64,000 nt of DNA from NCBI GenBank assembly GCA_002009975.1, contig MTLP01000031.1, positions 96,001 to 160,000 of the forward strand. Direction: 5' to 3'. The position numbers were made by a program, and so were the translations under genes. Below the pieces are notes generated by a model. That model did no database searches, was not told the origin of the DNA, and saw nothing but the letters and a program-made list of their open reading frames with translations. Origin of the DNA: Thermococcus sp. JdFR-02. GTDB lineage: Archaea; Methanobacteriota_B; Thermococci; Thermococcales; Thermococcaceae. This document shows, piece by piece, positions 1-64,000 of this stretch (its first letter is position 1; every line of letters starts with the position of its first letter).

Positions 1-3
1 AGC

Positions 4-1974
4 TTGGCTACCATGTTCTACATGTTCTGGAGATTTCCAACGTACATGATATACTACGATGTAAATCAATACGATGTAATTTTTGGACTTTTAGCAATAG
101 CTCTTGTACTAGAAGCAACAAGAAGAACACTTGGATGGATTTTGCCCGCAATAGTCACCGTGTTTTTAATCTATGGAATAAGAGATACTGGATTTAACTG
201 GCAACGCTTTGTGCAGTATCTCTACCTCGATCAGGGTATATTTGGAATTCCCTTTTATGTCATGACAATCTATGTTTTCGCCTTTGTGTTCTTTGGAGCA
301 TTCTTGTTAAAAATTGGAGTGAGTGATTATATAACAGAATTTATGATAACACTCTTTGGTCCTCGTTCTGGAGGACCAGCAAAGTCTGCAGTTGTTTCAA
401 GTGGACTTATGGGTACTGTAAGTGGAAGTTCAGTAGCCAATGTTTTAACAACCGGAACTTTTACAATTCCTCTAATGAAGAAAGCGGGATATCCACCGGA
501 AATTGCAGGAGCTGTTGAACCAGTTGCTTCGACAGGAGGACAGCTAATGCCTCCAATCATGGGTGCTGCTGCATTTATTATGGCACAATTCTTAGGAGTG
601 CCTTATAACAAACTGATAATTGCAGCAGTATTGCCAGCTCTAATCTACTATTCAGGTGTTTACCTCTTTATCGATCTCGAAACTAAACGTTTGGGATTAA
701 AAGGAATGCCAAGGGAATACTTTACACCATTAAAGTATTTCATCAGAAAGCTCTACATTCTACTGCCAATAGTGGTCATAACCGTGGCTTTAGTGTGGGG
801 AATTGCTCCTCATATAGCGGCAATATCTTCATTAGGAATAGCAATCTGGGTGGCGTGGATATCAAAAGATGAAATACCAGGACATGAACAACTATATGTC
901 GGTGTTGTACTCCTTACTTTACTTCTCATGTTCAGTGGAGAAAATGTTGCAAAATATGCCGCAATAACCCTTACCCTGATAGCAACCGCGCTGATAATAT
1001 TGGCGTTTACATCCAAACATGTTGAAATGAATGAAAAGTTTTACATAAGCTTGCTGTTCATAATTTTCATTGCTTTCGCAAAATTCTTGGGCATAAGAAA
1101 AGAATCAATTCTATTAATGACTGGGGTCTTTGGAATAGTGTTTTCATTAATAGTCGGTCGTCTTTCTAAGAGTGAAGAAGGGAAGACAATGTACAGTGCA
1201 ACTTATACATCGATGATTGATGCTGGAAAAACGAGTACGAGCGTTATGCTCGCAGCTGCAAGTGCAGGTCTAATCCAAGGAGTTCTTACTATGACTGGAT
1301 TAGTTACAAGTTTAGGCTACAGATTAGTGGATCTCGCTGGAGGAAATCTGCTACTACTCTTAATGATGGCAATGGTATTCAGCCTTATACTTGGAATGGG
1401 TGTTCCAACAACAGCTAACTACGTTATAACATCTCTCGTTGCTGCACCTGCAGTATTTAACGCTGTGGCTAATGTGGGGATGTATGGACAACCAGTTCCT
1501 GGATATGGAACCCCAATAGCACTTCTCGCAGCACACTTCTTTGTGTTCTACTTTGGAATCCTTGCTGATTTAACTCCTCCTGTAGCCCTAGCAGCATATG
1601 CAGGTTCAGCTCTAGCTGGAGGAGACTTCTGGAAAACAGCGAGAAATTCTGTTAAATATGCTTTAGCAGGATACATTGGTCCATACATATATTTCCACCA
1701 CCCAGAAATGTTTTTAATCACAGTAACCTCATGGAATTTAATGACAGCGCTTAGAATACTCTACTACTTCCTAGCAACAATAATGATCATGTACCTCTTT
1801 GCAATTGCAATAACCGGATACCTCAATAAGACCTTAAGAAAAGAAATCAGAATAGCTTTGGGAGCATTAGGCTTTGCAGGTGCAACGTTACATATAATTC
1901 CAGTAACCTTAGGAGTATTAGCATTAGTGGGCTTAAAGATATATACAAAGAAGGCACAAAAAGTTAGTTCTTAG
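4..1974 (+). CDS. TRAP transporter 4TM/12TM fused permease (5' end outside window)
   Basis: Polytopic; motifs GGPAKSAVVSS, SGSSVANV, ASTGGQLMPPIMGAAAF, LGMGVPTTANY, TPPVALAAYA typical of DctM fusion. Confidence 0.9.
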   Translation: MATMFYMFWRFPTYMIYYDVNQYDVIFGLLAIALVLEATRRTLGWILPAIVTVFLIYGIRDTGFNWQRFVQYLYLDQGIFGIPFYVMTIYVFAFVFFGAFLLKIGVSDYITEFMITLFGPRSGGPAKSAVVSSGLMGTVSGSSVANVLTTGTFTIPLMKKAGYPPEIAGAVEPVASTGGQLMPPIMGAAAFIMAQFLGVPYNKLIIAAVLPALIYYSGVYLFIDLETKRLGLKGMPREYFTPLKYFIRKLYILLPIVVITVALVWGIAPHIAAISSLGIAIWVAWISKDEIPGHEQLYVGVVLLTLLLMFSGENVAKYAAITLTLIATALIILAFTSKHVEMNEKFYISLLFIIFIAFAKFLGIRKESILLMTGVFGIVFSLIVGRLSKSEEGKTMYSATYTSMIDAGKTSTSVMLAAASAGLIQGVLTMTGLVTSLGYRLVDLAGGNLLLLLMMAMVFSLILGMGVPTTANYVITSLVAAPAVFNAVANVGMYGQPVPGYGTPIALLAAHFFVFYFGILADLTPPVALAAYAGSALAGGDFWKTARNSVKYALAGYIGPYIYFHHPEMFLITVTSWNLMTALRILYYFLATIMIMYLFAIAITGYLNKTLRKEIRIALGALGFAGATLHIIPVTLGVLALVGLKIYTKKAQKVSS

Positions 1975-2002
1975 CTATTTTCTTTTTATCATTTATAAAA
2001 GC

Positions 2003-2833
2003 TCAGACACATCTTACACATTTTTCATAATCTTCCTTGCTTAACCTCCATCCCATTGCCCCAAAGTTTTCTTCTAAGTGTTTTCTGTTGTTTGCCTTTG
2101 GTATTGCTATTACATTTTCTTTCCAAATCAACCAGTTCAAGGCTACTTGTGCAGATGTCTTGTTGTATTTCTTCCCAATTTCGGCTAAGCATTTATTCTT
2201 AGCAAGTCTTCCCTTTTCTAAAGGAGTGTAAGCAATTAAAGCAATCCTTTCTTTTTCCATATAAGGCAAAAGCTCCTTTTCTACCCACCTATCCCTAAGG
2301 CTATACTTAACCTCATTGGCAACGACCTCATACCTCTTCATAACGCTCTGGGCTTCTTGTAAAAGGGAGAGATTGAAATTACTCACGCCTATATAGCGGA
2401 TTAAACCCTCATCCACAAGTTCTTCCATTGCTCTCATAGTCTCACTTAAAGGCACGTCTGGATTGGGCCAATGTAAAAGATAGAGATCAATGTAAGTGTT
2501 GAGCCTTTTTACACTATTCTTGGCGGCTTTTAGAACATCCTTATACCTAAAGTGGCTTGGCCAAACTTTACTTATAATAAAGATACTTTCCCTTTCATAT
2601 TCTTTAATCGCTTTTCCAACTATCTCCTCACTATGTCCAGCACCATAAAACTCTGCCGTGTCGATTAAATTGATTCCTAATTCCAATCCATATCTTAAAG
2701 CTTCAATACTTTCATTATCGTTTGAGTAGTCCGGAGTTTCATAACCTCCAATACCCCATGTACCCATCCCAATTGCCGTTACTTTATCTTCACCAATAAC
2801 TTTGAGATCTTTAAAAACATTAACTCCCTTCAT
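2003..2833 (-). CDS. Aldo/keto reductase
   Basis: GMGTWGIGG, IDTAEFYG, SKVWP, DLYLLHWP, IGVSNF, AYTPL, IPKA motifs. Confidence 0.92.
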   Translation of the reverse strand: MKGVNVFKDLKVIGEDKVTAIGMGTWGIGGYETPDYSNDNESIEALRYGLELGINLIDTAEFYGAGHSEEIVGKAIKEYERESIFIISKVWPSHFRYKDVLKAAKNSVKRLNTYIDLYLLHWPNPDVPLSETMRAMEELVDEGLIRYIGVSNFNLSLLQEAQSVMKRYEVVANEVKYSLRDRWVEKELLPYMEKERIALIAYTPLEKGRLAKNKCLAEIGKKYNKTSAQVALNWLIWKENVIAIPKANNRKHLEENFGAMGWRLSKEDYEKCVRCV

Positions 2834-2993
2834 AGGTTTCACCTATAGAAAATTTGATATTCAAACTTATTAAGTTTGCGATTTGAACATTAAGATTAAT
2901 ATCGAAAACTATCTTTGAGTTTAAAAGAACTTGAAATTGTTATTCCACGAAAATTATAAACTTTAAGAGGGAATATTTAATTGGTGCCGATTA

Positions 2994-4136
2994 ATGGTAA
3001 GCTGGTATTTCAAAGAAATACTTCTAAAGCTAGGTGTTGATGAAGAAAGGATAGAGATCATGAGTGCTAAAGGTGGGTTTAGTGAAGATGAATTTGAAGG
3101 AATAAGGTACTTACGCTTTAAAGACTCTGTAAAAAAGCTTAGAAGAGGCACTGTTGTTTTTAGTCAAAATGATATAGTTCTGGGATTTCCCCATATAAGA
3201 AGAGTAGTGCAGTTGGAAAATGGTGTGCAGAGGGTCTTTAAGAACAAGCCATTTTATGTTGAAGAAAAAATAGATGGTTATAATGTCAGAGTTGTGAAAG
3301 TTAATGATAAAATTCTTGCCATAACTCGAGGTGGCTTTATCTGTCCCTTTACCACAGAGAGAATAGATGACTTCATTAATGTTGACTTCTTTAAAGATTA
3401 TCCCAATTTGATTCTCTGCGGAGAAATGGCTGGTCCAGAAAGCCCTTATTTAGTAGAAGGACCACCTTACGTTAAAGAGGATATACAGTTTTTCCTTTTT
3501 GATATCCAAGAAAAGAGAACTGGAAAATCTTTAACTGTTGAAGAAAGGCTAAAGTTAGCAGAGGAATATGGAATTCCTCATGTGGAAGTTTTTGGAAAGT
3601 ACAGCATAAAGCAGATAAAAGAGCTTCATGAACTGGTAGAAAGATTGGCTGAGGAAAGGAGAGAAGGAATAGTTATGAAAAGCCCAGATATGAAAAAAGT
3701 TGTGAAATACGTAAGTCCTTATTCAAACATAAATGACATCAAAATAGGTTCTAGGCTTTTCTTTGACTTACCATATGGCTACTTTATGCAGAGAATTAAA
3801 AGATTGGCATTTTATTTGGCAGAAAAGAGAATTAAAGGAGAGGAATTTGAAGAATATGCTAAAGCTCTTGGAATTGCATTGTTACAGCCATTTGTCGAGA
3901 GCATTTGGGATGTAGCCAACGGTGAAGAAATTGCCGAAACCTTCATAGTTAGAGTGAAAAAAATTGAGACAGCTTATAAGATGGTTTCCCACTTTGAGAG
4001 GCTTGGATTAAATATACACATTGAAGATATAGAAGAACTCAATAATGGCTACTGGAGAATAACCTTTAGAAGAGTTTATGATGATGCTACAAAAGAAATA
4101 AGAGAGCTATGGAATGGACATGCTTTTGTGGACTGA
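2994..4136 (+). CDS. ATP-dependent RNA ligase, Pab1020/Rnl3 family
   Basis: Motif I EEKIDGYNVR, TRGGFICPFTT, CGEMAGPESPY, FFLFDI, REGIVMK. Confidence 0.92.
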   Translation: MVSWYFKEILLKLGVDEERIEIMSAKGGFSEDEFEGIRYLRFKDSVKKLRRGTVVFSQNDIVLGFPHIRRVVQLENGVQRVFKNKPFYVEEKIDGYNVRVVKVNDKILAITRGGFICPFTTERIDDFINVDFFKDYPNLILCGEMAGPESPYLVEGPPYVKEDIQFFLFDIQEKRTGKSLTVEERLKLAEEYGIPHVEVFGKYSIKQIKELHELVERLAEERREGIVMKSPDMKKVVKYVSPYSNINDIKIGSRLFFDLPYGYFMQRIKRLAFYLAEKRIKGEEFEEYAKALGIALLQPFVESIWDVANGEEIAETFIVRVKKIETAYKMVSHFERLGLNIHIEDIEELNNGYWRITFRRVYDDATKEIRELWNGHAFVD

Positions 4137-4151
4137 TGCAGGAGAAGAATC

Positions 4152-4739
4152 CTATCTCCCATATTTTTCTATTAACTCCTCTAGAATCTCCTTAAACTTG
4201 GCAGCATCAACCCATTTTATGCCCATCTTTTCAGCCCAAGTTAAAATACCAACATCAGCTGAAACTATTATCGCATCGAGTTCTTTTGCCAACAAAATAA
4301 GCTCAAAATCCTCTTTACTATCGATCAATCCCTCTCTCAAAGCTCTTCTATAATTGCGTCTCAATTTGTTGATTATTTTATTCACATCAGCCTCCAAAAT
4401 GCCCTCTCTAACTGCAGTTTCAGCAACCCTTAAACCTTTATCGATTCTCCTCCTAATGTCTTCAATAAGTTCATAGACAACAAAAGCTGGAATTTTCATG
4501 TCATGCACATTAGGAGGCTTCCTTATTATATAAAGCTCAATATCTGGAGAAACTTCGCTCTCATCCACAAAATGCATAATTTCCTTGTATATTCCAGGAG
4601 ATACGTAAAACTCAACTTTACCAAAAAGCCTCTCAGCGTATTCTAAAAACTTCCTCATAGCTTCAGTTGGCGTATCCCCAAATTTTTTTCTAACATCTGG
4701 ATTAACAAAAATGCTCGTATCGAGGACAAACCTAATCAT
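4152..4739 (-). CDS. RNA-free RNase P (HARP, PIN domain, 'RNA ligase partner' family)
   Basis: FVLDTSIF, RRRIDKGLRVAE, RRALREGLIDSKEDFELILLAKE, SADVGI; next to Rnl3. Confidence 0.9.
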   Translation of the reverse strand: MIRFVLDTSIFVNPDVRKKFGDTPTEAMRKFLEYAERLFGKVEFYVSPGIYKEIMHFVDESEVSPDIELYIIRKPPNVHDMKIPAFVVYELIEDIRRRIDKGLRVAETAVREGILEADVNKIINKLRRNYRRALREGLIDSKEDFELILLAKELDAIIVSADVGILTWAEKMGIKWVDAAKFKEILEELIEKYGR

Positions 4740-4794
4740 CGCGACCACAAGATTAATTATAGTCTTGCTTGCTTTTAATCTTTAGGTGAAAGCA

Positions 4795-5997
4795 ATGAAA
4801 ATAGGAGTTGTCTTCGGAATAAGTGAATTGGCAAATCCAAAATATTTTGAAAAGAAGGCTTCAAAGTTTTTGACAGACTTAGCTGGAGAGTTTGAAATAA
4901 AGGGTGGACTCTTTGTTTCTTCAAAAGAAGAAACGAGACAAGAGGAACTTGACTTTCATGATGTGGATGCCATAGTCTTATATCCTCTCACAGGAGGAAC
5001 AGAAAATCCACTGAAAGAATTTGCCTACTTCAGAAAGCCAGTAATCCTTTTTGGTGATTCTTACAACAATTCAATAGCTGCTGCAATTGAGCTTAGAGAG
5101 TATTTTAGAGAAAAACTAATTCCATCAACATTAGTTAAAACTTATGAAGAGCTTAAAGCCGCTTTACTTGGATATGAAGACATGAAAGAGATATTGGAGA
5201 AGTTTCTAAAATTAAGGCTTGGATTAATTGGGAGGGTTTCTCCTTGGTTAATTAACGAGGATTTTGAACTTCCTTACATTCATATAAGCCTAAAGAAGTT
5301 TTATGAATACTACAATAGAATAACAGATGCCGAAGGTTATAGAGCAGTTGAGAAGATAATAGGGAAAGCTAAGAACATTGTAGAGCCAAAAAGGGATGAT
5401 TTGATAAAAGCTGGAAGGATTTATTTAGCCATAAGACAGATAATTGAAGATTATAAGCTTGACGGCTTTACAATCGGTTGTTTTGATCTAATTGGAAAGA
5501 TAAAGGCAACACCTTGCTTAGCTTTAGCAATGTTTAATGCTGAAGGAATTCCCGCTGCTTGTGAAGGAGAGCTTAATTCCCTATTGGGCATGACCATAAT
5601 TAGAAGATTCTTTGATAAACCCGCATTCATGGGGAATATAGCTGATTATGGTGAAGATTACATCATTTTAGCTCACTGTACAGCTCCACTAATAGCAAAT
5701 TACAATCTAAGAAGCCACTTTGAGAGTGGAATGGGAGTTGGTGTTGAAGTTTTCCTACCAAAGGAAAAAGCATCATTGTTAAAAATCAAGGGAAGAAAAG
5801 CTGTTGTTGCTGGAGTTGAAGTTAAAGAAAGAGAGAGAAATGAGCAGAGATGCAGAACACAGCTTAAGCTTAAAGTTGAAGAAGCAAAAGACTTCATCGA
5901 TGGAACCCTTGGAAATCATCACCTTTTAGCTTACGTGGATAGTGAAGAGTTAGCAGATTTGCTAAGTGAGCTTGGCTTTGAAGTTATGCTCTATTGA
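4795..5997 (+). CDS. L-fucose/L-arabinose isomerase family-like protein
   Basis: TGGTE, FTIGCF, PCLALA, AACEGE, AHCTAP, RSHFESG, CRTQ, GNHH motifs. Confidence 0.75.
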   Translation: MKIGVVFGISELANPKYFEKKASKFLTDLAGEFEIKGGLFVSSKEETRQEELDFHDVDAIVLYPLTGGTENPLKEFAYFRKPVILFGDSYNNSIAAAIELREYFREKLIPSTLVKTYEELKAALLGYEDMKEILEKFLKLRLGLIGRVSPWLINEDFELPYIHISLKKFYEYYNRITDAEGYRAVEKIIGKAKNIVEPKRDDLIKAGRIYLAIRQIIEDYKLDGFTIGCFDLIGKIKATPCLALAMFNAEGIPAACEGELNSLLGMTIIRRFFDKPAFMGNIADYGEDYIILAHCTAPLIANYNLRSHFESGMGVGVEVFLPKEKASLLKIKGRKAVVAGVEVKERERNEQRCRTQLKLKVEEAKDFIDGTLGNHHLLAYVDSEELADLLSELGFEVMLY

Positions 5998-6006
5998 CTT
6001 TCCTTT

Positions 6007-6732
6007 TTATGATTTCAAAAATGCGTCAACAAAATTTCTTGTTTCTTTTAGTGCTTCTAAAGGAATTCCTTTGGGTAATCCACCGATTTCTCCTTGGACA
6101 TCTTTTAAAACCCCATCTCCCGCACCAAGGAACATTCCCTCACTTGTTATGCCTCTAAGGTTTGCTGGGGGAAGTAGAGCAACCGCAACCCTATCTCCCT
6201 CTTTAACGCTCAAATCATTCGTCACGACTGTTATTGCCCTTTCTCCGATGTTTACATTACAAACTAAGAGTTTATCTGCATTTGGATGCTTTCCAACGCT
6301 CATAACTTCTCCAACTTTAATGTCGACTCCAATCACTGGATCATTTATTTTGCCAAAAGCTAATCTTTTATCAAGGTTTGTTAAGGTGTTTATCGCAAAC
6401 TTAATTTTTGCTATAGCCTCTTCAACCTTTTCTCTTTCATCCTTATCTGCTAATCCTAAGAACCTCTTATACCACTCTCCCCCGCCTAAAGCTTCAATTA
6501 TTTCACCAACTTTTTGTTTTATACCCTGCATTTGGGGAGTGTTTACCAAATCCTTGGGGTCAAGATAGGAATACCTCATTGCTTGAAGCTCTGGGATTAT
6601 GTGCTTTGCAGTATCAATTGCTTTCTTTTTCTCCCATTTACCTTTAAACTTTGCATTTTCAAGTGTCCTTATCATTAATTCAACTGCTTTTTCAGCAACC
6701 AATAAGCGATAATCCTTACTTGTGTCCCACAT
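6007..6732 (-). CDS. tRNA-binding protein (C-terminal Trbp111/EMAP OB domain)
   Basis: [26 protein letters not shown]. Confidence 0.88.
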
Positions 6733-7795
6733 CTAACTCACCCTGAATCTCTTCTATAAGGCTTCTCCTAATACCTTTGTGAGGTATTGCTTTAATAATT
6801 TTTAGAGCCTTCCTTGTATTTCCCAACTTTATGAACATTCTAGAGAGATCTGCTAAGATCTGAGAAAGCTCAAGTTCATCGGATATATGCCCAGCAGTTA
6901 TTAAAGCTTCATCAAGAAATCCAAGGTTCATTAAGGTGTAAGCGATATAGGACAAACTACTATCAGAGACACTAATATCACCGTTTAGAATTTGAGAAGC
7001 GATATCCTTTGCTATCATCTCTGCATATTTCTTTTGATCATTGTTATAAAGCCATCTGGCAATTTCAACGAGAGCAACTAGCCTGTCTTCTGGAGTTAAG
7101 AACTTCACAACATCAATTGCAGAGTCTATATCGCCGTTCTCCAAGGCTTTTCTTACAGCAGCAACTCCTTCTTTAAACGCGCTTTTAATAAGTCCTATCT
7201 TATTTTCGATCCTTTTAGCCTTCACCTTCATATTGAGCAGAGAATAAATCTCATGAATAAGTTCATAGAATTTTATAGCATCTGGAGTTGTGGTTCTTTC
7301 AGCTATCTCTGTTATTCTCCTAATAAGTTTCATCATTGGATCAACGTAATTTCCCTGTGAATTCCTAAGGAATTCCTTAGCTAGCTTAAATATCTCAAGT
7401 GCTTCATTCAATCTTCCAGAAAGAGCCATGTAATAGGCTACTTCAGTCAAAGCGTTTGCTCTTCCAATGTATTCCTTTATTGAAGAGGAGTGCTCAAGGG
7501 CTAGATTGAAGTACTTCTCTGCTTCTAGCTCTTTTCCAGCTTCATGGGCAATATATCCCAATAGAGCAAAGGTTTTTGCTTTTTTCCATTCCTCACTAAG
7601 CAGCTCAGCTATCTCCATCATCTCTCTCGTAATGATGTTGTAGTACTCTTCATACTCCAAGTTCCTTCCAATTTTACGTGCAATATATCCCAAGAAGTCG
7701 ATTTTTGAGTCTCTCCCAGAAACTTGATGAGCAAGATCAATTGCCTCTTTAACTTTCCCCTCCTCAAGAAGTCTGTCAATCTTCTCGAAACGCAT
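6716..7795 (-). CDS. Hypothetical all-helical (TPR-like) protein
   Basis: 359 aa ORF with repeated amphipathic helix pairs. Confidence 0.65.
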
Positions 7796-7849
7796 GAGCT
7801 TTCACCAACTCTTTGCCCACTGTAATAAGTAGACCGCTTATTTTTAAAA

Positions 7850-8176
7850 TTATTTCCTTGTTCTTCTATCCCACTCCTCTAACATGGTATTTAATGCGAG
7901 TAAATTTGTAAGCTTCAGCTTAACTCTCCTCCTCTCGTAGTCTATTCCACCTTCAAAATCATTCAGAAGTTCAAATACAACACCTGGCTCTTTCTCTCCC
8001 AAAGCTTTCCCATAAAATTCTTCACCACACCTAGGACATTTGAATACGAACTCACTAAAAGCTTTCAAGAATTCCTGCTTATCTCCCAAAAGTTCCCTAA
8101 AATTCTCTAAACTCAACATTTGCTCAATCAAATCTTCCCATTTCAATGCTTCACCACAGATCGGACATCTTGCCAT
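7850..8176 (-). CDS. Small Zn-finger-like hypothetical protein
   Basis: CPIC...CPRC pairs; RBS GGTGA. Confidence 0.75.
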   Translation of the reverse strand: MARCPICGEALKWEDLIEQMLSLENFRELLGDKQEFLKAFSEFVFKCPRCGEEFYGKALGEKEPGVVFELLNDFEGGIDYERRRVKLKLTNLLALNTMLEEWDRRTRK

Positions 8177-8180
8177 ATCA

Positions 8181-9161
8181 TCACCCCAGACTCTTTAAAA
8201 ACTTCTCAATTTCTCTCACTAAAAACTTTATAGCCTTGTCAAAATTTCTCTTTCCATTTGCTCCAGCTGCTCCACTATGTCCACCACCAGAACCATCTAT
8301 AATTGGTCCAACTTTTTCCATTAGCTTTCCCAAATGAAGACCCCTTTTAACCAAATATTCCCTTGCCCTCGCTGAAATCCTAACTCCTTCCTTGTCACTT
8401 CCTACAATAGCAACATCAGCACCCAACTGAAGGAAGGTTTTACATGCTAAAGATTCATAAGCAGAAACCTTTGAAATTGCAATAACGTATCTCTTAACTT
8501 TCTTAACTTCCATTCTTTGGCAAGCTTTTAAAATTGCCATTCTTTTGGCTTGATCTATGTTCTCATCACTAACTGGAGCAACTAAGTTGAATATTTCCCC
8601 CATTTGAATATTAAAAATACTTAAAATTTCACTTACAGTTTTGAAAGTCTTAGAGTTTGCAAATCTAAAATTAGCGGTATCAGTAACAATCCCAGCTAAA
8701 ATTGCCTTAGCAGAGGTTAAATCATAAAAGTTGAGATACTTTAGGAGTTCCCATACTATCTCTGCTGTAGAAGTCCTCGAAGAGTCTACCACTCTAACCT
8801 TTGCTTTTATAGGCTTTTTCTTCTCAATATGATGATCTATTACAATAATAACTCTATCTTTTGGAATTTCAACAGGCTCAAGCTGTTCAGGAGAAGATGT
8901 ATCAAATATTACGACAACATCTTCTTTAACTTCAGGATCTTTTTCAACCTCTGCAAACTGCAAAAGTCTTTTAGCATAGGAAGAAACACTTTGAGCAACT
9001 CCAATACGATATTTCAATCCTAAGCTCTCAAGATAACGAGAAAAAGCAATAGCACTACCCAAAGCATCTGGATCAGCATTATGGTGACAAAGTAGCAAAA
9101 AGGATAAATTTTTTCCCTTTGCTTGATTCATAAAACGCTTAAACTTTATTTTGCCCTGCAA
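8181..9161 (-). CDS. DHH/DHHA1 family phosphoesterase
   Basis: HHNADPDALGS, IDHH, GIVTDT, GGGHSGAAG. Confidence 0.92.
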   Translation of the reverse strand: MQGKIKFKRFMNQAKGKNLSFLLLCHHNADPDALGSAIAFSRYLESLGLKYRIGVAQSVSSYAKRLLQFAEVEKDPEVKEDVVVIFDTSSPEQLEPVEIPKDRVIIVIDHHIEKKKPIKAKVRVVDSSRTSTAEIVWELLKYLNFYDLTSAKAILAGIVTDTANFRFANSKTFKTVSEILSIFNIQMGEIFNLVAPVSDENIDQAKRMAILKACQRMEVKKVKRYVIAISKVSAYESLACKTFLQLGADVAIVGSDKEGVRISARAREYLVKRGLHLGKLMEKVGPIIDGSGGGHSGAAGANGKRNFDKAIKFLVREIEKFLKSLG

Positions 9162-9462
9162 TTTCCCTCAACCGTTTCTCAACTTTTTCATAAGCTTTTT
9201 CCAAAGCCTCTTCAATTAGCTTATCAACATCAACCTTCACAAATATAGGAACCTCTATGTAAGCTTCAACTTCCAGGTTTAGTGTTTCGTTCCTGTTTAT
9301 CCTTGTAGTAACCTCAATGTCCTTTACTTCACTCTTTGATAGATGCTCAAAAATGTAATTTACAACAGTTTCCTGTGCTAAATCACCAATTTCAATTAGT
9401 TGTTCCTCACTAAGCTCTGGTAAGCCAATATGAACAACCCTTACATGCTCCACTTTCTTCAC
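9139..9462 (-). CDS. DUF3194-like conserved archaeal protein
   Basis: IGLPELSEEQL; conserved position between pfdB and DHH gene. Confidence 0.7.
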   Translation of the reverse strand: MKKVEHVRVVHIGLPELSEEQLIEIGDLAQETVVNYIFEHLSKSEVKDIEVTTRINRNETLNLEVEAYIEVPIFVKVDVDKLIEEALEKAYEKVEKRLREIAGQNKV

Positions 9463-9484
9463 CTAAAAGAGGAAGTAAAAGGAA

Positions 9485-9838
9485 TTAACCAGCAACTCCC
9501 CCTCTTAAAGCCGCCTGTATCTTTTGAGTGAGCTCCTTAATCTTCTCGTTGAGTTTTTGTTCTTGCCTTTCTAAAGCACTGAGTCTTACTTCCAAAGTTT
9601 CAAGCTTATCTTTAAGCTCATCTAGAGATTTCTGCTTATTGGTCTTGACGATTAAAGTCCCTACCGTTTTGTATATTGAAGTGTCCTCTTCGACTTTCTC
9701 TATTTCTTCTATTGCCTTCTTAACGTCATTTAAGTCAATTTGGACTTTTTGCTTTTGCTGAATAACCAATTGAAGTTGCTGTTGATAGCTCTCAAGCTGT
9801 CCCAATAAAGCTTGAACTTGGGGTGGAATGTTCTGCAT
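9485..9838 (-). CDS. pfdB: Prefoldin beta subunit
   Basis: MQNIPPQVQ, YKTVGTLIVK, coiled coils. Confidence 0.95.
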   Translation of the reverse strand: MQNIPPQVQALLGQLESYQQQLQLVIQQKQKVQIDLNDVKKAIEEIEKVEEDTSIYKTVGTLIVKTNKQKSLDELKDKLETLEVRLSALERQEQKLNEKIKELTQKIQAALRGGVAG

Positions 9839-9941
9839 CTTAACACCTCCATAACCGTGAATTTCACTTCCTCTTTAAGTTTAGACATTTGCTTAAAAAG
9901 GCTTTCCATCGGTTTCTACAAAGGTCACCTAATTTTGGAAA

Positions 9942-10190
9942 TTAGAGATCAGAAACATCCATAGCTATCTTAATCCATCTCAAATAGGAGTTCAAAGTTC
10001 CCCTCAAAGCAGAATTATCCTTTGCGATGAACTTTATTTTTATCTTATTCCCCTCTCTCTCAAATTTAATCCTGCTCCTTCGATATGGAACGCTTTCATG
10101 TTCCAGAAGAACGCTCTCATAAACAACCTTTGCTATCTCTTCATTTGGGAATTCAATCTCAATAATGCCCTTTATTGGGGCTTTTGGCAT
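9942..10190 (-). CDS. pcc1: KEOPS complex subunit Pcc1
   Basis: AKDNSALRGTLNSYLRWI; superoperon context. Confidence 0.9.
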   Translation of the reverse strand: MPKAPIKGIIEIEFPNEEIAKVVYESVLLEHESVPYRRSRIKFEREGNKIKIKFIAKDNSALRGTLNSYLRWIKIAMDVSDL

Positions 10191-10195
10191 GAAAA

Positions 10196-10828
10196 TCACT
10201 CCTTGCTTTTAACTTTAATTCCTAAAGCCTCTTTATAGTCCCATCTTCTCCCATCTTCCATAATCCAAATTTTAACACTGATTAAAGGTCCAACAGGTTT
10301 ATCCTTAACAATATCTAAGCGATAGAAATTAATTGCCATACCTCTTGGATGTCTCTCAACAACACCCAAAACATCGGTGTTGTATTTATCTGCAATAGCC
10401 TGCAAGCTTAAATCCATTCTTGGAACGAATTTACCATTTGTTAGCTCAGCGAATACTTGGGCAAAAGCGACATGATCTAAGCCAACTCTCTTAGCGGTTG
10501 TAACTATAAAGGGCATATCTTCCTTAATTAACCTTATATTCCTAAACCCGATTTCTCTCTGCAACTTAATTCCATGCAAGTAAAGATAACCCAAATATCC
10601 CCAATCAGTAGGAGAAACTTTAATGAAAGTCATTTTGAGTGGATTACCCTTCCATACATTAATAATCAAAAGTCTTTCATAACCCCGATCATAAGCTTCC
10701 ATAAGAAGATCTTGAATAGTCTTTTTTCCCCTCGTCAAATAGGTAGAATTAGGGAAAACTCTTTCTAAATCATGACCAAAACTCCTTGTCCTCCGAGTAG
10801 GTCTATGAGAAGTTGTTATTAGAATCAT
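10196..10828 (-). CDS. Brix/Imp4-domain ribosome biogenesis protein
   Basis: ITTSHRPTRRTRSF, RGKK, KGNP. Confidence 0.9.
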   Translation of the reverse strand: MILITTSHRPTRRTRSFGHDLERVFPNSTYLTRGKKTIQDLLMEAYDRGYERLLIINVWKGNPLKMTFIKVSPTDWGYLGYLYLHGIKLQREIGFRNIRLIKEDMPFIVTTAKRVGLDHVAFAQVFAELTNGKFVPRMDLSLQAIADKYNTDVLGVVERHPRGMAINFYRLDIVKDKPVGPLISVKIWIMEDGRRWDYKEALGIKVKSKE

Positions 10829-10848
10829 TTTCACTCACGAATTGTTTT

Positions 10849-11001
10849 TCAAATTGCCTTAACCCTTCTTGCAACCTTAGTCCTTGGTTTATAGAGTATC
10901 TTGCTTCCACAGAAAGTACATCTAACTTCTCTTGTGGTTGCTAAATCAATCTTAACTTCCTTACCACATTTCGCACATCTATATATTACTTCCACCATCA
11001 T
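10849..11001 (-). CDS. rpoP: RNA polymerase subunit P (Rpo12); not in ORF track
   Basis: Manual translation MMVEVIYRCAKCGKEVKIDLATTREVRCTFCGSKILYKPRTKVARRVKAI. Confidence 0.95.
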   Translation of the reverse strand: MMVEVIYRCAKCGKEVKIDLATTREVRCTFCGSKILYKPRTKVARRVKAI

Positions 11002-11028
11002 TATCACCAAAAAGATGTTTTAAGGGGA

Positions 11029-11298
11029 TTAACCCCTTGACTTTTCGCTAATTATTCTTTGAGCAACCTTTCCAGCTGGTGTGACTGGTAAATAAGCTCC
11101 ACCAGCAAAGACCGCACCACACTTTTGGCATTGCCATATTCCAGTGCTTATTCTCTTAACAGCTTTTCTTCCACATACTGGACAAGTGTGCTTTTGCCTC
11201 ATCTTTTCCTCTACTGCTGCAACTCTTCTTCTAATCTTCAAACCGTATCTCGGACCAAACCTTCCAGCTGAACCAACTTTTCCTGCTTTTTTAACCAT
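11029..11298 (-). CDS. rpl37ae: 50S ribosomal protein L37Ae (eL43)
   Basis: [27 protein letters not shown]. Confidence 0.96.
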
Positions 11299-11409
11299 GA
11301 GCATCACCTCTAATAATCTTTAAGCTGATGAGTATAGCGGAGTTTTATTTAAAAGGCTTTTCCTAAAACCTAACTAAAGAACAAAAATTTAATTTATAAA
11401 TCTTTCTTG

Positions 11410-11946
11410 CTAAATGCTCCTAATTTCTCTGTGGGAGATTTTCCATGTTAAGACTACAAAAGCTTCTCCAACTAAGAGACATAATCTCATACTCCACGGA
11501 CCCCATGACTGATTGTAAATTGCACACTCCCAACCAGCGATCCAAAGAGCTGGAAAAAGAAAACCCATTAGGCGAATTGTCCATCTCTCTAATTTCGTGA
11601 CTTTAGGAAGTGCTTTCTTTTCATGGAAAGCTATGAATGCAAAGATTAAAGCCAATATCAGAAAAAATCTCCCCGTAGCCATTAATGCTGGAATAAAGAC
11701 CAAAAATAGCACAAATCCAATGACTACAACACCAAGAAGTGTCTTTTTATAATCAATGTCAGTCAAAAGCTCAACTAATCCAAGAATAATAATAGATAAT
11801 AGTAACGCAGGTATGAAAGTTCCCAGGTAGTCAGAAAATGATATGCAAGCACCAGGAGCAAAAAAAGTTAGTCTAAGTAACCAAAAAAGAAAAATAATGA
11901 GGGAATTAAGGAGCAACTTCTTTTTCTCTGGAGATACCTGAATCAT
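11410..11946 (-). CDS. Hypothetical integral membrane protein
   Basis: About 5-6 hydrophobic segments; RBS GGAGG. Confidence 0.65.
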   Translation of the reverse strand: MIQVSPEKKKLLLNSLIIFLFWLLRLTFFAPGACISFSDYLGTFIPALLLSIIILGLVELLTDIDYKKTLLGVVVIGFVLFLVFIPALMATGRFFLILALIFAFIAFHEKKALPKVTKLERWTIRLMGFLFPALWIAGWECAIYNQSWGPWSMRLCLLVGEAFVVLTWKISHREIRSI

Positions 11947-11966
11947 ATGATGCTCCTCCCTTTATC

Positions 11967-12377
11967 TTAGACCAGATACACCCTCCTAAGCCGCATTTTT
12001 ATTGTGTAATATGCCAAGACAACCCCACTAAGCCATGAGACCAAAATAAGCCATCTATCATCTTTAGGAAGAGCAAGCCAAAAATCAAGAAAAAGTATTG
12101 AAAATAATCGGATTAGCCATTTTTCGTGAGATAAAGCCTTATCCAGCTCATTAGCTTTAGAGAAAGCGTTAGCCAATAGCTCATAAGAAAAAATCAAGAA
12201 AGTGCTAAGTACAGTGTAGCCAATTAACGCCTCATAAAAGGCTTTTGATGAGAGGTCTTTTATATGAAGATGGGGATAAAGGACTCTAAAAGCGCACAAC
12301 ACAGTAAAACCGAGTACAATCAATAGGAAGTCCTTACTTTTGATTATCCTACTGGAAGCTATATCATGATATGACAT
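11967..12377 (-). CDS. Hypothetical integral membrane protein
   Basis: About 4 hydrophobic segments. Confidence 0.6.
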   Translation of the reverse strand: MSYHDIASSRIIKSKDFLLIVLGFTVLCAFRVLYPHLHIKDLSSKAFYEALIGYTVLSTFLIFSYELLANAFSKANELDKALSHEKWLIRLFSILFLDFWLALPKDDRWLILVSWLSGVVLAYYTIKMRLRRVYLV

Positions 12378-12400
12378 TGTTACATCCCCCAATTGAGAAA

Positions 12401-12580
12401 TTAGAAAACAAGATCGTTAAGCCATCCACCTTTCAGAAGCAGTTTATGATATTCATTAAATACCTTCTCAATCTCAGTTCTTGACACTTCCTTACTAGTT
12501 CCAAAGGGAAATGCCATTGCTGTTCCAGCTGTTGCTCCAACCATTAACAATCCAACCAACAGGGCAAAAAGTTTCTTCAT
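12401..12580 (-). CDS. Short secreted protein or truncated remnant (signal peptide MKKLFALLVGLLMVGATAGTAMA)
   Basis: Strong RBS GGAGGTG; Sec signal peptide; only ~36 mature residues. Confidence 0.55.
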   Translation of the reverse strand: MKKLFALLVGLLMVGATAGTAMAFPFGTSKEVSRTEIEKVFNEYHKLLLKGGWLNDLVF

Positions 12581-12804
12581 GTATCCACCTCCATGAAATA
12601 TTTGCATTAATAAATTGGGCATTATGGCTTATAAATTTTTCCTTTTATTTAAAGTAATTTATCTTTTTTCTTTTTTCGTAAGAAATTCTTTCAAACTGTA
12701 GTTTTGCTTGCCCTTTTATTCAAAACGGGCCAAAGTAAAAGAGTGGATATAAATGTACATTACAGTATAGAAGCAATAAATTTCAAAGGAAAAGAAGACA
12801 AAAA

Positions 12805-13617
12805 CTACTCCCTCTTTCCCACAGCTTCAAGAATCTTTTCCCTAATCTCTTTAGCCCTCTTAAAGGCTACATCAACTGCATACATGACCTCTTCAAGTTT
12901 GAAACTTCCTCCCTCGCTCTTTTGCACTGCTGAAATCATTCCATTTTCGTCTGTAGTTATTGTAAGCTTCCCCTCCATCACTTGTTCTTCTTCTAAGTTT
13001 GGATCAACTACCAAGTTTCCACCAATTTTTGCAAAGCTCACTGGAATTGGTATCTTTGTCACTGGCAATGGCTCAAACTCCTCCAATAGCATAACTTCCC
13101 CTGTTTCCTCGTTATATTGAACTTTTGGCATTTTTGTGTTCAAAAGAGCCGCGATTGCACCAATTCCACATGCATCTACTAAATTTCCGTCGTGATCTAA
13201 GACGTGAACATCTATAAACACGACCCTAACGAGCTTTCCTGGAACGATAACTAGCTTTTCCAAGTCAATAGTTTGACTTTCCCTTATACCTCTGTCCACA
13301 ACTCTAGCTAGTTCAATTGACCTCTCATCCGGAGGACCTGGTTCAAAGCTTGGTGAAGCCAATGGTACAAGCTCAACGTTTGTTGTCATGACACCCATAT
13401 TAGGCAGATCTGGAAAAGGCTCTCCCAAATCTATCTTTATACCTACAAGAACTTGAGTGTTGCCAAGTTTAACCCAAGCAGAACCTTCAGCTTTCTCAAT
13501 TACCCCAACTTTTACTTCTAATGGTCTTATATCTTCCAAGTCTCTGCCGTCTATTCTCTTCCCATTCTTGAGCAATTCGAGAATGTGATCTTTCATAATT
13601 GATGCCATTACTTCCAT
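12805..13617 (-). CDS. rrp42: Exosome subunit Rrp42
   Basis: RNase PH fold: GKRIDGR, AEGSA, ELARVVDRGIRES, DHDGN. Confidence 0.96.
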   Translation of the reverse strand: MEVMASIMKDHILELLKNGKRIDGRDLEDIRPLEVKVGVIEKAEGSAWVKLGNTQVLVGIKIDLGEPFPDLPNMGVMTTNVELVPLASPSFEPGPPDERSIELARVVDRGIRESQTIDLEKLVIVPGKLVRVVFIDVHVLDHDGNLVDACGIGAIAALLNTKMPKVQYNEETGEVMLLEEFEPLPVTKIPIPVSFAKIGGNLVVDPNLEEEQVMEGKLTITTDENGMISAVQKSEGGSFKLEEVMYAVDVAFKRAKEIREKILEAVGKRE

Positions 13618-13619
13618 TT

Positions 13620-14357
13620 TCACTCCTCCTCTATAATCTTAAGATATTTTTCTTTCAAAGCTTCTCTCTGCTTTTGATAAACTGCTTTTGCACCTTTTAT
13701 AGCTAATCTCACGGCTTCAACGAACTCCTCTTTACTTAAATAGCCATCCATTTGTAAGAGCGTTATATCATTCTTTATTGGCATTATTGCAACTGGAACA
13801 TCTGCTTCTCCATAGTTGTCTTCCTCTTTATTTAAATCCAAAACTAGCTCCCCATCGATTTTTCCTGCTGCACATGCTGCAACTAAATCCTTCATTGGAA
13901 TCCCAGCATCTGCTAAGGCTAATGAAGCAGCGGTAATTCCAGCAACTCTTGTTCCAGCATCAGCTTGTAAAACTTCTATGAAAACATCTACAGCTGTTCT
14001 CGGAAATAATTCAAGAATTAGAGCTGGTTCCAAAGCCCCTCTAATCACTTTGCTAATTTCCACACTCCTTCTATCTGGACCGGGTTTTTTACGTTCCTCA
14101 ACACTAAATGGAGCCATATTATATCTTACTCTTAAAATTGCCCTATCTGGTCTTTGCAAATGCTTTGGATGAATTTCCCTTGGACCATAGACAGCGGCTA
14201 AAACTTTATTTTTACCCCATTCTACATAAGCTGAGCCATCAGCACTTTTTAAAACACCAATTTCCATTTTTATTTTTCTAAGCTCATACTTCTTTCTACC
14301 ATCTATTCTATAGCCGTTTTCATCGATAAGCTTCAATCCCTCAGGCTTCTCCATCAT
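13620..14357 (-). CDS. rrp41: Exosome subunit Rrp41
   Basis: [19 protein letters not shown]. Confidence 0.97.
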
Positions 14358-15114
14358 TTCTTTCACTCTCCTCTACTTTGAATTCGGGGATATCTTCAAC
14401 AACTCCTTGCTCTTTAAGCTCTTGCAACCTCTTTACTAAGAAATCCTTAACCCTATCAGTTAATCCCTGAGTGTGGCTTTCTCTATTCACCTTTAGAATA
14501 GCTTCAATAGCTAATCTTTCAAGCTCTTGCTTCTTGCCACTCAACCAAACCCAACCGTTTTGTCCAACTATTATGCGCGTTTGTGTCAACGTTTTGATTG
14601 TGTTGATCATTGAACCTCCTTTCCCAATTAAGCGAGGCACTTTTGATGGTGTAATCTTTACTATCTGACCGCCCCTAAGAGGACCTCCACCAAAGGGCAT
14701 TCCCTTTGTCATTAAGTCTATTTGATTCACTTCATTAAAGGCCTTCACTTTTGCATAGATTATATCTCCTATGTCGAAGAATCTCCTTAGATCTACCTTA
14801 AGAAGGTCTATTTTTTCTTCTAAAGCATCTTGAATTCTAAGCGTTGCTTGATAAGGCGCACCAATATCTACTACCCAATTTGAGAATTTTACATCTATTA
14901 TTTTTCCGATGACATTGTCTCCAACTTCTGGAATGTAAGGACCTTCCAGTGGAATAACTCTTATAGTGTCTCCCCTTATGTCTACCAATCCTATAACGGT
15001 AGAGTAAACCCTCGTTCCTTCTTTAAAAGTTCCTTTGCCAGATTTGAATGGTCCTTGAGCTAAAAGCGTTCCTGGAACCACTAACTCCCTATTTGATACA
15101 AAAACCTTTCTCAT
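14341..15114 (-). CDS. rrp4: Exosome RNA-binding subunit Rrp4
   Basis: VVPG, S1 domain [26 protein letters not shown]. Confidence 0.96.
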
Positions 15115-15821
15115 AGTCCCTTCCTCTCTATAAGTTTAGTCATAACATTGCCCTTTGTAAGGGCGTTTAGTTTTTCATAAAATTCTTCTTCAACTCCACC
15201 TGGAATTTCAATTAAAAACATCCACGAGCCATCTCTTCCCCATTCTTCTTTTTTAATATTTCCAAATTTCCTTACTTCTCCAAAGGCTTTTCCAACGTAT
15301 TCTGAAGGTATTTTAACTGCAATTACTTTTGTTTCAATCTTAAGAGGTAGGACCCTCCTCAACGCTTTAATAATCTGTGGCACTTGGGCTTCAGCATCTT
15401 TAAAGATATCCACATGAACACCAACTTCTTCCATAGCCTTCAAAACCCTATCCGGTGGATGTGGATAACCTGTTCTTGGATCAACAGCATGTCTGTGAAT
15501 TATCATTGCTATTTGCTTCTTTTTCTCCTCAAGCATCTCTCTCCTTTGCTGAGCTGTAAGCTGAACTTCACCTTTTCTAAGGATAATCTTTGCAACCTCG
15601 TAGGGATCGCTTGTCCCAAAGATCTTCTGCATTTCGTTTTCACTGGCTTTATCTCCTTTATGAGCATCTTTAAAAACATAAGGAGTGGCGAGAATTTCTT
15701 CTATTGGAACTTCCTTTCCTTCTTTGAAATCCCTTGCCAAGTAAGGATCTACTAAGATTTCAAAAACATCCCCATGTGTCTTTAATCGAGCAATCACTGC
15801 TTTATCAACGCTTATGGGCAT
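15111..15821 (-). CDS. Ribosome maturation factor SBDS/Sdo1
   Basis: [24 protein letters not shown]. Confidence 0.95.
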
Positions 15822-15832
15822 TGTACTCACCG

Positions 15833-16615
15833 CTAATAATTGTTGTCCAAGTCAGCATAATCAACTTCCTTTTCATCTACTTCTTCAGCCTCAACCTTTT
15901 GGAGAATGTCGGCGAAATACTTTTCAAGCTCCTCTTGGCTTAGCTTTCTAAACTTCTTCTCTTTAACATCAATTACGGCAACTTCAACATATTCTGCCTT
16001 TGGCTCTTCCATGGTCTTAGCTAGGGCAAGCATTGCAAGCTTTATTGCATCTTCTAAAGTCATGTCATCAGTGTATTTCTCCTCAAATATTGCCATTGCT
16101 GTGTTTCTTCCACTTCCTATTGCTACAGCCTTCCACTCAAAGTATGCACCACTTGGATCCGTCTCAAAAAGTTGTGGTTTTTCATTAACTCCAGCCATTA
16201 ACAAAGCGGCACCAAAAGGTCTTACACCACCGTATTGGGTGTGCATTTGCTTTAAATCACAGATCTTTTTAACTAAAACTGCAAGATGAACGGGTTCTCC
16301 ATAAGTTAGGCGATAAATTTGAGCTTCTAAACGAGCTCTATCAACTAAAATTCTTGCATCTGCTATTATTCCACTTGAAGCAGCAGCTATATGCTCATCA
16401 ATTTGGAAAATCTTCTCATAGCTTTCTGGTTCTATTAATCTACTTGTTACTCTTTTTTCTACAGCCAAAACTACTCCATCTTTACATTTTATTCCTACAG
16501 CAGTTGCTCCTCTTTTTACGGCTTCTCTTGCATATTGCACTTGGAAAAGCCTTCCATCCGGGCTAAAAACAGTTATTGCCCTATCATACCCAGCTTGCGG
16601 TGGTACAAACGCCAT
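15833..16615 (-). CDS. psmA: Proteasome alpha subunit
   Basis: [28 protein letters not shown]. Confidence 0.97.
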
Positions 16616-16740
16616 TTTACATCACCTCTAATGATTATCGTAACAGTTATACAATATTCCCTCTCTCCACTTATAAGCTCTTTTAAATATTGGATACTTA
16701 AACTTTTGCATGAACGACAAAAGGAAAACACCGTCTCACA

Positions 16741-17103
16741 TTACTTCCAATCAAATTCTTTCAAAAACTTCATCTTAAGCCTCTTTATTGTCCCAGATAC
16801 ACCAAGCGTTCTCATTATAACCTTTGAACCATTTATCTGGGTAAGCATTGTCAAAGCAAATCTAACTTGCTCCACATAAGCCCTATCGCACCTTACAATT
16901 CCAGTCTGACTCTTCTCATCAAATCTTATGAACCAAATCTTAGCTTTAGCAGTTCCCAATTCCCCCAAAACTCTGAGAGAAGCCTCCCAAATTGCCTTTT
17001 TGATCTCTCCACTCTTAAATGTCCTCTCTCCAATAACCTGAAAAGCTATATATCTTTGCTTATCCCTAAGTGTTGGAGGTAGGGTTTTAGGTTTTTTGTT
17101 CAT
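16741..17103 (-). CDS. rnp2: RNase P protein component 2 (Pop5)
   Basis: [25 protein letters not shown]. Confidence 0.95.
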
Positions 17104-17237
17104 GGAGAAGACTAAAGCAAATGACTTATTAATCTTTATGTTTTGTCAAAATGTCAGAACTCCTCAAAATCTAAGATTCATTTTAGACAATCAACAATGA
17201 AAATTTGATTTTGTCAAATTTTGACGGAAATTCTCCC

Positions 17238-17252
17238 AAAAAAGCTTTAAGA
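17238..17252 (+). promoter_or_regulatory. Putative BRE/TATA promoter of the trpB2 leader
   Basis: AAAAAAGCTTTAAGA ~25 nt upstream of GATGCC at 17275. Confidence 0.5.
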
Positions 17253-17274
17253 GTAAAGTTCATTTAAAGACCTT

Positions 17275-17457
17275 GATGCCCTATGATGTTCAGGAGTGAG
17301 TGTCTTTGGAATAGGAGTTAGAGAGTTTAGAATTCTTCTGGTTAGCTTATTCTTCAAAATCAAAGGGCGGGATTGTTTTTGGAATACACATTCTTAGGTT
17401 TGAAGGTATGAATAACGCTTATTCTGATCTTTTTAAACTTTTTAGGAGGTGTTTTAG
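17275..17457 (+). promoter_or_regulatory. Structured 5' leader of trpB2 with uORF (candidate attenuator)
   Basis: GCCCT-A-TGAT..GGAGTGAG pairs with CTTATTCT..ATCA-A-AGGGC; uORF 17283-17321 MMFRSECLWNRS. Confidence 0.5.
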
Positions 17458-18798
17458 ATGAGAAGAGTTAAGGCAGTTTTAAAAGCCGAAGATATGCCAA
17501 ATAGGTGGTACAACATTTTGCCAGACTTGCCAGAGACTCTACCATTGCCTTTAGATCCAGAGACAAACAAGCCCATAAATCCAGCTAAGCTTGAGAGGAT
17601 TTTTGCAAAGGGATTGGTTAGGCAAGAAGTTAGCGACAAAAGGTATGTAAAAATTCCAGAGGAAGTTTTGGAGAAATACGTAAAAGTTGGTCGTCCAACA
17701 CCGCTTTTTAGAGCAACACATCTAGAGAAGGCATTGAAGACCCCAGCAAGGATTTACTTTAAATATGAAGGGGAAACGATAACGGGAAGCCACAAAATAA
17801 ACACCGCTTTAGCACAGGTCTACTACAACAAGCTTGAGGGAATTGAAAGGGTTGTAACAGAGACGGGAGCAGGACAATGGGGAACTGCTTTATCATTAGC
17901 CGGAGCTTTGTTTGATCTAAAAGTTAGGGTTTACATGGCAAGAGCCAGCTATCAACAAAAGCCATATAGAAAAGTGCTCATGCAAGTGTATGGAGCAGAG
18001 GTTTATCCTTCTCCAAGTGATAGAACGAAGGTTGGAAGATACTTCCTATCGCAAGATCCAAATCACCCCGGTGGATTAGGCATAGCAATAAGTGAAGCGA
18101 TTGAAGATGTATTAACGGATGAAAAAGCGCGCTACTCGTTAGGTAGTGTCTTGAACCATGTATTAATGCACCAGACAATCATAGGGGAAGAGGCTAAACT
18201 TCAAATGGAAATTCTTGGGGAAGAGGCAGACATAATAGTTGGCTGTGTTGGAGGAGGGAGCAACTTTGCTGGAATAGCATATCCCTTCATTAGGGATGCA
18301 ATAAAAGGAAGAAAGGAGATTAAATTTTATGCAATAGAACCTAAAGCCGCACCATCGATGACAAAGGGTATTTACACTTACGATTACGGAGACAGCGGGA
18401 GGTTAACGCCTTTAATAAAGATGCACACCTTAGGGCACATCTACAATGTTCCACCAATCCATGCGGGTGGCTTAAGATATCACGGTGTCGCACCAACTTT
18501 GAGTGTTTTAATTAATAACAACATCGTTAGTCCAAAAGCCTACCATCAAACCGAGATTTTTGAAGCAGCTATGCTCTTTGCAAGGACTGAGGGAATTGTT
18601 CCAGCACCAGAGAGTGCCCATGCAGTTAAAGGGGTTATAGATCTTGCTTTAAAAGCTAAGGAGAAAGGCGAAGAAAAAGTAATACTTTTTAACTTAAGTG
18701 GACACGGACTTTTGGATTTAAAAGGCTATGAAGACTATTTGGATGGAAAAATCCAAGATTATGAACCAAAAGAGATTCCAATTTTGAAAAGCTATTAG
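17458..18798 (+). CDS. trpB2: Tryptophan synthase beta chain, TrpB2 type
   Basis: [55 protein letters not shown]. Confidence 0.93.
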
Positions 18799-18799
18799 T

Positions 18800-19450
18800 T
18801 TATCTTTTTTCCAGCTTTTCTAAAATTTTTCTTGGATAAAAACTGATCGAAGCCTTTGCTTGGGGAATTTCCATTCCAATTGCAATTCCAAAGCTTGCTA
18901 AGTCTCTTGGAGCTCTTACTTCCCAAAAACTTTCTGCTGAAGAAGTTAAAAATCTTGGAACCTTGTATTTTTCTATCAATCGCCAGTTTCTCATCATAAA
19001 CTTTAAAATGTTCGCCCTCTCGTAGGGATTTGCCCTTAAAAGGGGAGCAAGAGAAAAGCCTATTGCAACATCATTCTTAGCCGCTAATCTAGCAAGAACA
19101 TGATCTAAGCCAGAGTCTCTTCTTCCAAATTCTGGGCTTATTAAAGCATCGACACCAATTTCAAGAGCAAAGCGGTTGATTTTTAAGCTCCCACCTTGGA
19201 CATATATTAAAGCTTTGAGATTCCTATTTTTCACTTCCCTAATCAAAGAAGGTTTGTTTGTTATCAAAAGCAGGGCAACTTTTTTATAACGCTCTCTAAG
19301 TTCTTTAAGCTCTTCTTTGAGCTTCCCATAATCTGGACTTTTCTCTAACTTAAGCTTTTTTGTAAAGACTACTTCATCAAACCATTCTTCAGCCAATTCG
19401 TAAGCCTTTGCATCCCTAATATCCATCTCAATGAACTGTAATGATGTCAT
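18800..19450 (-). CDS. rnp3: RNase P protein component 3 (Rpp30)
   Basis: [31 protein letters not shown]. Confidence 0.93.
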
Positions 19451-19902
19451 TCGCTCAACCACTCTCCAATAGCCCTTACAACGGTCTCTTTCTTCATTGG
19501 GAAGGATTTAACCTTTATTCTAACATGAATTACATCCTCTCCATCTAAAACTTTAATCTCTCCAAGGTAAGCCTTCTGCTTATCAAAGCGAATGTAGAAG
19601 GTTCCGTTCTCATCTACCTTTTCCTCTAAATTCTCCAAGAGAAATGCTTTATCTTCCTCGCTTAAGATGTTTTTGAGGTTTTCTAAAAACTTTCTAACGT
19701 TCCTACTTCTCTTTATCTCTGCATCAATAACGAGTATGGGATTTCCAAAGTATCCCTCTGTCTCAACCATTTCAAACTCCACATCTTTTGGAGACAAATC
19801 TTCAGGGAAGAGAGTTTCTAAAGCTTCTAAAACCTTTTCAGGATCTTCAGTGGCATGGACAAATGTTCTAATTTTGACATTATGAGCATTAAGCTTAACC
19901 AT
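19447..19902 (-). CDS. DUF54 RNA-binding protein (exosome superoperon)
   Basis: [25 protein letters not shown]. Confidence 0.88.
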
Positions 19903-19984
19903 AAATTTCACCCCAAAGTTAATTGGAAATAAGGTTTAAAAGCTTTTAACTGCCAAAAATACCTAAGAAAGAAATTAAACACCA

Positions 19985-21481
19985 TCAGCGATTTCTCAGC
20001 AATATCAGTACAATAAGTGCCGCAATTCCAATGATTATCGTTACAACGACTTTGTTTATGGGGATAAGAGCGCTGTTATCCCTTCTATTCTCTACTGTTG
20101 GTGGTAATCTTACACTCTCTTTAGAATTGTTAAATGTGGTAGCTTCAAGAAAAGCTACAATCTCTGGAGTTAGGTTTTCAATTCTTTGTCCGTCAAATTT
20201 TAAAATTATCCTATCGCTTGCCAAAATCCACTCCCTTCCATCCCAACCAATCCACCTTATCCACAAAGCGTCATTCAAAACTTGTCTAAGAGTTCCGTTA
20301 AAGAAGTAAAGTGAAGAACCATTATAAATCAACCAGCCCTTAGGACTCCACAAAACATTGGTGTTTTCTTTAAAATATTCCTTACGGCAGTCAAGTGTTA
20401 TGTAAAAGAGCTTGTGAAATTCAGATGCATTGAAGTTTTTGAGATTCATTTTCCCAACTTGAACAATGCTATCTGAGACTTCATAGAGCGTGCCATTGGC
20501 AAAAAGCAAAGCTTCACCATTGTGAAACTCAGACATCTGGGCTTTAGGACTCACAACAGTATTAAGGCTTGCATTTTTTGCATCATAGAGGTATGTCCCA
20601 TTGATGCTCACTAAAAAGAGCCTTCCCTTATATGCTTCTATGAGGGTGAAGTTGCCCGAAAAGCTTGCAACCTTTCTGAAATCTTCTGGAAAGTGATAAT
20701 AGCCCTTCAAAGGTTCTATTGCATAAAGAATTTTGTTATAGAGCAGATAAACTCTTTCAGAGTCATAAATTAGCTGGGAACTATTAAGAGAAAACTGCGA
20801 CGTTATTTTTAGCACTGGAACCGCATCTATGAGAATCACTGCCTCAGTAAAGTTTTGATTAAAAATCGCTAAGGCACCGTTCTTAAGGTTGCGAACAAAG
20901 TACAAGTATCCTTTTTGGGCCAACAAAGGTGAAGATGCATTTTTGAAATCTCCCGTTAAATATCCGTACTTCTTCACCTTCACTTGTCCATCCTTGATAG
21001 TAGACAACCAAAGGAGGGAATCAAAATGCTCCAAATTGCACCACATAGAGAAGCAGTAAAAGGGATGAAGTACAAGGTAGTAATCTCGATTCCAGAAAAT
21101 ACTCACTGCTCCATCATTCCGAAAGCTGAGCAATTCCCTAAATTCCCCGCTGGGATAAAGGTAGCCATAGTGATCATACACCCTACCGGGTAAGGGTCTA
21201 TCACACCCCTCACATCCATAAAAGAGACATCCTTGAGAAGAGCAGTGAATCGGAATCATAGTAAAGTTGGAGCAAACGTTGGTTTTGCATGGAAATGCTG
21301 TCAAGTTCAACAGTTCAAATCTATACTCTGAAGGAAAATAAACTACTAAAAGTTGAGTTGATGAATTTGTAATGTTAAAAATTGTTGGGTTTCCTATTAG
21401 AACGTTGTTAATAGTCAAAGAATAAGCTAAGTGAGTAAAGAGGAGCATAAAAAAGCAAAAAATGAGAAGTCTTCCCTTCAT
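19985..21481 (-). CDS. Hypothetical secreted, C-terminally membrane-anchored protein
   Basis: Signal peptide, many N-x-S/T sequons, beta-rich body, C-terminal TM followed by RNR. Confidence 0.7.
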   Translation of the reverse strand: MKGRLLIFCFFMLLFTHLAYSLTINNVLIGNPTIFNITNSSTQLLVVYFPSEYRFELLNLTAFPCKTNVCSNFTMIPIHCSSQGCLFYGCEGCDRPLPGRVYDHYGYLYPSGEFRELLSFRNDGAVSIFWNRDYYLVLHPFYCFSMWCNLEHFDSLLWLSTIKDGQVKVKKYGYLTGDFKNASSPLLAQKGYLYFVRNLKNGALAIFNQNFTEAVILIDAVPVLKITSQFSLNSSQLIYDSERVYLLYNKILYAIEPLKGYYHFPEDFRKVASFSGNFTLIEAYKGRLFLVSINGTYLYDAKNASLNTVVSPKAQMSEFHNGEALLFANGTLYEVSDSIVQVGKMNLKNFNASEFHKLFYITLDCRKEYFKENTNVLWSPKGWLIYNGSSLYFFNGTLRQVLNDALWIRWIGWDGREWILASDRIILKFDGQRIENLTPEIVAFLEATTFNNSKESVRLPPTVENRRDNSALIPINKVVVTIIIGIAALIVLILLRNR

Positions 21482-21483
21482 TT

Positions 21484-22395
21484 TCACCATCTGAGGCACG
21501 TATTCCTAATGTATGAAACTATGTTTATATCCCAGTCAAAGTAATATGCCCTATTTTCCCATATATTGCCACTTACGGCCTCTTGAGCAGACACATAATC
21601 ACATGCTCTCTGTAATTTATACTCAGAACTTCTAACAGCACCATCAGCCTCCATTTCTATATAAACATTGGAAGGATTACTGTTTCTTATCCATCTTAGA
21701 ATATCAACTAAGAGGCTGTAAGTGTACTCTATTTGGTTGCAGTTTGCACCAATCTTATCTGCAAAGCAGTATCCTGGTTGCGGAAATACATAGTCAAAGT
21801 ACTTTGACAACAGAGCAATTTCCGAGTATTTATTTAACCACAGTATTACATCATTATTTGTTATTACCCCATCACCATCTTGATCTGTTATTGTTCCGGA
21901 GCATAGAACACTCCTTAGTGTAGGGATCCAAATAAACTGCAAATCTTTTTCCAAGTCTCTTTCTACTTCTTGAATACGCCCTGAAATGGCATTGATTTCA
22001 TATTCAGTAATACGTCCGCTTTGTATAGGCTTAGCATCCTCTAAACTCCAATAGAATCCCTTAAAATAATAACTTTCAATACTTGCAACTCCATCAATCC
22101 AACCCTCCCAGTAACTCAAGCCTCTTTTTCCTCCACTGAGAGTAAAATAGGGTATTGTTACTAAATATGGAATACCGCTTGTTCCACCTAACCATTCTTT
22201 CACTCTCAAAGCAAGCTCTCTGCCATCATTATATCCATCACTATATGAAGAACCACTGAATTTTGTTCTTGTTCCTTCTCCATCCAAAGCCACTGCAAAG
22301 TGAAATCCATTAATATACAAATCATCTGGTGTTGCATTGCTAACTTGGATATATTCTCCATTGTATTTATACCACCACAGTGCATACCTTGCCAT
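21484..22395 (-). CDS. DUF4855-like (glycoside hydrolase-like) protein
   Basis: GFYWSLE, FIWIP, FDYVFPQPGY, YIEMEAD, AYYFD resemble DUF4855. Confidence 0.55.
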   Translation of the reverse strand: MARYALWWYKYNGEYIQVSNATPDDLYINGFHFAVALDGEGTRTKFSGSSYSDGYNDGRELALRVKEWLGGTSGIPYLVTIPYFTLSGGKRGLSYWEGWIDGVASIESYYFKGFYWSLEDAKPIQSGRITEYEINAISGRIQEVERDLEKDLQFIWIPTLRSVLCSGTITDQDGDGVITNNDVILWLNKYSEIALLSKYFDYVFPQPGYCFADKIGANCNQIEYTYSLLVDILRWIRNSNPSNVYIEMEADGAVRSSEYKLQRACDYVSAQEAVSGNIWENRAYYFDWDINIVSYIRNTCLRW

Positions 22396-22597
22396 GACAT
22401 CACCTCGATCCATAGTTCTTATTATGACTATTTAAACTTTTTGATTTTTTAACACTCTTGTTAGTATTAATGAAATTTTACCTCGTTATTCAGGTTTAGT
22501 TTAACCACCTAAAATCACAAAATGAATTGATAATTAGAAATTAGAACCAAATGCATAAAATCTAACAGAAAAGGGAACAAGAAGAAAGCTAAAAGCT

Positions 22598-23182
22598 TCA
22601 CTTACCCTTTCTACCTTTTGCCCTAATGCTTGGTCTAATCTTCTCAGCACCTTTACCCTTATTGAGCAATCCTCTACTTCTTTTTCCAGCTGATGTTAAA
22701 CCTCTAAATACTCTACCCTTATGGCCTCTTCCAGCGATCCAAGCTATCTTTGGATCAGATTTAATAACTGGGTGATGTGGATCAACTAAAATTACCTCAA
22801 ACCACTTATACATTCCATCCTCGCCAACCCAATATGAGTTTAGAACTTCCAAGTTTGGATATTTTCTTGCTGCCTTTTCCTCAGCAATCCATTGTAAGCT
22901 CTTCTTTGGTGAATATTTGACTTGACCCATCTTACTTGGCTTTCTTCCGCCTCTCCACCTTGGTCTCTTTCTTCCGCCTCTCCTAACCCTAACTCTCACA
23001 ACAACGTAACCTTGCTTTGCTTGATAACCCAAGCTTCTTGCCCTATCTAATCTGGTTGGTCTCTCAATTCTAATAATGCTTGGCTCTCTTCTCCACTTAA
23101 TCATTCTAACCTTCAACAATTCCCCAACATAGCTCTTCTTTGGGCTTTTCCAAGCTTCTCTAATGTACTTGTACATTCCCAT
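22598..23182 (-). CDS. rpl15e: 50S ribosomal protein L15e
   Basis: [36 protein letters not shown]. Confidence 0.97.
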
Positions 23183-23197
23183 CTTCTTCACCTCGCT

Positions 23198-23260
23198 TTC
23201 ACTGTTTGTGGTTCTCCGCAGAGCGGAACATCCCGCGGGCTAAACCCGCTTAGTCGTGGT
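23198..23260 (-). promoter_or_regulatory. eL15-Euryarchaeota ribosomal protein leader RNA
   Basis: GC-rich hairpins GCGGG-TTTAG-CCCGC and TCCGC-TCT-GCGGA between TATA (TTTAAAAA) and rpl15e RBS; position matches described eL15 r-leader. Confidence 0.7.
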
Positions 23261-23298
23261 GAGTTTAGAGTTTAGGTTTTTAAAGGTTACGATGGATT

Positions 23299-23493
23299 CT
23301 AAGTTTGCACTTTCCTTTTGCGATCCAAGAGTAGTTCTCCATCAATCCCAACATTCTCAGGAGAATTTTCCTTTATAAGCACAGTTATATGTCTTATTCC
23401 ATAAATCTTAGATGCTACCTCTGTAAGTTCCCTAACTAACTTCCTCTTCTTTTCAATATCAATTGGTGGTCCTTCGATGATTATGGTCGGCAT
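23299..23493 (-). CDS. 4-oxalocrotonate tautomerase family protein (DmpI-like)
   Basis: N-terminal Pro (MPTIIIEG), EKKRKLV, ENVGIDG. Confidence 0.88.
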   Translation of the reverse strand: MPTIIIEGPPIDIEKKRKLVRELTEVASKIYGIRHITVLIKENSPENVGIDGELLLDRKRKVQT

Positions 23494-23582
23494 CGTATCA
23501 CCCATTAAAATTTGCGTTGAAACATCATAAAAATTTCCTATCTTCCAAAACTTTTAAATACTAAAACCTCAAAAATAACGCC

Positions 23583-23727
23583 GATGCCAATGAGGGGGGA
23601 TAGAGTTCTCAACGATTAAAGGTTACTTCTATGCTGATCCCCCTATTTGGCACTATCAACGCTTTTCCCCTTTTGAAATGCAAACTGTTTTAAGTTCCCA
23701 TTTTAACAACTTCAAGGAGGTTAGGGT
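23583..23727 (+). promoter_or_regulatory. Structured 5' leader of leuS with uORF (candidate attenuator)
   Basis: TGCCAA-TG-AGGGGG..AT pairs with ATCCCCCT-AT-TTGGCA; uORF 23584-23619 MPMRGDRVLND; TATA-like CTTTTAAATA at 23551-23560. Confidence 0.6.
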
Positions 23728-26592
23728 ATGGTAGATTGGAAAGCAATTGAAGAAAAGTGGCAAAAGAAATGGAGCGAAGAGAAAGTCTTTGAACCTCAAA
23801 TTGGTGAAAAGCCAAAATTCTATATAACGGTAGCATTTCCTTACTTATCTGGGCATTTACATGTAGGACATGCAAGAACTTATACAATCCCAGACGTAAT
23901 TGCAAGATTCAAGAGAATGCAGGGATACAACGTATTATTCCCAATGGCTTGGCACATAACAGGTTCACCAATAGTTGGAATTGCAGAAAGAATTAAGCAT
24001 AGAGATCCCCAAACAATTTTCGTTTATAGAGACGTCTATAAAGTCCCTGAGGAGATTCTATGGACATTTGAAGATCCAGTGAATATCGTGAAGTACTTCA
24101 TGAAAGCAGCAAAAGAGACTTTTAATAGAGCTGGATTTAGCGTAGATTGGAGTAGAGAATTCCACACAACATCTCTACATCCGCAGTTCAATGCTTTCAT
24201 AACTTGGCAGTTCTTAAAGCTAAAGGAGAAGGGATTAGTTGTTAAAGGAACTCACAGAGTTAGATGGGATCCTGTTGTTGGGACTCCTTTAGGAGATCAC
24301 GACTTAATTGAAGGCGAAGATGTTCAAATCTTAGAATATATCCTAATCAAGTTCATCTTAGAAGAAAATGGTAAGCGTATTTATTTACCAGCCGCAACCC
24401 TAAGACCAGAAACAGTTTATGGAGTAACTAATATGTGGCTAAATCCAGATGCTACATACGTTAAAGCAAAGGTTAATGATGAAATTTGGGTCATAAGCAG
24501 AGAAGCCGCTTATAAGTTAAGCTTTCAAGACAAGAAGATTGAAGTCTTAGAGGAATTCAAAGGAGAAAAATTAATTGGAAAATGGGTCAAAAACCCAGTA
24601 ACTGGCGATGAAATTATCATTCTACCAGCAGATTTTGTTGATCCAGATAATGCAACCGGTGTAGTTATGAGTGTTCCAGCACATGCGCCCTTTGATCATG
24701 CGGCATTAGAGGACATTAAAAAGAATACTGAGCTATTGTTAAAGTACGACATTGATCCTAGGATTGTAGAAAACATAAGCTACATTTCTTTAATTAAGTT
24801 AGAGGGATATGGAGAATTCCCAGCAGTTGAAGAGGCTCAAAAATTGGGTGTTAAGAGTCAGGAAGATAAAGAAAAGTTAGAGCAGGCAACAAAGAACATC
24901 TACAAAGCTGAGTTCCATAAGGGTGTGTTCAAGATAGAACCATACAAAGGAGTTCCTGTGAGCAAAGTAAAAGACCTGATTGCCAACGATATGAAAGAGA
25001 AAGGAATAGCTGATATGATGTATGAATTTGCTGAAAAGAACGTTATTTCGAGATTTGGAAATAGAGCGGTAATTAAAATTATTCATGACCAATGGTTCAT
25101 AGATTATGGAAACCCAGAATGGAAAGAAAAGGCGAGAGAAGCTTTAGCCAACATGAAGATTTTACCAGAGTCAAGAAGAGCTCAATTTGAAGCTATTGTC
25201 GAGTGGTTAGACAAGAAAGCTTGTGCAAGGAAAGTGGGTTTAGGAACATCACTACCTTGGGACAGGGAATGGGTTATCGAAAGCTTGAGCGATTCAACCA
25301 TTTATATGGCTTACTACACAATTTCAAGAGTTATCAACAAGCATGGAATTAAAGGGGAACAATTAATCCCAGAGTTATTTGATTACATATTCTTAGAAGA
25401 GTTCAGTGGAGCTAGGGAGGAAGAGCTAGGCAAAAAGACCGGAATTCCAAAGGAAGTTATTAGAGAGATGAAAGAAGAGTTCGAGTACTGGTATCCATTA
25501 GACTGGAGATGCTCAGCTAAGGACTTAATTCCAAATCACTTAACATTCTTCATATTCAACCACGTTGCAATATTCAAGAAGAAGCACTGGCCAAGAGGAA
25601 TTGCTGTAAACGGGTATGGAACATTAGAAGGCAAGAAAATGAGCAAGAGTAAGGGTAATGTCTTGAACTTTATTGATGCAATTAAGGAAAATGGAGCAGA
25701 TGTAGTGAGATTTTATATCATGAGCTTAGCTGAACATGACAGTGACTTCGATTGGAGAAGAGCAGAGGTTGCAAAGTTAAAGGGACAATTGGAGAGATTT
25801 TACGAACTAATAGAACAATTTGCAAGCTATGAAATCAGAGAAGGCGTTAAACTAAAAGATATTGATCGCTGGCTATTACACCGCTTAAACAAGGCAATTT
25901 ATGAAACCACAAAAGCTTTAGATGAATTTAGGACAAGAACGGCATCTCAATGGGCATTCTACAGCATTTTAAATGACCTAAAATGGTACATGAGAAGAAC
26001 TGAAGGAAGAGATGACGATGCAAAGCGCTATGTGTTAAGAAGCTTAGCAGATGTTTGGGTTAGGTTAATGGCACCGTTTACACCTCACATCTGTGAAGAA
26101 TTGTGGCAAAAATTAGGCGGAAATGGATTCGTGAGCTTAGCTAAGTGGCCCGAGCCTAAAGAAGAGTGGTGGAACGAGGAGCTGGAAATTGAGGAGGAAT
26201 ACATCAAAGACCTAATTGATGATATCAAAGAAATTCTAAGCGTTGCAAAGATTGAGAATCCAAAGAGGGCTTACATTTATACAGCTGAAGATTGGAAGTG
26301 GAAGATAGCGGAGATAGTTGCCCAAAAGAAGGACTTCAAAGCGGCAATGAGTGAAGCCATGAAAGACCCAGAGATGAGAAAGAAAGGTAAAGAAGTTGCC
26401 AACCTCGTGAATAGATTAATAAAAGAGAGGGTCTTTGAAGTGAAGCGCATTGACGAAGAAAAAGCATTGAGAGAATCAAAAGACTTCATTGAGAAAGAAA
26501 TTGGTTTAGAAATAATTATCAATCCAGAAGAGGATAAAGGTGGAAAGAAGAAGCAAGCAATGCCAATGAAACCTGCCGTGTTTATTGAGTAA
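23728..26592 (+). CDS. leuS: Leucine--tRNA ligase
   Basis: HIGH-like HVGH, KMSKS, CP1 ATLRPET, archaeal LeuRS C-terminus. Confidence 0.97.
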
Positions 26593-26593
26593 T

Positions 26594-27094
26594 CTAAATT
26601 TTGCCTTCTTTCTTTAGTTTTAGAAGTTTTTTGCCAAGTTCAGTCAAAACTCGCTTGTTATGTTCTACCTTTATTATCCCTGCAGATGATAAATATGATA
26701 AATATGCTACTAGAGTGTTTTTAGACATGTCTGTTTTTTCTTCCATTAACTTAATAATCTCCTTTGTTGTCTTTCCATTTATTTCTTCCAGATCAAATAA
26801 GTTAATTAATTTCATAATGTTATTTAAAGTGTAACCACTCCCTTTTTTATTTTTTATGTTCTCTTCAATTTCTTGGAGAATGTCATCTAATTCAAAGTTT
26901 AAGTTTTCAATATTTTCATGACTTTGTTCTTGCTGAATTTTTATTAAGTTCATCATTTCTAGAAGTCGAATCCTATAAGGTTCTAAAAGTCTTCTAATAA
27001 GCTCCTGCACTGTTATTCCTCTAATCTTCGCTTCAAGTTCCAAATTTTCATAAAAATCCTTCGGAAGTTCAATTTTAATTTTTATGATTTCCAT
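26594..27094 (-). CDS. Putative DNA-binding protein: N-terminal ribbon-helix-helix, coiled coil, C-terminal winged helix
   Basis: IKIKIELPKDFYENLELEAKIRGITVQELIRRLL (RHH pattern); TKEI..SKNTLVAYLSYLSSAGII..LTELG (wHTH pattern). Confidence 0.65.
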   Translation of the reverse strand: MEIIKIKIELPKDFYENLELEAKIRGITVQELIRRLLEPYRIRLLEMMNLIKIQQEQSHENIENLNFELDDILQEIEENIKNKKGSGYTLNNIMKLINLFDLEEINGKTTKEIIKLMEEKTDMSKNTLVAYLSYLSSAGIIKVEHNKRVLTELGKKLLKLKKEGKI

Positions 27095-27114
27095 GAAATC
27101 ACCACCATTAATAT

Positions 27115-27990
27115 TCATAATGACATTCCTCTGAAGCGCTGTATCCTTAGCTCAAATTCATTTGTTAAGCTTTCAAAGAATTTTTGTGCCTTCTCATTTT
27201 TTCGAAGTATCCGTTCAATTGGAGATTTCCTCTTTTTTGTTGCATAAAGAGAGATTCTTCTTAAGTCCGAAATTGAGTACACTACTGTATTAAACAATAA
27301 TTCCTCATACAAAAGTTCTCTAAGTGGTGTATCTTTAAATTTTTCTTTAATTTTGTGTTCTAAATAATTCTTAACTTTTTTAAGTCCAGTAGTTACTCGT
27401 GAGTTTACATTATTCAGAACAATACCAATTAGTTTTGGTTTATCTTTTCTTTCATCAATAAGGGCATAATAGGCATAGAGAATTTTGTTTACAAAGAAAA
27501 TTGTACCATTTACGTTCAGATCACCAAGGTCAGTAGGGACAATTATGTAATTTGACACTTCAAGTCCATAACGAGCAAATATCGGATCGGGTGGGCAATC
27601 AATTATCACATAATCAAACTTATCCAAACTTCTCTCTTGTCTAAAATACTGTCTAAGAGTTTCTGGACCTAATAATCCAGCTCCAAATCTTCTCAGGAAT
27701 ACATCTGCAAAGAAGTTCACTGAAGAAGGTATTATTTTTAGATTCTCCCTAACTTTATTGTTCTCAATAAGTTCTGGTTTTGAATATGGGAACTTTCTAT
27801 TTTGAAGTAAATGATAAACATTCTTATTAGGAGTTGCCTTAAAGAATACTGATGTTAAATGGGCTTGAGGATCAAAGTCAATAAGACAGACTTTTTTATT
27901 TTGCATAGCTAATGATACACCCAAGATGGCAGATAATGTTGTTTTCCCAGTTCCTCCTTTTAAATTCACAATAGAAACAATATTTGTCAT
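27115..27990 (-). CDS. ParA/Soj family ATPase
   Basis: Deviant Walker A KGGTGKTT, IDFDPQAHLT, Walker B YVIIDCPP, GIVLN. Confidence 0.9.
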   Translation of the reverse strand: MTNIVSIVNLKGGTGKTTLSAILGVSLAMQNKKVCLIDFDPQAHLTSVFFKATPNKNVYHLLQNRKFPYSKPELIENNKVRENLKIIPSSVNFFADVFLRRFGAGLLGPETLRQYFRQERSLDKFDYVIIDCPPDPIFARYGLEVSNYIIVPTDLGDLNVNGTIFFVNKILYAYYALIDERKDKPKLIGIVLNNVNSRVTTGLKKVKNYLEHKIKEKFKDTPLRELLYEELLFNTVVYSISDLRRISLYATKKRKSPIERILRKNEKAQKFFESLTNEFELRIQRFRGMSL

Positions 27991-28302
27991 AAACCTCACC
28001 AAATATAAAATATTACGCTAAGAATTTAAAAATTTTTCACAATTTGACATAACATAAATAAGCCATTTTTTGAGCATAAGATAACAAATAACAATTATGC
28101 TATGTTTACTTAATAAAAGCAGTTAATAACTTAAAGGATTCACTCAAATACCTAATTCTCAACTTGTTAGAAAAGTATGATTGAAAAAAACTATAATGGC
28201 TTTTAAAATATAATAGGGATAAGGAATATAAAACTATTTTTCCCTTTTAGTAAAATGATAAAAGTAAAATGAAAGTCAAAAAGGAGAGAATCTTTTCATG
28301 AT

Positions 28303-29331
28303 CTAATACTCCCTTTCCACTATGAAATCGGCGAGCAGTTCAAGATTTTTCCTTGCTTCGCTCTCTGGGAGAACCTTTAAAGCATCTTTAGCATCTTTTA
28401 TCAGATCCTTTGCGATCTTTGAAGCGTATTCGATACTTCCATACTTTTTCAATAGCTCAATCGCCTTTTGAACCTCTTCTCTAATATCTTCCTTAATGAC
28501 AGCATCACCTTTAACATCGCCAGCATATTTTCCAAAGACCTTAAAGAACTCCTGTCTATCTTCCTCACTTGCATTTTCCAAAAAGTGAGCAACTATTAAA
28601 GTCCTTTTGCCTTTCCTTATGTCGCTTCCCACAGGTTTTCCAAGCTTCTCCTCATCAGCTATTAAGTCCAAAACATCATCCCAAATTTGGAACGCAATTC
28701 CAACATTTCTGCCGTATGTAGACAAAGCTTGAATATATTCCTCATTATCAGTCCCGATTATTGCTCCAATAGTAGCTGAAGCATCAAATAAAGCTCCAGT
28801 TTTTCCACTAATCATCTTCATATATTCCTCAACAGTAACATCGTTTCTCGTCTCAAAGTCAATATCCATGGCTTGACCTTCACACAGCTCATTTGAAGTT
28901 TTTGCCATAACATCTAAGATTCTCACCACTTTTTTAGCATCTATTGGGATTTTTGCTATTGATTCAAAGACCTTTGAAAACAGCAAGTCTCCAGCCAATA
29001 TAGCCAAGTTAATGCCCCAGAGGACATGAACTGTTGGTTTCCCTCTTCTTTTTTCATCCATATCCATTATATCATCATGAACGAGTGAATAGTTATGTAA
29101 AAGCTCAACTGCAACAGCTCCATAAACGGCTTTATTTGGATCTCCTCCCACCGCTTCACTCGCGCTCAAAACCACAAAGGGTCTAACCCTTTTTCCTCCA
29201 GCTAGTGGATAATGCCTTGCGGCATCGTAGAGCTTCTTTGGATCTTTTTCTGGAATAAGTTCAAATATAGCTTCATCGACAGCTTTAGCCTTTTCTTTTA
29301 TTGCTTCAAAGAGAGATTCAAACTTTTCCAT
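28303..29331 (-). CDS. Geranylgeranyl diphosphate synthase (polyprenyl synthetase)
   Basis: GGKRVRP, HDDIMD, AILAGD, GQAMD, KTGALF, FQIWDDVLD. Confidence 0.93.
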   Translation of the reverse strand: MEKFESLFEAIKEKAKAVDEAIFELIPEKDPKKLYDAARHYPLAGGKRVRPFVVLSASEAVGGDPNKAVYGAVAVELLHNYSLVHDDIMDMDEKRRGKPTVHVLWGINLAILAGDLLFSKVFESIAKIPIDAKKVVRILDVMAKTSNELCEGQAMDIDFETRNDVTVEEYMKMISGKTGALFDASATIGAIIGTDNEEYIQALSTYGRNVGIAFQIWDDVLDLIADEEKLGKPVGSDIRKGKRTLIVAHFLENASEEDRQEFFKVFGKYAGDVKGDAVIKEDIREEVQKAIELLKKYGSIEYASKIAKDLIKDAKDALKVLPESEARKNLELLADFIVEREY

Positions 29332-29335
29332 GTTA

Positions 29336-30661
29336 TCACCCCGTTATCTCAACTTTATACTCATTCCTTGATACAAACACATCTTTTCCAATCAAATACC
29401 CTTCTTCTTCAGCCATTTCAGCATAGTGAGTAAGCATCCTAAATTCTCCGTGAGCAGGAACAATATTTTCAGGATTTAAAAGCTTAATTAAATATCTATG
29501 ATCCTCTCTACTTGCATGTCCCGATACGTGTAAATCCTTAATCATTCTAACGCCTCTCATCCTAAGCTTTGTCTCTAAAGCATATCTCTGAGCAATGTTT
29601 AATGGATTTGGAATCACACCAGCTGAGAAAACAACTGTATCTTCCTTTCCAAGGTTATAAAGTTCACCATTAGCCATTCTTGTTAAAACGGCTCCAGGCT
29701 CTCCTTGATGTCCAGTAACTATCAAAAGATAATTTTCCTTAGCTTGGGCAACTTCTCTTAAGGTTTTTTGAACTGCATTTGGACTTCTAACCACTTTTGA
29801 GCCTTTCATTTTTATTAAACCCAATTGTTTAGCTATCCCCGTGTATTTTGCCAGCGAACGACCAACTAAAATAGCCTGCCTTCCCATTTTGTTTGCTATG
29901 TCTATAAGCTCTTGAAGTCTTGCAATATGGGAGGCAAAAGTAGTTGCTATCAACCCTTTCTCATCCATTCCTTCGTAGAGAAAGAAGTCTTCTAAGAGCA
30001 TTTTTGCTACAGCTTCGCTTGGAGTTTTTGTTTCTTGAGCAACCCTTGTTGATTCAGCTATTAACACCTTCACTCCCTCTTGTCCTATCTCCTTTAGCCG
30101 TTTATAGTCTGGTCTTTCACCCATTGGATTGTTGTTATCAAACTTGAAATCACAGGCATAAACTATAGCTCCTTCTGGTGTATGAACCACAACGAAAGAG
30201 GTTTGGGGTATTGAGTGAGTTATCTGCACAAATTCAATAGCCAAATTCTCACTAACTTGGACAATCTCGCCATAATTTGTCTCATACATTGGATTGGTGA
30301 CCTCAAAGTACTGCTCACTCTTAACTTCATTTTTTGTTAGCTTTATGGTGTAAGGTGTCCCATAAATTGGAACATTGGGATAATGGGGAGCTAACTTAGC
30401 TACAGCCCCAATATGATCCAAATGACCATGAGAAAATGCAATTGCGACAACTTTTTTGTTCTTAAGTGAAGTATCATCTGGAATTGCTCCAATCTTCCTA
30501 AGCTCTCTTGAACTCATCCGTTGAAAATTAACATCCTCATGAATTAAAACCCTATCAAGCCTTATTCCCATATCGATTATTACAACTTCTCCCTCATATT
30601 CTATGGCGGTCATGTTCTTTCCTACTTCCTCGTAACCGCCTATGGTGTAAATGGTAATCAT
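29336..30661 (-). CDS. rnj: Ribonuclease J (beta-CASP)
   Basis: GGYEEVGKNM, SHGHLDHIG, HSIP, DFKFD, HVSGHA, PAHGE. Confidence 0.93.
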   Translation of the reverse strand: MITIYTIGGYEEVGKNMTAIEYEGEVVIIDMGIRLDRVLIHEDVNFQRMSSRELRKIGAIPDDTSLKNKKVVAIAFSHGHLDHIGAVAKLAPHYPNVPIYGTPYTIKLTKNEVKSEQYFEVTNPMYETNYGEIVQVSENLAIEFVQITHSIPQTSFVVVHTPEGAIVYACDFKFDNNNPMGERPDYKRLKEIGQEGVKVLIAESTRVAQETKTPSEAVAKMLLEDFFLYEGMDEKGLIATTFASHIARLQELIDIANKMGRQAILVGRSLAKYTGIAKQLGLIKMKGSKVVRSPNAVQKTLREVAQAKENYLLIVTGHQGEPGAVLTRMANGELYNLGKEDTVVFSAGVIPNPLNIAQRYALETKLRMRGVRMIKDLHVSGHASREDHRYLIKLLNPENIVPAHGEFRMLTHYAEMAEEEGYLIGKDVFVSRNEYKVEITG

Positions 30662-30687
30662 TTCTGTTCCTCCTTTTGGATTTTAAT

Positions 30688-30748
30688 TGAGACGGACGTT
30701 CGTCGGTCTCACTTATTGGTAGATGGGATTGAAACCCCATCAAGCTAC
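30688..30748 (-). promoter_or_regulatory. Two-hairpin 5' leader of RNase J gene
   Basis: GATGGG-GTTTCAAT-CCCATC and TGAGAC-C-GACG-AA-CGTC-C-GTCTCA between TATA-like TTTTTAAA and RBS GGAGG. Confidence 0.55.
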
Positions 30749-30803
30749 ATTATACTTGAGTAGAGAGTTTAAAAAGATGTGCCCTAAGTAAGAAAGAAAA
30801 AAC

Positions 30804-31925
30804 TTAAGGAATAGCTCTTCTTCTCTCCCTTAAAAACTCCCACAAGTCAATTCTTTGCTCAAGCCATTCCCTTGCAAAACTCGCAATTACTAGAGGAACT
30901 TTTCTAAGCTCTTCAACGTTCCTTGCACCAACTAAGAACATAGCATTCTTAAGCTCGTCAATATATCTTTGGAGAATTTTAACTACCCCTTCAACGTCTC
31001 CTTTAGCTGCTGGCTTTAATAAAGGCAAGGCTATACCAGCTAAATTTGCTCCCAAGGCTAAAGCCTTAGCTATTTGGATCCCATCCCTCATCCCACCTGT
31101 CGCAATAATTGGTAGGTCAGTTGCATATCTAACTTCAGCAACACTTATAGCTGTAGGAATCCCCCAATCCCAGAATTTTAGAGCTAAATTTTTGCTTCTT
31201 TCGTCTTTAGCTCTATAATACTCAACACCGCTCCAAGAGGTTCCACCTAAGCCGCCAACATCTATTGCATCAATTCCAATGCTTTCAAGCTTTATAGCAA
31301 CTTCCATTGAAACTCCGGCGCCTGTTTCTTTTGCTATTATTGGATAAGGGAACTTGCTTTTAAGCTCAGCTAAAGCTTTTAGAACGCCTCTATATTGTGT
31401 ATCTCCCTCAGGCTGAACGCTTTCTTGTAAAGGATTCATGTGAATGGCTAATGCATCAGCTTGAATTGTTTCTACAGCTTTGAGGGCTTCATCAGTTCCA
31501 TAACCTAAAACAAATTGAGCCGCTCCTAAATTCCCAACTAAAAAGATATCAGGTGCTACATCCCTAACGTAATAACTCTCCCAAGTCTCAGGCTTTCTTA
31601 TCATTGCTCTCTGACTTCCAACACCCATTGCTATGTTTAACTCCTGAGCAGCTTTAGCGAGAGTTTTGTTAATTTTCCCAGCTATTTGAGAGCCTTTTGT
31701 TCCTCCCGTCATTCCAGCTATCATTATTGGATAGTCAAGCTTGTGACCGAGGAATTCAACGCTTAAGTCTATCTCATCTTTGTCAATTTCAGGTAAAGCT
31801 TGATGAACGAAGTAAATGTTTTCAAAAGCATTGCTAACATGAGCTTCAACCTGCTTAGTTAAGCAATGCTCTATATGCTCAAACTTCCTAATAACTGTGA
31901 GCTCTTCTTTGTCAAAATGCTCCAT
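30804..31925 (-). CDS. fni: Isopentenyl-diphosphate delta-isomerase, type 2
   Basis: RKFEHI, GMTGG, GVGSQR, HMNPLQE, KETGAG, GGTSW, TGGMRDG. Confidence 0.95.
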
Positions 31926-32064
31926 AAAACCCACCTCCTTAAAGAGAAACGCTAAGATAGGTTAAGAGGTTTTTGGAAAGGAATCACCAAGATTCTATGT
32001 AGATTTTTCCTTTTACTTAAAGTAATTTTTTATGGGTGATTTTACAATTATAGTTTTGCAAACC

Positions 32065-32556
32065 CTACTGCTTTGTCTTATTTACATACACAATGGCTGG
32101 AAATATACCATGGCTTTTTATGCATGTCGTTGTTGTCTTATTTAGTAATGTTGTTGTAATACACTCTGTTGAGTTTACAATCTTACCTCCATGAGCTTCG
32201 AAGAAAGAGAGATATTTAGAAATTATCTCCTCATTTGTTGGAATAAGTTCAACCGAATGGGCAGTTATATTAAAAATCGCCAAGTAAGTAGAATTTTTGA
32301 TGTGTATTATTGCATCCTGTCGGATTATCGTGCAGTTGGGACACTTACCCATAACATAAAGAGTTACTTGCGGCTCAATTTTATAGTCATAAATGCCATT
32401 GTCATGAAGAATGCTTTCCATATTTGTGAGAAGATAAGCAAGTGGACTGATAGGTTCTTTCGATGTACTACCTTTTTGATTCTCAATAAACACCTTTACA
32501 GCTATTAATGAAAATAAAATGAAAAAGACGATAAGGTACTTTTTTGTGAGTTTCAT
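32065..32556 (-). CDS. Hypothetical membrane-anchored protein
   Basis: N-terminal TM/signal, Cys pairs; overlaps upstream gene by ATGA. Confidence 0.6.
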   Translation of the reverse strand: MKLTKKYLIVFFILFSLIAVKVFIENQKGSTSKEPISPLAYLLTNMESILHDNGIYDYKIEPQVTLYVMGKCPNCTIIRQDAIIHIKNSTYLAIFNITAHSVELIPTNEEIISKYLSFFEAHGGKIVNSTECITTTLLNKTTTTCIKSHGIFPAIVYVNKTKQ

Positions 32557-33533
32557 CCCCTTCCCTCTTTTTCGGTGTAGGTTTCAATACTTAAAACTCT
32601 AACCTTGGCTGGACCTCTAATAAGATAAATAGGGCTGTTCTTTTCTAAGGCTCTCTGAATCACTATCTCAGGAATATTAAATTTATCTTTGTATTTTTCC
32701 ACAGCTTTAGGGTTAATCTTGTATACAGTCCTTAGAGTACCATCAAAGTTAATTGTATATTTTCCTATACCGGATATCCTGTACTTAATATCTTGAATAA
32801 GTCTACCAGCAAGATTAGAATTTTTTATAGCAACTTCTGGGGAGTATGAAGAGGGTGCATCAATTCTAATAGTCATGGCAACGTTAACACTAGTGTAAGA
32901 AGTATAATACATCTTTGATATTACTTTGAATGTTGCATAGCTTCCTCTAACTTCTACAAACCAGCGGGTAAAATGTCCAACATCGCTCCCATATGTTGTC
33001 CATCTAAAATATACATTACCTGGGTCATTTAATACATCATATCCCTTTTTAAGGTTGTATGCAAATTGTACAGCAGTATATGCATATCCTACTCCATAGG
33101 GAAGGTTGCCAATGATAATTTCTGCAATATCTTGGGCAATGTCTTCAAAGTATCCTGCAATGCCTGAGTATGGAAATGCTCCTGCAACCTGTGGATCAGA
33201 AGGGTTTGCCAAAAATGAGAAGTCTCCTCCAACTTTTATAAGATCCACACCTTGTTTGACTATCATTCCAGGGTAGCCACCTTCTCTGTCTGCCCCAGCT
33301 GCACTCTCTTTGAATTGATATACATATCCGTATCCATCCCACCACCAATCATAGTACCTTTCCACTGCTGCACTATTATAAGTTGTTCCTGTTCCAAGAG
33401 GACTATCATAATACCCTGTGGCAACTCCCTCACTCACTAATATCCACTCATCAATGTTGCCCTCAACATAGCTTACCTCTGCCGTCATTCCAATTATTAA
33501 CAGTCCTAACAAAATTCCCAACAATCTTTTCAT
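32553..33533 (-). CDS. Hypothetical secreted protein
   Basis: Signal peptide MKRLLGILLGLLIIGMTA; RBS GGAGGTG; Tyr/Gly-rich. Confidence 0.7.
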   Translation of the reverse strand: MKRLLGILLGLLIIGMTAEVSYVEGNIDEWILVSEGVATGYYDSPLGTGTTYNSAAVERYYDWWWDGYGYVYQFKESAAGADREGGYPGMIVKQGVDLIKVGGDFSFLANPSDPQVAGAFPYSGIAGYFEDIAQDIAEIIIGNLPYGVGYAYTAVQFAYNLKKGYDVLNDPGNVYFRWTTYGSDVGHFTRWFVEVRGSYATFKVISKMYYTSYTSVNVAMTIRIDAPSSYSPEVAIKNSNLAGRLIQDIKYRISGIGKYTINFDGTLRTVYKINPKAVEKYKDKFNIPEIVIQRALEKNSPIYLIRGPAKVRVLSIETYTEKEGRG

Positions 33534-33715
33534 GCTTGCACCTCCTACCAAATATTGCAATGACAATTTTGACTTCAAGACTTATAAATTTTTCTTTTAT
33601 GAGTTGTAATATGATATACTTTTTTCCTCTTTACGAGTTTTTACTTTTCAACTATATACTCAAAAATCCTATCAGCCAAAAGAAACCCAAGTAAAAGAAT
33701 GAACAAAAACAAACA

Positions 33716-34483
33716 TTAGAACCTGAGCCTTGTGCCAACTTTCTCTCCTCGTATTGCCTTGTCCAGATTTCCTTTAACTTTTCCGTTTATGAAATAGACA
33801 TCACAATACTTGGCAATTTTAAAAGCCTCTTTAAGCTTGTTATTTATTCCCCCAGTAACGTCAACTCCTGCCGAACCTTCAAGTTCTGGAATCTCTTTTA
33901 TCTCTTCCAAGAGCTTTGCATCCTTGTGTTCTTTTGGATTCTTATCATAGATTCCATCGACATCCATCAAAAAGATAACTTTGCTCGGCTTAAGCATCTT
34001 TGCGAGATAGCTTACTATCTGATCTCCTGAGAGAATGTCAATTCCTTTATCCAGAGCTATTGCTGTATCTCCAAACAAAATAGGAATGAATCCTTTCTCT
34101 ATTAGCCGTCTTAAAACTTCAACATCCCCATAAACAATGTGACCGTTTTCTATAAGGAATATTGAAGAAGATGAGACCGAATAAGCTGGCAATCTTTTTT
34201 CCAAAAACACCTGAATTATCAAGTCGTTAAGCTTTAGCATAGCTTGATGAGTCTTTGAGAAGCCGATTCTCTTTCTCTCCATATCTCCAACTAAACCCTC
34301 ACGAATGTTGTATTCTTTGGCATTTGGATGTCCGAAGCTTCCGCCACCGTGAACAAGGATAAAGCCTTCAGCTGGATAAAAGTGCGCAATTTCTTCTGCT
34401 ATCCTTTCAACTACCTCTTTGTTAAACGAATAAGGAACGTTTTTATCGCTTATCACACTTCCACCGAGCTTTATGAGTATCAT
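33716..34483 (-). CDS. Isopentenyl phosphate kinase
   Basis: [28 protein letters not shown]; mevalonate cluster. Confidence 0.92.
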
Positions 34484-35481
34484 TCAACTACCTCCTCAAT
34501 TCTAAGCCCCTCTCTGCTAATCTTCGTTATCATTGGAAGTCCACCAGCGATTTTTATAGCTGTAGCAACTTCACTTTGCTTTCCTGGAGCTAAAGCATAC
34601 ATACAGCCGCCACCACCAGCTCCAGTAATCTTTGCTCCCAAAGCACCGGCTTCTCTTGAGGCATACACCAAATCGCTCAAGCTCTTAGTTGAAACTCCAA
34701 GAGCATCAAGTAAGCCATGATTAATATTCATGAGCCTTCCAAGGAGCTCAAACTTAATATCTTTGTCGTATTCTGAAAGTATAATCTCCCTAACTTTTTC
34801 CACCAATTTACCCATAGAATTTAAGATCGGATTTACTATATCAGGCATCTCTTCAAAGCTTCTCCTAACTTTAGCGACCAACTCCTTAGTGCTTCCGCTT
34901 GAACCTGTGTATCCAACAACTATTGGAAGCTCAACTACAGGTAAGCTTTCAAAATTGCCTCTTTGATAGTAAAGAAATCCACCAATTGCTGAAACTGTTG
35001 GGTCAATTCCACTCGAAGCTCCTTGAACCAAAAGCTCAACTTTGTGTCCGAGTTTGGCAATTTCTTCCTTTTTAAGCTCTAAACCTAGAAGCTTTGAAAC
35101 CGCACCAATTGTTGCGACAGCTACGGCAGCTGAGCTTCCAAGCCCAGCACCAACAGGAATTTGAGAAGTTATTGAAACAGTTACACCTTGCTTAACGCTA
35201 GCCTCTTCCAGTACAAGATTTATTGCCTCTCTTACATAGCTCAAAACTTCAGCTGCTTTTCCGTAATCTGTTTCAAAGTAAATCTCCTTATCAGAGAATG
35301 AAACCGTCAATCCCGGAACTCTTATATCTTTTGCCTCTATTCTAATTCTTCCATTTTTGTTAAATTCAGCCCAAACATAAGTCCTTAAGTCAATAGCAGC
35401 TGCTATAGCGGGTTTCCCATAAACAACACTATGCTCTCCAAAGAGAATAATCTTAGCTGGAGCTGAAGCGAGAACCCTCAT
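34480..35481 (-). CDS. mvk: Mevalonate kinase
   Basis: [41 protein letters not shown]. Confidence 0.95.
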
Positions 35482-35822
35482 TTTTGTCCCTCCTTTTTAA
35501 TAATTTTGACTAATTCACTCTCTAGTTTTGGCAGATCTGAGACTATAGTTTGCCAAACAATCTCTAAATCGACTCCAAAATAAGCATGAATAAGTCTGTC
35601 TCTCATTCCAGCAACTTCTTTCCAAGGAATTTGTGGATACTTTTGCCGGATTTCTTCTGGAACATTTTTGGCAGCTTCCCCTACAACTTCCAAGTTTCTT
35701 ATGACTGCGTCAATAGTCTTTTCATCTCTTATGAAATCTCCAAAAGACATACCAGCAGTGTAACGTTTTATTTTTTTAATTGAGTTAATGATATCCTCAA
35801 TATATAAATATGGGTCTCTCAT
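35478..35822 (-). CDS. HEPN (DUF86/HepT-like) toxin
   Basis: [28 protein letters not shown] (RX4H-x-Y). Confidence 0.9.
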
Positions 35823-36112
35823 ACGTATTTCACCTCTTGGAGAATTTGCTTTCTAATTCGTTTCTTCAATGCTTTTTTTGTGACCAAATCAACTTTAACT
35901 CCAAGTAAATTTTCGAGATACTCTTGGAGCCTGATAAACTCAATGAATCCAATAGGCCTGTGAAATTCAACTAAAATGTCAATATCACTTGTTTCCTTTT
36001 GTTCTCCTCTTAAATACGACCCAAAGATACCAATTCTCTTAACTCCAAATTTTTTATAAAGCTCTTTTTTATGGGAAGTGAGAGTCTTTTGTATATCTTC
36101 AAGGGTTCTCAT
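35819..36112 (-). CDS. Minimal nucleotidyltransferase (MntA-like antitoxin)
   Basis: FGSYLRGEQKETSDIDILV, LENLLGVKVDLV. Confidence 0.9.
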   Translation of the reverse strand: MRTLEDIQKTLTSHKKELYKKFGVKRIGIFGSYLRGEQKETSDIDILVEFHRPIGFIEFIRLQEYLENLLGVKVDLVTKKALKKRIRKQILQEVKYV

Positions 36113-36486
36113 TCTATCGCCTCCAAACCAATGTAGTCATAGTAATAACACTTAAAATCTTCGAATTCTTCAATGGTTCTGTATGTGATGTCATGCAAAA
36201 ACTCCCAATCCCTGCAGAACAGTACAACACCCTCTAGGCATTCCTTTCTAAGAAAGAGAGGTAGCAAGTTGAAAATCTGTATGTCGTAGTTATCTGGAAA
36301 CTCTCCAAGAATCTTTATTCTGAATTCAAAAGCCTCTCTCTTTGTACCTTCATAATAAATGCACAAATCAACATCACCGTCCCTTCGAGCCTCTCCTCTC
36401 GCGTGAGAACCATACAGAATTATGAATTTAACTTTTCCCTCTTTATCAAGAGCAAGTATTTTCCTTACTGCGTCTTCAATCCTCAT
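36109..36486 (-). CDS. Second minimal nucleotidyltransferase
   Basis: YGSHARGEARRDGDVDLCI, DIQIFNLLP. Confidence 0.85.
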   Translation of the reverse strand: MRIEDAVRKILALDKEGKVKFIILYGSHARGEARRDGDVDLCIYYEGTKREAFEFRIKILGEFPDNYDIQIFNLLPLFLRKECLEGVVLFCRDWEFLHDITYRTIEEFEDFKCYYYDYIGLEAIE

Positions 36487-36540
36487 GGTTTAGAGTACGT
36501 TCATTGAATTTATTTTCCTTTTGGTTGTTCACTGGGAAAT

Positions 36541-36987
36541 TCAGGATATCCTTCGGATTACTTCTTTTAGATATTGAAACCATACAAGGATTGTGCCCCC
36601 AATGGCAAATATAAAAACGAATAAGCCTATGACATTTACAAGCCAGTGCATTTCAAATGTACTGCAGGAAGAACAGCATTTCCTCGTTAAGTACTTTATA
36701 CCAATGCCATATCCAGGTAACGCAGCTAAACCTAAGAGAACTGTTCCGCCTAAAGCTTTTACAGATGAGCTGTTGATCTCGGGGTAAAGTATAGCAAATA
36801 ATATCAGCACTCCACCGACTATAAGGAAATACATGGCAGACTTTAAGATAAGTTCCACAGCATCTGAGTCATTGAAATAAGGATTATTCAGGTTAAGCAA
36901 AAATTCCAGCAGGTAAGCAACAGCAAGTATAAAAAGAAGAAAGCCTACACCTTTAAGCAATTTTTGGGCTATACCATCAATCTCCAT
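36541..36987 (-). CDS. Hypothetical 4-TM membrane protein
   Basis: Four hydrophobic segments; CCSSC loop. Confidence 0.6.
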   Translation of the reverse strand: MEIDGIAQKLLKGVGFLLFILAVAYLLEFLLNLNNPYFNDSDAVELILKSAMYFLIVGGVLILFAILYPEINSSSVKALGGTVLLGLAALPGYGIGIKYLTRKCCSSCSTFEMHWLVNVIGLFVFIFAIGGTILVWFQYLKEVIRRIS

Positions 36988-37011
36988 GTTGTTAACACCC
37001 TTATGACTTTT

Positions 37012-37890
37012 TCACGCCCTCCTCACAACAATTGAAGCATAGCCAACTATCGCATCTGTGCTTCTGCTAACTTCATAACTTGTCGTATAGTGCAAAAGTT
37101 CTGCTTCATTAGCTTTGGCTAAGCGAGAGTAAACTATTGCTGCTGCAACTCCACCGGGTCCACACATAGTGTGATTCATCTCTCTAATCTCTCTAAACAT
37201 TTCCTTATAATCAAGATTTAAGATCTGTCTAATTACCCTAAAGTCCCACTCCTTAATCCTACCAACCAAATCTTCTCCCCTCGCTCTGAATGGAACATAT
37301 CCATAAGCATAGCCATAGTGCATCATGTCTGTGCTCGCTATTACCACGATATCCCTTCCAAGCTCTTTTTGAGCTTCAAAAATGGCTTTACCTAAATCTT
37401 CAGCAACTTCTTCATCTTGAATTCCCAAAGTTATTGGTACAATTTTGACTTCTTTCCCTGCTTTATCGGCTATGTATTGAATGAAAGGGAGCTGAACCTC
37501 AAGAGAATGTTCATATTTATGAGCCAGCTCATCTAAGTCAGCTATTCTAGAGTGCTTTGCTATTGACCTTGCAAGCTCTTTATCAACCTCAACTTCGCCT
37601 AAAGGTGTAATCCATTCTCCTTCCGGATAAATGGCTATTGGAGAACCCATACCAGTATGATTTGGACCCAAAATGACAAATGCCTCTGGAATGCCGTCCT
37701 CATAAATCGCTTTAAATGTTCTTGAGGCTGTGAAGCCTGAAAAGATGTAGCCTGCATGGGGAGCAACTCCTGCTTTTATGTCTCTCTTCTCACCAAGTTT
37801 TCCTAAATCTTCAAAAAAACGCTCAAGCATTACTAAAAGCTCCTCACCAGCAGGATAAAAACTACCTGCAACAACTGGATATCTTCTCAT
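37012..37890 (-). CDS. MEMO1 family protein
   Basis: [40 protein letters not shown]. Confidence 0.92.
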
Positions 37891-37937
37891 GAACATCACC
37901 AAAAGAAAATTAGCAAAAGAGGTTTATAGTATTTAGG

Positions 37938-38642
37938 TTAACTCTCCATCCACTCAGCTTTTCTAAAAGCTAAGTATCCAAAAGCAGAGAAGAGCACAAA
38001 AAGATAAGCAGAACTCCATGGTAAAGCATTTCCTATATTCAAAGCTTCCCTCATAAGTAAAGCCATGTGAGTTGTCGGAGAAAGCAAAGCCAGCTTTTGG
38101 AAAAAGAATGGAAGCTTTTCAATTGGATAATAAACGGGTGAAAACAGTGTTAAGACTATGTACAGCGTATCTGTCACTCTAAAGGCTGATATGACATCCT
38201 TAATCTTAGTTGCAAGATAAAAACCTAAAAAGACGAAAGAAAGCCAAGAAAAGGTAAAAATTATGAGAAGATAAGTCAAGCTGAGAATATTTGAATTTGT
38301 GAAAAGAACAATTAAAGCCAAAGCGACCAAAATTTGAACAAAAGAGCTGAAAGAAAAACCAATCGCTGTTGCGATGGTGAATTTTATAGGGTTTAGAGGT
38401 GTTGCAACGAGTAAATCCTTAAATTTTGAGCGGTAAAAAGCATTAAAATCAATGGGGATTTGTAAAATTCCAGGAGAAATTGCCATGTTTACAAAGGCTC
38501 CCACTAAAGCGTAAGGAAGATACTCTTTTCCTCCAATAAAGACCAAAATCAATACAAAACCAAAAACTCTGAGGAAAGCGTTAATTACTGTAAGCCTCTT
38601 TCTAAAGTATGCTTTGGCATAGAACTCAAGGATTTCAAGCAT
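37938..38642 (-). CDS. ABC-2 type exporter permease
   Basis: 6 TM, SPVYYPIEKLP, SPTTH. Confidence 0.85.
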   Translation of the reverse strand: MLEILEFYAKAYFRKRLTVINAFLRVFGFVLILVFIGGKEYLPYALVGAFVNMAISPGILQIPIDFNAFYRSKFKDLLVATPLNPIKFTIATAIGFSFSSFVQILVALALIVLFTNSNILSLTYLLIIFTFSWLSFVFLGFYLATKIKDVISAFRVTDTLYIVLTLFSPVYYPIEKLPFFFQKLALLSPTTHMALLMREALNIGNALPWSSAYLFVLFSAFGYLAFRKAEWMES

Positions 38643-38643
38643 T

Positions 38644-39510
38644 TCAATCACCTACATAAAATAAGTCCTCTAAACCAATTTCCTTGATCTCAAAGATGTA
38701 ACCTAAGGTCAAAAGCTCATCTTCAATCTTTCTAGGCTCTTCGTAGATATAAGCAAAGTTCCCTATTATCCTTGCATTTGGAAATAACTCTAAGATCTTT
38801 GCGTCAGCATTTTTGACAATAACTTTAAGCTTTAAATTACCAAAAGCTTTTTTCAAAAGCTCTTTTGGCTTTCCATGCTCAGTTATTTGTCCTTCTTTCA
38901 TTAAAAACACTTTATCAGCTAAGAGAGCGATTTCATCTAAATAATGGCTCGTTAGGATCACACCACTATTCTCAAGCTTTTCTTGAATTAAGCTCCAAAC
39001 TAAGTTCCTCGATATTGGATCCAAGCCTACGGTAGGTTCATCTAAAAAATAAAGCTTTGAATCACTTGATAAAACCATGGCTAAGAAAACCCTTCTCTGC
39101 ATTCCACCAGAAAGGTTTTGGATTTCTTTATTTGGAATCTCAAGCCTCTCGATTATTTCTCTAGCTCTTCTCTCTGCTTGAGTCTTATTTATCCCTCTAA
39201 TCCTCAAATAGAAAGTTATGTAGTCAAAGGGAGTAAGTGAGTATAGATAAGGTCGTATATCTTGAGGAAGAATTGCTATTAATCTTCTAATCTCTCTTGC
39301 ATTTCTAATGATGTCTTTACCAAAGAGAAAAGCCCTTCCAGAGGTTGGTTTTAACTGTGTTGAAAGAATTCTAACTAAAGTGGTTTTTCCAGCACCATTT
39401 TCTCCAATAAAGCTTAAAACTTTTCCTTCAATTTCTTCCTCCAAATTTATTCCCTTTAAAGCCTCAACTCCATTTGAGTAAACCTTTCTAAGGTTTTCAA
39501 GCTTAAGCAT
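38644..39510 (-). CDS. ABC exporter ATP-binding protein
   Basis: GENGAGKTT, LSGGMQRR, LDEPTVGLD, TSHYL. Confidence 0.92.
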   Translation of the reverse strand: MLKLENLRKVYSNGVEALKGINLEEEIEGKVLSFIGENGAGKTTLVRILSTQLKPTSGRAFLFGKDIIRNAREIRRLIAILPQDIRPYLYSLTPFDYITFYLRIRGINKTQAERRAREIIERLEIPNKEIQNLSGGMQRRVFLAMVLSSDSKLYFLDEPTVGLDPISRNLVWSLIQEKLENSGVILTSHYLDEIALLADKVFLMKEGQITEHGKPKELLKKAFGNLKLKVIVKNADAKILELFPNARIIGNFAYIYEEPRKIEDELLTLGYIFEIKEIGLEDLFYVGD

Positions 39511-39596
39511 GTCTCATCAAACTATTTTAAAAAAGCAGGGGTTAAAAACTCTTTCGTAGATAAAACAAAGCTTAAGAGAAAAGAAAAGCTGAAAGC

Positions 39597-40202
39597 TCAA
39601 GTTCTAATAATTCTCATTTCAAAGTCTTCAACAGGAACTTTGAAGTCTTCTCTGCTTTGAATAACCCCTCTATTGAGTAAGATTTCCCTAGCTAAAATCC
39701 AGTATATCAATGCTAAGGCTTTTCTACCTTTGTTGTTTGTTGGTATTGCCAAATCAACGTAGCTCAATAGATTTTCCGTATCAACCAAGGCAACAATTGG
39801 AATTCCAATTTCAATTGCTTCCTTTATTGCTTGATGATCAGCTCTTGGATCCGTGACTATTAAAACGTCTGGCTCAAAGAAGTTCTTAACTGCTGGATTT
39901 GTCATCGTTCCTGGTAAAAATCTCCCTGGAATTGCTTTTGCCCCAGTTACTTCACCAAATTTCTTGACTGGTTTTTGACCATAAAGTCTAACTGAAACTG
40001 CCAAGATTTTTTCCGGATCAAACTTTGCAAGGAATTTTCCTGCAACCCTTAACCTTTCATCTGTCTTTCTAACATCTAACACATACAAACCATCTTGTCT
40101 TACCCTGTAAATGAACTTCTTCATATCCTTTGTCTTTTGTTGGGTTCCAATATGTATTCCCGCTGCCAAGTACAAGTCGAGAGGAACTAAATACTCTTCC
40201 AT
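39597..40202 (-). CDS. rps2: 30S ribosomal protein S2
   Basis: [26 protein letters not shown]. Confidence 0.97.
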
Positions 40203-40207
40203 CTTTT

Positions 40208-41236
40208 TCACCCCTCAAAAGTTATTATCCTTCCTTTTTCACCCAAATCCTCTGCAATCCTAATCAATTCATTTATTTTAGCAAGCGAATCTTTGTTCAG
40301 TAATATTGCGGGGCATTTGAACCCCACTGCAAGATGAGACAAAGCCTCATCAGCCGACTCAAAAGTTGCCTCAGCTAGGATTGGCATTATTCTTTCGGAT
40401 TTAGCGTCATTAACCAAGTTGTAAACATCTGTGAGAGTTCCTAAATTGATAGGTTTTATTGAAAGCGTGTTGTAATATCTCCTATCTAAAATGTCCTTTG
40501 AGCGGAATAGGTTCTCTCCATCAACAAAGACCCCATGAGTGCTTGCTATTAATTCTAAATAAACCTCTTCATCGTCTCCAAAAGGTTTGATGTAAACAAT
40601 GTTGTTATCCTCAACTAATCTCAACAACTCCTCAAGTTCAATTGGTTTAAGCTGGACTAGACCTAATGCTACTTCCAATCCCAACTCTTCTCCAGCTTTT
40701 TCTGAAGCTTTTGAAAGCTCTTCAATTGTCAAATTCTTTGAATGCTCTTCAATCTTGACAACTGCATCAATAACGTCACTAATTTCCATCAAGTCTTTAA
40801 CCATAACAAAATACTCAAAGTTTTCATCCTTAGCAAATCCTATTAAAGGAACCGGCAGTTCTGTTGTAAATGTTCCTCCTAAGTAAGTGTATAAGGGTAT
40901 TCTTTTGACATTTGAAGCGGCTTTAGCAACTGCAATTGAAACTGCTAAAGCTGTGTTTGCTCCAATGTGACTTAAATTGTCAGTTCCATCAATTTCCCAC
41001 AAATAGGAGTCAATTAGCTCTTGATCTTGGGCATCAAAACCTACCAGCTCTGGACCAATTATCTCATCAACTTCACTAACAGCTCTATGGGCTTCGACTA
41101 TATACAATGAAGGATTTTCCTCAACTGGAGCAGCAAATCTACCAAATCCACTACTTGTAATCACGTCAACTTCAATTGAGTATTTGCCGCCTCTGAGTAT
41201 TGCCAACCTTCCAGTAATGTTCTCTATTATTGTCAT
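40208..41236 (-). CDS. Enolase-like protein (degenerate)
   Basis: [41 protein letters not shown]; catalytic motifs missing. Confidence 0.8.
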
Positions 41237-41245
41237 TTAATCACC

Positions 41246-41419
41246 TTAACTTGCCCTTATAACGGTTATTGGGATTACACCCTTTTCAAACTCAAGTATT
41301 GCGGCGTCTAGTGGGGTTATGCCCTCTGGTACATTAATTAACACTGGAGCGCCCATAGCTATCTGTAATGCCCTTGCTCCTATTATACGAGCCTTCTCAA
41401 ATCTTGTGTACTTAAACAT
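41246..41419 (-). CDS. rpoK: RNA polymerase subunit K (Rpo6)
   Basis: [21 protein letters not shown]. Confidence 0.96.
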
Positions 41420-41440
41420 GTTTATCACCTATGCAAATTT

Positions 41441-41518
41441 TGGTGGGGCCGCCGGGATTTGAACCCGGGTCTCCGGCGCCCCAGGCCGAGAGGATGGACC
41501 AAGCTACCCCACGGCCCC
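41441..41518 (-). tRNA. tRNA-Pro(GGG)
   Basis: GGGGCCG...anticodon loop CTGGGGC...GTTCAAATC...CGGCCCCACCA; CCA encoded. Confidence 0.95.
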
Positions 41519-41537
41519 ACCTAAAGAAATGTGGTTT

Positions 41538-41735
41538 TTAATATACTCTATAGTACATTATGTCATCGATAAGCTCAACATGAGTGAGCAACATTCTTCT
41601 ACAGCAGTATCTTTCCAAACCTAAATCATCGAGCACTTTTTCTGGATCCTCTCCTTTTTCAACGCGCTCTTTAAATATGTAGTATTTATCACCTATGACC
41701 TTCCCACAGGTAAAACACCTTACAGGAATTATCAA
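41538..41735 (-). CDS. rpoN: RNA polymerase subunit N (Rpo10), probable TTG start
   Basis: [20 protein letters not shown]. Confidence 0.96.
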
Positions 41736-41780
41736 CCAAATCACCTTCTAAAGTTTTAAATGAAATTTAACAAAGGAAAG

Positions 41781-42188
41781 CTAACGGTAGCTCTTTTGTC
41801 TCTTAGCTCTTGGACCCTTTGTTGATCTATTTGGCTTGTGAGGCTCTGTTCTTCTTGAGTCACCAACGAGCATTGTTCTATCGTATTGCATGTACTTCTC
41901 TTTAAGGTTCATATCACCAGTCCACTCAACTAAAGCCCTAGCTATTGCAACCCTTGCAGCTTCAGCTTGACCCATGAACCCTCCACCACTAACTTTAACG
42001 TCAATGTCGACTTTGTTAACTATCTCTTCACCAGCCAAGAGAAGGGGCTCAATAATTGTGAACCTTGCAATTTCTGGCTCAATAATCTCAACCGGCTTTC
42101 CATTAATTCTAATCCTACCTTTTCCTTCTCTTATTGTCGCCCTTGCAATTGCACTCTTTCTCTTTCCAGCAGTTTGGATAACTTTCAT
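41781..42188 (-). CDS. rps9: 30S ribosomal protein S9
   Basis: [25 protein letters not shown]. Confidence 0.97.
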
Positions 42189-42198
42189 GAGCATCACC

Positions 42199-42627
42199 TC
42201 AGAACTTTCCACCTAAATATCTCGCAACCTCACCAACTGTAACATACTTTGGTGTTTTAAGCCTTGACATGTGTGCCTCCATTATTGTTTCAAATTCCTT
42301 TCCTTCGAACTCCTTTGGAACTCCTGCATAAACTTTTAGTCTCTTGTATGCTTTCCTTCCTCTATCTGTTTTCCATGGAAGCATTCCTCTAACGGTTCTC
42401 TTAACTATCTCATCGCTCCTCTTCGGGTAAAATGGACCCTTTCTTGGATTTGTTAATGTTCTTAAGCCAATCCTTTGCTTGTACTTAGCAAATATGAATT
42501 CTTTGTTTCCAGTGATTATTGCCTTGTCAGCGTTAACTATGATAACTTCTTCACCTTCAAGAAGCATTTTAGCAACTTTTGAGGCTAATCTCCCAAGGAT
42601 TAAACCCTCAGCGTTAATAATTCTCAT
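42199..42627 (-). CDS. rpl13: 50S ribosomal protein L13
   Basis: ILGRLAS, VRGMLP. Confidence 0.97.
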
Positions 42628-42633
42628 GGCACA

Positions 42634-42996
42634 TCACTCCATTATGATTACTCCACTACCTTTTGGATTCCTTTCAATTAACTCTTCAATTGTTATTGCC
42701 TCTCCACCAGCGTTGATAATCTTTTCCTTTGCTGTTTCACTGAATTGCCATGCTGCAACTATAACTTTGTGTTCAAGCCTTCCTGCACCTAAAACTTTCC
42801 CTGGAACAATAACCATGTCTCCTTCCTTAGTATAACGGTTGATCTTACTTACATTAACTTCCGCTCTCTGTCTCCTTGGTCTTTCTAAGCGCCAAGCTAT
42901 ATCCTTCCAAATCTTAACATTCTCTTCGTTTGACTTTTTCTTCAAATACCTAATGAGCCTTCTCAAATTAACATCTGTCGGACCAGTCCTTTTCAT
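42634..42996 (-). CDS. rpl18e: 50S ribosomal protein L18e
   Basis: [21 protein letters not shown]. Confidence 0.96.
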
Positions 42997-43056
42997 GAGC
43001 ATTCCTCCATAAGAGCTTTTCCTTTCTCGCACCGAGGGACGGGGTGATCATTATTT

Positions 43057-43144
43057 TGGTGCGGGGGCGGGGATTTGAACCCCGGAACCCCTGCGGGACG
43101 GGACCCTAAATCCCGCGCCTTTGACCAGGCTCGGCAACCCCCGC
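43057..43144 (-). tRNA. tRNA-Leu(TAG)
   Basis: GCGGGGG...CGGGA-TTTAGGG-TCCCG, long variable arm, GTTCAAATC, ACCA. Confidence 0.95.
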
Positions 43145-43150
43145 TTAAGC

Positions 43151-43927
43151 CTATTCGCCTAATTTATGAAGTTCGCTTATAAATTTATCGCTCTTTCTCA
43201 TCAATATTTTCAACGCAATGCTGACAATTTCTTCAACTGGCAATTCTCCATTGCTTTCAACGGTGAAGACGAATGTATTTGGTATTATCTCCTCTCTGAT
43301 AAGAGTTCCCATATATTGGTCAAATTCCCTTGGCAAGTAAAAGCTCTTTAAAGTAGTTATGATGAGTTCATTTTCATTCTCTTCAATTGGTAACTTCCTT
43401 CTCTTTGCAATCTTCTTTAAGGTATTCCACTTTGGTGTTTCTTTACTTACATAGAGCTTTGTTAAGTACTTGTAGTAAGCAAAGCCTGGTTGCCACTTTG
43501 CGTGATCTTTTCCTCTTCCAAGTTTAGCATATGCGTTGAATACAAGCCTTTGACCTTCTGCAAGCTTAATTATCGGTATATTTGGATTTGCTGGCTTAAT
43601 ATCTGGATCATCACTCTTTAAGTCTCCAGAATACACCATTCCAGGACCTTCAGCTTCTAAAGACAATGTAACTATATATTCGTCTAAATCCAAAGCATCG
43701 AGTTCAAACCTATCCACTGGAGTAGTTAAAGGAATCATTGCTAAGCGATGAGCGATAATCTCATCAAACAAAGCTGAATCATTTTCGTAAAATTCAACTT
43801 CATCAATTGCAAAGGTTGGAACATCGCCAACGATTGTTCTTCGTAGGGAGTTTGCAAAAGTAACATCAACCCCCTCAAGGATAAAGCGAAGTGCATTATC
43901 TCTCTTTTCAAGAATTTCAATTTTCAT
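43151..43927 (-). CDS. rpoD: RNA polymerase subunit D (Rpo3)
   Basis: [27 protein letters not shown]. Confidence 0.96.
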
Positions 43928-43957
43928 TTTTCTCACCAAAAAAGAAGTTATAAGAGG

Positions 43958-44371
43958 TCAGACCCTTCTGCCTCTTCTACCGCCTTTAGGTCTTGTTCCA
44001 TCGTGTGGGATTGGTGTTACATCTTCAACCCTGCCTATCCTGAGACCAGCTCTTGCTAAAGCCCTAATTGCAGCTTGAGCACCTGGACCTGGAGTTTTAC
44101 TCTTGCTTCCACCTGGAGCTCTAACCTTTATGTGAACTCCAGTTATTCCCTTTTCTAATGCCTCCTCTGCAGCTCTCTTAGCTGCAATCATTGCTGCATA
44201 AGGTGATGGTTCATCCCTATCAGCTTTAACTACCATACCACCGCTCCATCTTGAAATTGTCTCTGCTCCAGTTAGGTCTGTGATGTGAATAATTGTGTTG
44301 TTGTAGGAGGAGTAAATGTGAACAACTCCCCATTTTTCCTTCTTCTTAATATTAACAACTTCCTCACTCAT
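43958..44371 (-). CDS. rps11: 30S ribosomal protein S11
   Basis: [24 protein letters not shown]. Confidence 0.97.
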
Positions 44372-44910
44372 TGAGCCTCACCTTTAGCAGCTTGTTCAAT
44401 AACTATTCTCTCTGGGTGGGATGAACTTGCAAATGGTGATGTCTTTGAGTACGTTATGTTATCTTCCTCCTCTCTTAACACGATATAGCTTGGTGACCTT
44501 ATGATTTGCCCATTGATCTCTATATGACCGTGAACAATCAACTGTCTCGCCTGTTTCATTGTTCTTGCTAAACCTTTCTTAAATACCAATGTTTGAAGTC
44601 TTCTCTCTAGGATATCCTCTATGGTCAATGATAGAACGTCATCAAGCACTGCATTTTCAGGCAATATTCCCAATCTTATCAATCTTTGTAACAGTTGAAC
44701 TCTTTCAACCTCTGCTTGCTTGCCTCTTGCTGCTAACAATCTTCTTGCCCTTCTTCTAAACTCTCTAAGTTGTGTTTCATGCTTCCATAGTTCCTTCTTG
44801 TTTTTTAATGCATACTTCTGCATCAAAACCCTTTCTCTATCCAATCTCTCCTTAATCCATGGATGAGAGGGAGTCTCATACCTTTTTCTTTGTCTCTTAG
44901 GATCTCCCAT
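44368..44910 (-). CDS. rps4: 30S ribosomal protein S4
   Basis: [22 protein letters not shown]. Confidence 0.97.
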
Positions 44911-44920
44911 TCACTTCACC

Positions 44921-45367
44921 TCACTTTCTCCTTCTCCTAACACCAACTGTAGTTCCTCTTCTGAAGTTTGATTTAGTTCTTTGTCCTCTTACAGGCAAGC
45001 CAAGCTCATGCCTAATACCTCTGTATGCCCTGATTCTCCTTAATCTATTGACGTCTTCTCTCCATGCCATTACCAATTTAGCGCCAATTAAGTGTAAGTC
45101 TCTTCCGGTCTCATAATCTTTTGGTCTGTTAACTGCCCAGCTTGGAATTCCATGCTCTACTGGATTTGCCAATATTGCTTCAATTTTCTTTACATCTTCC
45201 TCTTTTAGATAACCAGCCTTTTGGAACGGATCTATTCCTGCAACTCTGCAAACTATCGTTGCAAAGTTTACTCCAATTCCCTTGATACCGGTTAACGCCC
45301 ATCTAACCTGTTTATGCCCATCTATATCTGTTCCAGCGATACGCACTATGTGTTTGAAATCTGCCAT
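44921..45367 (-). CDS. rps13: 30S ribosomal protein S13
   Basis: [28 protein letters not shown]. Confidence 0.97.
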
Positions 45368-45410
45368 TATAATAACACCTCCAAAGGTTAATCCCTCAAA
45401 GAGAGGATTT

Positions 45411-45497
45411 TGGCGCCGGGACGGGGATTTGAACCCCGGCGGGCAAACGCCCACGGGCTCTCAAGGCCCGCGCCTTCCCAGGCTAGGCAATCCCGGC
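45411..45497 (-). tRNA. tRNA-Ser(TGA)
   Basis: GCCGGGA...CGGGC-CTTGAGA-GCCCG, long variable arm, GTTCAAATC, GCCA. Confidence 0.95.
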
Positions 45498-46070
45498 ATA
45501 TACTCTATATCCTCCACCTTTTGCCAATTCCCTAACTTCGCTAAAGGTTTCATCCATTAGACCCTTAATATATTTTGCGCCTTGATTGGTGCGAATGACC
45601 AACTGTAAGAGACCTCCATCGTAGAGGTGTTTAGGGGCATTTATAACTATTTCCCTCAACACTTCTTTCCCAGCATGAACAGGTGGATTGGTAATTATTG
45701 AGTGGAATTTTTCATTTCTAACTGGTTCATAAAGATTTCCCCATCTGACCTCTGCATTCTTTACATTGTTGATTTTTAAATTTTTCTTCGCAATCTGGAC
45801 GGCTCTTATGTTAATGTCTGTCATGAGGACATATTTTACAAAGTGCGAAGCCACTATTCCTATTGCCCCATAGCCACATCCCAAGTCCAGAACTCTAAAG
45901 CTTTCATCTAAAACAGCATTCTCAATCAATAATCTAGTACCTTTATCAAATTTTCCAAATGAAAAAACCCCACTCGCAGTTATAAATTTGAAATGATGTC
46001 CTCTAACAACTACTTCAATAATTTTTGTCCTTAAAGGAACACTTGGATTCTTGGAATAATAATGACTCAT
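45483..46070 (-). CDS. Class I SAM-dependent methyltransferase (RsmC/MTS-like)
   Basis: MSHYY, GVFS, LDLGCGYG, TNPP. Confidence 0.9.
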   Translation of the reverse strand: MSHYYSKNPSVPLRTKIIEVVVRGHHFKFITASGVFSFGKFDKGTRLLIENAVLDESFRVLDLGCGYGAIGIVASHFVKYVLMTDINIRAVQIAKKNLKINNVKNAEVRWGNLYEPVRNEKFHSIITNPPVHAGKEVLREIVINAPKHLYDGGLLQLVIRTNQGAKYIKGLMDETFSEVRELAKGGGYRVYAGIA

Positions 46071-46153
46071 GGAGAATGGTTAAAGAGATGGCTTAAAAAG
46101 GTTATCCAAAAAACAAACATTGCCTCCAAAGAATAAACTTGAAAAATTAAAAA

Positions 46154-47278
46154 CTATGAAAACTCTTTCTTTTCAAATGCCCTCTCCAAGACAAGTTCAG
46201 TCTTCTTATCAAAGAGCAGAGCTTTTTCCAAGTCTAAGACTATTCCTACCTTATCCCTAACATCAAACTTTTGCTCTTTGCTGGCAAATACTTTTACATA
46301 GGTTTCATCGTCCAAGACCACTGTTACTATTGTCTCCCTGCCCAATGGTTCAGCCGCAAAAACTTCTCCTACCAACATTGGTGGATCGGGCATGTTAGGT
46401 TTTAGCTCTATAACTTCAGCATCATGGGGTCTAAATCCAAGCAATACTTTGCTTACATCAAATTTTTTGAGAAGTTCAGCGTATTTTGGAGGTGCTGGTA
46501 TCCTGCTTTCACCTATTAAGAGCTCTCCACTCTCCCTTATAACGGTAGATTCAACGAAGTTCATCGGTGGATTACCCAAGAAACCCCCAACAAATTTGCA
46601 CCATGGTTTAGCATATACATCATCTGGTGTTCCTACTTGGAGTATCTCACCTTCCCTTATCACCGCTATTTTATCAGCCATAGCTAAAGCTTCTGCTTGA
46701 TCGTGAGTTACATAAATAGCTGTAATTCCCAGCTCTTTCTGAAGCCTCTTAAGCTCTGCTCTAACGTTCATTCTAAGGAGAGCATCTAAGTTTGAGAGTG
46801 GCTCATCCAAAAGTAAAACCCCAGGTTCTTTAACTAAGGCTCTAGCAATTGCAACTCTCTGCTGCTGTCCACCTGAAAGCTGATAGGGATATCTCTCTAG
46901 AAGATGATCTATCTTAAGCATTTTAGCAACTTCAGTGACCTTTTTTTTGATTTCTTCCTTCGACTCCTTCTTAAGCTCTAATGGAAAAGCAATGTTATCA
47001 AAGACTTTCATATGAGGATACAGCGCCCAATTTTGGAAAACTAAACCAATATTGCGCTCCTTTGGTGGAAGCTCTGTAACATCCATGTCGTCAAAGTATA
47101 TCCTCCCTTGGGTTGGTTTATAGATTCCCGCTATGAGATAAAGCAAAGTACTCTTTCCACTTCCAGAAGGACCTAAAAGTGCCATAAACTCTTTATCTTT
47201 AATTTCTAAATTGGCATTATCAACAGCAACAACTTTACCAAATCTCTTTGTGACATTCTCCAATCTCACAGTCACCAT
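46154..47278 (-). CDS. Sugar ABC transporter ATP-binding protein (MalK-like)
   Basis: GPSGSGKST, LSGGQQQR, DEPLSNLDA, YVTHDQ, TOBE tail. Confidence 0.93.
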   Translation of the reverse strand: MVTVRLENVTKRFGKVVAVDNANLEIKDKEFMALLGPSGSGKSTLLYLIAGIYKPTQGRIYFDDMDVTELPPKERNIGLVFQNWALYPHMKVFDNIAFPLELKKESKEEIKKKVTEVAKMLKIDHLLERYPYQLSGGQQQRVAIARALVKEPGVLLLDEPLSNLDALLRMNVRAELKRLQKELGITAIYVTHDQAEALAMADKIAVIREGEILQVGTPDDVYAKPWCKFVGGFLGNPPMNFVESTVIRESGELLIGESRIPAPPKYAELLKKFDVSKVLLGFRPHDAEVIELKPNMPDPPMLVGEVFAAEPLGRETIVTVVLDDETYVKVFASKEQKFDVRDKVGIVLDLEKALLFDKKTELVLERAFEKKEFS

Positions 47279-47284
47279 TCTCTC

Positions 47285-48157
47285 TCACCCCTTTATTCCT
47301 CCAGAATGGGTTTCAAGCAACAGCTTTTGAGAAGTTAAAAAGAATATTATTGTTGGCAAGAGATACAAGGTTCCAGCGGCTGCTATTAGTGGCATGTGAG
47401 AATACTCTGCTTCAAGGTTTGCTTCAATATAAGTAGCTAAAGTTGGTTCAACGAGGAAAGTTCTAACATATATTAAATCCTGCCATCCAGCAAGGAATCC
47501 AAAGAGCAGTATAGCAGCGATCCCCGGCTTTATTAGTGGAAGTAATATTTTTCTCCATACCCTAATCCTTGACGCCCCATCAACTATTGCAGACCACTCA
47601 ATTTCCCAAGGTATTGAGTCAAAGAACCCCTTCATAAGCCAAGTAGCCATAGGAACTTCTAAAGCAGCTCTAGCCACTATAACGTACATAAAGGAGAATG
47701 TCGTCACTAGAGAGGGGCTTGAAGGTAAGCTAAGCCTGTAGAGCAAATAAACTCCAACTATTAAAGCAACCCCTGGGAAAGCGTGAAGCATGAGTAAGAA
47801 CATGAGTAAGAACTTTCTACCTCTAAAGTTCATCCTTGATAGGGCATAACCAGAGAGGGCACTAATCAATGTTACAACACCAGCAACTCCAAGGGCTACT
47901 AAAGCAGTGTTAAAGGTGTATTTTAAGATGTTTTGTCTTATTCCACCTGTAAAGGCTAATTTTCCTTGTAAAACATTTATCCAGTTTTCAATTGTGAACC
48001 TAAATGATTCCAGGCTTAAATTTGTCATCATCTCCTTGCTAAAGCTTGAGAGCACTAACAGGGAAAATGCTAAAAAGAGGGGTATGCTTGCCATTAAAAT
48101 TGCTATTGTAATTGCGACTTCAGTTTTCTTTGAACGAACCTCAACATCTGTCAGCAT
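47285..48157 (-). CDS. Sugar ABC transporter permease
   Basis: EAA-like loop EWSAIVDGA. Confidence 0.9.
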   Translation of the reverse strand: MLTDVEVRSKKTEVAITIAILMASIPLFLAFSLLVLSSFSKEMMTNLSLESFRFTIENWINVLQGKLAFTGGIRQNILKYTFNTALVALGVAGVVTLISALSGYALSRMNFRGRKFLLMFLLMLHAFPGVALIVGVYLLYRLSLPSSPSLVTTFSFMYVIVARAALEVPMATWLMKGFFDSIPWEIEWSAIVDGASRIRVWRKILLPLIKPGIAAILLFGFLAGWQDLIYVRTFLVEPTLATYIEANLEAEYSHMPLIAAAGTLYLLPTIIFFLTSQKLLLETHSGGIKG

Positions 48158-49101
48158 TATATATCCCCCCTTGGCTTTGCTATCATTCTTTCAAACTTCA
48201 GTATCTTGAGGGTTAGGAAACCTAAGACCGTTCCAATTATGGCTAAAATTGTAGCCGCTGCAGCAGCTAATCCTTGGTCTTGCTCCCCTCTTCCAAAGGC
48301 AGTTAGGAAGACATATAGAGACAAAGTTGTGCCGTAATCTCTATTTACCAATCCCCATTCAATCAGCAGGAAAGTGTGAGCATAACTTGTTATAAGACTC
48401 AAAAGCTGCCAAGTGAAAACGTAAAGAATGTGCCACCTTATCATTGGTATTAGGATCTTTCTTGAGATGCTCCAATTGGTTGCCCCATCAACCCTTGCAG
48501 CTATGACAAGCTCTCTCGGAATATGACTTAAAGCTGATGAAAAGACTATCATTCCAAAACTAACCCCAACCAAACCGTTTATGAACACGATTATACTCCA
48601 AGGTCCCCAAGGAATTACTCCTTGACCTAAAACAATCGGCTTATCAATTATACCAAGTTTTAATAATAGAGAATTAAGGGTTCCAATTTCACTTCCATGG
48701 AAAAAGTAGTACCAGACCAAGCTATAAACTGCGATAGGGGACATTCTTGGAAGAAGCCACACCAGTCTCAAAGTAGATGAGCTTTTTTCATTGATAAAGT
48801 AGGTCGCAAGGGAGATAAGCAATCCACCAAAAACATTTACGATTAGGGTTATCAAAACGAAGATGATAGTGTTTATCATAACTTGCCTAAAGATTGGATC
48901 ATATTTTACCATGTGATAAATCCTGTAATAGTTATAACTACCTATAAACTGGCTCAAATATCTCTCAGTATTCCAATTTCTAATTGGAGTAAAGCTCATA
49001 TAAACTGTCAAGACGAGAGGGAGAAGATAAAACACTATGATTATAACTAACGCAGGAGTAAGAAAGAAAGAAAGTTGAAAAAGATTTGAATATTTTTTCA
49101 C
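48157..49101 (-). CDS. Sugar ABC transporter permease
   Basis: EAA-like loop AARVDGA. Confidence 0.9.
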   Translation of the reverse strand: MKKYSNLFQLSFFLTPALVIIIVFYLLPLVLTVYMSFTPIRNWNTERYLSQFIGSYNYYRIYHMVKYDPIFRQVMINTIIFVLITLIVNVFGGLLISLATYFINEKSSSTLRLVWLLPRMSPIAVYSLVWYYFFHGSEIGTLNSLLLKLGIIDKPIVLGQGVIPWGPWSIIVFINGLVGVSFGMIVFSSALSHIPRELVIAARVDGATNWSISRKILIPMIRWHILYVFTWQLLSLITSYAHTFLLIEWGLVNRDYGTTLSLYVFLTAFGRGEQDQGLAAAAATILAIIGTVLGFLTLKILKFERMIAKPRGDI

Positions 49102-49130
49102 TTATTTCACCCTCCTTTACTGTTTTTGCT

Positions 49131-50768
49131 CTATGGGAACTGCCAGTCCTTTGGAACTTCACCTACTATCTTGACTGATGCAGAAAGCTCTGGGTCTGCT
49201 TTTATTCTATCAATTAAGAATTGCACTGCTTCTTCTGGTTTCATTTCTCCTCTCAACACTTTGTCGACTGCATCTTTGAATAAATCAGCTAAAGCTGGGT
49301 ACTTTGGATGTGATGGTGCTAAATGAGTGTATTCAAGCATGTAGCTAACATCTGCTAAGAACTTAGCATTTATTGGATGAACTGTTGCTTTTACTATATC
49401 TGCTATTTCAGCTTTAACTCCAGAGGATATGTCTATATTAAGGTTCTTCAAGTCATTTAGCCATTTTTCATCCTTGATTAGATCCTCAGCTGCCTTTCTA
49501 ACTGGCAAGTGTGAGCTTATAACACTGTGTATTGCGTTTATGTCTGCATCGCTAGCCTTGAGTATCATTAGGAACGCAAGCTTTTGATAGATATCTTTAA
49601 GCTCATCGTACTTTGGATTTTGTGCACCGGCTTTTGAGTTAATCATCCAAACGAATGGTTGACTCAATGTTACTGGCTTTTGACCCTTCTCACCAGCTGG
49701 GAACAATGTGTAGTAGAACCATGCATCAACCTCTTCTGGTTTAAGTCCTCTTGGCTCGTTTGTCTTAGGATCAACGTAATAATCCTTGGTTTGCCACTCT
49801 GCCCAGTACCAAGTTCCACCAATGTCAAAGAGAGTATTTCCACTTACAATAGCTGGGTGTATTTGCTTTGCCCAGTCCCATGACATTATATCCTCTGGTA
49901 AGATACCATCTCTTGCAAACTTCCACTCAACATAGAGCCACTTGTAAACGGCAGGAACATCAAGGACTAACTTATCCTCGTTTTCATCGTAAAGTGTTCC
50001 ACCAAAGGCAAATATAAATTGGATCAAATCTGGATGTGCAGAACCCTTTCTATGTATCAATCCCCACTCAGAGCAGCCCTTTTCCTTGGCAGCTTTAGCC
50101 TTTGCATATACATCGCTCCATGTAAATTCTCCATTTTTAACTTTCTCCTCTAGTTTTGTTAGATCAAAGCCTGAACACTTAGCGACATCTTTTCTAATGT
50201 AGAGAGGTCTTGCCTCTGTATCTTGAGGCAATCCATAGAGCTTTCCTTTCCACTTTGATGCTTCCATTAATGGAGTGTAGAAATCAGATAGTTCTTTCTC
50301 ATAAGCTTTAGCATATTCAGTCACATCAAGAATATAGCCTTCCTTTGCCAAAGTTGGGATAAATGCATATGAATTTACAAAAAAGTCCCCAGCTTGTCCT
50401 ATTGGCTGCTTACTCAAATAGTCTTGGAATAACTGTTGGAAACTTGCGACATAATTAGTATCTACAACTATCTTTACATTAATGTTGTTTTCATTAAAGA
50501 CTTTGTTTATTCTCTCAGCGGCTTCAACAATACCATAGACTCTCATAACACTGTTTGGATCACCAGCTCCCCACACAGTAAACTTAACCTCATTGACACC
50601 ATTGCTCTCAAGGGCTTTCCCTATATTAACAACATCTTTAACAAAATCGCCTGTTAAAGAAACTTCAACTTTCTCAGGGGTTGTGGGCTTTTCTGAGCTT
50701 ATGCACCCACTGGCAATCGCTCCAAAAACCAATATTCCAACTAATAATACAGCTACATAGCCCCTCAT
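49131..50768 (-). CDS. Sugar ABC transporter substrate-binding lipoprotein
   Basis: Lipobox-like ASGC; GKLYGLPQD; upstream of permeases. Confidence 0.85.
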   Translation of the reverse strand: MRGYVAVLLVGILVFGAIASGCISSEKPTTPEKVEVSLTGDFVKDVVNIGKALESNGVNEVKFTVWGAGDPNSVMRVYGIVEAAERINKVFNENNINVKIVVDTNYVASFQQLFQDYLSKQPIGQAGDFFVNSYAFIPTLAKEGYILDVTEYAKAYEKELSDFYTPLMEASKWKGKLYGLPQDTEARPLYIRKDVAKCSGFDLTKLEEKVKNGEFTWSDVYAKAKAAKEKGCSEWGLIHRKGSAHPDLIQFIFAFGGTLYDENEDKLVLDVPAVYKWLYVEWKFARDGILPEDIMSWDWAKQIHPAIVSGNTLFDIGGTWYWAEWQTKDYYVDPKTNEPRGLKPEEVDAWFYYTLFPAGEKGQKPVTLSQPFVWMINSKAGAQNPKYDELKDIYQKLAFLMILKASDADINAIHSVISSHLPVRKAAEDLIKDEKWLNDLKNLNIDISSGVKAEIADIVKATVHPINAKFLADVSYMLEYTHLAPSHPKYPALADLFKDAVDKVLRGEMKPEEAVQFLIDRIKADPELSASVKIVGEVPKDWQFP

Positions 50769-50986
50769 TAACCATCCCTCCAAAGTTCAAAAATTTGGCA
50801 AATATTCAAAAAACCAAAGTTTTATTAGAAGTTCAGCTTTCACTAAAAATTATACCTTTAGATTTATAAATTTTTTTAGCAGCGCATATTTGTGTTAGTT
50901 TTTTACTCTAATTGAGCGAAATCCCTAAAAAATAAGCTCAAACAGAACACACTCGAGATAGAGAATAAAAAGAAGAATAATCAATT

Positions 50987-51997
50987 CTACCACATTTTTG
51001 GATACCAATCTCTTGGCATAAAGACTTTTTCAACATCAACGGCTATTCCCTTGCTTGAATTAAGCATTTCTCCACTTGTCATTACAGCTTTTCCCAGAGC
51101 TACAAGCTCATCTTTAAGTGTCATTATCGCAACTAAATCGCCTTTCTTAATATTTGCATTAACCTTAACAATACCGGGAACTGCCAAGTTTGCGCCATAA
51201 GTCACTGCAGCAACTGCAGAATCCCTAATCCAAACCTTTGGTAAATGTTCAACAGCTTTCTCCATTGGTTGAATTGCCTTCCTAAAATATTCCTCAATTC
51301 CATCGTCTTTCCAGAAATGATAGGCATCGATTAAATCGTGGAGCGTTACAAGTGTTTCATCCTCTTTAAAAGGACCGCTCCTTGTTCTTCTTAACTCAGC
51401 CATGTGAGCACCAACACCTAACGCTAAACCGATATGGTGAATTAGAGACCTTATATAAGTTCCTGCTTCAACTCCAACTCTAAAGAGGACATCTTTACCA
51501 TCAATCTCCAAAACTTCAATGTAGTAGACTTTTCTCGTCCTTAACCTTCTCTTTACTGCACTCCTTAATGGAGGTCTCTGAATTATTTCCCCCTCAAACT
51601 CTCTCATAACTGCTAAGATTTTATCTTCGGAAACTTCATCATGGAGATGCATTAAAGCAACATATTCTTTTCCAGCTGGTAAAAGAGCTTGAACTACTCT
51701 CGTAGCATTTTCTAAAGCTACAGGCAAAACACCGCTAACCTTTGGATCCAAAGTTCCTCCATGACCAGCTTTTTTTAAATTGAAGAGCTTTTTAATCCAA
51801 GCAACTACTTCATGAGATGTAGGACCAGGAGGTTTGTCCAAATTAATCACACCAAACTTTATATGCATTTCAATCGGTCTCTTCTCTGGAGGAAATCCCC
51901 ACTTTGGATTCGTTTCCGCTTTTTCATCTTTAATTAAAACCTCTCTCTCGATATCAGCTGGGAGTATTAACTTTCTCTCCTTTTTTTGTTTTGCCAT
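50987..51997 (-). CDS. cbf5: H/ACA RNA-guided pseudouridine synthase Cbf5
   Basis: DKPPGPTSH, GHGGTLDPKVSG, GTYIR, PUA domain. Confidence 0.95.
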   Translation of the reverse strand: MAKQKKERKLILPADIEREVLIKDEKAETNPKWGFPPEKRPIEMHIKFGVINLDKPPGPTSHEVVAWIKKLFNLKKAGHGGTLDPKVSGVLPVALENATRVVQALLPAGKEYVALMHLHDEVSEDKILAVMREFEGEIIQRPPLRSAVKRRLRTRKVYYIEVLEIDGKDVLFRVGVEAGTYIRSLIHHIGLALGVGAHMAELRRTRSGPFKEDETLVTLHDLIDAYHFWKDDGIEEYFRKAIQPMEKAVEHLPKVWIRDSAVAAVTYGANLAVPGIVKVNANIKKGDLVAIMTLKDELVALGKAVMTSGEMLNSSKGIAVDVEKVFMPRDWYPKMW

Positions 51998-52084
51998 AAC
52001 TATCACCTGATGAGGGTTATATAACAAAGTAAAAATAGGGACTTATAAAGATTTGGCGAAAAGAAAAGTTCTAAGGACTTTTAA

Positions 52085-52113
52085 GAAAGGTGCATAAAGG
52101 GGGCTAAGCCCCT
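52085..52113 (-). terminator. Hairpin plus pyrimidine tract after rpl14e
   Basis: GGGGC-TTA-GCCCC followed by TTTATGCACCTTTC. Confidence 0.4.
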
Positions 52114-52364
52114 CACTCTAAGCTTATTCCTGCCTTTTCCAAAGCTTCCTTAACTTCCTCGTCGCTTGCACCTTTTGAAATTGAAATTTTCTCTGGAAGT
52201 GGTTCAATGTGCTTGATGTTCATCCTTCTTCTCTTAACTTTGTTCAAGCCTGCACCTGTAACAAGAACGAAGTTCTTGTCAATTATATCAACTACAACAA
52301 CCTTTTGTCCGGCTCTTCTTCCTGCAATAATAACCCCAATTCTTCCAATATCAATTGCTGGCAT
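52113..52364 (-). CDS. rpl14e: 50S ribosomal protein L14e
   Basis: [27 protein letters not shown]. Confidence 0.95.
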
Positions 52365-52377
52365 TTCATTCCACCTC

Positions 52378-52944
52378 CTATTTTTTCTTTGCTCCCGAGT
52401 CGCCTTCGGGAGCAAGGTGGTCGACGGCGGCCTTCACAATTGCGAAGACCCCATCGGGAGACCATTTTGAAGTGTTTATAACCAAATCATAAATCGAAAG
52501 GTCATCTATGTCGATACCATATAAGTTTAAATACCTTTTCCTATTCTGCTTCTCCCTTTCAACAGTTTCCATGAAAGCGATATCATAGGGTTTCTTCTCT
52601 CTCCTCGCAACCCTTTCAACCCTAACCCTTAAAGGTGCTTCAAGCCAGATTTTTAAATCAGCTTCCTTAACCATCCAACCTGCCAAACGACCCTCAATGA
52701 TAACGTTTCCTTCTTTTGCTGCCTCAATTTGTCTTCTATCAACTTCCCTATCAACTTCTGGATGTAATTCGGCATACTTTTGAAACTCCTGCAAACTCAT
52801 TCCCATTTCTTCAGCCATTTGACGAAAGATTAACCCAGCATAAATATGTTTAAATCCATAGTGCTGAGCCAACTTTTTACACAGTGTTGTCGTTCCACTA
52901 CCTGCTAATCCACTAACTGTTATCACTAATCCCCTCTTTGCCAT
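52378..52944 (-). CDS. cmk: Cytidylate kinase
   Basis: [23 protein letters not shown]. Confidence 0.93.
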
Positions 52945-52975
52945 ACTGCATCATCTTGAAAATTTATAAAATAGG

Positions 52976-53242
52976 TCAGATTTGAGCTCTAACTTGAGCT
53001 TTTATAGCTCTGCGCATACAGCTTGGGCAGAGGTGAGGCATTGGTCTTTCTGGTCTCTTCTTAGTCTTTGGTAGCTTTCTCATTTCACTTGGTCTTCCTC
53101 TTGGAATCCCATTTAGGGGCTTTCCACAAATTGCACAGTGAGCTATCTTTGGCTTTTTCCTTTCAAAGTGAATTACAATCCTTCCTCCTGGTGTCCTAAC
53201 GTATTTTCTTCTCCATGATCTTGATCTATACATTGGTTTCAT
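52976..53242 (-). CDS. rpl34e: 50S ribosomal protein L34e
   Basis: RTPGGR, CAIC, RPERP, CPSC. Confidence 0.96.
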
Positions 53243-53292
53243 TTAACACACCTCCTTGCTAAGCTTTTTGTTGAGTATTTTTAAGCTTTAGG

Positions 53293-53820
53293 CTATGCCA
53301 TGTCGAGCAGTTTCCTCAACACCGCACCAACAACGTAGGAAGTTAGGATATACCATCCAAGGAATCCTATTTCATTTGCATGAAGGGCTGACTTGTAAAA
53401 CTTGTGGAACATGTCAACAAGGAAGAAGTTGAAGGGTATTTTAACTATTGCGGTTTCAACGTAGTATCTTGCCAGCCAACCATAAAATATTATGAACATT
53501 GGAAAGCTCACAAGCATTGGTTTGAACATTGCACTCTTCATGACCTCATTCTGGAGCTTTAAAAGCTCCATCTGCTTTTGCTGTAATTTTCTCAACTTCT
53601 TCTCATCCTTGTTCTTCTGAGCTTCTTTCCATTCTTTTTGGAATTCCTTACTCATCTTCTGCAATTTTTTCATCTTTTCTTGGTCTACGAATATGTAATT
53701 TATTGCCGTAAAAAACACTCCCATGAATATACCAAATAACGTAGCCACCCACATTGGGTGAGTAGTCAATATCAATCCTTTAAATGCCGCATCTAAAGCT
53801 GCATATATTCCCTCAAGCAT
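53293..53820 (-). CDS. DUF106 / EMC3-TMCO1 (Oxa1 superfamily) membrane protein
   Basis: TM, coiled coil, FKPM, GWYIL; after adk. Confidence 0.85.
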
Positions 53821-54403
53821 ATTCTCTCACCGCCAAATCCAATATTTTTACCAACTCATTAACTGCTTCCTCAAGACCTTTATCTTCATGGTTTTCTATT
53901 ATCTTTATAAGTGCATTGGAATACATCGCATAAGTAATTGCAGCTGCCCTATTTAAATCTTGGTGTCTCTTAATTTGTTCTTCAGTTTCGACATCTCTAT
54001 CCCTCTTCAGGTCTCTAAGTCTTCTTCCCAAGATTTCACTTGGATAGGCTTCAATTATAACTATAAAGTTCGGATTTATTGTTTCTATAACTTCCCTAGG
54101 CAATCCCAACAGATAGCCCAAAGGTGTTTTGATAGTACAATGAGTATCCAATAATATTGGTTGCACTTTCGCCATTTCAGCTATTTTTTGAGCTGTTTTC
54201 AATTGAAGCTCCCTCTGAACTTTTAAACTCAACTTTCTCATTTCATCTCTGTGGGTGACTAAGCCTGATTTCACTGCTTCTTGAAACATTAAATCACCAA
54301 AGTTGATTAACCTAAACCTCGCCCGTGTCCTTTTAAGGGCTATCCTCGTAATCGTGCTTTTCCCAACTCCAGGAATACCGGTTATGACAACCACAAATGG
54401 CAT
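53813..54403 (-). CDS. adkA: Adenylate kinase (archaeal)
   Basis: [22 protein letters not shown]. Confidence 0.95.
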
Positions 54404-54551
54404 TTAGCTCACCCAACAGGCAATTGTGACCATAATTTGATATCCAGATTTTTGACTGCCAAAAAAATAGAGGAGAATTGGGTTTAAAGGTTTTTTGGAA
54501 TTTGTAAAAAGTGAGTCTAAAAATATATGGTATAAACAAAAAAGAGAAAAT

Positions 54552-55940
54552 TCACTCTCCAAAGATTTTGCGTAACATTGGGAACATTTCACTAACCTGC
54601 TCCCTTGCAATTTCTTCATAGAATCTGTAAAGAATACCCACCGTCAACAGTATACCAGTACCTGTACCTAATGCACCAAGGAAGTCAGCCAATATTGCTA
54701 CTGTTGCCAATGTAAACGAACCTAAGAAGGTTACATAGGGTATGTATTTATTCAAGACCCTTTCCAATATTCTTGGATCCCTTCTAAATCCTGGGATTTG
54801 AAGTCCCGCTCTTTGAAGTTGTCTTGCTATACTCTTTGCATCTAAGCCAGTAAGTTCAACCCATAGGAATCCGAAGATTAATGCCCAGAATATCGTCATT
54901 ATTGCATAACCTAATGCCCTCCAAGGATCACCCATTACATGGAATATATCCCTTGGTGGAATTGTATAGAGCACAAAACCAGAGATTGCACGCCCTGTTT
55001 CATCAAATTGACCCAATATTGGATATCCAATCCTTACAAGCAATCTTGCCCAAAGCTGTATGTTAGCATAGAGAGCAAAAGTCAAAATAATTGGAATGTT
55101 TGAAACGTACATGAATCTAATTGGATATCTTCCCCTAACTGTGACTCTTCCATAGCTTAATGGTATTTCTACTCTCATGCTCTCCAAATAAACGACTATT
55201 AGGAATATTACAACCGTTGCCAAAACATCAACCATGTCTGGGAGGGTTCCTCTATACAGCGCTCCAGTAAGATCACCACTAACTATGTGTTGTATAAACG
55301 CTGGAATTGCACCCAAAATAGCTGGCTTTCCAGTTAAAGGATCAATAACTTGAGTTGTTGATAGAGGATTGAAAGCTCTTGTAATGATCGTTTGTGAAAC
55401 TCCAGCTGCGATGAATAAACTAATACCACTACCTATACCCCATTTGCTTACCAATTCATCCATTATCATGATCATTATTCCACCAAATGCAAGCTGGAGC
55501 ATTAATAGTATTTTTATACTCAATGCTGGATTACCAAAAGCACCTGCAAACACGTAAATAGCTGCTTCAAAGAAACACATAAACACTGCAAATACCTTTT
55601 GCAATGCTTGGTAAAATCTTCTATCTTCTGGATTGGAAAGATCCAATTTTATAATCTCAGAACCAACTAATAATTGCATAATAATACCTGCTGTAACAAT
55701 TGGACCAATACCTAATGTGAGAACAGATCCGCTTTTACCTGCTAGAACAACCCTCAACGTTTCAAAATAATCTTGCACTCTTGCTGGCAAGCCAAACAAT
55801 GGAATTTCAGCTAAAAGGAAGTACAATAATAAAACAAGCCCTGTCCAAGCAAGTTTCTCCTTTAAAGGAATATGCCTCTTTGGTCTTTCAATTTCTGGAA
55901 ACATGTGTTCAATTTTATAGACTATTTCCCTTGCTCCCAT
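54552..55940 (-). CDS. secY: Protein translocase subunit SecY
   Basis: [37 protein letters not shown]. Confidence 0.97.
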
Positions 55941-55972
55941 GCTTAACACCTACCAAGAGTTAAAAAGAAAAT

Positions 55973-56416
55973 TCAAGCAAGCAGAGCTTCTCCCCCTGCT
56001 TCAACAATCTTTTCCTGAGCCTTGGGGGAGAAAGCTCTCGCCTTGATAACTAAAGGCTTTGTAAGCTTTCCAGTTCCCAAAACCTTATCAGCAAATTGGG
56101 TTGTGTCAACTATTATCTTCCCACCTTCTTCATAGGCAATTCCCATTTGCATTAACTCATCCAAGTTTTCATCGATGAACTTTAAGTTCACAGTTATTAC
56201 TTCTCTCTGAACTGCTTTAGGTCTCTTGAAACCGTACTTTCCTAAGTGATCTGGCATGTATTTAATGACCCAAGTCCATTTGGTCTTTTTTCTCTTTCCT
56301 GTTCCTGCCATTCCTCTACCGCCCTTGTGCCCTCCACCGCGGTGCTTTTTCTTACATCCCCATCCATGAGTGTGAGAACCTCTAAGCTTTCTCACCTTCT
56401 TTTTTCTCCTGATCAT
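55973..56416 (-). CDS. rpl15: 50S ribosomal protein L15
   Basis: [22 protein letters not shown]. Confidence 0.96.
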
Positions 56417-56426
56417 TTTCAGCACC

Positions 56427-56891
56427 TCACAACATCCTCTCAATTAGTTCCTTTATCTTCTCGCCTCTATATCCTAAGCTTCCCCCTTCTTTGAATGTTC
56501 TCTTTTTTGTTTTAAAGCCGCCTCTTGGTGGATGAAGTCTAAACACTGGCTTTAAGTTTGGCAAATCCTTTAAACTCTTCTCTCCTTTGATAACTGCTTC
56601 AGCAAATTCTTCAATTGTCATTCCAAGTTTTTCTTTTACATACTCATCTGTAACTGGTTTGTTTCCTAAAAGCTTTCCTCTTTTCTTGATGAGTTTAGCT
56701 AAGGTTTCTGCATCTATTTCTCCCCAAGTTATGTAATCCTTGGCTTTTTGAATCATGCCCTTGTATGAAGGTGTGTCGTCAACTATTACACAGTGATTAA
56801 CCTTATGAAGCCTAAGCATTGCTAAGGTATCTTTCACTGGCTTTTTAACGCCAACTCTTCCCCCAACCCTAATTATAGCTATCTTTGTCAT
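56427..56891 (-). CDS. rpl30: 50S ribosomal protein L30
   Basis: [22 protein letters not shown]. Confidence 0.96.
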
Positions 56892-56902
56892 CTCTCTTCA
56901 CC

Positions 56903-57610
56903 TCACAAGTCAAAGCTTTGGGGCATCTCTCTACCTATTGTGATACCATATCTCTTAATCATCTCTGGTTGAATAGCTACTTTGTTCGTGTTGTATAAGG
57001 CATCAAAAACTGCTTTTGCAAAGTTAACTGTTGTTCTTGTTTCTCCAAATGTTTGTGACCATGCATCTTTGATTCCTGCTAGAGATAAGATCTTCTTACC
57101 AACGTCACCGATAACTAAGCCCAAACCTCTTGGTCCTGGCATTAGTTTAACCTTAACGCTACCACTCTTTCCTTCAACTGCAAATGGTACTGAGTGTGGT
57201 CTTCTACATCTACACTCCCATGAACCACAGCCTCTCTTAACCTCAATTATGTTCATTTTAGCGTAGCTCAAAGCTTTCCTAATTGCAATACCTGTTTCCC
57301 TCCCATGTCCGATACCTAATCCAACGTAGCCATCTCTGTTTCCAACAGCAGCTAAAACTCTAAATCTAACCCTTCTACCACTGTCCGTCATTCTAACAGT
57401 CAAAGTTATGTCAAGTATCTCTTGATTTTCCCTTGAATTAACTTCTGGGAGTAGAATATCAACAATTTCTGGTTCCTTTATTTGATAACCCTTTCTAAAT
57501 ACTTCGCTTATATCTGTAATTTGTCCTTCCTTTACGAGCATTCCTAATTTAGTTCTTGGTTGCCATTCCTCTAAAACCCTTTGAGCGTAGTCCTTCCAGT
57601 TTTGACTCAC
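56903..57610 (-). CDS. rps5: 30S ribosomal protein S5
   Basis: [22 protein letters not shown]. Confidence 0.96.
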
Positions 57611-57615
57611 TTTTC

Positions 57616-58212
57616 TCACCTCTTAAACTTCTCAATTATTCTCGCCTTAACCTCATCAAAGTGCTCTGGAAGTTTCTCAGGTTCTAATCCTTTAAGCAAG
57701 TATCCACCAAATTGTCTCCTGTATTTCTCCTCATCTTCTTCCTTAAGCATCTTTGCATATTCAGCTATAGTTTCTCCTCTTATTCTATCCTCACTTGGAT
57801 AAATCTCCTCACTATGTGGAACGTTTAAGCCTGCATCGACTGCACCTTTTAGTATGGCGAAAATACTTGAGCCCTTTGTTGGTGGGTGTAATCCAATATC
57901 TAAGATCGCTTCGCTTATTCCTTTCTCTAAAGCTTTGTATCCAATAAGCAAACCTACGAGGTAAGCACTTGGAGTATTTCCGCAGTGCCCTTTCCAGCCA
58001 AAATCCCTCATTAGTTCTCTTGTATGAGCTGAAACTAAGGTTTTATCACCTTTTGGATCGTAAACAACAATTTGAGCTACATGATGGTTGAGTGTCTTCC
58101 TAACAACTAATCTTGGCTTTCCAGACTTGAGTAAAGCTAACCTCTTATGATAGTTAGTCTTACCCTCCCTCCTCCTTCTGAATGGAACTCTATATCTTGG
58201 TCCATGTGCCAT
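57616..58212 (-). CDS. rpl18: 50S ribosomal protein L18
   Basis: [22 protein letters not shown]. Confidence 0.96.
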
Positions 58213-58217
58213 TTATA

Positions 58218-58667
58218 TCACCTCTTTAATATCTCCTTTTCCTCCATGTAGAGGTACAACTGGTGCTTGCTCTTGAAGTGACCGCCTTTAGCCATTATGT
58301 AAAGTCTTCTATAGGTTGATCTGTCGATCTTCTTCTCTTCTTTGAGCTTCCTCAACTCTTTTCTTAAAGCCCTAATAGTCATCATCCACTTCTCTTTTCT
58401 ACCCATTCTTGCTGTTTTCTTCCCTTTCTTGCTTCCGGGTCCCCTGTGTCTCCCCTTTCTTCTCTCTATTTGCCTAACTTTAGCCCTTGCTCTGCTTGTT
58501 CCTTTTATTGGCTTCTTCTTTATTACTCCCTCTTTAATGAGCTTTCTAATGTCTTCCCTTGTAATCGCAGCGACTACATCTTCAATTCTCTCTGGGTCAA
58601 TCCAAATTCTATTCTCGCCACACTTTAATAGTTCAGCAGCAATCCTCCTTTGCATTTCAAGCTTCAT
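58218..58667 (-). CDS. rpl19e: 50S ribosomal protein L19e
   Basis: QRRIAA, RIWIDP, GPGSKKG. Confidence 0.96.
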
Positions 58668-58673
58668 GGCTCA

Positions 58674-59060
58674 TCACACCCTCGCATTTAAAACTTTAAT
58701 TCCCAATTCCTTTGCTCTCTCAATAATTGCCATCCTCTTCCTCTTACCTACTGTGTGAGCGATTCTTGCTGCTTGTCTTTGTGGATCGAGCATTTCCAAC
58801 TCTTTGACGTTGTGGATTAAAACATCTTCGTAGCCACTTGGGTGCAATCCTCTAACGAGCCTTGGTGAACTCCATCCAATGCTTGGGCTCCTTGCTTTCC
58901 CTTTAAGCTTCATTCTCATCTTGCTGTCTGTTCCTTTTGGTCTCCTCCACTTTGGATCATTCTTAAATTTATCAAAGCGCCACCATTCCTGTCTGAGGAA
59001 TTTTGGCTTTTTCCTCTTGAGTTTAGCCCTTAATCTTAATAGTCTCGCTTTCTCATTCAT
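58674..59060 (-). CDS. rpl32e: 50S ribosomal protein L32e
   Basis: WRRPKG, RGLHPSG. Confidence 0.96.
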
Positions 59061-59070
59061 TTCTCACACC

Positions 59071-59625
59071 TCAGAATTTTATCGGCTTTCCGGCTTTTTC
59101 AATTATATATATACCATCTTGGAAAACTCTCCTATCTCTTCCCGTAATCCTCGTGGCTTGTTCAATATTTGCAGCTGTTTGTCCAACTTTCTCCTTGTCG
59201 ATTCCTTCAACTATTAGCTCTTGCCCTTGCACTTTAACAGTAACTCCTGGCAAGATTTGAGCTATTCTTGGTGCTTTTTCACCAAGGAAGTTCTCGATGT
59301 AAACTTTATCTCCTTTAACCTTAACCGTCATTGGGAAGTGGCTGTAGACAATTTTAAGCTTATATGTAAAGCCCTCTGTAACTCCTCTTATCATGTTTGC
59401 AATGTGGGCTTTGAAAGTTCTTGCAATTGCAATGTCCTTTCTCCTTGGAAAGTCTTTGTATACTACAACCTTCCCATCTTCAATGAATAACTTAACCCCT
59501 GGATAGCTAAACTCTCTCTCAAGCTCCCCCTTTGGACCTTTAACCTTAACAGTGCTATTCGTAATTTCAACTGTAACTCCCTCTGGGATTTCAACCTCTT
59601 CTTTTACCCATGCATCAATTGGCAT
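59071..59625 (-). CDS. rpl6: 50S ribosomal protein L6
   Basis: KGPKG, YSHFP, NFLGEK, FQDGIY. Confidence 0.96.
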
Positions 59626-59635
59626 CTCTCTCACC

Positions 59636-60028
59636 TCAGTAGATGTAAGCTATTAACCTTCCACCAATTCCCTTCTCAATGGCTTGCTTGTGGGTCATTA
59701 CTCCTTGTGATGTTGAGACAACTAATATACCAAACTCGAATGCTGGGAGGAATCTCTTTTCCCACTTCTCGAACTCTGCAACTTTAACTGGAAATCTTGG
59801 CTTTATTGCACCAGCCTTGTTTATCTTTCCAATTAGCTGAACCCTATAAATTCCAGCTCTTCCATCATCTATAAATTCAAACTCACCAATGTAACCGTTC
59901 TCTTGCATAACTCTAAGAACTTCTCCAATAAGCTTTGATGCTGGTTTTATGTAAACCTCCTTCTTTCCAACTCTCTCTGAATTTGTAATGTGTGACAAAG
60001 CATTTGCCAATGGGTCAAGTAAAGTCAT
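59636..60028 (-). CDS. rps8: 30S ribosomal protein S8
   Basis: [21 protein letters not shown]. Confidence 0.97.
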
Positions 60029-60039
60029 CTTTTCTCACC

Positions 60040-60210
60040 TCACTCGTATTTCCTAAAGCCTAACTTAGGAGCCATCTCCCTAAAGCAGTGCCTACACAAC
60101 ATTAAACCATGAATTCTAATAACTGGACCATACTGTCCACATCTAACACATCTTCTCGCTCCTTTTCCAAACTTCCTTACTTTTCTTCTGTTATAGTCAG
60201 CCTTAGCCAT
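60040..60210 (-). CDS. rps14: 30S ribosomal protein S14 (type Z); not in ORF track
   Basis: Manual translation [56 protein letters not shown]. Confidence 0.96.
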
Positions 60211-60212
60211 AA

Positions 60213-60758
60213 TCATCCCTCCACAATCTCAACGCCAAACTCTTCCTGCATGAAAACAATACCTTCCTCCTTTGTGAGCTTGTGCTTTGTTGGGATGTGG
60301 TGCCTTCTCCTTCTTCTCTTTGCCACTCTAAACCCTGGTCTCTCCAGTGTGACACAAACGTCCATACCAAAGATACCTATTTCTGGGTCATACTCTACAC
60401 CAGGGATATTAATATGCTCATCAATTCCAAAGCATATGTTTCCGTGCTTATCAAAACTTGAAGCCTTAAGCTTGTTATCAACAGCAGCCAAAAGCCTCTT
60501 TAGCATTTCATATGCTTTCTCGCCCCTCAATGTGACTTTAAGTGCTATTGGTTCTCCTCTTCTAATACCGAAGTCTCTGTTGGTCTTCTTAGCTTTTCTC
60601 CTGATTGGCTTTTGACCAACCAAGCTCTCTAACATTTTCTCTGCCTTTGTTAATCTTTCACCGCTCTCTCCAACACCAATGTTGATTGTAACCTTTTCAA
60701 TTCTTGGTCTCCTCATTGGATGAGCTTCCCAATCAGCTAAAATTGCCTCTCTATTCAT
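60213..60758 (-). CDS. rpl5: 50S ribosomal protein L5
   Basis: [24 protein letters not shown]. Confidence 0.97.
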
Positions 60759-60769
60759 CTCGCTTCACC

Positions 60770-61516
60770 TCATGGTAGTGAAATCCTTGGCTTGTCCTTA
60801 CCTATAACGAAGGCGTATTCTTTCAATGTGTCGAATAGCTCGCCTTCTTCGTCCTCAATTGTAACCACATCTGGCCAACCAGCTGGGAAGTGCCTTACTT
60901 CAACGATCTTACCCTTTCTTGCAACGTTCTTACCTTGAGTAACGAAGACGTAAGAACCAATTTCGAATGGAATAATTTCGATTATTTCTCTCTCTGGCAT
61001 TTTCATGAGAAGTGTGTCAAATGTGTGATACTTGTCCTTTGTTTCATCGGTTAGTGAGCTCAGCTTAACTAAGTGATTGCTTCCATCGTGCAAATTAAGT
61101 TGTAAGTTTCCACCTTTAACCATTCTCTTGTTATTAACTTTCATTGGTTTGATTTTAGCCTCTTCCTCGCTTATTGGGTGCAAAATTAGCTTTCCAAGTC
61201 TATTTGGGAATACTCTATAGTGCTCTCCACTTGCTGGTATTGAAACTATATCCATAATACCTACTGGGAATTTGTAGTCTTTCCTAACTTTCCCATCAAC
61301 AAGAACCTTACCTTCATTTAGAATCTTTCTTGCCTCTCTTGCTGTCTTTGCATAACCTAGATAGTCTCTAATTATGTACAATAGTGGAATTGAGGTTTTC
61401 ATGCTATGGGGACCTGGTGAAGGCTTAACTGCCCATTTGAATGCTTTCCTTTCAATATACCATGAAGTGGGTGCAGCCAATCTCTTTAAGTGCCTCTTAG
61501 CACCTTTCCTCGCCAT
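60770..61516 (-). CDS. rps4e: 30S ribosomal protein S4e
   Basis: [19 protein letters not shown]. Confidence 0.96.
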
Positions 61517-61518
61517 AT

Positions 61519-61881
61519 TCAAGCCCTCCTCTCAATTATCTCTTTTCTCTTCTCATCATCTAAGTTGAGTTCAATTATCATGACATTTGAGGGATGCACT
61601 GGATAGAACACTTCAGTACCATTAACTTTCTTAACTGTAACTCCCTCGATGTAGATCCTATAGCGCTTTAAGTCAACTTCTACCACTTTTCCTTCATGAC
61701 CCTTGAAATCGCCCCTCATAACTCTAACTTTATCTCCCTTCCTAATTGGAATCGTTCTAAAGCCATATTTTTGCCTCAATTCTGTTGAAAGAGTTGCACT
61801 CATAATTTTTTGCCTCAAATGTAGAGGAGCGTTATAAAGAAACTTCCTTTGCTTTCTTGGTTGTTTAGTCTTCAACTTCAT
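61519..61881 (-). CDS. rpl24: 50S ribosomal protein L24
   Basis: [21 protein letters not shown]. Confidence 0.96.
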
Positions 61882-61891
61882 TTATCTCACC

Positions 61892-62326
61892 TCACAATAT
61901 TGTGCTCGCAATACTTCCTAACCTAACCCACTTTTCAGCAGCTTCTCTTGCAATTGGACCTCTAATTTCAGTTCCTCTTGGAACTCCATCCTCAGTTGTA
62001 ACAACCGCTGCATTATCTTCAAACTTGACTCTCATTCCATCCAATCTCTTATATTCCTTTCTTTGTCTAACAATTACCGCTCTAACCACTTGGTGCCTTA
62101 TATCTGGTCTTCCTTTCTTCACTGCTGCAATTACCATATCTCCTACTCCAGCTGAAGCCAATCTTCTCCTAACGCCTTTGTATCCAACAACACCGATTAT
62201 TTGCAAAACCTTTGCACCTGAGTTGTCTGCACAGACTAAGTAAGCACCAACGGGCAAAGCTCTTGTTGGTCTAACTGGGCTTACACCTCTAGTTGCACCA
62301 GCACCTTTCTTTCCTCTCTTTGCCAT
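61892..62326 (-). CDS. rpl14: 50S ribosomal protein L14
   Basis: [14 protein letters not shown]. Confidence 0.97.
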
Positions 62327-62331
62327 CACAA

Positions 62332-62667
62332 TCACCTCTTCTCTGCCTTCTCAAGAACTGCTACTACAACAAAGTGCTTTGTTTTGCTTAGTGGTCTTGT
62401 TTCAGCAATCAAAACCTTGTCACCAGCTCTTGCGTTAATGCATGGTGGATTGTGTGCATGGATTTTGCTTTTTCTCAACTCATAACGTTCGTATTTTTTG
62501 AGGTAGTAGTAGTGTTGTCTTTCCACTGTTACGGTCTTTCTTGGCTTGTCGCTAACTACTATTCCCTCGAATACCCTACCATGAATCTTTAAGTGCCCAT
62601 GCCAAGGGCACTTGGGATCATCGCATTTTTCAGCGGGAGGTTGAATCCTCAATCCAATGTCTCTCAT
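62332..62667 (-). CDS. rps17: 30S ribosomal protein S17
   Basis: [19 protein letters not shown]. Confidence 0.97.
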
Positions 62668-63041
62668 CTTTTCCACCTCTTTTTCAATCTCATCTCAGGT
62701 CTTCCAATTAGTTCTTTTCCTTTAATCAGGATTTTTTTATGGTCAATTTCAAACTCAATTTCAACTTCCTTTTTTGGAACAATCCAAACCTTTTCTCCCA
62801 ATATGATGAGGGTATTTTTCGTCTCGTCAATTACATATCCCTCGATCCCTACGAACCCTGGATGAGAGCTCCTCACTATTTTTGCCTTCAATCCTATGAG
62901 TTCATGGGATATTAAAGTTTTTTTGGTCACTCTATTTCGATTAATTCCTCTGAAAATCCATATTCTGCCAATAAGTGCTTTACTTTTTCTCTGTGGTCTC
63001 CTTGAAGCTCTATCCTTCCGTTTTTTACTGTTCCTCCGCAT
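62664..63041 (-). CDS. rnp1: RNase P protein component 1 (Rpp29)
   Basis: [28 protein letters not shown]. Confidence 0.92.
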
Positions 63042-63223
63042 GCCAACTTCGCCTTCAACTTTTTAGCAATTTCTTCCAAATCAAACTCTTTCTCGTCAAT
63101 ACCCTCAACTATTGTCTTGAGCTTTCCGTAGCGGGCCCTTTCTATGTATATCTTTATTCTTTGCTGCTCCTTCAAAACCTCCTTAAAGAGCATCTCATCT
63201 AAGGGATTTACAATTCTTGGCAC
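62927..63223 (-). CDS. Translation initiation factor SUI1/aIF1
   Basis: RYGK, LACGGT, IELQGDH. Confidence 0.95.
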
Positions 63224-63229
63224 CTAACC

Positions 63230-63433
63230 TCACCTTTTCTTCTCCTTAAGTTTTTCATTCCTGATTGTAAGCAGCCTGGCTATATCACGTCTGAGATTTC
63301 TAATAACCATAGGATTCTCTAAAGAGGTACCCATGGTAAGCATACCTCTCTCCTTACTTAATTCCAATCTAAGCTCCCTAATTTTCTTGTCAATCTCCTC
63401 AATGCTCATCTCTCTAATCTCACTTGATCTCAT
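63230..63433 (-). CDS. rpl29: 50S ribosomal protein L29
   Basis: [18 protein letters not shown]. Confidence 0.95.
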
Positions 63434-64000
63434 TGTTCGCTCACCTCTTCAACTGGCTTTTCAAGGATTTCAATTTCATCTGGAAGCTTTGCATCTGGTG
63501 GCATTATTGCAACTTTAACGCCTAAAACACCCAACTTAAGCAAAGCTTGGGCATAACCTTTTGAAACCAATGTTTCAGCTGGATTTCCGACTTTAGCCAA
63601 ATAACCTTGATAGAATCTAACGCTCTTTGCTCTCTCGCCTGTTAGCTTTCCACTGATCCTAATTTCCACTCCTCTTGCTCCGTTGTTCATAATTGCCCTT
63701 ATTGCTGAATAAGCTGCTCTCCTAAAGTGTATTCCTCTTTCAAGAGCTTGAGCTAAGCGAACAGCTTGAACCTTTGCGTTGAGATAGGGATTTTTGATTT
63801 CTTCAACTTCAATCTGTGGGTTCTCTAAACCAAATTTTCTCTCCATAATTCTGGTAAGCTCTCTTATTCTCCTTCCACCTCTTCCAATAACGAAACCAGG
63901 ATTTTCAGCGAAGATTATGATCTTTGTTCCAAGAGGTGTCTTTTTAATGTCCAATCCCCCATAACCCGCTCTTCTTAATTCCTTTTCGAGGTATTCATCG
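63430..64000 (-). CDS. rps3: 30S ribosomal protein S3 (5' end outside window)
   Basis: [11 protein letters not shown] motif, [16 protein letters not shown]. Confidence 0.96.

Follow-up and report, generated by a model that had tools for sequence, protein, structure and literature searches.

Putative +1 frameshift cassettes with a cognate codon in the leaders of trpB2, leuS and other amino-acid genes of Thermococcus and related archaea

In the bacterial release factor 2 gene, prfB, the 16S rRNA pairs with a Shine-Dalgarno-like element just 5' of the site of frameshifting, the P-site codon, which ends in UU, re-pairs one base forward, and a slow A-site codon, in this case a stop codon, sets the frequency of the event; frame 0 is shut straight away, and the protein is encoded in the +1 frame. 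The yeast Ty1 'hungry'-codon site CUU_AGG_C directs synthesis of a fusion protein by a +1 shift, with neither a Shine-Dalgarno-like stimulator nor regulatory sensing of amino-acid supply. In the trpL, leuL and pheL attenuators a short leader ORF containing codons for the regulated amino acid reports the supply of charged tRNA, employing runs of cognate codons, stalling, and terminator/antiterminator hairpins. The T-box riboswitch (RF00230) controls aminoacyl-tRNA synthetase and amino-acid genes; a single leader codon specifies the amino acid, and the tRNA is bound directly, without translation, by a large conserved structure. In the ermC leader ORF, ribosomes that change frame under a ketolide translate on into the spacer, opening the mRNA structure so that the downstream gene can be initiated (PMC5009743); the same source treats the prfB shift as autoregulatory and calls frameshifting at pheL incidental.

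The window analysed here (64,000 nucleotides of contig MTLP01000031.1 from Thermococcus sp. JdFR-02) contains trpB2 and leuS, both on the + strand. An earlier note on this DNA had proposed that their leaders share one architecture, and this was borne out: the two belong to a single family, kept in all six genera sampled, and, judged by sequence comparison, the shared plan is real and far beyond chance. The core of the family is an 18-nt cassette composed of a Shine-Dalgarno-like stretch complementary to the 3' end of 16S rRNA, 5 nucleotides, a slippery NUU codon and one fixed codon. This pattern is present in 94 of the 97 family genomes, with 0 matches in the reversed control. In five genera the 16S rRNA 3' end reads ...GGCUCGAUCACCUCCU, and its predicted duplex with the cassette has a mean energy of -13.8 kcal/mol, versus -13.2 kcal/mol for the Shine-Dalgarno regions of the genes themselves. 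The Shine-Dalgarno-like element, the UU slip codon, the putatively slow A-site codon and a product in the +1 frame are all shared with prfB, and several cassettes have CUU in the P site, as does Ty1. In these archaeal cassettes, however, the slow codon would encode a single amino acid instead of signalling a stop, and therefore the sensed quantity would be aminoacyl-tRNA and not release factor.

The 145-nt leuS leader (23583–23727) follows a TATA box (TTTAAATA, 23553–23560) located 22 nt before GATGC. As previously noted, it carries a uORF in frame 0, MPMRGDRVLND plus stop (23584–23619), which may be translated as a leaderless ORF. The putative cassette (23593–23610) includes the Shine-Dalgarno-like AGGGGGG (23593–23599), a 5-nt spacer, the slippery codon GUU (23605–23607) and CUC (23608–23610). 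Frame 0 stops at -111, while the +1 frame (23609–23734) is open for 41 codons to a UAG (23732–23734; stop at +4) that overlaps the leuS start. Further downstream are CCCCCUA (23639–23645), the pairing partner of the G-run, and the leuS Shine-Dalgarno sequence AAGGAGG (23714–23720), which in relatives pairs with a conserved CUCUU block. The gene encodes an archaeal leucine--tRNA ligase of 954 aa (23728–26592; TIGR00395, 1216 bits).

In the trpB2 leader (L003), which is conserved in relatives, the TATA-like box (CTTTAAGA, 17244–17251) ends 23 nt before G17275, and from this probable transcript start the leader extends for 183 nt, up to the trpB2 start codon (17275–17457). The uORF described earlier was recovered in frame 0 at 17283–17321 (MMFRSECLWNRS plus stop). 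The first putative cassette (17292–17309) contains AGGAGUG (17292–17298), a 5-nt spacer, slippery CUU (17304–17306) and UGG (17307–17309). The +1 frame entered there (17308–17397) leads in frame into a second putative cassette (17365–17382), with GGGCGGG, a 5-nt spacer, slippery UUU (17377–17379) and UGG (17380–17382); it would end at UAG 17395–17397 if no second shift occurred. The frame reached by a second +1 shift (17381–17461) remains open to UGA 17459–17461, which overlaps the trpB2 AUG as AUGA. The shift sites are at -151 and -78 and the path ends at +1. Neither the second UGG cassette nor these frame relations appeared in the earlier note. The Shine-Dalgarno sequence of trpB2 (AGGAGGUG, 17444–17451) pairs with 17384–17395 in the predicted fold, and the gene (17458–18798) encodes a TrpB-like PLP enzyme of 446 aa (NF009057, 711 bits). 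A 5'-terminal AUG opens a mini-ORF, MPYDVQE (17276–17299), whose UGA lies inside the Shine-Dalgarno-like element, a layout repeated in the trpB2 leaders of relatives. Cassette 1 does not lie in the frame of this AUG, and the AUG that is in frame with it is 7 nt further in; in trpB2 leaders this counts against the frameshift scheme proposed below.

GATGCC was indeed found shortly after a TATA-like box in both leaders (17275–17280 and 23583–23588, 22–23 nt after the box), and among leuS orthologues fetched by protein the box ends 21–23 nt before GATGC in 29 of 30 leaders. Judged from TATA spacing only, transcripts probably start at GATGC. PMC4247193 places initiation in T. kodakarensis about 23 bp downstream of the TATA box and describes long 5' UTRs for 11 aminoacyl-tRNA biosynthesis genes, and PMC3849170 gives long 5' UTRs for the leu- and trp-tRNA synthetase mRNAs of P. 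abyssi. RNA-library contigs from a strain about 97% identical span 17305–18110 (trpB2) and one from a related strain spans 23472–24000 (leuS), although such contigs cannot show a transcript start.

The fixed codon tracks the amino acid of the downstream gene in leuS, ileS, trpB2 and the orthologues of an NSS-type transporter, and so passes the test proposed with the earlier note. CUC is present in 48/48 distinct leuS leaders (45 from the pattern set, that of the window, L042 and L037) and AUC in 28/28 distinct ileS leaders (27 plus the own ileS leader of this genome); because these sets were fetched by a search pattern, the invariance of the G positions and of UU is partly built in, and the orthologue-based leader sets are the unbiased ones. 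In trpB2, UGG occupies all 72 shift sites of 27 leaders, while a single locus, L022, has no cassette. Orthologues of the NSS-type transporter (at least 79% identity) have UGG cassettes in 13 of 15 cases, the exceptions being L257 and L266, for which no path was found; none was detected in 5 distant NSS paralogues, nor in valS of this genome. Raw leader counts overstate independence because the sequences of one genus are close kin, and a fairer independent sample is about 12 gene-by-genus lineages. In the window the cognate codons stand where they had been placed, UGG at 17307–17309 and CUC at 23608–23610, both straight after UU. With respect to the suggested context TT-codon-AAY, UU plus the cognate codon recurs in every orthologous leader seen, whereas AAY is not conserved. 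The proposal of a leader family reading charged-tRNA status via a uORF with a cognate codon is therefore supported at the level of sequence.

The reading frames have a layout of their own. In leuS and ileS, frame 0 stops inside the leader in 72/72 cases, and the +1 frame stops within -15 to +23 of the main start in the same 72/72, in ileS exactly as AUGA in 22 of 27. In the +2 frame, 16/45 leuS and 0/27 ileS leaders are open as far as the start, and the number of leaders with an open +1 frame expected from shuffling is only 10.3/45 and 10.8/25, respectively. As leaders vary between 94 and 153 nt in length, the open +1 frame has survived many indels. AUG, GUG and UUG are wholly absent from the +1 frame of 16/45 leuS and 11/25 ileS leaders, AUG occurs there in 6/45 and 0/25, and a UGA shuts this frame just 5' of the cassette in all of them. 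On these data the +1 frame lacks a usable start codon, although it stays open over the entire leader. In trpB2, the main start can be reached from an upstream AUG in 27/28 leaders if each in-frame NUU-UGG shifts +1, as opposed to 0/28 without a shift and 0/28 with a +2 shift. Between 1 and 4 successive +1 shifts are required, each at a UGG cassette; three or four in succession would be very inefficient unless each were frequent.

The same cassette with UGC, AUG-AGG-GGG-GAU-NNN-NUU-UGC, heads a gene for a winged-helix regulator. Here frame 0 stops after 1–21 codons, and the HTH domain (67–111 codons, Pfam HTH_5/HTH_20) lies wholly in the +1 frame, which has no start. This layout, which is exactly that of prfB, is found in 31/31 loci and in 5 more that belong to a second family of this class; the +1 frame would be the protein itself. 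Gene context gave no support for Cys as the amino acid sensed by the regulator. In the leaders, by contrast with prfB, the +1 product would be a disposable peptide, made so that the ribosome arrives at the next gene.

Taken together, we consider it probable that programmed +1 ribosomal frameshifting at a 'hungry' cognate codon couples aminoacyl-tRNA shortage to translation of the gene. Sequence comparison establishes the cassette, its complementarity to 16S rRNA, the agreement between codon and gene, and the arrangement of the frames; we infer that the ribosome slips, that slipping depends on tRNA charging, in which direction the gene is regulated, and that unmasking or coupling follows. The ribosome would start at an AUG located no more than a few bases from the 5' end (leaderless uORF), the anti-Shine-Dalgarno tail of 16S rRNA would pair with the G-rich element, and with NUU in the P site the A site would hold CUC, AUC, UGG or UGC. 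If the cognate aminoacyl-tRNA were plentiful, frame 0 would be kept and translation would terminate 1–21 codons on, far from the gene. If it were scarce, the A site would stay empty and the P-site tRNA could re-pair from NUU to UUN, thereby entering the +1 frame; this ribosome would melt the helix masking the Shine-Dalgarno sequence of the gene and stop on or beside the main AUG, allowing translation by coupling or re-initiation. The 2–4 chained cassettes of trpB2 leaders would give a steep response. The output logic is that of ermC, a bacterial system without cognate-codon specificity or a Shine-Dalgarno-like stimulator, in which the inducer is an antibiotic on the ribosome and not, as proposed here, a shortage of charged tRNA.

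Stalling at a single cognate codon with no change of frame, in which the paused ribosome blocks pairing of the G-run with CCCCCU, so that the leader refolds and either frees the Shine-Dalgarno sequence of the gene or bypasses a U-tract terminator, appears unlikely, though it is the strongest competitor. Every leader has a short 5' uORF with the cognate codon, U-rich tracts lie downstream, and the Shine-Dalgarno-like element could simply lengthen the pause. Moreover, in 38 leuS leaders two helices, and only these, persist, G-run:CCCCCU and CUCUU:AGGAG, the latter holding the main Shine-Dalgarno sequence and paired in 96% of cells. This masking also favours the frameshift scheme, against which stand the near absence of covariation (1/11 pairs) and the failure to find a convincing consensus helix in ileS leaders. 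The long 5' hairpins put forward previously are present in both minimum-energy folds and are only modestly better than shuffles (trpB2, z = -1.72, 12/200 as good; leuS, z = -2.27, 4/200). The shared 3' elements listed with them are mostly not meaningful; conservation extends to the strong RBS and the pyrimidine tract (CUCUU), but AACGCTT is not kept in relatives. GGTTAG recurs in leaders of trpB2 and ileS. Stalling leaves unexplained the +1 frame open to the main start (72/72 versus about 21/70 expected), the constant UU before the codon, the later trpB2 cassettes in successive +1 frames without a start codon, and production of a regulator lying wholly in the +1 frame. In addition, there is one codon per cassette, not a run as in trpL, leuL and pheL, the leaders contain a slip site and a +1 frame that stays open until it stops on the start codon, and a set of alternative hairpins was sought and not found. 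Classical attenuation by stalling is thus not the best fit, since the reading frames favour a +1 frameshift as the read-out.

A change of frame at the RNA level, with RNA polymerase slipping in a G-run or U-run, dropping one base and so fusing the uORF to the +1 frame, is highly improbable. The loss of one base upstream would bring the downstream sequence into the frame that a +1 shift of the ribosome reaches, and G6 or U5 runs are present in many cassettes. The runs, however, are not kept as runs: trp cassettes read AGGAGUGAU, one genus has AGGAGGGAU, and the leuS slip sites are GUU-CUC, with two U only. Slippage would not account for a next codon that matches the amino acid of the gene, and the RNA-library contigs, which drop rare variants, have no indel at either cassette, the only one in the leader being at 17416. 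A T-box-like or protein-bound RNA, in which the anticodon of an uncharged tRNA or a regulator protein binds the motif without translation, is less probable still. The codon matches the amino acid in the manner of a T-box specifier, and the trpB2 motif is repeated 2–4 times, like the sites of multimeric RNA-binding proteins. Against this, the T-box alternative raised in the earlier note found no Rfam match even at E <= 10, and the leaders showed neither a long conserved Stem-I-like structure nor conserved pairing for the tRNA 3' end; the codon lies inside a uORF, and the in-frame AUG, early frame-0 stop, open +1 frame and regulator gene would all be unexplained. Chance resemblance of two promoter-proximal regions, which could appeal to there being only two examples in the window and to the modest hairpins, is already refuted by the genome counts, the reversed control and a perfect codon-to-gene match covering three amino acids in five gene families.

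The frameshift read-out is a new reading relative to the earlier note, and a literature search found no description of such a frameshift-based amino-acid sensor. If the proposed +1 frameshifting is true, scarcity of a charged tRNA would switch on the matching Leu, Ile or Trp gene in heat-loving archaea.

The trpB2 gene (TrpB-like PLP enzyme; 17458-18798, + strand) and the leuS gene (archaeal leucine--tRNA ligase; 23728-26592, + strand) are each preceded in the window by a long non-coding stretch that starts with GATGCC (17275 and 23583, respectively) and has a TATA-like box 22-23 nt before it; transcripts would start at GATGC. Putative short leader ORFs lie upstream of the genes, at 17283-17321 for trpB2 and at 23584-23619 for leuS, and both are kept in relatives. 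The earlier note had read these two leaders as members of a family that senses charged-tRNA status via a cognate codon. The uORFs, hairpins and UU-UGG and UU-CUC contexts that it described are all present in the window, and its core idea is supported here, with a frameshift sensor as the refined mechanism. The hairpins outdo those of shuffled sequence by a modest margin only (z = -1.72 for trpB2 and -2.27 for leuS).

Several features surround the two genes. On the other strand, trpB2 is flanked by two RNase P protein genes, Pop5/Rpp14 (16741-17103) and Rpp30 (18800-19462), and a proteasome alpha subunit gene is located at 15833-16615 of the window. A small ORF of the tautomerase family (68 aa; 23299-23505, - strand) is divergent from leuS, and the 222-nt intergenic region common to both contains the leuS promoter and leader. 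The RNA data (four runs from one study and one sample, with DNA carry-over possible) yielded contigs of a ~97% identical strain, which span parts of both leaders and are uninformative on starts, ends, strand and level. In one of these RNA-library contigs the stretch 19913-22590 (2678 nt) is swapped for 54 other letters, and the strain thus seems to be without the minus-strand ORFs 19985-21499 and 21484-22413.

Comparison with other Thermococcaceae reveals that the leaders share an 18-nt cassette, composed of an SD-like element, a 5-nt spacer, a slippery NUU and one fixed codon (CUC, AUC, UGG or UGC). Orthologues were fetched by protein search in 61 genomes of the family, with leuS found in 61/61 and trpB2 in 42/61. 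All 30 leuS upstream regions read contain a TATA box and then GATGC-NN-AUG-AGG-GGG-GAK-NNN-NUU-CUC, one leader (L037, from genome G009) being split by an insertion, and in 29 of the 30 the distance from the end of the TATA box to GATGC is 21-23 nt. The trpB2 leaders are also conserved and carry one to four copies of a related motif ending in UUUGG. Searched with a pattern of the leuS form, 94 of the 97 family genomes gave one to three matches each; the reversed control gave none. The invariance seen in pattern-fetched sets is partly built in by the search pattern; the orthologue-based sets agree on NUU. Because genomes within a genus are kin, the honest sample size is roughly a dozen gene-by-genus lineages. 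The leuS and ileS leaders range in length from 94 to 153 nt. The insertion in L037, of ~1.15 kb, lies directly after the cassette and encodes an IS605-type TnpB-like protein; its ORF lacks an obvious AUG, and the +1 frame runs 1285 nt without a stop, across the entire inserted ORF, as far as the leuS start.

The fixed codon tracks the downstream gene, which was read for each of 50 pattern matches fetched. Among the distinct leaders, a leuS-type N-terminus always followed CUC (45/45) and an ileS-type N-terminus always followed AUC (27/27), and the leuS leader of the window, two further leaders (L042 and L037) and the ileS leader of the JdFR-02 genome (GCA_002009975.1) fit the same rule. The UGG form heads not only trpB2 but also a transporter gene of the NSS/SNF type: NSS orthologues with at least 79% identity carry one or two UGG cassettes in 13 of 15 genomes, and five distant paralogues are without a cassette. 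By our own arithmetic, the chance of such a codon-gene match for the three genes of known specificity is roughly (6/61)(3/61)(1/61). In JdFR-02 the valS gene has a short leader and no cassette, so the cassette is not general to synthetases. Regex scans and a frame-signature scan of this genome found no further amino acids; of the latter's six candidates, two are real (leuS and NSS) and four look like chance. Two regex matches, C22:20858 (CUC) and C1:164542 (UGG), had no support from context. When a profile of the leuS leader was run against the same genome with nhmmer, only leuS and two ileS-type copies stood out, the next-best matches being inside coding sequence. The two copies comprise the ileS-type leader plus the first three codons, one before ileS and one before an EamA-family transporter gene; the repeat is found at the ends of contigs C8 and C30 (minus strand) and at the starts of C15 and C39. 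Since the assembly breaks inside this repeat, the pairing of promoter to gene is ambiguous there.

The 5'-terminal AUG of the leuS and ileS leaders shares its frame (frame 0) with the cassette; a stop closes this frame 6-33 nt past the cognate codon, 51-101 nt ahead of the gene. The frame that a one-base forward slip at NUU would enter (the +1 frame) ends instead at the gene itself, with its stop within -15 to +23 of the main start in all 72 leuS and ileS leaders. The stop is exactly AUGA in 22 of 27 ileS leaders and mostly at +4 or +5 in leuS. The third frame is open to the start in 16/45 leuS and 0/27 ileS leaders, and shuffling of the codon-to-start stretch left the +1 frame open in an expected 10.3/45 (leuS) and 10.8/25 (ileS). 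A UGA shuts the +1 frame just 5' of the cassette in all of these leaders, 16/45 leuS and 11/25 ileS leaders have no AUG, GUG or UUG whatever in the +1 frame, and where such starts exist their positions are not conserved. Judged by this arrangement of starts and stops, ordinary initiation cannot give entry to the +1 frame. The ileS leaders also contain an invariant UAG (alignment columns 79-81), which is in neither frame 0 nor the +1 path.

The trpB2 leaders carry cassettes in series. In the window, the first (17292-17309) is followed by the frame-0 stop at 17319-17321, and the second (17365-17382) is in frame with the +1 path from the first, its unshifted frame stopping at 17395-17397. After a second +1 shift, the frame is open as far as the UGA at 17459-17461, which overlaps the AUG. 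The related strain lacks one base at 17416; by hand calculation, this path then ends not at AUGA but at a UAA lying 11 nt inside the gene, and the frame remains open. A simulation imposed a +1 shift at every in-frame NUU-UGG of 28 of the 30 trpB2 loci, the other two being without a start recognised by the rule. With +1 shifts, 27/28 loci had a path leading from an upstream AUG to the main start, against 0/28 with either no shift or +2 shifts; one locus, L022, lacks UUUGG altogether. In total, 72 sites occur in the 27 leaders (one site in one leader, two in nine, three in fifteen and four in two). The two to four UGG codons of a trpB2 leader sit in successive +1 frames. G is found at -14, -13, -11 and -9 in 68-70 of the 72 trp cassettes, the two odd sites being the fourth ones of L028 and L030. 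At 17276-17299 (+ strand) the 5'-terminal AUG of the trpB2 leader opens a 7-codon mini-ORF that ends at a UGA within the SD-like element; this mini-ORF, which relatives retain, and the cassette are in different frames. The element GGUUAG(C), at 17340-17346 (+ strand) of the window, recurs in trpB2 leaders of several genera. The GGUUAG/UAG element of the trpB2 and ileS leaders may serve to guard the frame or play a structural role.

Cassette forms such as GGGGGGAUCGAG and AGGAGUGAUCG are near-complementary to the 16S rRNA 3' end, which in five genera reads ...GGCUCGAUCACCUCCU (the 16S rRNA of JdFR-02 is not assembled). The predicted duplex with the 16S tail has a mean energy of -13.8 kcal/mol for cassettes versus -13.2 kcal/mol for the SD regions of the genes themselves; from RNAduplex only the energies were used, the end positions not being interpretable for the spacing between SD and P site. 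In the alignment, by eye, the GGNGG core lies 5-6 nt before NUU in cassettes, compared with 7-8 nt before genuine AUGs, and with this shorter spacing 16S pairing would pull the ribosome forward. Every cassette has a P-site codon able to re-pair from NUU to UUN: GUU or CUU in leuS, UUU in ileS, UUU or CUU in trp and NUU in the regulator gene described below. The readers of GUU, CUU and UUU would be single-gene G34 tRNAs, which can retain two or more pairs following a +1 slip. The match of codon to gene suggests that a slowly decoded A-site codon would set the shift frequency. In JdFR-02, tRNA-Leu(GAG), tRNA-Ile(GAU) and tRNA-Cys(GCA) are encoded by single genes; ARAGORN found no tRNA-Trp in the whole genome, where its gene is possibly intron-containing or unassembled. 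The window itself encodes tRNA-Pro(GGG) (41441-41518), tRNA-Ser(UGA) (45411-45497) and tRNA-Leu(UAG) (43057-43144, - strand), the last an ARAGORN match absent from the Rfam scan at gathering score.

The UGC form of the cassette heads a gene rather than a leader. At locus L066, a pattern match, UGC is followed immediately by a stop and no in-frame gene is nearby. Read in the +1 frame from NUU|UGC, the sequence gives a winged-helix protein (HTH_5/HTH_20) without a start codon of its own. Homologues of this regulator are present in 34 of 97 family genomes, namely in three complete genera, two of three genomes of a fourth and JdFR-02, and in 0/62 of the largest genus. All 31 regulator loci, including L145, a one-base variant read by eye, have the arrangement SD-AUG-AGG-GGG-GAU-NNN-NUU-UGC, a frame-0 stop after 1-21 codons and the domain in the +1 frame. 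Five genomes of another family of the same class share this layout, with an mRNA that looks leaderless. The copy of JdFR-02 (L150, L173), at C9:24779-25043 (+ strand) and outside the window, has an SD and AUG-AGG-AGG-GAU-UUA-CUU-UGC; frame 0 ends after 14 codons and an 80-codon HTH domain then follows in +1. Automatic annotation would be likely to shorten this copy or call it broken. If this conserved gene is not simply defective wherever it occurs, making its product requires a change to the +1 frame at the cassette. The layout of the gene is that of the bacterial frameshift gene prfB. No cysteine-related genes were found among the neighbours of the regulator, and those of the JdFR-02 copy give no clue to a regulon. 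A wider scan of genome contigs (82 stretches, 75 parsed) contained 12 true regulator genes among the matches listed, all labelled Thermococcus/Thermococci or placed in that class, the other stretches being chance; this listing has little weight for how widely the gene occurs. Among pattern matches outside the family, L160 and L161 turned out to be the usual start of eL15 (SD plus UUG), and L155, L158 and L162-L172 to be normal gene starts or chance. Across all targets, closure of frame 0 together with an open, meaningful +1 continuation was seen in 72/72 leuS and ileS leaders, 27/28 trpB2 leaders, 13/15 NSS leaders and 31/31 regulator loci.

A T-box-like system, as raised by the earlier note, would have the leader codon correspond to the amino acid of the gene, and this is what is found (CUC for leuS, AUC for ileS and UGG for trpB2); the T-box riboswitch (RF00230), with its Stem I, specifier loop, T-box sequence and antiterminator, nevertheless gave no covariance-model match, and cmscan was without a T-box match in the whole window at gathering score and in 16700-24000 at E <= 10. 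No Rfam family was found in either the trpB2 or the leuS leader in these scans, and a T-box reading is not supported. The sole weak match near the leaders, RgsA on the minus strand (E = 3), was taken as chance. The only regulatory Rfam match near the two leaders, on the opposite strand, is the eL15-Euryarchaeota ribosomal protein leader (RF03144; 23205-23248, - strand; 35.1 bits, barely over gathering score), which precedes rpl15e (22598-23191, - strand).

Attenuation of the trpL type would employ runs of cognate codons and sets of hairpins, whereas the leaders described here have one cognate codon per cassette. RNAalifold on 38 leuS leaders kept two helices, a G-run with CCCCCU and CUCUU with the AGGAG of the gene. 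Pairing holds in 96.2% of 416 cells, double-sided change is confined to one of 11 pairs (3 cells), and the covariation score was reached by 3 of 500 shuffles. With covariation nearly absent, the helices rest on conservation; in CUCUU:AGGAG, both strands are conserved and hardly covary. The SD of trpB2 in the window is also paired in the predicted fold. The consensus structure of the ileS leaders contains no convincing helix. As for terminators and antiterminators, there are the two short helices in leuS and none in ileS; U-tracts are present, and archaeal termination rules differ.

We propose, from comparative sequence evidence, that the leaders are probably programmed +1 frameshift sensors of cognate aminoacyl-tRNA shortage. 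Sequence comparison establishes the cassette, its match to the 16S rRNA tail, the agreement of codon and gene, and the arrangement of frames, from which the slip, its link to tRNA charging and the exposure of the SD are inferred. When the cognate aminoacyl-tRNA is plentiful, the uORF would be decoded in frame 0 and end early. When it is scarce, an empty A site and the pull of SD:anti-SD pairing would allow the tRNA in the P site to move from NUU to UUN. The slipped ribosome would then traverse the remaining leader, melt the SD helix and stop on the start codon, so that the gene is translated; in leuS, the CUCUU:AGGAG helix would hide the SD until the +1-frame ribosome goes through. The outputs would be increased LeuRS or IleRS, increased synthesis or uptake of Trp, and production of the regulator on Cys-tRNA shortage. 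This logic, in which shortage leads to expression, fits all targets.

Parts of such a system have been described. In the available sections of a review (PMC5009743), Ty1 undergoes a hungry-codon +1 frameshift at CUU_AGG_C, a principle common to it and the proposed sensor, and in ketolide-induced ermC the frameshifted ribosome reads into the spacer and unfolds the mRNA, the same output logic as proposed here. The same sections term pheL frameshifting incidental and list as archaeal cases only haloviruses, Mg-chelatase and a Sulfolobus gene. Long 5' UTRs are noted for leu- and trp-tRNA synthetase mRNAs of P. abyssi (PMC3849170) and for 11 aminoacyl-tRNA biosynthesis genes of T. kodakarensis (PMC4247193), with no mechanism given in the sections available, and these transcriptome papers state, in those sections, that no attenuator or riboswitch has been demonstrated in Archaea (PMC4247193, PMC3849170). 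A full-text literature search found no published report of such a frameshift sensor.

It seems fairly likely that the 18-nt cassette is a portable, programmable sensor of single aminoacyl-tRNAs in the class Thermococci, in which a slip brings the ribosome to the start of a gene for a synthetase, for biosynthesis or for a transporter, or yields the regulator itself, with specificity given by one codon and sensitivity by the number of cassettes in series. It would represent the first regulatory frameshift with amino-acid specificity and, for Archaea, the first demonstration of ribosome-mediated, attenuation-like control. If true, it would join leader-peptide sensing of charged tRNA with SD-stimulated +1 frameshifting at a slow A-site codon, a combination not found in the literature searched. 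The proposal predicts a mis-annotated family of frameshift-dependent regulator genes and accounts for the repeat at which the JdFR-02 assembly breaks; the cassette is also a potential compact, codon-programmable sensor part for high-temperature synthetic biology. Long synthetase leaders would gain a concrete, testable mechanism in genetically tractable hyperthermophiles, one that bears on how archaea fit the expression of synthetase and amino-acid genes to amino-acid supply.
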